Of a stretch of DNA of 64,000 bases, positions 1-64,000 are shown piece by piece; position 1 is the first letter of the stretch; each line of letters opens with the position of its first letter. The DNA is taken from contig NW_003314305.1 of assembly GCF_000143415.4 (NCBI RefSeq), positions 309,709 through 373,708 on the forward strand, written 5' to 3'. The notes under the pieces are model-generated. The model was not told the origin of the DNA. It saw nothing but the letters and a program-made list of their open reading frames with translations, and searched no databases. The DNA is from Selaginella moellendorffii. Lineage: Eukaryota > Plantae > Lycopodiophyta. Made by a program: the position numbers and the translations under genes.

Positions 1-1700
1 CACCCCCCAGGGCGGACCCCTTGGGTTCCAAACATGATCATGGGCTTGAATCAAAATGGGAAGGACCGTCAAATTGGGCTACTGCATAGAGACTAGTATC
101 CAGAAAAGTTCAAGATTGCATATGTATGTTATGGGATGATGGATCGCAACCAAGTGAACCTAGGGAAGGAATTGAAATATACTTAAGTATTATGGTAGAT
201 TATATTGACATCTTCTTATCTCCAATTATGAGTTTAAAAGGTTATATCAAAGTTACTGCAAAAATATCTTTCTTCTTCAAGTTTGCTTTGCTTATACTTG
301 GAGATTAATTTCAATTATTTTTTATGTATAGGCTGTGGCAACTTTGGATATTGCAAGACAAGGCTTATTATCTGAAAGACAACTTCATTTCAAATGAGAC
401 TTTTTTGGATATTCAAATTAGTTGTTACTACAACATTCTTTTTATCAAATTATTTAAAGATAAGTGTTGAGAACACCCCATTCCTCTAAATGAGATAAGA
501 TCAAACTGTTGTGAGTCATTTTTCAGCAAAATTAGTGGTATGGTGAGAAATAAGCGAACTTATGACTCATTTGATTTGCTGGATAATGTTGGTTCCATAA
601 ACTGAATTGCTAAAATGAAGGCTACATCAATTTTAAAGTTTCTAGCTTCACATAAGAAATAAGAATCTATATGGGAAAGACTTTAAAAGAAACAAGGAGG
701 AACAGTTGCATTGAAGCTGACTAATTATACAAGTATATCTTTGTTAAATATTCTTTAATCTTACTCTCTTTCTTAGGTATAAAAATAGATTTGAAAATTA
801 TACAAACTCATCAAGCTAGTTTGCTTGAGGCAAAAAGTTTACTCTATTCTTTAGGTATATATTTACCAAATTCCAAGTGGAATGAACTTTGGAAATATAA
901 GAAGTTTTTTCATGAAAAGGTAGTAGAAGCACTAGAAGCTGTGAATGGAACAAGTGATAAGAAAGATGTTCCAACAGAGGTGGAAAGCAGTATCACTTAT
1001 GATGATGAAGAGCTAGTAGCATCATTAAAACTACATCATACTTTTGATAATATGATTGATGAAAAAGAAGCACTACCTCAACCACAAATGCAACAACACA
1101 AAAAGTTCAAGCCATTTATGGAAGTTAACTCCAAAAAAATTGCTAAAAGCACTCTTGTTGCACATTTAAATGAGAGTTCTTTTTTATTCAAGGACAGATT
1201 GGCATGAGTAAAAATAAGAGTTTATGATACAAGATCAAAATCGCAAGCTAAAACAATAACAAGTCTTGGATATGGAGCAGATATAGCTATTCTTTTTGAG
1301 TCAATGTAGTATATTAGCTAGGTGCAGAAAATGGCAAAGAAGGTAGGAAATAGTTGGCAAAAGACATCAGAAATCATTGACTTGGGTGACATACCATTCT
1401 ACTAAGTTAAATTGAATCTTTACCAGTACAAAAGAAAGAAGGATTCTCAAGTATGGACTCATGATTAGGGGGATCACAAATCAATCACTTTGAAATTAAT
1501 TATCAGCTTGATTAATATGACCTTTCAACCATTAACCAAGACTTACTTGTTGGATCAAGGTGATGAAGAAAAAGTAAAAGAATTTGTCCTAAACTTTAGT
1601 AATAAGCATACAACACAACCAGTCACTAAAAATGGTAAATATATTTATATAAATTCTAAAATATTTAAATATTTTATTTTATAGTGTTTTCAATTATAGT
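1..1700 (+). mobile_element. Degenerate DNA-transposase relic, P-element/THAP9-like C-terminal region
   Basis: Stop-interrupted frames read ...IYLSIMVDYIDIFLSP...RLWQLW..NFISNETFLDIQISC...RSNCCESFFSKISG..NKRTYD. This resembles the 'D.xE.FFS' catalytic region of P-like transposases. AT-rich, several stops, boundaries uncertain. Confidence 0.45.
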
Positions 1701-1879
1701 ACCACAATGTAAAAGGTCACAATTGGTAAGGTGTTCAAAGTATAAAAATTAGTAATAATGCTTAGATCTGTTTTTTTTATACCATATATAGATATATATA
1801 AGGGTTAATATTTACTTATTTTTTAGATATACTTGAGTTTTTTTTAATGCAGCCATATCCAGAGATTTATTCTAGGTGG

Positions 1880-3577
1880 CCATCCTAAGGTTCAAGTGCC
1901 TTATTCTTATGATTTCCTAGAGGATATGCAAGACAAGTTTGAGTTGGCAAAGCTAAACATGAGGCAAGTTTAAGATCAAGACAAAAAATTAGCTAATGAA
2001 CATTGTCATTATTGAGTACAAAGTTGGTAATAAGGTTTTTCTTAAATTTTCAGATGCACAATGGTCTTTTAAAGGAGGTGATAGTACTAAGTTGTCTTCA
2101 CAGTATTGTGGGCCTTAGACAATTTTATAGCATGTGAGGGATCTTATTTACACTTTTGTAGCGCATGTGATCATGGGATGAGATTTGGATATACTGTCAC
2201 CGTGGATCCTTGGAACCTTGGGGGATAAATGGGAATAAAATAGCCACTAAGGGCTCTCTCATCAAGCAATTGCCTCTTTTCCAGTTGGCTTAAGGGGAGA
2301 GAGATAAGGTGCGTTACAGTTGGTATCGGAGCAAATGGCACGGGTTCGATTCCCATTGATTAGTGGCTACTTAAAATATAATATACCCTTGAGCAAGGTA
2401 TATTCCTACCCCTAAAATTTGAAAAATCGTACGTATTGGGCATCCATGCGTACGTCCTTCCTCTTGTGTGGAGTATCACAGACGAAGGTATCCACCATGG
2501 GATTGCGGTACAGGTGGATGACTAGTTGCCTCACATGGAATAGCTGGTCTACACAATGGAAGGATTGGTAGATTGAGTGCGGAAATGGAGGTGCTGGTTC
2601 CCCTTGGCTCAGTAGGGGTTGTTAGTCAATAGTCAATGAGGACATTGACATTTCTAAAGGGGGGGTGAGGGATAAATGGGGATAAGATAGCCACTAAGGG
2701 CTCTCTCATCAAGCAATTGCCCCTTTTCCAGGGGGGGTGAGGGATAAATGGGGATAAAATAGCCACTAAGGGCTCTCTCATCAAGCAATTGCTCCTTTTC
2801 CAGTTGGCTTAAGGGGAGAGAGATAAGGTGCGCTACAACTTTGGACTTGCTAGCTAATTCAAAAATTCATTCAATATTTCATGTAAGCAAGCTTAAAGTG
2901 TGTTTGCACTCTGGTGATGTCATAGATCATTCTATCATCCAAGTCCTAGAGATTGATGCTAAAAAGGCTGGTCTAATAAATATTCTCCCTCAAAGATTGA
3001 TGAAAACATGCTAGAAGACAACTAGAGAGTTGTTAGGTCAATGGAATGGTTATTCTATACACGAAATTATATAGGAAATTGAGGATAACATGCAAAAAGT
3101 GTTTCTAAGTTTTGATTATAACTTGGATGACATTCTTAAGAAAGGGGAGAATTGAGTTCTATAGCCATATTATGATATGATTTGAGTTGTTTAATTTATT
3201 ATCATTTTCATTTCCATGACCATAATGTTATGCGAGAAAATTGTATTGCTTTATTTCTTTTGTAGCCATTTATTGCAATGTTAGTGTTGCAATTTGCACG
3301 TCTTTTCTCTATGGTAGTACTGTCTTGGACTCCCTTTATATAAAGCTTGTTTAACTTGAGGTTGCCATCTATGGTTGTGTCATGAGGGAAGGGAGAATGA
3401 CACAAACTATATGAATATTCTAAGAATATTCTATGGCTTGTGGGATTTAAGGGGAAGTTGGCATATTGTTTGTTTCAAATAGTAAACAATTGAGGATTTC
3501 ATTGTTTTACTAGTATAGAAAGTTTGTCATGTGAGAGACTTTAAGCTTGGATCCAATCTTTATACCATTGCATAACA
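1880..3577 (+). mobile_element. Ty3/gypsy (chromovirus-like) relic: integrase C-terminus, chromodomain, PPT and probable 3' LTR
   Basis: Degenerate LAKLNMRQ..YKVGNKVFL..YCGP..YTLDL.ANSKIHSIFHVSKLK (split by the TRIM) and a QWNG..EDN chromodomain-like segment. Purine tract AAGAAAGGGGAGAA at about 3138-3151 is followed by TG...CA. Confidence 0.65.
2157..2837 (+). mobile_element. TRIM-like miniature LTR retroelement nested in the gypsy integrase
   Basis: Ends TGTAGCGCA...TGCGCTACA, with 5-bp TSD ACTTT (2152-2156 and 2838-2842). 5' LTR about 2157-2318, PBS TGGTATCGGAGC 2321-2332, PPT AAAGGGGGGG 2656-2665. The 3' LTR has an internal ~70-bp duplication. No coding capacity. Confidence 0.85.
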
Positions 3578-4387
3578 CAAGTCTCATGCAAACATATACT
3601 TGCTTACATGAATAGTCTCTAAGGGGAAGGCATTTGCGGCTGCTCCAGTTGAGGTGAGTTCACATTATGCCCCTTTAACACTAGTAATTGTTACTTTGGA
3701 GTTTGTTTCTTGGCACTTGTCTCAATCTTGGCATCCTTTAGCAAGGTAGTTACTCAAGATCTCGTTTTTGGGTGTTTTTTTAAGTCTTTTCACCTTGAGC
3801 TTTTATGTCCTTGTCGTTAATGGTTCCCTTCAGAGTTTTCTTGCCCTTGTATATAAAAGTTGGTTTGGCCTTGTACAAGGGTAGTGTTGTCTCATTTGAT
3901 GCTTTTTGTCTCTTTGCTAGTGATGTAAGTGCTACTAGCAACTCTCTTCTTTCATTTTCTTCCTCACTTTCTTATGTTTTGAGTGTCTTAGTGTTGGTGG
4001 CATCACTTGATCTTTTATTGCCATTATTTGTTACTGTTTCTTTGATTTAGAGCGGGATGGTAATATCAAGCTTTAGGGTGAGTGTTGTGATGTAAGGAAG
4101 CAGAAGTGTTTCACATTTGAGGTTGTCTTGGAGTATAGTCATTGTCAAGTGGTTTTATTTTATAAGCTTGTTGTAATAGTAGCTCGCAATGTTAACTTTT
4201 GTTTTCTGCTACAAGTCATTATGGAGAATTCTGATTACTTTACCAGCAAAAGTATCAACTTGCACATCTTTAGTGTAGAGATCAAAAACCTTTGCTACAG
4301 TTTTGCTTCATCAATCATATTACTCATTTGTAGAGAGTTGCTGCTATTGTAATTCTGAAGAACTTTGAGCATTCCCTTTATGTCTAT

Positions 4388-4487
4388 NNNNNNNNNNNNN
4401 NNNNNNNNNNNNNNNNNNNNNNNNNNNNNNNNNNNNNNNNNNNNNNNNNNNNNNNNNNNNNNNNNNNNNNNNNNNNNNNNNNNNNNN
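4388..4487. other. Assembly gap (100 N)
   Basis: Run of N. Confidence 1.
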
Positions 4488-4499
4488 TATAAAATAGTA

Positions 4500-6800
4500 T
4501 AAGGCTCAAGATAAAACTATATAGCGTTACAAAAACATTTGAAACTTAATTGCATGTGGCAAGGTGAATAACTTTTATCTACTGTGAGGAACTGGCTCTA
4601 AAGTATAAAATCAAACCTAAATCACTCTTGAATATCTAGTGGTTTAGTTGTTGGCAAACACAAAAAGTGAAATGATCGCTTAAAGCCATAATCTAAGTTG
4701 TATTTCCAACTATTAGCATGCCGAAATAGTCAAGTTAAAACTTGGTTCTTTGACTTAGAAAGTTGAGAGTAATAGTGGAACTCCCAATGAAGTGCTTAAG
4801 GAATAAGCTCAAAGCAATCAATAAATGAATCTCTAGACATATCTCAAATTTCAAAGCATTTAGTGGTTTAAAGCCAATAAATGAGCATTCTATCCTCATC
4901 CTGATGAATGCACTCATTCAAGTGAAGCATATTATAAAGGAGGTGATATCATCCTCAAGATGATAAACTTCCATTAGCTTCGTCGTTATTTATGCTTACT
5001 TGAGCTTTTGCTAAATATGTTGTTGGAAGAGAGATGGCTTGTTAGCAAAGCTTATAAGTTAATTCAATGTTTGTGAAGCTAGTTGGAGAAACTGTCAAAA
5101 ATCCAAGCTTACCTTCATCAACTTTAAGTCCTCAACTAACGATTATAATTAGTATTGCAGCAAAGCATAAGACAACTCTATCTATGGGATTGTACATCTT
5201 CCACACCAAGTTGTCAAGAGAGATTGTGGCTCTAGCTTTATTATTACCTCCAAAGAAACTATAGTTATTAACACCTCATCTTTGTACACTACATTTATTT
5301 GTTTTATTAGGATTGGTTGAGTAGTCACTTCCTTTTCTAGAGCTTGTTTGCTCATTATCACAACATAAAAAACATTTGAAAAAGTCATTACATCCACTTA
5401 ACTATCCAAGGGGGCTTAAGAATTGTGATCTACCATCATAAACTCCATAGCATCCCGAAATTCACTAGAGATCATTCTCATCTTAACTTTGGTAGCCATT
5501 GATAGAACTAACCCTTATCATATAATTCTAACCCTATTGTCTAGTTAAACCTTCTCCAACATCCAAAAGCTAAAGAAAGTTTTTTAAACCATAATTGTTA
5601 TCCTTCAACAACATCATTGCCTAGTCAATATATTTGTCTAAGAAATTCCTAAGAGTGAAAAAGAAGCTAACCAAGTTGATATTATTGACAATGCTTTTCT
5701 CCTTGATGTCTTGTAAAGCTTGCAGCTACTGTGAAAATAATGCACCACTATCTAATAAGTCGACTAAGCAAACATCTTCTAACAATAACATTTATTGGAA
5801 AATTTGTTGTTATGGATCTAGAACCAACTATTGAAACTATCCAGAACATGCTAGATAGTCCCTCTTAAACCAACATTAATCCCTCTTATATCCAAATGCC
5901 TATAAAAGTTATTTTGTCTTTTCAGTTGAAGCATTACTATTTCTTGCTAGTACAAGCTTTGTAAAGGAGCATTGTTGTATTTCTAACCATGGTCCTTTTG
6001 CTATATAACTCTTTCCTATCATTGAGATTTAGGATTTTCTTGAGAGAAGTAGTTGTTGTTAAGATGTATTTATTGCTAGCTAGGATTCTTTAGCTAATCC
6101 AACCTCTTATTGATTTTTATGGACTTTAGGAAAGTGCCTAACACATTTGTAAGGAGTTGAATGAATAGATATTTAATCTCTAACTAGTAGTAATGGTTGT
6201 GATTGTGTAATGTGGTAATTCTCCTCATATGTCATTGCTCTTTATTCCAACAACCTTTTATGTTTAGCTTGCATCACTTGCTCTATAATTTGATTTATGG
6301 TATCTAGACCATTCTCTCAAACTTTTTTCCCAAGTGCCGAATTTAAGAGAATTAATATTAATGACTCAAGCATTAGTGCAATTAACACTTGACAACTCAC
6401 ACTTGCAAAGATACTCCTTGAAGTAATTATTATATTTATAGATGGGTTCCTTAGTTTGCATCTTATATGCACCTAACTATACCATCATATAGTCTTATGT
6501 GAAAATTGGCTCAAAATGCTCTAAAACCAAATCTCTAAAACTATGAAACTCCATTGCTCTATTGTCAATAACAAATCCACCTAACATTTGATCTTTGCAT
6601 TGTGATAAAGAAATATTATACCTATAACAAAGGATTTGTAAAATTGAGCATTTGGAGGTGAACTTGGGCATCTTTTTAGCCAAAATTGTAGCACTATATG
6701 AATTAATCACCATACTAAACATCTTTTGCACTTGTTCTAGTTTTAACTCCTCAAAAATCATATGCTTTAGTATTGAATCATCAGGTGGCAAAAGATTTAG
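4500..6800 (-). mobile_element. Highly degenerate LTR-retrotransposon gag-protease-pol relic
   Basis: Minus strand encodes the aspartic-protease motif DLLDSGALF at about 5735-5761 and gag-like FRDLVLEHFEP in ORF 6495-6791. Many stops. Confidence 0.55.
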
Positions 6801-6896
6801 GTGACAAAAGATGTAATGAAACTCTTTTGTCTGAGTGTGCTTTAATATTTTGAGCCAAATAAAAAACTAAAATCCAAAATCCAAAACAATGACATT

Positions 6897-7280
6897 ATGG
6901 GAATGGACGTGCAAGAAGATGTGGAAGTGGACGTGATTCTTCGTCGCAGTGAGCCATACAGCCTGGAGCAGCAGCCACACAAGCGTGTGCAAGACTACAT
7001 CACCAAGCTTCAGTGCAAAGTGGTGAAGATTCGACTGCTGGACCCAGAAGCTGCTGTGACAGATCAAGAGTTTAATGCAGTTCTGTTCAAGGGGTTTGCA
7101 ACTCGTGCTATGAAGTCTCATCTTCATTATATCAAGAAGATTCCCGACATTACACAGCAGCAGATTTTTGTTGAGCTCGTCCAGCACGAGAAAACCGTTA
7201 TAGGTGAAGGCAATGCTACTGAGCAGGACGGGATTGCCATGGTGACTCCAAGCACAAGCAGGGCGCTCCTCTGTCTTTAA
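6897..7280 (+). mobile_element. Copia-type gag (UBN2-like) fragment
   Basis: YSLEQ...VQDYITKLQ.KVVKIR......DQEFNAVLFKG resembles the copia gag core. No pol nearby. Confidence 0.45.
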
Positions 7281-7979
7281 TCGACTTGGAAATAAGCATA
7301 CAGCCACCTGGCTTGAGTCGCATTCCTTCTTAGTTTTCTTTCCCATCCTATGTGAGATCCATCCCAGGGGATTGTTTGGGGAGTGTTCTCATTCTCTATA
7401 GAGCGCTAGGCCGTGAGGCCTGGCTTCTCTCATCAGCGAAGCTGCAAGAGGAGCACGACGATTCAGCTCACGGGAGAGAGCTTTCGCAGCAGCCCCCTCG
7501 TCAAGATCACCCGGCCACAAAACAGGCCTTTAACGTCCCACTTGAGAGGAAGCAGCGGGCAGAATCCCAGCGCATCCAGCTGCAGCAGCCTACCGTCCCG
7601 CGCTTGCTCCCAACCGATCAGCGCATTCAGGTTGCCAGAGTCTCCTGCGCTTGGCTGCGCGCCCACACAGAAGAGGGAAAAGCGGCAGTCAAAACTCGCC
7701 CTGCTCGCTCCGCCAGAACTTGCCGTTCTCAACTGGGAGTCCCGCATGTTCACAGCCGTGGGATCTTCCAGGTGAGATCCGCCAGATCTCAGCCGTCCAT
7801 AGGAGTACAGATCGACGGCGGGAACCATGCACAGAGTCTTGGCAAAGATTTCACTTATTTTGGACGGCCCGGATCTCACGATCGGACGGCCCAGGAGGCC
7901 CGGTGGAGCGTTTTATTATATGAATTATCACATTTTATAGAAAACGTGGTACCTATATATTAAGAGTAGAATATGAGTT

Positions 7980-8516
7980 TCATGGCTTGAAGCATTCCCA
8001 GAGCCTCAGCAGATGAGCTTCGTAGACTGCAATGTTCCCACCAGGTTCAGATCCAACTGAGCTTGTTAATGCGTAGCCCTGAACGTTCCTGAACTCTCCT
8101 GTGCCCCCAACAATAGCGATTTCCCTTTGAGACTCAGTGAATGGGTTCTGACCATGGAACACTATTGTACCTTTCCGCCCTTCCAGCTCCACCGTCATGC
8201 TCTGGAGAAAGCTGCTGCTGCTCAGTGAATCTAACACCAGAAAACCCTTGGCTCTTCCCACAAGCTTGGAGTTGATCGGGGACTCTTTAGTCAGCTTGTC
8301 ATCTATGATCGCAACCTGACCAAACAACGTTTCGTTGTTGAGAGGAGGCAGGACGACTGCTGAAGTCCGATTGCTCCCGGTGAACTGGTCGTGCAAGTAG
8401 AACCGGATCACCTCGGTGCACTTTGATAGATCCAATCTTCCCGGCTTTGGGAAGCTCGATTCTGCAGGAGCAATTGCAAAAACCAGAGCTAGAACGAGTG
8501 AAATGAAGATCTTCAT
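7980..8516 (-). CDS. Dirigent (DIR) protein, secreted, single exon
   Basis: Signal peptide MKIFISLVLALVFAIAPAES. Dirigent motifs FYLHD, FGQVAIIDDKLT, VGRAKG, REIAIVGGTGEFRNVQGYA. Confidence 0.95.
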   Translation of the reverse strand: MKIFISLVLALVFAIAPAESSFPKPGRLDLSKCTEVIRFYLHDQFTGSNRTSAVVLPPLNNETLFGQVAIIDDKLTKESPINSKLVGRAKGFLVLDSLSSSSFLQSMTVELEGRKGTIVFHGQNPFTESQREIAIVGGTGEFRNVQGYALTSSVGSEPGGNIAVYEAHLLRLWECFKP

Positions 8517-8749
8517 TGCAGAGCTGTGTGTCCACTACTGCAGCACTAGAACTCGATTTATGTGTTTGAAGAACCTCGGCAACTTGGTGTTTTATAAGTC
8601 CACGTTCGAACATCAATCGGGCAAGGTATATGGTAGAATATGCACTTAATAAACCACCACAATAGCATGTTCTACCACGGCAGGATATACTGTATACATG
8701 GTGGAATAAGGCACCATGGGGAGGACCATTCCCAACGGAAGAATATACC

Positions 8750-9830
8750 TAGAACATGTCAAGCTTCGGCTCCAAGATTGCTTCCAACGCAGCAGCAGGA
8801 GAATTTCACTGGAGCTTTGATCGAAGCGAGAGCACAGGCTCCTGTGCGCAAGAACTGGAGGCAACAAAATGATGAAAATATGCCTCCCTTGGCTTCTTCT
8901 TTTTCTTGTTCCTCTTCTTCTTCCTTGTCCAGGTGCAGTAGCAGCAAGTGTTGCAGCCCTATGCGGGTGCCTTTGGCAAAATGTAGGTTGAATGAGGTGC
9001 AGGAAGGTCAAGATCGTCGTCTCAGGTGCAAGCTCGATTGGGACCGTCTGCCGCTTGAGACAGACACAGGAGTGAAGGTAAGGATGTGTTCTCTGTTTTT
9101 CTGTTGATGTTATTCTATCTTTTTTCTTTAGGTTGTACTGAGAGTAAGGCCATTGATCAGCGAAGAGCAGGAAGAAGCAGCAGCCAGAAGCAGCAGCCAG
9201 AAGCTTGTTTGTAGTATCCTCAAATTCTGTTACGCTGGAGCATCAGCAATTCACGTGCGATGGAGTTGCTGGGGAAAACTCAACACAGGCAAGCAAGCAC
9301 ATTTAGCGAGTTGTATGACCATTAACCATGGCTCTATAGCAACATGTTTTCGACATGGTAGGCTCGCCTATGGTGGCGCACTGTCTGGATGGCTTTAATT
9401 GCTCTATGTTCGCCTTCGGTCAGGTATTTCAGACTCGCAACCTGGATCATAAAATATGAGCATTTTCATCTCTTGCAGACGGGAAGCGGGAAACCTTACA
9501 CAATGTGGGGAAGCATTCCTAAATCAGGTTCCCTGAGTGATGAGGCTGGGCTTGCACCCAGATTCTTCAAGGCGCTCTTCCTGCGGATTGAACAAGTAAA
9601 GACTGTCGACCATAACTACTTGTAGCAATTAAAATTGACGTACTTCCACAGAAACAACGCACCTCCAGCCGGCAGGAAGTGCAATATCAATGCAGATTTA
9701 CAACGAACAAATCAGGGATCTAGTAGAACCGGCAACCAAGAACCTTCAGGTAGTTTCTAATTTTTTTGAAGAATTAAGTCATGTTATGAACAGATTAGAT
9801 AAACTGGCAGTGGCCCTCCTGGTGCACTCG
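8750..9830 (+). pseudogene. Truncated kinesin-12 (PAKRP/KIN12-like) motor-domain fragment
   Basis: Spliced pieces DTGVKV|VLRVRPL, CLDGFNCSMFAFGQ|TGSGKPYTMWG, GLAPRFF, QIYNEQIRDL..NLQ. The P-loop Thr is replaced by Pro, the frame breaks afterwards, and the rest of the motor is absent. Confidence 0.75.
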
Positions 9831-10322
9831 CCGAGTGATTTAATTGCGCGGATCAGGTCTCAGAAATTTTGAGTGACTGAGAGTGTGGGTATTTCAGAAC
9901 TAGAAGAGTCACTGAAATGCTATAGCAAGAATTATCGGTGGTTCGCATTCGATGGTGGTTTCTTCGCCCTAGGACTCTTAATACATAATAATTAAATAAA
10001 GCATATTCATTTTTTAATGGTCTAGGGTTCTGAGTTTATGAAATAGTAAAATATGAGTTTCATGGCTTGAAGCAACAAACAACGCTGTAGAGCAGCGGTA
10101 GTTGATAGATATGGCCGTTGAGGATATAGTCTTTTACTTGTGGAGGACAAAGAGAATGGCCTACTCCAGTCATCTTCCTGCCACAGCACAAAACGAAGAG
10201 AAATTTCTTGCGAAGAAGGAAGAAAAAGGAGCTTGATTCTTACGAGAGCTGGGTCATGTCGAGGGGATAGACGGAGCGCATTTCATTGGAGCAAGAGCAA
10301 GAGGACAAGCTCTGATAGTGGC

Positions 10323-10502
10323 TCCCTGCAACGATTCCAGACGTGGACAGGGGATGTACTTGCTAAAGGTGGTCTCGAGTTGGAGTATTTCGTCGCAAAC
10401 ACGCTAATCTCAAGAAATGCCAAGTAGGAGACGAGCAAATGAAAGTCAGGCCTCGACTCCACCAAGTACATTCCCTGTCCACGTCTGGAATCGTTGCAGG
10501 GA
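10323..10502. repeat. 40-bp inverted repeat / hairpin (candidate small-RNA precursor)
   Basis: 10323-10362 is the reverse complement of 10463-10502 at 39/40 positions. The mismatch is a G:U pair on the + strand RNA. Confidence 0.8.
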
Positions 10503-10977
10503 CTATAAGGGTTCATAGTCTTCGAAAACCAACTAGGCAGCAAAAAGGGATTCGTTTTCACGTGTTAGAATCGGCCGTGGAAGCTCAATCGTCTCGTGCG
10601 GGAGCAGCAGCCGGTTTACAACCGAGCGAGTCCTCAAACCATAAGAGGCGTTCCTCCTCCCGCAATGGTGTAGTCAAAGGAGTTCCATTTGAGCTGGTTC
10701 GCTCTTCGGCGTGAGGACAAACCTCGATTCTGGACTGATTGCTGGATAACAAGAAAACAATTGAGCTACAACTCAAAAAAAAAAAAAATTGATTTAAATC
10801 TGTTGACAACGCTCAAAAAGATGAAATCTAGCCAGAAAAATTCCTTGCCACTCCTTTACCTGAGATTTTTCTTGCTGTCGAGTTCTTACAGGGTTTTTTA
10901 TTTCAAGGTTTGGGTGAGCCGCCAGATATCCTGCTCCTCATCTCTAACCAAACTGTGATAAACTTTCGCTTTCATCG

Positions 10978-13103
10978 CTATTTATTCGTCTTGCCACTAT
11001 AGATGCTGCTCTTGATAGTGATGATCGCCAGGTCTCGCAACTCCCACTTATCAAACTGTAGACGATATGTGCCACCCTCGCCTTTCACTACACACTGCGC
11101 CAGGCTGCTCTCCAGTGGTGCCACTTCCACGGAAAAACCTCCATTGTAGGGCTCCCAGATGGTACAACTGCACATCCTGCGGTTGCTCAGCTTCACTCCG
11201 GTCTGAGTGATCACTAGCTTTCCCTTCCAGGACTTCTCATCATCTTCGAAAACTTTCACCGCGAAGTGTGTACTCCGCTGCTTGTAGAAATCGTCACAGT
11301 CGACAGATCCACCGTAGCCAGCAAACGCCCCGCAAGTCGTGGTGGTGCTGTGCTCTTTGCTGTCCACGCTGATGCAAACCAGCTCGATGCTGGAGTCGTA
11401 GTCGCAACCCGTGATCACGTACTCTGGAGATTTGTCTCCAGAGCTTATCTCCATCGCTGGCAACAGCCGCACTGTCTTGCCATTGCTCTGGTGACGAACC
11501 CAGTAGCAAATCGACCACTCGGTGTCAGTCACAAAGCTCCCCTGTCCCGTGAGTTTTTCCCCGACGAGAAGCTTTCCCTTGACAATGATCCTCGCGTCCG
11601 GCATGCAGTAGACACCCCCAGTGAGAAGCTGTCCCTTGAGCCTCCACAGCCGCGTGCATATATGCTCGAAAGTTGGCCGCCGGCGAGGCTGTGAATCCCA
11701 GCAGTAGGCGATGGTGTCCTTGAGAGCTTGAGGACAGCGTTGCGGAAGCCTGGGTCTCAAGCCACGTCGAATCTCATCGAGCAAAGCCTTCTTGGTTAGG
11801 CCGAGAGGATATGGTGGCGTCCCGGTGAGGATCTCGGCAAACATCATCCCGTAGCTGTAAACGTCGACGCTTAAATCGTACTGGCTCTTCATCTCCCAGT
11901 CCCCCTCGAGCATCTCTGGAGCCATGTAGAGAACCGTTCCTTTCAAGTGGCTGTGATAATGGTTGCTTGAAAAGTTCATCTTGGAGAGCCCAAAATCCGC
12001 CACCTTTGCGACGATGTTGTGAGCCGATCCATCCTCAAACTTGCCGTCAAAGTTTACGAGGACGTTCCCCGGCTTGAGATCCCTGTGAATGATCTTCTTC
12101 TTGTGCACGAAATCCATTCCCTGTGCGATCTGGAGCATGATCTCCACGATCAGGATGATTGGAGCAGTGACGAGGCTTGGAATGAGCCGAGCGAGGCTTC
12201 CTTGCATGAGCTCCATGACGAGATAAGCTTTGTTATCTTTCTCCGACCAGCCGAGGATTTGGAGCACCGATGGATGGCACGGCCTGAGCTTCACCATGAT
12301 CTCTCCCTGAAAAGAAACAAGGGAACAAAAAACCATCACCAGCTATAAGTCAAAGAATGGAAAGATTGGCATACCTCCCACGGATCTTGCGACCATAGCT
12401 CCTTTGAAAACTTCTTCACTGCCACTGTGTGACCAGCCCAAGTTGTCTGGAACACTAATCCAAACGAGCCTTGTCCCAGAGGCTTCGTATCGTCAAGCTC
12501 GAGCTCTGATGGATCAATCCAATCCATTGTACTTGCCGCCGATGGCGAGCCCGACGATCGCAGCATGTTGGTGGCCACTGAGGAGCCACCCCGAGCACTT
12601 CCCAAAATCTCTAGCAGTTTGGTCTTGTCCTCGCTAGCACTGATCCTCAGCCCACACCTCAGCGCCTTGGAATTCTCCCAGCTCGTCCTTCTCAACACCC
12701 CAATCCAATCCTTGGTCCCGGAAGAACAATCCCTGTCCTGGAGCAATGCCGCCATGACGAGGTCCACATGGATCGCCAAATCGTCGAGCAGCGCCTCGAA
12801 AACCACCACATTCTCGCGAGCCACGTACAGCCATGGCTTCTCTATCCAATCCGGCCCGGAATACTTGGATGCCACGCGCAGCACCGCGAGGAGCGCCTGA
12901 TCGAGCTGCTGGAAGCACGATTGCTGCCTGGCGATGGTGGCCGGCGAGCAGCGCGCGGTCCAGAGATCAATGTGGAGGCGCACGTAGCCGCAAGCCGTGA
13001 GGAGGACGAAGATCTGGCCCTTGTTTACCTGTGCCACCATGGCTACCTCGGAAATATGATCGATCGTCGCGAGGAGAGCGTGGATGATGGATTCTTCCTC
13101 CAT
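10978..13103 (-). CDS. MLKL-like four-helix-bundle + TKL/Raf-like kinase + Ig-like + PH-like fusion protein (about 685 aa; exons 13103-12375 and 12306-10978)
   Basis: GT-AG intron 12307-12374 joins PWE|GEIM in frame. Kinase motifs GQGSFG, VAVKK, HRDLKPGN, DFG, GTVLYMAPE, DVYSYG are all present. N-terminal helical domain has the 'I..I...A..A.VNK' pattern. C-terminal WVRH..G...EYVIT..D and RDL.I.T. patterns are Ig/PH-like. The kinase call is certain; the flanking domains are pattern-based. Confidence 0.85.
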
Positions 13104-13276
13104 GCCCGCCAATCCCAGCGCCAATGCCGTGAAACTAGGGATTTCTTGGCTCCTCTGTGGAAGTCAACGGTACAGTCACCATGAACTTCCTTCGAAAACT
13201 AGGGTCAATTATTTGATTGAGATGAAATAATTTTTTAGGGTTCTATCATAGATTGATAGGGCGCTGGGTGGGAGCG

Positions 13277-16200
13277 ATGGCGCTGCGCGATTTGGTGACT
13301 GGAGCTGGAGGATGCGTCGTCCCAGGCGAGGGCGCCTCGTCCTCTTCGAATCCTCTGGCCAATTTCGCCAGCTCCTTGCTGGGATCGCTGCCAAAAGCTC
13401 AGGTTCGTCGAATCGATATTCACTTCTACAAAGTTTAGGAAGAAAGAAGAGAATAGAGAGAGGAAATAGGCCACATTCTTGTATGTTTAGTTGGAGTGCT
13501 GTCCTCTAAAAAACCTTTCTTTTCAGGAAAGAGTACGTGAGCTTCCAACCATTCCAACTTTCCAAGGCCCTGGACAGCAATTGGAGTATGGGAGCAGCTC
13601 CGCTGCATCACTTCCGGGAACGGAGTTTCAGAATGAAACTCAGGTGGAAAATTTTCAATCTGGAGCTTTACTGAGTTTTCAGTTGCAGCATTCAGAGTTC
13701 ATGCGTGGGTTTCGTGATGCCGAACCGGCTCCTTACGCTGATGCTTGGAACGAAGCTACGCAAAGGGGAGAAGACTTGTCGAGGTTTTCAGAATTCGAGC
13801 GAATCTATGGCCAGAAACCGGGAGGAAACGTTCAGCAGCTACATTACATGGATGGTAAGGTTCGCGTTTTTTTTTTTCTTTTGCGAGCTTTGTTTAATTT
13901 GTGCTTGTAAATCACAGGACCTCCGCAGCATGCTCTATCTGGTTTCCTTCGTTCGTTTTTCGCTAGCAGCAGAACAGAACTTCCTTTTCATGCTGTCCGC
14001 CTGCCTGAGCTCGGATTGTCAGGATTCGACAAGCAACGCATTCGCGATCGTAGTAGTATCATGGCTAGGCATTTCTTTGCCGATAAAGGGGAAGAGTATG
14101 TCAATGCGCAGGTACATATAAGCTCTGAATTCTTTGCTCTCATATCTCATAGTTCTAATATTTATTTTCAGGTTAATGCTTTCTTGGAATCTTTGGATAT
14201 AGAAGATGGCGTTCGAGAAGTTCGAGAACCTTCCAATAGAGCGTTTTCTGAGATGGAAAATTATTGGGGCAACACCAACCATGGTAAACATGAGGAATGG
14301 GTGCAAGATTTCCATCAACAATATCCTCAGAAGAATTACTGGGCTGAAGAGTTTCAATCACAACATGATGCTGACGGCTGGGCGGCGCAGTTCAGTGAGG
14401 TGGTATCTTTCTCTCGATGTTTTTTTGTTTTTGTTTTGTAACATTTGTTCTTCGAACTTTCAGCAGCAACAGTCTCTGCCTGCTAGGCACGCTGATTTCA
14501 GAAACGTCAGCTCTTTAGAACAAACTCAGTCTCTTGTGGACACGCTGTCCAAAAATGAAGATCCAAAGTTCCAAGTAAGCTTTTATTCTTGCATCTTTCT
14601 GGCACTGAAAATCATGTCTTACAGAATTCAAAGTTTTTGCACTTTGTGTCGCGAATGAGTCGCGGTGAATTGATTGTAGAAGACAATCAAGTGAAGGAGA
14701 ACGCTGTTCCCAATGCCTGGGCTCAAGAGTTCACACAAGTAAACCATCCGGGAAACTGGGCTGCAGAGTTCACTGCTGGCGAGGTTTTATTTTTTCTTAT
14801 ATACGTTTTGTTTTCGAGAGGCTGATCGTGGAAAATGTAGCACGCCAACGCAAACAGCTGGGCTGACGAGTTTGCTCAACAAGAACCTGGTGGAGCCTGG
14901 GCCGAAGAATTTTCCAACAGGACGCAAAAGTGGGCCGACGAATTTCAAGAGCAGGTGGATGATGGTGCGTTCGTGTCAGAGGACTGGCAAGAAAGTTACG
15001 ATAAGTAAGGCTAAATGTCGTCCTTTTTGTAGAGCTAACGCTGTTTTCCAGGTTCGTGGAGGAACAACTTAGAGGGGAACAAAGTCGTTCCGCGTCCTCA
15101 AAGTGGACATACGTTTTTGCTGACCAGAATCCATATGTCGGCCACCCGAATCCCCTCAAGGAAGGCCAAGAGCTGTTCAGGAAGGGCCTGCTCAGCGAAG
15201 CTGTGCTTGCTCTGGAAGCGGAAGTGATAAAAAATCCAGAGAATGCCGAGGGATGGCGATTGCTAGGGATTACTCATGCTGAAAATGATGACGATCGTCA
15301 GGTGAGTCTTTTATTTTTATTTCCTTTTAATTTTGTTGTGAACCTCTATTTCTCTTTGCTAGGCAATCGCATCGATGGTTCGAGCAAGAGACGCAGACCC
15401 CACCAATCTGGAGGTTTTGTTAGCTCTTGGCGTTAGTCATACTAATGGTAACGTGACCTCAGCTGCCCTCGTTCTTATAGTGTTGATTTTCTTTTAGAAT
15501 TGGAGCAGCCTGAAGCCTTGAGATATCTAAGAGGCTGGCTTCAACACCATCCAAAGTATGGAATACTTGTGCCTCAAGAGAATGCCGAAAGTCTCACGCA
15601 ATCGGACGTAAGTTTTTGCAATTGAACTGTAACCCCAAACTCTTTGAAATCCTTCAGGTTGCCCGATTGTTTAACGAGGCAGCAGCAATGGCACCAGAAG
15701 ATGGTGACGTCCACACCGTCTTGGGTGTTCTCTACAACCTCTCTCGGGAATACTCCAACGCGATACAGTCCTTCGAGACAGCTCTCAAGCTAAAACCCCG
15801 TGATTATTCCCTGTGGAACAAGCTAGGAGCTACGCAGGCCAACAGCGCACGAAGCTCCGACGCGATATATGCCTACCAAGAGGTGATAGTTTCTCTCTGC
15901 TGCTTGTGCATTCTTTTCTAACTCATTGGAAATTTTCCAGGCGCTAAATCTAAAGCCAAACTATGTGCGCGCGTGGTCTAACATGGGAATTGGCTACGCG
16001 AATCAAGTAATTTTTTATCTTCTTTTCTAGATGATAGATAAAGAGACAAATCTTGTGCAGGCCCAGTACCAGGAATCCATTCGCTACTACGTCCGAGCCT
16101 TGTGCATGAATCCCAAAGCCGACAACGCTTGGCAGTACCTTAGAATGTCACTCAGGTTCGTGTCTATTCTATCCTCGGGTTTGCAGCGCTTTGATCTCAC

Positions 16201-16308
16201 GCGATTGGTGTCGACCTTCGTTGTTGTGCCAGTGCCACCAGGACAGATCTTCTCGACGCCTGTGACAAGCGTGACTTGGAAACATTGCAAGCGGAGTTTC
16301 CTCTGTAA
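13277..16308 (+). CDS. PEX5: Peroxisomal targeting signal 1 receptor PEX5 (multi-exon)
   Basis: MALRDLVTGAGGC N-terminus, multiple WxxxF/Y pentapeptides (WAEEF, WAQEF, WADEF), TPR region GLLSEAVLALEAEV, LWNKLGATQANS, YVRAWSNMG, and C-terminal EFPL*. Confidence 0.97.
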
Positions 16309-16791
16309 AAACGACGAAGACAACATTCTTCCTGCGCTTCGATCTAGTCCGTTTCGTGAATAAAACGTGTAAAATCATTCACTTCCAACGTAATTTGAAG
16401 ATCGGCTTCGTCTCACTATCACAAAAAAGGCAGCAACGTCTTTCGATCTCCATGTTTAACCACGTCGTCGAGATAGCTTACCAGACCCTCGCCGGCGTAT
16501 CTCAGGTTCTCTTCTAACTGTGATTACCTAGGTGGATCGATGCAATACCAACAGACAAATAGAAAACCTTGTGCCTATATATCCTACCCGGGCCTTTTAT
16601 AGGTTTTTCTCTTTTATCAGGTCCGAAATATTCACATTGTTCGTGCAAGATCACATCAGTGCCAGCAAGTGTTTAAAACGAGTAACGATACATTTTATTT
16701 GCACCTGGTGCATTGTTTTCTAGCAAAAAAGAACGCCAAGGCATTAGAGCGCAATGCTATCAAGGAAACCAAGGAAGAGATCGACCATACC

Positions 16792-19412
16792 TCAGCCTCT
16801 CACCGCCGCCGCGGCACTGACATGCCCATCGCCAACGCCCACTCCCATCACCAGCGACCTCTGCGCGAGCTCCAGCAGCCTCTTGCGCTGGTTCTCGTTG
16901 GTGTGCGGCAGACTGGAGCGCAGCAGCTCGATCGGCATCTCGCGAGTCATGGCCGCCGCCGCCGCCGCGTTGATGGCCGCCGAGCTCCCGGCCGACGCCA
17001 TGAGCAGCGAGTGCATTATACTCTCGTACTTGTTGGTGCAGTACTTGGACAGCAGGCCGAAGAAGGCGTCGAACGAAGCCTGCCACACGCTCGTGTTCTG
17101 GAGCGGGTACTGGACGTTCCTGTCCGTCAGGATGCTCGTAGCTCGGTCCAGCACTGCCTGGAGAGCCACCGTGGCTCCATCGCCGGACGGGCTTCCTACC
17201 GGTCTCAAAGGTGGCGGCTCCGATGCCAAGACCACCGCTGCGAGGCAGGCGCTGAGAGATGGCAAGTCCATGGTTTTGATGGTGGCGGCTACTGCATTCG
17301 CGAGACCAGTGGACGAAGCCGCAGCGCTTGGATCGGACTGGACGCCGCCGAATAAGAACCTCAAGTGCCGGAAAACTGCCATGAGGACGATGCGAACGAG
17401 CTCGCTTCCCGGGACGAGCAGTCGTAGATATCTGGTGAGGAGCTTCCTGCCTTTGGGGAGCGAGACCAACCGCAGGAACACCAGATCATCCTTGGCAGCC
17501 AGTCCAAACCGTCCGCTCGAGTCTCTCATCGCACTGCCTGGAGCCAAAGGATCGACCAGCTGAAGCGAGGCTGCCAGTCCTTCCAGCAGCATTTGTCTGC
17601 GTCGCCGCAACTGGCCACCACCGTCGGGATGCTGAGAGACGGCCAGCATGCGGTCGATATCGTCGACGTCCAAGAGCAGGCACAGCCCGTCCTCCACAGC
17701 AATCCTTGCGGCTAACATCGGCTCCTGCTCCAAGCGTCTCTGACTTGAAGCACTGTCGGATGACAATAGTCTGTCACCCGTGCTGTTGACGCCATCTACG
17801 TCGAGCAATGGTCGTGGCCTGCGAATCGACGAGAAAGGAATCCTCCCTAGCGCGTCAACCTGGAGAAAGGCATGCGGCTCTGCTGCTGTTCGTGCGTGGG
17901 ACGGGAGCTCCCGCAAATGAGAAGGAGCGAAATGCCGTCTTCCGTGCGGCGTACCACCCGCCTGTTTCGACTGCATTGCCTGGTGGTAGTAGTCGTCAAT
18001 GTATGGATCACTTCCGTGCGTTGCAGCCCATTGAATCCTCACAATGGTGTCGATCTCGTCCGTCGTCATATACTTGGATCGCATCTGAGGTGACGAGTCC
18101 AAGCTTTTCCTGGAACCATACGAGCTATCTGGAGAGCCCCGAGGAGTCTGCTGCCTTCCCCTGGGATCTCTGAAATCCCCCAAGCCTGCTAAGTCCGACT
18201 TTTGGGACATGCTCATTGCCTGCTGTTGCTGCTGCTGCTGCTGCTGTTGGATCTGAGCAAAGGAAGGCGGCGCTGGATATCCCTGTGACCTTTGATACTG
18301 CTGTAGCACCACTTGGGACGGCATGAGAGGATTTTGTTGAGGCAGAGGGTGTCGAACAGCGCCTGGAGGAATCGGTGCCACGTTCGACTGTAACCACGGA
18401 CCCATCATTGCCTGTGCCATTTGAGGATTCGTAAACTGCTGGGACTTGAACGCACTATTTACAACCGGTCCTGAGGACGAAGCTGGAGCTTGTCCAGGCC
18501 AGCCGTGAGACTTGGGCAGATTGTAACCAGGAGGCTGAATAGAGCCACCGTCACGCCACCATTGTTGCTGCTGCTGCCCCGAATCAGAAGAAGACCTGAT
18601 CCTTTGATAGATTTCTTCTGCCCGCTGTTGCAGATCATCTATGGTTTGCTGCGAAGAATCCGAAGTTCTGGCTCTTTGATAGAGCTCTTCTGTCCTCTGT
18701 TGCAACTCTGCTATTGTTTGCTGTGAGCTTTGTCTCGACTGAGCCCACTGATTTCTCTCGTACTCGTTTCCTGCCCAGGTCACATCGACGGGAAAGTCGT
18801 GAACTGCAGAAGCGAGCATTGTTAGACAAAAGTGGAGGGACAGTAACTAGCCTCACCATCTTTTTCCGTAATTCCAACCTCATCCAGTTGACTTCGAAAT
18901 CTGTCGCCAGAATCAATCGCATTTAGCTGCAACAGACAAGAGACAAGCTCGATCAAATAGCATCGACACACCAAGCTAATACCTTCAAAAAGGAGCTCGT
19001 AAGTTCGCCAACGTCCTCCGCTTCAGATGAGACATCGAACGCTCCTATCTGCAACAAGAAAAATCAATAGCACACTATCGAAACCCGAAAAAAAATCTCT
19101 CGCCCTTTACCTCTGCTCTACTGGCAGTGGACGAGTAAACATCGTCCTCAATCTCATGAAGATGACCAATGTCTTCGTCATCGTCATCGTCTAATCCTCC
19201 AAGCTCAACATCTTGAGTCACGTCTCGTCCAAAAAACGCGTACTGGGAGGCATCAAAGCGGCCATCTGCAAGCAAGAAACCACGTTTAGACAATCCCAAA
19301 AACCAAAAGAACGAAAGGAAGAGATACCATTTGCAGGAAACGATCCTAAATCCTGCTGTTCCTCCTCGATCCTTCTCTCATTTACAACCTTTCTATCACC
19401 TATCCTGTCCAT
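16792..19412 (-). CDS. PAT1: mRNA decapping activator PAT1 homolog (multi-exon)
   Basis: FDASQYAFFG..VELGGL, RSKYMT.DEI..I.R.Q.AATH..DPYIDDYYHQA, VDALGRIPFSSIRRPRPLL, LEQEPMLAARIAVEDGLCLLLDVDD. Confidence 0.93.
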
Positions 19413-19807
19413 GGTTTTGTACAAATCTGTGCCACTGGTACTGTACACCAAGCCCGGGGATCCTCTAGATCTGTACACGAACTAAAATGTACCTGCTTCT
19501 CCCGGAAATCTGAGCTAACAGCCGCGACGAGAAGAATTCCTACACCATGCCAGAATCTCGAGAAAAGACGTCGCAACGCGAGATTTCCTCGCCAAAATCA
19601 AGCAATCCACTCACTTCCAGTGTCGATTCGCTGGCGCCTTGCTTGAAATCCAGCTCCCAATCCTCGGCCGCCGACACCCTAGACGCTGCTAGGTTTTTGG
19701 GAAAACCATTTGGCCATGTGGCCCAAAATATTTCCACTTTACTGTAAAGCCTGGGGAGATTTTAGGGTTTATAGGAAGAAATTCTCGGGGTATGGTGAAG
19801 AGAAGCG

Positions 19808-21838
19808 ATGAGCGAGGATGGATCCATGTGGAGAGCGGCATTCTTTGTCATGCTTCTCGGTCTGATTGCCGCGAGATGCAGCGAGGATCAATCTCTCTGC
19901 GATGGATTGGGGGCGGCGATGTGTCCCGAGAGAGGCTCAGGCGGAGCTGCAGGAGGATTGATCGATGACGGCGGCAACAAGGTAGGGAGATCCGAGCAGC
20001 AGCAGCACGGCGAGCTCGAGAATCTCATCCGCGGCAACAGTGAGCAGCTCGATCGACTGAGAGATCTGGTGGATAGATTGGCTGACTTGGTCCGAGCGCT
20101 GGACGATACCGTCCCTGCGAGGAGAAATTTCGCTGCTCCAGGCCCTCAAGATCGAGATTTCGTCGATCGCGGCGCCGAAAAATCGCAGGAGGAGGAGCCG
20201 ACCAAGATCATCACGCCATCGCCAGATTCTAGTCCACAGCAAGGTACTTCTTCTTCGTCGATCCAGGGCGCGGCCGCGATGATCACCGCCCCAGCCAAGG
20301 TCCGCGTCGTTGCGCGCTACAAGCCTGCCTGGTCGGACCACTTCCAATTCCTCTCGGCGGTCCACCTGGAAGCGCCGTTGTCGTCGCTCCACATTCTTCC
20401 TCACGAGGGCGAGGATGGGATGGGCAAGTACGTGGCGGTCGGGGACGAGGCCGGGCATCTCTACATCTTTAGCTCGCTGGGCGATTTGCTGGTGGATCAC
20501 TCCAGCCCCTACACAGCTCCAGTCACCACGATGATCTCAGTGATCCTGCGAAGAAACGAGACGCTGCTCGTCACGGGCTACTCCAACGGGGCTGTTCTAG
20601 CGTACCGGGTGTGGGAGAGCGTTCATAGAGGATCTTCGTCGGTGGAGGACTGGACGAGCTTGAGAGTGGAATTCAGTCACACGTTCGTGGATCCTTTCAC
20701 TCGGGCTGGGGGTGGCGAAGCAAGTCCTATACTCCATACGCTGGAGATGTATAGAGTCGGCAGGATGAGATACTTGCTGGTGGCCGACGCGAGTGGGAAG
20801 ATCCAGGTTTTCCGAGACAATGGGACTCTCTACGGGACGGCCGAGTCGCCCAGCAGGCCTCTGGCGTTCTTGCGAACCTCGAGCACTCAAAGGCTGCTCT
20901 TTCTCACGGCCTCCGGGGCAGCGTCTCTGGATCTTCGAACCATGACGGTGCGAAGCAGCCCGTGCGAAGGCCTCCGCAACTCGAGCTTGGTGGCTTACGC
21001 CTTCGATGCTTCCGGACGATCGAAGGCTTACGGGGTGACGGAGAATGGCGATCTGATCTACGTGACACTCTCCGGGGATACTCTCCACTTCGACTGCCAT
21101 GCAAGGGTGAAGAGGAAACTCGATCTCCAGGGACCGGTGAGGCTCCACGGTCTCAAAGGCTACATTCTCATCGTCACGCCGCGGGAAGTAGCAGTCTACA
21201 ACACGACGCTCCACTCGGGGTTTGGAAACTCTCGAGCGGGAGGAAGAGGAAGTAGCCGCTCGCTCTTCACGGCTTCCATCGACGAGATCTCGCAGACGTT
21301 TCTCAGCACTCCGGTAGCGACGGCGAGACAGCCGCTGGTGGTGTGCGACAGGGACAAGTTGGTGGTGCTGGGATTCGGAGAAGGCTACGTTGGGATGTTT
21401 CGATCCAACCTCCCAGTGCACAGGCCGGGAGAGATCGGCGCAAAGTTTTGGGGAATGCCGGTGTTCTTCACGACGGCGGTGCTGGCTCTAGCGTGGTTCT
21501 TCATGAACAGGAAGAGAGACCAAGTGAAGATGGAGGAGCGACCGCAGGCTTCTTCCATCGCTGCCGCTTCGACCAGCGCCGCTTCCACTGGATTTGGAGC
21601 AGCGCCATCGGTGACAGGGACGAACTCTTCCGGCGAGAACACGTCCAGCAGCGGGATTGTGCTGAGGAGCTTCGATCGGAGTGGCTTGGTCGATCAGAAG
21701 AAGATCCTGGACGAGACGAGGAGATTTGTGGCGTCGCCGGGGAGAGGAGTGTATGGCGGAGGTAGCGGTGGAGCTACGAGCTATGGCGTTGGGAGCGTAA
21801 ATTTTAGAAACGCGGTGGAGCACACTACTTCCTACTAG
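19808..21838 (+). CDS. Uncharacterised membrane protein, At1g75140-like (signal peptide, coiled coil, beta-rich ectodomain, one TM), single exon
   Basis: 676-aa ORF with WSDHFQFLSAV, KYVAVGD.AG.LYIF and TM segment FWGMPVFFTTAVLALAWFF followed by RKR. Confidence 0.85.
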   Translation: MSEDGSMWRAAFFVMLLGLIAARCSEDQSLCDGLGAAMCPERGSGGAAGGLIDDGGNKVGRSEQQQHGELENLIRGNSEQLDRLRDLVDRLADLVRALDDTVPARRNFAAPGPQDRDFVDRGAEKSQEEEPTKIITPSPDSSPQQGTSSSSIQGAAAMITAPAKVRVVARYKPAWSDHFQFLSAVHLEAPLSSLHILPHEGEDGMGKYVAVGDEAGHLYIFSSLGDLLVDHSSPYTAPVTTMISVILRRNETLLVTGYSNGAVLAYRVWESVHRGSSSVEDWTSLRVEFSHTFVDPFTRAGGGEASPILHTLEMYRVGRMRYLLVADASGKIQVFRDNGTLYGTAESPSRPLAFLRTSSTQRLLFLTASGAASLDLRTMTVRSSPCEGLRNSSLVAYAFDASGRSKAYGVTENGDLIYVTLSGDTLHFDCHARVKRKLDLQGPVRLHGLKGYILIVTPREVAVYNTTLHSGFGNSRAGGRGSSRSLFTASIDEISQTFLSTPVATARQPLVVCDRDKLVVLGFGEGYVGMFRSNLPVHRPGEIGAKFWGMPVFFTTAVLALAWFFMNRKRDQVKMEERPQASSIAAASTSAASTGFGAAPSVTGTNSSGENTSSSGIVLRSFDRSGLVDQKKILDETRRFVASPGRGVYGGGSGGATSYGVGSVNFRNAVEHTTSY

Positions 21839-22006
21839 AAGTCCAGTTACGGTTAAATTCATAAAACATCCACTATGTTTAAACAAGAGCCACGTTTGCC
21901 CTACCGAGTGCCACGTCTTCTAATGACGCAAGCCCTAACTAACGTTAGCCCTAAATCTGACCTGTTGCCAACTAGGCATAAACCCTAGTCCAGAACTCCA
22001 GCGCCA

Positions 22007-23001
22007 ATGTCGAGTGGAGCAGCGTCGCGGAGAGGCCCGCCCAAGCACCAGAATACGTGAGTGACAGATTTTGGAGGTTTAAACCTCACGGTTCTCTGTC
22101 AGGACTGCATGGAAACCCAACAAAGGAGTGAAGAAGAAGGACAAGGTTTGTTTGTGTTTCTCCGTCTCTCTTGGTTTCTAGAGCGATCGAACAGGAGCTT
22201 GGAGGCAAGATGCATCCATACCCCGCGATCACTGGAGTTTGCGCGCGCTGCAAGGACAAGATCGAATGGCGTCGCAGGTAATCTTTGTGGGAATTTCATT
22301 CCTCCTTCTCATTCTTTGTTCTTTGCTTCTTTCGAGCTCTTAGATATGGGAAGTATAAGGCTTTGGTCGAGCCCGCCAAATGGTATGTACTCCTTTCTCG
22401 CGAAACTTTTTCTTGATTGTTTTACTGGTGAACTTGCAAGAATCACAGCCAACAATGTGGGAAGCGAGTAATTCGCCAAGCTTATCACAAGTTTTGCTCA
22501 GGTTCCGTCGATTCTTTTGGTTTTCTCTTTCCAACTTTCCTTGACAGCCTGCGCGAAAGAGAAGAACGCTTGCGCGAAATGCTGCCAGTCCAATCTCCCC
22601 GTTGTTGGAAGGTAGCTAAGATCGTGATACTTCGATTGATAGTTTTGCTCGCGGGATCTGCAGGAACGCTGAAGAGGAAGCGAATGAACGAAGGCAACTT
22701 GAACAGGTCAGTAGTGAACGAAAGTGTCCTCGATTTAAAGCCTGAGTTCTCTACAGGCTCTCGGTAGCCTTCGTGAGCGAGACAAGCGAACCTTACTCCG
22801 AGCGGTATGATAATCTCGTTTACTTCGCATCACCTCTTCAAACTTGTCTCGGGCTAGATGGAGAAAGGGTCGTCTAAATCGCTGCCTAAAACACCACGAA
22901 AGGATGAGCAAGGCGAAGATCAAGATCCAAGTTCTGATACCGGAGATGAAGATGATGACGACGATGGTGATTCTGAGCCATCGGGTACCGAGTCCGAGTA
23001 G
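22007..23001 (+). CDS. C9orf85/DUF2039-like Cys-rich protein with acidic tail (multi-exon)
   Basis: Spliced MSSGAASRRGPPKHQN|.AWKP..|..GVCARCKDKIEWRRR|YGKYKAL.EPAK, AYHKFC, ACAKC. Ends ...DEDDDDDGDSEPSGTESE* (TAG 22999-23001). Confidence 0.85.
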
Positions 23002-23004
23002 AAT

Positions 23005-35637: not shown

Positions 35638-37086
35638 ATGCCCGCTGATAAGATTTTCATCCTGGGACTTGTCGGTATGTTCTTGTTCTTCTCGCATTGT
35701 TTTTCTTAAAGAATAGATAGACCAAGTCTCGCCTCGGCTGACTCGTTCGTTTTCTTTGTTTTCTCGACTGACAGGAAATGCGACTGCGATTGCCGTGTAT
35801 GCATCGCCAATGTAAGTTCTCATATCCACAAGCTTTTCATTCTTTCCAAGTTCTAACTCTTTCCTGAGATCTTTGTCGCAGACCAACCTTTAGCATCATC
35901 TCCCGGAAGAAATCCACCGAGATGTTCTCCGTGGTTCCATACGTCCTCACGCTCTTGACGGCGGCACTGGGGCTCTACTATGGAATGATGAAGAGCGGCG
36001 GGGGATTGCTCATCGTGACCGTTAACTGCGTTGGATGCGTCTTCGAGCTCGCCTATATCATCATCTTCTACAAATACGCCTCCAAAGCCAGCAGGGTACA
36101 CCACAAGCTCTCACAAACTTTGCTTGGTTCTTGAGAGTTCTTCGCAAGCTTTCCAGTGTTCCTCTCTATCGAACCCCGTCGTTTCCTTTTGAGTTCTTCC
36201 AAGAGTCTCTCAGTTCTTCCAGGAGTTTCTCTATTCCCTTATTCAAGTTCGTCGAGAGTTTCGTCACTCTTCCCAGATGCTAAGAAATGGAGATCTTTGT
36301 TTGCAGCGGAAGATTTGGAAGCTGTTGGGTGTGGAGCTTTTCATCTTGTGCAGCTTGATTCTCATCACTCTCTTTGCAACACGCGGGAAACTCCGCATCA
36401 TCGTCATTGGGAGTGTCGCGTCGGCCATCGCCATTGCCATGTACGCGTCCCCTCTCTCGGTCATGGTACGAAAAAAGCTTTCAAATAAAAAAGCAAAAAG
36501 CTCGCACCCATCCAACATTCCCGACTGACAGCTTTCAAAAATTCTCCCTGTCTAGAGAACTGTGATTCGCACCAAGAATGTGGAAGCAATGCCCCTCACA
36601 CTCACCATCTTCCTCCTCATCAACGGGATCCTCTGGTCTGGATTCGCCTTCTTCACCAAAGACATCTTCATAGGAGTAAGTTCTCGATCAAACCAAAAGA
36701 AGAAAACGAAAGATCCTACTCTTACACCATCTTGATCTCTCTCTCTACAGATCCCAAGCGCCGCCGGTTCCGTGTGTGCTGTCGGCCAAATAGTTCTCTA
36801 CATCGTCTGCAAGATATTAAGGCAGAAGAAGGAAGAGAGCAGTAAACCGGAGGGAAAGCAGCACATCATCGACGTGAAAGAGAGCAGTACCGAGGGGATC
36901 GACCTCAGAATCCCACCGCTACGGCAGCAGTCCCTCACCGGAAGCACTGCCTTTAGAACAGCGTCGGGAAAAGTGATGGATCTTCTCAAAGAGCTCAAAG
37001 AGATACCCACTGGGATCCCCGCCTGCAGGACAGCGTCAGAAAAGCTGTTCAAGGAAGCTCCACAGTACGTGGAACTCGCAAAGTAG
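35638..37086 (+). CDS. SWEET: SWEET (MtN3/saliva) sugar transporter, multi-exon
   Basis: GN......SP.PTF..I.RKKSTE.FS.VPY, LYYG, TVN.VG, MYASPLSVM|RTVIRTKNVEAMP. Confidence 0.93.
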
Positions 37087-37302
37087 GAGTAGCAAGCAGG
37101 AGCCGAAAACTCGCCCCCGCCTTCTCCTGTAAACTGGTTTGCTTTTCTCGCTGTCGTGTAAACAACTGACACCACCGTGAAGTAGGAAAATATAAATCTG
37201 TGGAATTCATACCTGTTGTCACAAATCTGTGCTTCTCTATAAACAGCTTTGAGATTCTTGTGAATCCCTGTAGCTGTTCATGTTGTCTCTGGCTCTCTCA
37301 TT

Positions 37303-40300
37303 CTACTTCCACAGCCTGACACACTTGTCATGGCTCGCCGACGCAACCATGCCAGTCGCTGGAGATTGTGCCAATGCCGCGATCAGGCCGTCATGAGCGG
37401 GTATAGTCATGGTCTTGTTCTCTTGCATGTTCCAGAGCTCAAGCGACTGCAAGTAGAAGAACCATGAACATCAAGAAACACACAAAACGAGGAAAAAAAT
37501 AAACTTTAAACAGACGTACTTGATAGCAACCGATGACCAGCAAAGTCGGTAACTTGGGGTGGAACACACAAGAGTGGAACTTGTTCCCGTTACAGTTCAG
37601 CTCGTGGATGCAATCGCCATCGCTTCCATTTAGTGCCCATACTCGAACCGAATCTTCACTGACCGAAGCGACGTAGTCGCCAGTAGCGTCCCAGCACACC
37701 GAGTGTACCGGCTTCGTGTGTCGCTGCCAGAAAAGAAAAAGATTTGAGCAAAGATTACCACAGAAGACGTGCCTACCTGTAAGGAATGTACACAAGTCTC
37801 GGTATCCACATCAAAAATAGAGACCACATTCTCGGCAGCTGCCGCCAATAACCTTCCGACTCTTGGCTGGAACCTCGTCTGCGCCATACCACCCTGCAAC
37901 TTATCACGCATCAGCACCGTGCTTCGCAAAGAGATAGACAAACCTTGAAGACTCTGGTGCAAACGCCTTGGCTCACACTCCAGTAGCGTATCTCGCTATC
38001 TCCGTCGCAAGAACACAGTAGGTCCTCGTTCACGGGATGGAAGTCAAGCGACATAACCGACGTCTGATGGCCGGTGAACGTTCTCAAGGAATAGCTCGGC
38101 TACACGAGAGTTGGACAAGAATTAGTCCGCATGACTCGGTTGGCGGGAACTCAAGCTCAAGACTTACATTGTCTGCATCCCACACTCTCACGGTCTTATC
38201 AAATGACGAGGTCGCCAGGCGCGTGGAGTTTGGACTGAATCTTACGTCAGTAATAAGAAAGGTGTGCTCCTCGAGGGTACTCTTGAGCTTTAGAGTGTCC
38301 ATATTCCAGAGAACAGCCTGCCAAGAGAACAATTAGCCTACGGCATTGACTTAAAAACACATTTTTTTCCAGACCTTTTTATCGTGTCCGGCGCTCGCAA
38401 GAAGTTTCCCGTCGGACGAGAAATGGCAACAGACAACCTTGCTCGTACTTGCTCGCAAGCAACCTACTTCGCTAAGAAAACCTGGTCAATGAATTCAAAC
38501 CAACAGTAAGAGGAGAAATTCTATCGAAATGCATTTATCGAAATAGATATGTGCCTTTGCTCACATCCATGACAGGGCTTTGTTTGCTGCTTCCAAACAA
38601 GCCATCGCGATGATCTGCGTCGTCGTGCGATAAAAAGGACTCGACGTTATCATCCAGCGACGGATCTTCGCCGAAGCGGTCAATATCAGCCTGCAACTTC
38701 AATTTCCACCACTCAGACCCTTGACAAAAAAGCCATTACAGAGAAAATCAGGAAAAAACCATCCTATTGCAGCTTACAGCATATAGTTCTTACCAGCTGG
38801 TTTGTAGGCGAAGCAAGCGTCCCAGCTCCATCTGACCCGTACATCATAAGCGACTTGGAGATGTTTCCATTTTGTTGTAAAGCTCCCGCCATGGAAATGA
38901 CATCGCCAGGCGTATGTGTTGATGGAGACGACGGGGAATTCGGACCCGCCGTGTTCGCTGTACCCGTACTATTAGCTGGACCAGAGGATGACGCCGGTTG
39001 CTTCCGTTTTCGGCCACTGGGACCTTTAGCAGCAACCTGTAGACGAAAAGGAAATAAAACGAAGTTATGTAAGAACGTTGACGCTACAAATTATATCTCA
39101 CTTTCACCTTTCCAGTCCCTGTGCTGTTCGTACTGGGACTCGGCTCCATGCCGCTATAAACCTGGTCGCCGGTTCCCCTAAAGGAGTTGGACAGCGCACC
39201 ATCAACTCCAACAACACCCATTCTCTCTTGTTGTAGTTGTTGCTGCTGCTGTTGCTGCTGTTGTGGCGTTGCCGGTTGCTGCTGCGCTTGCTGCCCTTGT
39301 TGAGAAGACTGTGGTGGCTGTGGCTGTTGGCCACTTTGAGCTTGCTGCGACTGGGCCATTTTTATCTGCCAAAAAATAAAAAGAAACACTTCAAGCTCCA
39401 TGAGTGAAAAATGAAGATAGTACCTTCATCAGCATCTCCCCCTGATCCTGTGGATTACCACGAGGCAGGAGTGTTGCAGCCTGCATAGGTGATCCGACCT
39501 CGCTGAGACCAGCTTGACCATCTTTGCCCATTTGGTTTTGATTCCGACTGAGAAGCATGCGAAACCTTCTCCCGTCTACATCACCAAGGAGAGCAGAATT
39601 GGACGAAGGCAAGCTTCCTTGCGCCTGAGCCTGAAGCAGTAAGTGCTGGTGCTGAGGACTCAGTATATGATATGCTGGAGAAGCCTGCAAAGACGGCTTC
39701 TGATTTTGCACTAGCGTCGGGCGAAGCTGATCCATTCCCTGAGCAGCGCAAGACACCAACGTCAAACAACAAATACTTCCGTGTCGATTGTACTTACAGC
39801 TAATGACCAGCCTTTCAATGACATTGCATTTCCTCCTTGATTGACTCCTGCCGATAATTAAAACGTCAACTCAAGCGCACTCTCAAAGTCAAGAGCATAC
39901 CTGGACTAAGAAGGTTTGGCTTGGCATGCCCAAACATGGAAGGATCCGGTGCAGGTGATCTTTGATTCAAAACTACGTTGCCGTCGCTCTTGCTGTCCTG
40001 TTTTGTGTAAAAAACGAATGAGCCGGACAGAGACTAGAAGACTAGAAGACGTACCTGAGAGACTCCAGAGAGCTGAGGCCTGTTCTGAACTTGTTGCAAT
40101 CCAGCAGCACTAGCTGGAAGTAAAGGCCTGTCCATTTCCAGAGTTTGAAAACGTAATGACATCAAAGAAAAAAGATCATTTACCCAGACGGCTGGCCAGG
40201 AGTCGGCGCTCCTTTAAGCAGACTTGTCGGGCTTGGATCCAAAAGCTGTCCCGGAGTCTCTCCGTATCTCTGCAAAGACCCCCAGTCAGAGTGCGTCCCT

Positions 40301-41224
40301 TGGGTCACGGCAACTGAACAGACCTTAATATCTTCGAGAGTGTCACGTTGGTGTGGATGCTTGAGACGCTCCTCGTAGATTTTGGTTGCCATTGCGTTCG
40401 CAGTTGGGGTGAGGAGTGAATCACCACCCATGCCGTTTGCAGCAGCGTTTATGGCCAGATCCCTCCGAGGCTGCTGCTGCTGCTGGGCTTGACGCTGGAG
40501 GAGTTGAATCTGCTGCATGTGAAGTTGCTGCTGGTGTTGCTGCTGCTGCTGGTGCTGCTGCTGTTGCTGGTGTTGCTGCTGGTTTTGCTGCAGCTGTTGT
40601 TGTTGTTGCTGCTGCTGCTGCTGCTGATGCTGCTGACTTTGCTGCAACTGCTGTTGCTGTTGCTGCTGCTGCTGACTTTGTTGTAATTGTTGTTGGTGCT
40701 GCTGCTGGTGCTGCTGCTGCTGAATTTGCTGCTGTTGCTGCTGGTGCTGAAGATGCTGGTGTTGCTGCTGTTGTTCTCTCGCCTTGAGTTGCTGAGTCTG
40801 TAGTACAAGGGGTGATGAATAAGAAAAATGAATGAAAAGCTTTACCTCGATATATGAAGCAGCCACCTCTGAGTGCTTTTCATTCGTACGAGCAATGAAA
40901 ATGTCCCAGAACACGGACCACCACTCGAACAAAAAACCACCAGGAGCATCAATCGCTGCATCGAAAAAAAAAGGGAAAAAAAGGAGCAATGGAACTCCTA
41001 TGAGGACAAGAATCTCTACGGAGAGGAGCTCTTACCGACAGGATCGCCAGAAACTTTGCCCTCTGTCTGAAAGGCCTTGGCAGAGGCCTGGAGGTTTTTC
41101 TTCACAAGATAGTCGTGTATATAAACATCGAGCCTGCGAATCCCAATCTTACTCAAACAACGAGAAGAACAAAAAGAAATCCAAACGCTTACATCTTATC
41201 GGCTTCCCAGTTACTTTGCGCCAT
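37303..41224 (-). CDS. LUG: LEUNIG/LEUNIG_HOMOLOG Groucho-type transcriptional corepressor, multi-exon
   Basis: [11 protein letters not shown]|[38 protein letters not shown] (LUFS), polyQ region, [10 protein letters not shown]40 repeats ending [13 protein letters not shown]. Confidence 0.96.
40470..40775 (-). repeat. CAG/CAA polyglutamine tract within LUG
   Basis: About 100 codons dominated by Q with H/L/S interruptions. Confidence 0.95.
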
Positions 41225-41789
41225 TGCGCCTCCGCTCTTTCGAAGGACTCCGGCAATAGAATCCGCCTATCCTGCAGATGAAAGCCCTCGTCATTGCAGT
41301 AGCACGCGAAAATCCTCCTAGGACTCGCACAAAACCCTTGGCGAGCTGCGCAATCACCTCTGCCGAGAGAGAATGCAGGGGACAGGAAGAGCACTGACCT
41401 TGGAACCGAGATCTTTAGGCGCCCCTGCTCGATAGCGCTCGCGTCCATGGATCCGCCATAGCCACGAGCTTGCAAAACAAGGAGTGTTCGAGCTAAAGAG
41501 TGTTTTAAGTGTGTGCTTCTTTCTGCAAGGCACGCAGGCTCGGTCACGGACCTACCACACCGGGGAGGTCCGGCAGGGCCATTTGGGGATATCTTGCCAA
41601 AGCTGGGTAGGCTCGGCAGTCTTGCCAGTCAGACCCTCGTTGACCGCGCCAAAACGTAAAAAATTTGAGCTTCAAGTGAGAGAACAAAACCATCAGCTGA
41701 TGCAATGTCAACGATCAGAGTCATTCCTACATAAATGCTTGCGCCCTGTTCTTATCAGCTTTAGCGCGTAACAATTCATTCTCTCCAGA

Positions 41790-44260
41790 TGTTTCCAAAA
41801 CATCTCAGAGAGATTTCGAGTATGATCCAACTCTTAAGAAATGATCTTAAGAAATGGCTTTCGCGGAGCATAAGTTGTGGAACCCGCTGCTGGAGCTCTC
41901 ACATGGGACGCTTAGGTAGAGTTTTAAAGGAAGAACCTTGAAAGTTCTACTCAAGAGATCTGGTGGAAACAGATGCTCTGTCGCGCTCCCGCAGCGTTGG
42001 CTTCTTCCTTGTGGATGTCAGCTAATGTCACTACTGTGACATTAGAGAAGAAAGGTTTGCTTACCAGAATCGCCGCCGCCAAGGTAACGTTGCCAGCAGC
42101 GACCGCAGCGGATGTGATTCTCAATCTGTGCTACGAGAGACAGAATGTGGAGCTCGTTCTATGTTTCCCTAGCAATTGATCAATTCGTTCGCTCATGCAA
42201 GCGCTAGGAATGCTCAAGCTAGGCTTCTTTTGCCGGAGCTCGCTGGAATTATCGAGCTCCGCCAAATAAAAAAAGCAATCTCTTTAGGTGCAGAGTGTGG
42301 CACAAGAAAGTGGATCTTTAATTCTTTGCGCGTTCAGAAAAAAGAAGGCGAGCACGAAGGTTTCTACGAAAGAAAGCCCCTATCCGCTCATAGAGATTGA
42401 ATTGCTGGAAGAGACACTGCTTTGAGTGTCCAGACCCTCTAATTGTAACCATGCTCCACCCGATATTCATACGTTAGCTTTGGCTGCTCGTGCTTGTAGC
42501 ATGAGCATTGAATAGAAGCCATGGAGATGGAAAATAACCTGGCAATGCAGATTGCTGGGCTCACAAACAAGGGGAACTTGAAGTCTGGTCTATCATAAAT
42601 CTTGCACAGCGTTATCTTAGAGAACCATTCCTCGCCTCACCAGTATAAACGGTTCCCATCATCCATGGATGGCTAACCAAAGACCTTGGAATATTCTTAG
42701 TGTTTAAAATCTTGATTTCAGCCGATAAATTGTAAACAACCAGCGAGAGTTTTCTCTTACACATTAAGATAATCCTTACATATTAGTTCTGCCCTCCATC
42801 TATCCACTTGTAACCTGGCAAAATCTGGCTTTGCTTTGATCTTTTAAGTTAAGGAAGTCTATATGCGAGGATTTTCTTTGGGTATGTGATGTGTGTTAGA
42901 AAACAAAAGCCATAACAGAAGCCCTATGAATGAAACAACAAAAAGAAAACATTGGGTATTTGCTTAGCTTAAGTATCTATCCTTGTTGTCTTTGGCCCTC
43001 TCACTCTACTTCAATTGACACACTTGTCATGGCTCGCCAATGCAACCATGCCAGTCGCTGGAGACTGCGCCAAGGCCGCAATTAGGCCGTCGTGAGAGGC
43101 ATAGTCATATGGCATGTTCCACAGCTCAAACTACTGTAAGTAGGAGAATCATGAGAGGAAAAACAAACTTTAAAATGTTGTCCTTAATAGCAACCAGGAA
43201 TAAAATTCTATTTGAGCTCGCGAGAAGTGCTCGTAAGGAGTGGAAGGCTTGGCAATAGTTTTAGGGATTAGCATTAGTTTTAGGGATTAGGGATTAGTTT
43301 TAGGGCGTGCCAATGGAGGCTGGCAGTGGGTGGCACCGGTCAGTGGTAGCATGGGATTTGGCCGTGGCAGCAGCGCTGGCGGCAGCATGAGATCTAGTGG
43401 TGGCGCTTGGGTAGGCTCAGCATCTTGTCAACGACTGACTCCCCACAACGTTTGTTTGTTTCAAACATTTGAGCGTGACTCGCAACCAAATTCTAAAACT
43501 TAAGCTTGCACACTTGCAGTGGTTCGAAAACCGGAACGTTTGAAATATCGCATGATCCAGAATCCTTGTTTTCCGATTCAGAGCAGCCGATTTGATTCCG
43601 CCGGTTTTGGAATGGCTTCCTATGTTGTGTGAAGCACCCGCTGCTTGAGCTCTCACCTGGAAAGAAACATTCGCTGGGTAGAGATGTTGTAGCGCTCCCG
43701 CGTTGGCTTCTTCCGTGGATGTCAGCAGCTCAAATTTAAAAATGTCACAACTGTGAGAAGAGATCGAGAGGATCTAATAAAAAAGAATGAAAAAAGAGTT
43801 AACGCCACAATCTTTCTAGTACAGATTGGCGATGGCTAGGCCGCCGGCAGCGATCGCAGCAGATAATCGACCGGTTTTGTTCTAAAGAAGATGGTATTGC
43901 CAAGAAAGTTTTTCCTTTGCGCCCAGAAAAAGATGGTGAGCGAAAGAGTGCCCCTGGTTCATAGAGACTGAATTGCTGTGTAAAGCCTGGAGGAACAAGG
44001 AGAAGCATATTTGGCTGGTCAATAGAAGTGGCGGAGATGGAGAACAACCAACTTGTAGTCTGGCCTATCATAAATCTTGCGCAGCCTCGTCACTTCGTCG
44101 AATTCCTCCTGCGAGAAGTCGCTCATCCTCTCAGAGGGCGCTCGCTTGCCTCCTAAGTATTTACGTTGTCCACAATCATCCATGGGCTCGAACGAGTGAC
44201 CTCCGTTGGTAGGACACTGCCTGAGCAGCCCCTTCCACAATATGTCAGCCATCTCCATCT
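41790..44260. pseudogene. Mosaic of duplicated gene fragments (ARM gene in both orientations, LUG last exon, unknown gene pieces)
   Basis: 42090-42160 (+), 41970-42085 (-) and 43540-43860 (-) match parts of 25950-26500. 42984-43196 matches LUG 37281-37531. 42330-42610 resembles 43920-44085. Confidence 0.8.
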
Positions 44261-47200
44261 CCCAGGGAAGCTCGGGACGAACGTTGAGCTTGGATCTTGT
44301 GAGACCATCTGCGCGCGATCGACAAGTCGCTGTGCTGTAACGAGCATCTACCAGAACGTCGCATATGGGAGACGTAGGATCTATGGATCACTGCGATGGC
44401 GAGCGTTTTTTGCTCCAACCAGGCTGCTACTCACCGTGAGGCCTCGTCTCTCTCCACCTAGCTGGCAATGATGTGGCATGCTTACATGGCATTTCTCTCT
44501 TTCCACTCCAGTCTGCATCTGTCTGTCAGATGATTGTGGTCTTTCTCGGCTTTTGACCGGCACTTCTTTGACGTCCTGGAGTTTAGAAACATTTTTTTTC
44601 ATTGTTTGTTCTTGGTTTGCTTTCATGAAAAAATAAATTGTCACGTTTGGTTTGCTTTAGTTTTTAAGTAGAAACTTTAAGAGCTCCTCACAATTGCCAT
44701 TCTAGATGTAGGCCCTAAGCAATGCATTGTAAGCTATGGTATTTCTTTGGCTCATGCCCCCATGACCAAATCACAATGATACAAAGTGGTTAGAGAAGTT
44801 TATAAATTATGAACATGTTCATAAATTATAAATGCAAGATTAATTTAAATGAATATGGTAAAATATCCTAGAATATCCAAATATATTCAAAACAAATCTC
44901 AGCTAAATCAGAAATATTTCTATTACCAAATAGCTATATTTTAAATACAGCCTATGCCTTGCCCATGTCTTTAATGACTAGGTATGATATGTTAACAATG
45001 ATGTTTTAAAACTACTTGATCCTCAAGAAAATTTTCCTGAAGTGTATGAAGTTAGACTCAATATGGAGAGGCAGGAGCTCCCACTTAAGCCAAAACAACA
45101 TAGTCAGTCAGTGCCATAACTCTGGAATTGGCAGCTAAAGTGAAATACAAAGACTTTGTAGATGTGTAAGGAGTTTTGGCTTCCACATTACAATTCTGTA
45201 CATGGAGAAGCTGCACTGTCATGGCTTTATAGCCAGCTTTTCTTTGTCAAGGAGCATGTGACCGATCTTCCTTTGCTTCCTGGCAGTGGAATTTGCTACA
45301 TTAGTTCCGCAAAACATTAGAAGGAATACAATCAACTATTTTAGGGCCTCTTTTCCTATTTTACAAAATAAACACCCTCTATGCTTGCCTTTAACAATAA
45401 ATAAAGAAATTTGACATTAAACACTGATTACAAAAGTTACTACAATTGTATTTAATCTGAATTATTTTGTTATCATATATTATATTATAAATGAGCCTAA
45501 AAACAACATTATTTTAAAAGCACAAACACAGAGTAAAGCACTAGCAAAAACTTTACCCTTTAAGCATAAATTGATTTTCATTTTTAAGTATATTGTTAAC
45601 ATACATAAATGGTTGAGGTTTTATCTTTAGAACATCATTTATAATAAAAATATAAATTTTGAACTTGAGTATTATTATTCAAATTTTTGTTATATTTTAT
45701 TATATCTTATGCTGATAAAATTCTATATAAAGAAAGGAATATTAGGAATTGAAGCTTTAATAACATCTATAAAAATTTGACTTTCAACATTGTTCAAATA
45801 CCGGGACAAGGATTGATTATTTAATAAAACTGAAATCCAGATCCTGGCTTTTAGATTATAATATGCAAAAATGACTCAGACGCTCCAGATTTTGGAGAAC
45901 TTCAAGAATCAAAATAGTGACGTCCTACTTTCCTATTTTTAGGATCGAGATTAATAGCCTTCATGGTTGGCTAAACTATATCTTAATTGGTTTTACTATA
46001 TATAATAAATTATTACCTAAACAATTAGAATTCCTAATTAAAAAATCACATCTTTATTTAAATCAAAATTTTTATATGCTGGTAAATGATTGTAAAAACT
46101 AATAAAATATGTTATCTTGTAATTCAATAATACGACAATTTAGTTTTTTATTCTAAAAACATAACCCTCTGGTCACCAAATAAATATTGATAATTACTCA
46201 ATTGTATAATGAGCACCTAACTTAAGCTTTCAAGACTAATTTTTAAAAATACAAAATTGAACAACTTTGGAAAAGTAAAAATATCATAAGTGAGTGATAA
46301 TTATTCACACATGCCATGGGGCTGATTGGAGAGAGATATACTATATATAATGGTATATACAATGTTAATATTAAATAATAAATGTTATAAAATTGTCAAA
46401 ATGAAAAATTTCTCTTTTTCTTTAGAGTGGAATTTTTTTCATTAAAGTAAGAAACCATAGCATCTGTTTACATGCCATATCTTAGTTCAGTCACTCAATT
46501 TGCATTAGCCTTTTTGATTTATTTATTTCATTGACAATGTTATAGTACATTATGTGAGAAATCACATAGAACACTTCTAATTTGCATATTATCTTCACTT
46601 TTTTTTTGTCTTGATATGTGGCCACAAGCCATCGTTTTTATTTAAAAAATTTAGGATAATGACAAATCCCACTTTAAAAATAAAAAGGCCTTAAATATAT
46701 CTTATTTGTAGATTTTCATAGAAGATATTTAAACTACATGAAGGAAATAAATTTATAATATAAAAGAAATAGAACTTGTTTTTGGTTTGAGATTAGGAAA
46801 AGTTGGAAGTATTTTTTCAAGGGGTGAAAATTAGCTTTTAGATACGCATATATATCTCGGGAATATTGAAGGGAAAAATTACCAAGAATTGTATTAAAAG
46901 ATAAACATATCAGATGAAGACAATTAGACATGTATTTTTAATCACAATATTAAATCACAACTATAAATCTACCACACAGTATTTGGACATTGCCAATTAT
47001 ATGTCACACTCTCAAAAGATGCTTTGGTTTTCACATTTCTAAACATATACACATATGTGTAAAAATAAAACCAAGATTACTCAGGAAGGTACATGAGAAA
47101 TTAAGTTTATAAGGAAATTCTCTAAAATGGTGAACTAAATTCTTTAATTAAAAAAAATGTATTTAACTATGTATATAAATTATACAGATGCAATGGAAAT

Positions 47201-48152
47201 AAAATATATACCAAACACACTTAATGAGATAAAAATTCTTTAGAATGATATCACTATTGTAACACATTTTCTTTCTAATTGAGTGATATATATACATATA
47301 CATACTTACATACATATATGTCATATAAATCCTTATTCTGAATGGTATATATTTATATGATACATGTCCATCACTTAGGCTATGATATAAAAATATATAG
47401 CATATCTCAGTTGCAAGTGCACAAAAATTTGAGCTATTATGCAAAATTAACAGCATCACATCTGATAAGTGAGTAATCTTAGTTTATTATAACGGAATGC
47501 TTTTACATACACTACTATAGTTCTAGTGTATACACAAACAAATAGATATATAATTAAATAGACTATACAGAAATTTAATTATACAAAAATAGTGAGGAGA
47601 TATGTTTCTTCAATGATGTGAACTTTTTTTTAAAATAAAAAAACTAAATCAAGTTAGTTTCTTATAAATCTATTTTAACATATGTATTTTATAGCATAAC
47701 GTGATAGAATCAAAGAATTTTATCTAATTTTAAAAAACAATATTAGGTAAGAATAATAATATAGAGCAATTTATTTCCGGAGATAGTGGTGAGCAAGGCA
47801 AGGCTGGTAAGCCACTAACAGACAGGCAGCAAAAAGACGAGAGCAATTCCATAGATGAGCTTGTCCAGCAAATATTCATGCATGACACGTTAGTCAGGTA
47901 AGCCCCATCTTATAGCAAAGCTGTAAACGAAGGGGATCTGTCCTCACGAAAGCATCCAGTGCTAGTTTTCACTCGAGCATGCCATGGATAGTTGTGCTCA
48001 AGGAAAGCTTTTGAGTTGTCTTGGTTCATAGCGTTTTATTGGACAATGCAGAAGTTCTAGCGTAGTCATGTAAAGAAGTAGAAAACAAAAAAGAAACCAG
48101 GCAAACATATTAGAAACCTGTGAGAAACTTTCCCCTGTCTTCCTGTTTGAGA

Positions 48153-48781
48153 TCACTGGAGCTTCGATTTAAGGAAATCTTTCCACGCAGCGTCTGTTCC
48201 CTGGAGGCTGCCGAGTAGAATCTTCGCCAGCTTGTCTTCGTCATCCTCCTCGAAAGCAGTGATGAGCCTGTCCCAGGATCCGTGCTCAGCTGTAGTGAAG
48301 AAGGCCGCTGGGAAGGGTGAAATGCGACGCAGCAGCTGCAGCACAAGCAGGCGTCCAACACGCCCATTACCATCTTCAAACGGATGGATCTTCTCGAAGT
48401 CGATGATGACCCTTGCGACCGTGGAGGCCCATTTGGCGATGCTCAGCTTGCTCTTGTTGTGCTCCGTGATGCTTGCATTGAGACGGTCCAGGAACTTCCG
48501 CATCTTGACCTGGATGTCTCGGGGATGTGAGTAACTCTTTCCAGCGGAGGACATGGCACCATAACTGCGGAATGCCGAGACGGGTGTCAGCTGTAGAGCC
48601 TCGTGCAGTTGTAACAGCTGCAGGGTTGTGATGGGTGAGCTCTCCGGCCAGGACCTGATGATGGCAAGACCTCTCAAGAGCCTTGTGGATCGAGCAGGAT
48701 CATCCAAGCCATGGGACGTAGCAACTTTGATAGCTTGGGTGTCCCAAAAAGCCTCAAACCTGGAGTGGATTAGATAAGTAC
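48153..48781 (-). CDS. Fic/Fido-domain protein, copy 1 (main exon; start codon unresolved)
   Basis: FEKIHPFEDGNGRVGRLL is the canonical Fic motif, preceded by LLQLHEAL..FR helices. The frame is open upstream to a splice acceptor near 48781. Confidence 0.85.
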
Positions 48782-49475
48782 CTGGAGAGAGCTATGACAT
48801 AAGACATATCAAAAGGCTGCGTGGTTAGACGGTATAACCAATGGTTTTAGTTCCTTCTCCTTGCCAGTTTTTCTTGTTAGTTTCCTCACTGCAATATAAA
48901 CAAACATTATATAAGGTTGAGAGATCAAAATGCATACCAACACTTCAGACGAGATTCAGAGCCGCACGCCGCCCATCCATGATACCAGCTGAGAGAAATT
49001 CGCAAGTCCTATGACCCTAGGAAGGAAGCCATGGCAATATCGATCTCCATACCTACACAGGCCGCGAGTTGCTCTTGGATCCTAGCTCTGCAGCAAGAAA
49101 AGGTAGCTGAGTGCTACACACCCGGGGCGAGAGGAGAAATCGATTGCTGACGCTGAGCCGGCTGAGCAATTCCATAGACGAGCTCGTCCAGCAAATATTC
49201 ATGCATGACACGTTAGTCAGGTAAGCCCCATCTTATAGCAAAGCTGTAAACGAAGGGGATCTATCCTCACGAAAGCATCCAGTGCTAGTTTTCACTCGAG
49301 CATGCCATGGATAGTTGTGCTCAAGGAAAGCTTTTGAGTTGTCTTGGTTCACAGCGTTTTATTGGACAATGCAGAAGTTCTAGCGTAGTCATGTAAAGAA
49401 GTAGAAAACAAAAAAGAAACCAGGCAAACATGTTAGAAACCTGTGAGAAACTTTCCCCTGTCTTCCTGTTTGAGA

Positions 49476-50104
49476 TCACTGGAGCTTCGATTTAAGGAAA
49501 TCTTTCCACGCAGCGTCTGTTCCCTGGAGGCTGCCGAGTAGAATCTTCGCCAGCTTGTCTTCGTCATCCTCCTCGAAAGCAGTGATGAGCCTGTCCCGGG
49601 ATCCGTGCTCAGCTGCAGTGAAGAAGGCCGCTGGGAAGGGTGAAATGCGACGCAGCAGCTGCAGCGCAAGCAGGCGTCCAACACGCCCATTACCATCTTC
49701 AAACGGATGGATCTTCTCGAAGTCGATGATGAGCCTTGCGGCCGTGGAGGCCCATTTGGCGATGCTCAGCTTGCTCTTGCTGTGCTCCGCGATGCTTGCG
49801 TTGAGACGGTCCAGGAACTTCCGCATCTTGACCTGGATGTCTCGGGGATGTGAGTAACTCTTTCCAGCGGAGGACATGGCACCATAACTGCGGAATGCCC
49901 AGACGGGTGTCAACTGTAGAGCCTCGTGCAGTTGTAACAGCTGCAGGGTCGTGATGGGTGAGCTCTCCGGCCAGGACCTGATGATGGCAAGACCTCTCAA
50001 GAGCCCTGTGGATCGAGCAGGATCATCCAAGCCATGGGACGTAGCAACTTTGATAGCTTGGGTGTCCCAAAAAGCCTCAAACCTGGAGTGGATTAGATAA
50101 GTAC
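49476..50104 (-). CDS. Fic/Fido-domain protein, copy 2 (main exon)
   Basis: Same as copy 1; HPFEDGNGRVGR intact. Confidence 0.85.

Positions 50105-64000: not shown

Follow-up and report, generated by a model that had tools for sequence, protein, structure and literature searches.

In grasses, Pm13 and R3AK join a 4HB domain to a kinase that keeps all of its catalytic residues (PMC10951266; bioRxiv 10.64898/2026.08.07.743466). Plant MLKLs end in a Ser-rich tail with no known fold (bioRxiv 10.1101/681015), and SCAB1 carries an actin-binding domain and coiled coils ahead of its Ig-PH domains and has no kinase (PMC10730221). Here we describe a Selaginella moellendorffii gene, located on the minus strand and composed of two exons encoding 685 aa, whose product comprises a predicted helical N-terminal head, a kinase domain and a C-terminal Ig-PH tail. 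The association of a 4HB with an intact kinase is known from grasses; the apparent novelty lies in the Ig-PH tail carried by a 4HB-kinase-like protein. To our knowledge, a function is known for the Ig-PH domain pair of SCAB1 only, and part of the pair is still listed as DUF7046 in Pfam.

A spliced transcript encoding a three-part kinase fusion protein

Positions are those of the window, the whole stretch of 64,000 nucleotides that was analysed. The transcript comprises the following features:

13104..13175, minus strand: 5' untranslated region, minimum extent (contigs extend to 13111, 13138 and 13175)
12375..13103, minus strand: exon 1, 243 aa (residues 1-243), with a translation identical to residues 1-243 of XP_024541212.1; it holds the helical N-terminal region, the Ser-rich linker and the kinase N-lobe, ending just before the alphaC Glu
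12307..12374, minus strand: intron of 68 nt, GT..AG, phase 0, exactly spliced out in transcript contigs
10978..12306, minus strand: exon 2, 442 aa followed by TAG (residues 244-685), with a translation identical to residues 244-685 of XP_024541212.1; it holds the Ig-PH module and, ahead of it, the remainder of the kinase
10900..10977, minus strand: 3' untranslated region, minimum extent (spliced contigs begin at 10900/10901)

The start codon of exon 1 is the first in-frame ATG past a stop, and the predicted product is letter-identical to RefSeq XP_024541212.1 (stored as P0120), which is merely named 'probable serine/threonine-protein kinase DDB_G0268876'. The intron is precisely absent from contigs of four runs from four studies (join given as 12305 to 12374), and one spliced contig of 2201 nt, spanning 10900-13111, covers the complete coding sequence. 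The exons, the 68-nt intron and the RefSeq identity all agree with the two-exon gene of about 685 aa proposed in the initial annotation, and the contigs bear out the co-transcription of the exons, which that annotation had named as a point on which it could be refuted. These results show that the gene is real and yields one spliced transcript for a three-part kinase fusion protein, the architecture and expression of which are practically certain.

The neighbouring genes are a TPR gene and dirigent genes, none of them immune, and no NLR or helper gene was found in the 22-kb allelic locus. The rest of the 64-kb window contained no paralogue of the head, the kinase or the tail. When the head (residues 1-195) and the tail were used separately in word-index searches, the allele was the sole match, indicating that neither flank has close relatives; nor did word-index searches find a homologue with the whole architecture outside Selaginella moellendorffii.

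Both alleles maintain an open frame of 685 codons, with an overall pN/pS of 0.34, and their introns are identical (0 differences). They differ by 13 amino-acid changes, 7 of which lie in the tail and 2 in the kinase, where these 2 nonsynonymous differences compare with 6 synonymous ones. In the head and the tail, pN/pS is about 0.6, a value drawn from 16 differences only, and the flanks, though richer in changes than the kinase, are not significantly so (Fisher p = 0.08).

The kinase domain and the Ig-PH tail

The second and third parts of the protein are encoded as follows:

11644..12515, minus strand: protein kinase domain, residues 197-464, interrupted by the intron (Pfam and motifs)
11323..11622, minus strand: Ig-like beta sandwich of AIR9 A9 / SCAB type, residues 472-571 (Pfam, phmmer, hhalign and model)
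10987..11268, minus strand: PH-like fold, residues 590-683, matching DUF7046 (model, fold match and hhalign)

Exon 2 matched the Pfam families Pkinase (E 1.8e-42, 146 bits, gathering cut-off 31.7 bits) and PK_Tyr_Ser-Thr (E 1.6e-40, 139.5 bits, gathering cut-off 23.1 bits), the start of the N-lobe lying on exon 1. The motifs GQGSFG (210-215), VAVK (227-230, with K230), HRDLKPGN (317-324), DFG (347-349) and APE (372-374) were identified together with the alphaC Glu, E245, which is residue 2 of exon 2 and therefore sits at the splice. Intact catalytic motifs and an alphaC Glu at the splice had been claimed from the DNA letters, and all were found in place. As judged from the sequence, every catalytic motif of the domain is intact, and the domain belongs to the eukaryotic protein kinase superfamily as a predicted active Ser/Thr-type kinase with TK/TKL-like features. 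Its neighbours in the PDB are Src, B-Raf, Roco4 and AtMLKL2 (6lba), all near 1e-26, AtMLKL2 (E 5.7e-26) scoring as well as B-Raf. The presence of a kinase and an Ig-PH module on one transcript fits the kinase-fusion definition of the KFPs of plant immunity, that is, a kinase with a non-kinase integrated domain.

An exhaustive phmmer search with the tail against 1.84 billion proteins returned, besides the allele, only IG_AIR9+DUF7046 proteins (PF23197 plus PF23080), with E values of 1.3e-5 to 3.6e-4 and alignments over residues 20-208 of the query. Comparison by hhalign with an alignment made of this family only gave 97.8% (E 1.1e-12, 182 columns) and covered both halves, at an identity to the family of 20-25%. 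In Pfam, IG_AIR9 was matched at E 0.0025 and 18 bits, below its cut-off of 27.5, and DUF7046 was not detected on the tail by Pfam alone. The AlphaFold model of the tail (pLDDT 81.9, pTM 0.79) places the Ig strands at model residues 5-104 and builds the PH-like half from seven strands with a C-terminal helix as a cap. The best match of this model was the Ig-PH region of SCAB1, both in Foldseek (E 3.3e-8 and 1.3e-7) and in VIA-align (Z 15.3 and 14.9, 183-184 residues), and PH domains aligned to model residues 119-216 with Z 12-13 and an rmsd of 2-3 A in VIA-align. Beta1-beta2 of the tail shows a K..KxK pattern that is absent from the family consensus. The sequence comparisons assign the tail, about 215 aa long and made of fused Ig and PH-like domains, to the plant IG_AIR9+DUF7046 family, and the model gives it a predicted fold like that of the SCAB1 Ig-PH domain; these results agree with the AIR9/SCAB-type Ig domain plus PH-like fold first suggested for the C-terminus. 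By its domain content, the protein would not belong to the SCAB family proper, whose hallmarks are coiled coils and an N-terminal actin-binding domain: Pfam gave no match to SCAB-ABD or SCAB_CC, and a kinase stands in their place.

The N-terminal helical head

Upstream of the kinase, three regions were delimited:

12729..13103, minus strand: candidate HeLo/MLKL-like bundle, residues 1-125 (low-confidence model)
12591..12713, minus strand: predicted helices, residues 131-171 (131-154 and 160-171; low-confidence model)
12516..12590, minus strand: Ser/Gly/Ala-rich linker, residues 172-196 (sequence reading; pLDDT 31-35)

About 180 N-terminal amino acids are predicted to be helical. The head itself has four long predicted helices (3-23, 28-49, 54-81 and 96-120) and a short one (90-93), and in the model the kinase begins at about residue 197, after the four long helices and the brace-like ones. 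In mouse MLKL, the bundle spans residues 1-125 and the brace extends to about 180. The helix spacing of the modelled head and the start of the kinase appear to match mouse MLKL, and helices 131-171 would by analogy occupy the position of the MLKL brace.

Searching Pfam with the head at E values up to 10 returned noise only (YfcL, NfeD) and none of MLKL_NTD (PF22215), DUF1221, MCAfunc (PF19584) or RPW8. A sequence search of the PDB gave no match, and neither BLASTP nor hhalign aligned the head with the MCAfunc domain of the Miscanthus protein P0045. AlphaFold, run on the single sequence, modelled the head with a mean pLDDT of 48 and a pTM of 0.42; with this model as query, Foldseek against the PDB, VIA-align against 48,161 chains and a shape search of the ESM Atlas yielded generic helical or GPCR-like matches, with Z below 8, and given so poor a model the fold searches are uninformative rather than negative. 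The ESM-feature neighbours of the head were MCAfunc, MLKL_N, RPW8, DUF7792 and PUB10_N at 0.75-0.81, a sub-threshold range often reached by shuffled proteins, and nine of the ten best family-bearing neighbours fell within one plant 4HB/HeLo-like family set.

The initial annotation had read an MLKL-NTD/MCAfunc pattern in the first 130 or so residues. The letters of this pattern are present and the region is predicted to be helical, but the searches did not establish the pattern as more than chance, and no specific match to an MLKL/MCAfunc fold came from any of the sequence and fold searches described above. The sub-threshold ESM-feature similarity and the helix spacing in the low-confidence model constitute a weak lead towards such a bundle. 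We also considered that the head might be the coiled coil of a SCAB or Ig-DUF7046 protein into which a kinase was inserted; this idea found no support, since a phmmer comparison of the head with 117 proteins of the family yielded no match at E<1.

Interpretation and comparison with known systems

Our tentative reading, which as a whole statement we place slightly short of an even chance, is that the protein is a three-part fusion whose head is of HeLo/MLKL type and which works in the manner of the grass 4HB-kinase proteins Pm13 and R3AK. A HeLo/MLKL-type helical bundle would be made up by residues 1-125, with residues 131-171 as brace-like helices and a flexible linker rich in Ser after them. 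The kinase would be the switch, acting through its nucleotide or phosphorylation state, and the helical head would be the output, by oligomerising and acting on membranes. The role of the Ig-PH tail would be to direct the protein to a membrane or to a site on the cytoskeleton, or to bind a ligand there. The protein might thereby be an executor, and its tail might have a sensor or lipid-targeting role. A broader proposal, which we regard as rather unlikely, is that it belongs to a lycophyte-specific family of modular MLKL-like executor kinases, in which a shared helical head and active kinase would be combined with swapped C-terminal sensor or targeting domains, forming a non-NLR repertoire of integrated-domain immune receptors in an early vascular plant.

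A somewhat doubtful but real possibility is that the protein is an ordinary signalling kinase with no cell-death output. In this case the Ig-PH tail would target an active kinase of TKL type to the cytoskeleton or to a membrane, the way AIR9/SCAB-type modules work in cytoskeleton-associated proteins, and the helical head, lineage-specific and unrelated to MLKL, would do no more than regulate or dimerise the kinase. The blank results of all HeLo, MLKL and MCAfunc tests of the head are in line with this, as are the intact catalytic motifs, the TPR and dirigent neighbourhood, the actin binding of SCAB1, the solved relative of the tail, and the occurrence of the Ig-PH family elsewhere on coiled-coil or membrane-spanning N-termini. 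However, no resemblance was detected between the head and the N-terminal regions of Ig+DUF7046 family proteins, the ESM-feature neighbours of the head come consistently from plant 4HB families and the spacing of its helices fits a bundle plus brace; for a housekeeping regulator, an allelic pN/pS of about 0.6, as seen in the head and tail, is also high, although only 16 differences underlie it.

We consider improbable that the tail is an integrated bait, mimicking a SCAB/AIR9-like cytoskeletal protein targeted by effectors, with the kinase fusion reporting tampering and a separate helper possibly being needed. An integrated-domain model has already been proposed for KFPs (PMC10951266; 10.64898/2026.08.07.743466), and the larger share of allelic amino-acid changes falls in the tail, not the kinase; against this, no NLR or helper gene adjoins the locus, the excess in the flanks falls short of significance and nothing indicates that effectors target Ig-PH proteins. 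That the annotation is an artefact, made of two separate genes or a wrongly joined non-functional chimera, would account only for the absence of homologues with the same layout. It is extremely improbable, being refuted by the contigs spliced at the predicted GT..AG in four studies, one of them spanning the coding sequence, and contradicted by the frame kept open in both alleles and by the overall pN/pS.

Much depends on the head. If it is a true HeLo-type bundle, the design of Pm13 and R3AK, a death-type bundle with a live kinase, would extend from grasses to lycophytes; the folded Ig-PH tail could show how executors are directed to a membrane or a bait, and the protein would offer an easy entry to the activation of MLKL-like proteins in plants. 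Should the head have nothing to do with MLKL, the finding would be a smaller one: no kinase carrying a SCAB/AIR9-type Ig-PH module had been seen before.

Among described proteins, SCAB1 (PDB 4DIX, 8Y47) has the same fused Ig and PH layout as the tail, over about 185 residues, at 12-14% identity. The tail is a distant member of the family of seed-plant IG_AIR9 + DUF7046 proteins, such as Carica papaya LOC110825950 and maize Zm00001d013890, whose N-termini are coiled-coil, membrane-spanning or MCAfunc rather than kinase. None of the IG_AIR9 + DUF7046 proteins examined had a complete kinase; one Lactuca model has just the end of an RLK-type kinase ahead of its Ig+DUF7046 module. In Miscanthus P0045, a Pfam-significant MCAfunc bundle is joined directly to IG_AIR9 + DUF7046, so bundle and tail do co-occur elsewhere. 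A hidden kinase exon at that Miscanthus locus was discarded, as tblastn of the kinase over 23 kb gave no match.

Arabidopsis MLKL1-3 (6KA4, 6LBA) and animal MLKL have the order of helical head, brace and kinase fold that is predicted for the Selaginella protein, but they are pseudokinases devoid of catalytic residues whereas the Selaginella kinase is intact, and where plant MLKLs have a Ser-rich tail of no known fold, it has a predicted folded Ig-PH module. The initial annotation had set an unusual 4HB-active kinase-Ig-PH architecture against the MLKLs; the intact kinase stands, but the contrast was overstated because plant 4HB proteins with an intact kinase, Pm13 and R3AK, which are likewise termed MLKLs, are already published (PMC10951266; 10.64898/2026.08.07.743466). 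Pm13 from Aegilops longissima and R3AK from wheat have a helical N-terminal head, a brace-like linker and a catalytically complete kinase, the layout predicted for the Selaginella protein. Their heads are recognised by databases as MLKL_NTD/4HB, unlike that of Selaginella, and the kinase of Pm13 is derived from an LRR_8B RLK, whereas the PDB neighbours of the Selaginella kinase include Src, B-Raf and Roco4. Pm13 and R3AK would nonetheless be the likeliest working analogy for this protein, which continues beyond the kinase, where they stop, with an Ig-PH module of 215 residues.

Structure and transcription of the kinase gene

The kinase gene had been read as a two-exon gene for about 685 residues, and this model was recovered on the minus strand:

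Exons and intron of the kinase gene (window positions)
13103-12375, minus strand: exon 1, opening at the first in-frame ATG, 243 codons
12374-12307, minus strand: intron of 68 nt, GT..AG, phase 0, read from the sequence
12306-10978, minus strand: exon 2, 442 codons, with a TAG stop at 10980-10978

The exon translations, each compared separately, are identical letter for letter to the 685-residue RefSeq protein XP_024541212.1 (P0120, Selaginella moellendorffii), named 'probable serine/threonine-protein kinase DDB_G0268876'. The second haplotype, encoding XP_024519842.1 (P0001, scaffold GL377567.1), differs from the window at 24 of 2126 bases and at 13 residues, with no indels.

The stretch is present in 20 public runs from 10 studies, and four of these runs, from four studies, were aligned with the gene. 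In all four, contigs join 12305 to 12374 and skip exactly 68 bases, which read CT..AC on the plus strand and GT..AG on the gene strand. A single 2201-nt contig corresponds to the spliced 10900-13111 interval and contains the entire coding region and parts of both untranslated regions. The runs are labelled as RNA by guess only; an RNA source fits with the exact removal of the intron, the absence of intron-spanning contigs and the small size of the assemblies (24-57 Mb). At 11135-11247, three runs each contain two alternative 113-nt contigs, of which one matches the window exactly and the other shows 5 differences, indicating that both alleles of the Ig-coding part occur in the same (probably RNA) samples. 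These results show that the two exons are co-transcribed, as initially proposed, and that the product is encoded by one mRNA.

The neighbouring genes are the following:

Genes next to the kinase gene
about 13250-16350, plus strand (6752-9789, minus strand, in the 22-kb allelic locus L001): TPR-repeat protein gene, divergent, 742 aa in the allelic locus
7980-8516, minus strand: gene for a dirigent-like protein, situated downstream (Pfam Dirigent, E 1.5e-34)

The TPR gene starts ~170-210 bp upstream of the kinase-gene ATG and kinase-gene contigs extend to 13175, so that both genes must use one very short bidirectional promoter region. In the other haplotype, dirigent genes lie at L001 13120-13710 and 15125-15661, with a kinesin-like fragment between them. 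No paralogue of the head, kinase or tail was found in the 64-kb window, and the surroundings form no obvious immune cluster. The window holds 100 N, located outside 10500-13600, presumably one assembly gap.

Kinase domain and Ig-PH tail

Pfam searches placed Pkinase (E 1.8e-42) and PK_Tyr_Ser-Thr (E 1.6e-40) on exon 2, with the domain beginning on exon 1. All the catalytic motifs were found intact, in agreement with the initial annotation:

Kinase motifs present (protein residues)
210-215: GQGSFG
230: Lys of VAVK
245: alphaC Glu, residue 2 of exon 2
317-324: HRDLKPGN
347-349: DFG
372-374: APE

Judged from these motifs, the kinase looks catalytically competent. Src, B-Raf and Roco4 are the closest kinases of known structure (~1e-26), and the Arabidopsis MLKL2 pseudokinase (6lba) matches at an equal level (5.7e-26); these similarities assign the domain to the TK/TKL-like kinases, with MLKL not singled out. 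Between the alleles, the kinase shows 2 nonsynonymous and 6 synonymous differences (pN/pS 0.09). It should also be noted that the 35 bases at 12058-12092, which encode HRDLKPGN, are matched by 1.8-kb contigs of 2-4x higher depth that are unlike the gene beyond this segment, and that probably derive from a paralogous kinase with higher expression and the same motif at the DNA level.

With the ~215 C-terminal residues as query, a word-index search returned nothing but the allele. Exhaustive phmmer comparison with 1.84 billion representatives detected four additional proteins (E 1.3e-5 to 3.6e-4), and the alignments of three run from query residues 17-20 to 208-209. Pfam found IG_AIR9 in all four, and DUF7046 above cut-off in two and sub-threshold in a third; a profile built from them gathered 115 plant proteins of this type. 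The IG_AIR9 match of the window tail itself is sub-threshold (E 0.0025, 18 bits), and hhalign against a 27-sequence, family-only alignment gave 97.8% probability and E 1.1e-12 over 182 columns at 25% identity. The AlphaFold model of the tail, obtained from a 42-sequence alignment (mean pLDDT 81.9, pTM 0.79), has a beta sandwich at model residues 5-104, whereas residues 123-216 show PH topology, with seven strands and then a long C-terminal helix. Foldseek ranked the SCAB1 Ig-PH structures first (8y47_A, E 3.3e-8; 4dix_A, E 1.3e-7; ~215 columns), ahead of single PH domains. VIA-align superposed the model on SCAB1 with Z 15.3 and 14.9 over 183-184 residues, and its second half on classical PH domains with Z 12-13 at 2-3 A rmsd. 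Sequence matches and predicted fold thus agree in supporting the proposed C-terminal Ig and PH-like assignment.

The first PH strands have Lys (K..KxK) at positions that are acidic or neutral in the family consensus, and the PH half has a net charge of +3, a weak hint that it may bind lipids. For SCAB1, the Ig-PH domain has been reported to be an atypical site for phosphoinositides (PMC10730221).

The helical head

The first ~130 residues had been read as following the MLKL/MCAfunc four-helix pattern. The single-sequence AlphaFold model of the N-terminal head is poor (pLDDT 48, pTM 0.42). This low-confidence model places helices at 3-23, 28-49, 54-81, 90-93 (short) and 96-120 and then at 131-154, 160-171 and 174-181, and a disordered Ser-rich linker precedes the kinase start at ~197. 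In mouse MLKL, the bundle spans 1-125 and the brace extends to ~180; the modelled helix spacing resembles this arrangement and may be taken as a lead. An ESM Atlas feature search returned MCAfunc, MLKL_N, DUF7792, PUB10_N and RPW8 clusters with scores of 0.75-0.81, a range often reached by shuffled proteins, and one clan was common to nine of the ten best family-bearing matches.

Pfam searches of the head up to E 10, a PDB sequence search, a head-restricted word-index search and comparison with a genuine MCAfunc domain by BLASTP and hhalign were all blank, as were Foldseek, wide VIA-align and Atlas shape searches with the poor pLDDT 48 model. Other Ig-DUF7046 proteins have coiled-coil or membrane N-termini, to which the head showed no similarity. 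Leads towards the MLKL/MCAfunc assignment come from the helix spacing of the low-confidence model and the sub-threshold ESM matches, and we give about even chances to the head being a HeLo-type bundle. The initial annotation was largely right, being correct for the tail and unproven for the head.

Working model and related architectures

Taken together, these results show that the Selaginella protein, made from one mRNA, combines a kinase that looks competent with a folded Ig-PH tail. In our working model, the tail would localise the protein or bind a ligand, and the state of the kinase would control the release of a head that would oligomerise and act on membranes, by analogy with Pm13 and R3AK. 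The main alternative is an ordinary signalling kinase that is directed to the cytoskeleton or to a membrane and has an unrelated, regulatory helical head; in a variant, the tail would serve as bait (an integrated decoy). Head and tail contain 11 of the 13 allelic amino-acid changes, an excess that is not significant given the few differences (Fisher p = 0.08). Bench experiments could test the reading of the gene without difficulty.

The Ig-DUF7046 module is mobile among plant proteins. In P0045 from Miscanthus lutarioriparius, a Pfam-significant MCAfunc bundle (E 2.4e-28) is directly joined to IG_AIR9 and DUF7046; no kinase exon was found in its 23-kb locus (7.5-kb gene, L002 8001-15465), and no description of this architecture in the literature searched. 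In the Lactuca saligna gene model P0019, residues 1-75 correspond to the last RLK-type kinase subdomain, ahead of the IG_AIR9 and DUF7046 module, and this protein may be a fragment of a eudicot kinase-Ig-PH fusion or an annotation chimera. In the same literature, neither a kinase ending in Ig-PH (IG_AIR9/DUF7046) nor DUF7046 itself was the subject of a paper.

The pairing of a four-helix bundle with an active kinase, initially set against the pseudokinases of established MLKLs, is already known in grasses, where MLKL_NTD-kinase and DUF1221-kinase proteins are numerous. All catalytic residues are retained in Pm13 (PMC10951266), and R3AK executes cell death via its 4HB, perturbation of its kinase active site making it auto-active (bioRxiv 10.64898/2026.08.07.743466). 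A survey of the domains that accompany MCAfunc reported its pairing with a kinase in monocots and a moss, and in none of the 17 S. moellendorffii MCAfunc proteins (PMC8049495). A bundle on a live kinase would therefore not be new in kind. In animal MLKL and Arabidopsis MLKL1-3 the bundle is carried by a pseudokinase, whereas the motifs of the Selaginella kinase are intact. Similarly, the C-terminal end of plant MLKLs is Ser-rich and has no known fold (bioRxiv 10.1101/681015), whereas the Selaginella protein ends in a predicted folded Ig-PH tail, the top structural match of which, in the predicted model, is the Ig-PH domain of SCAB1.
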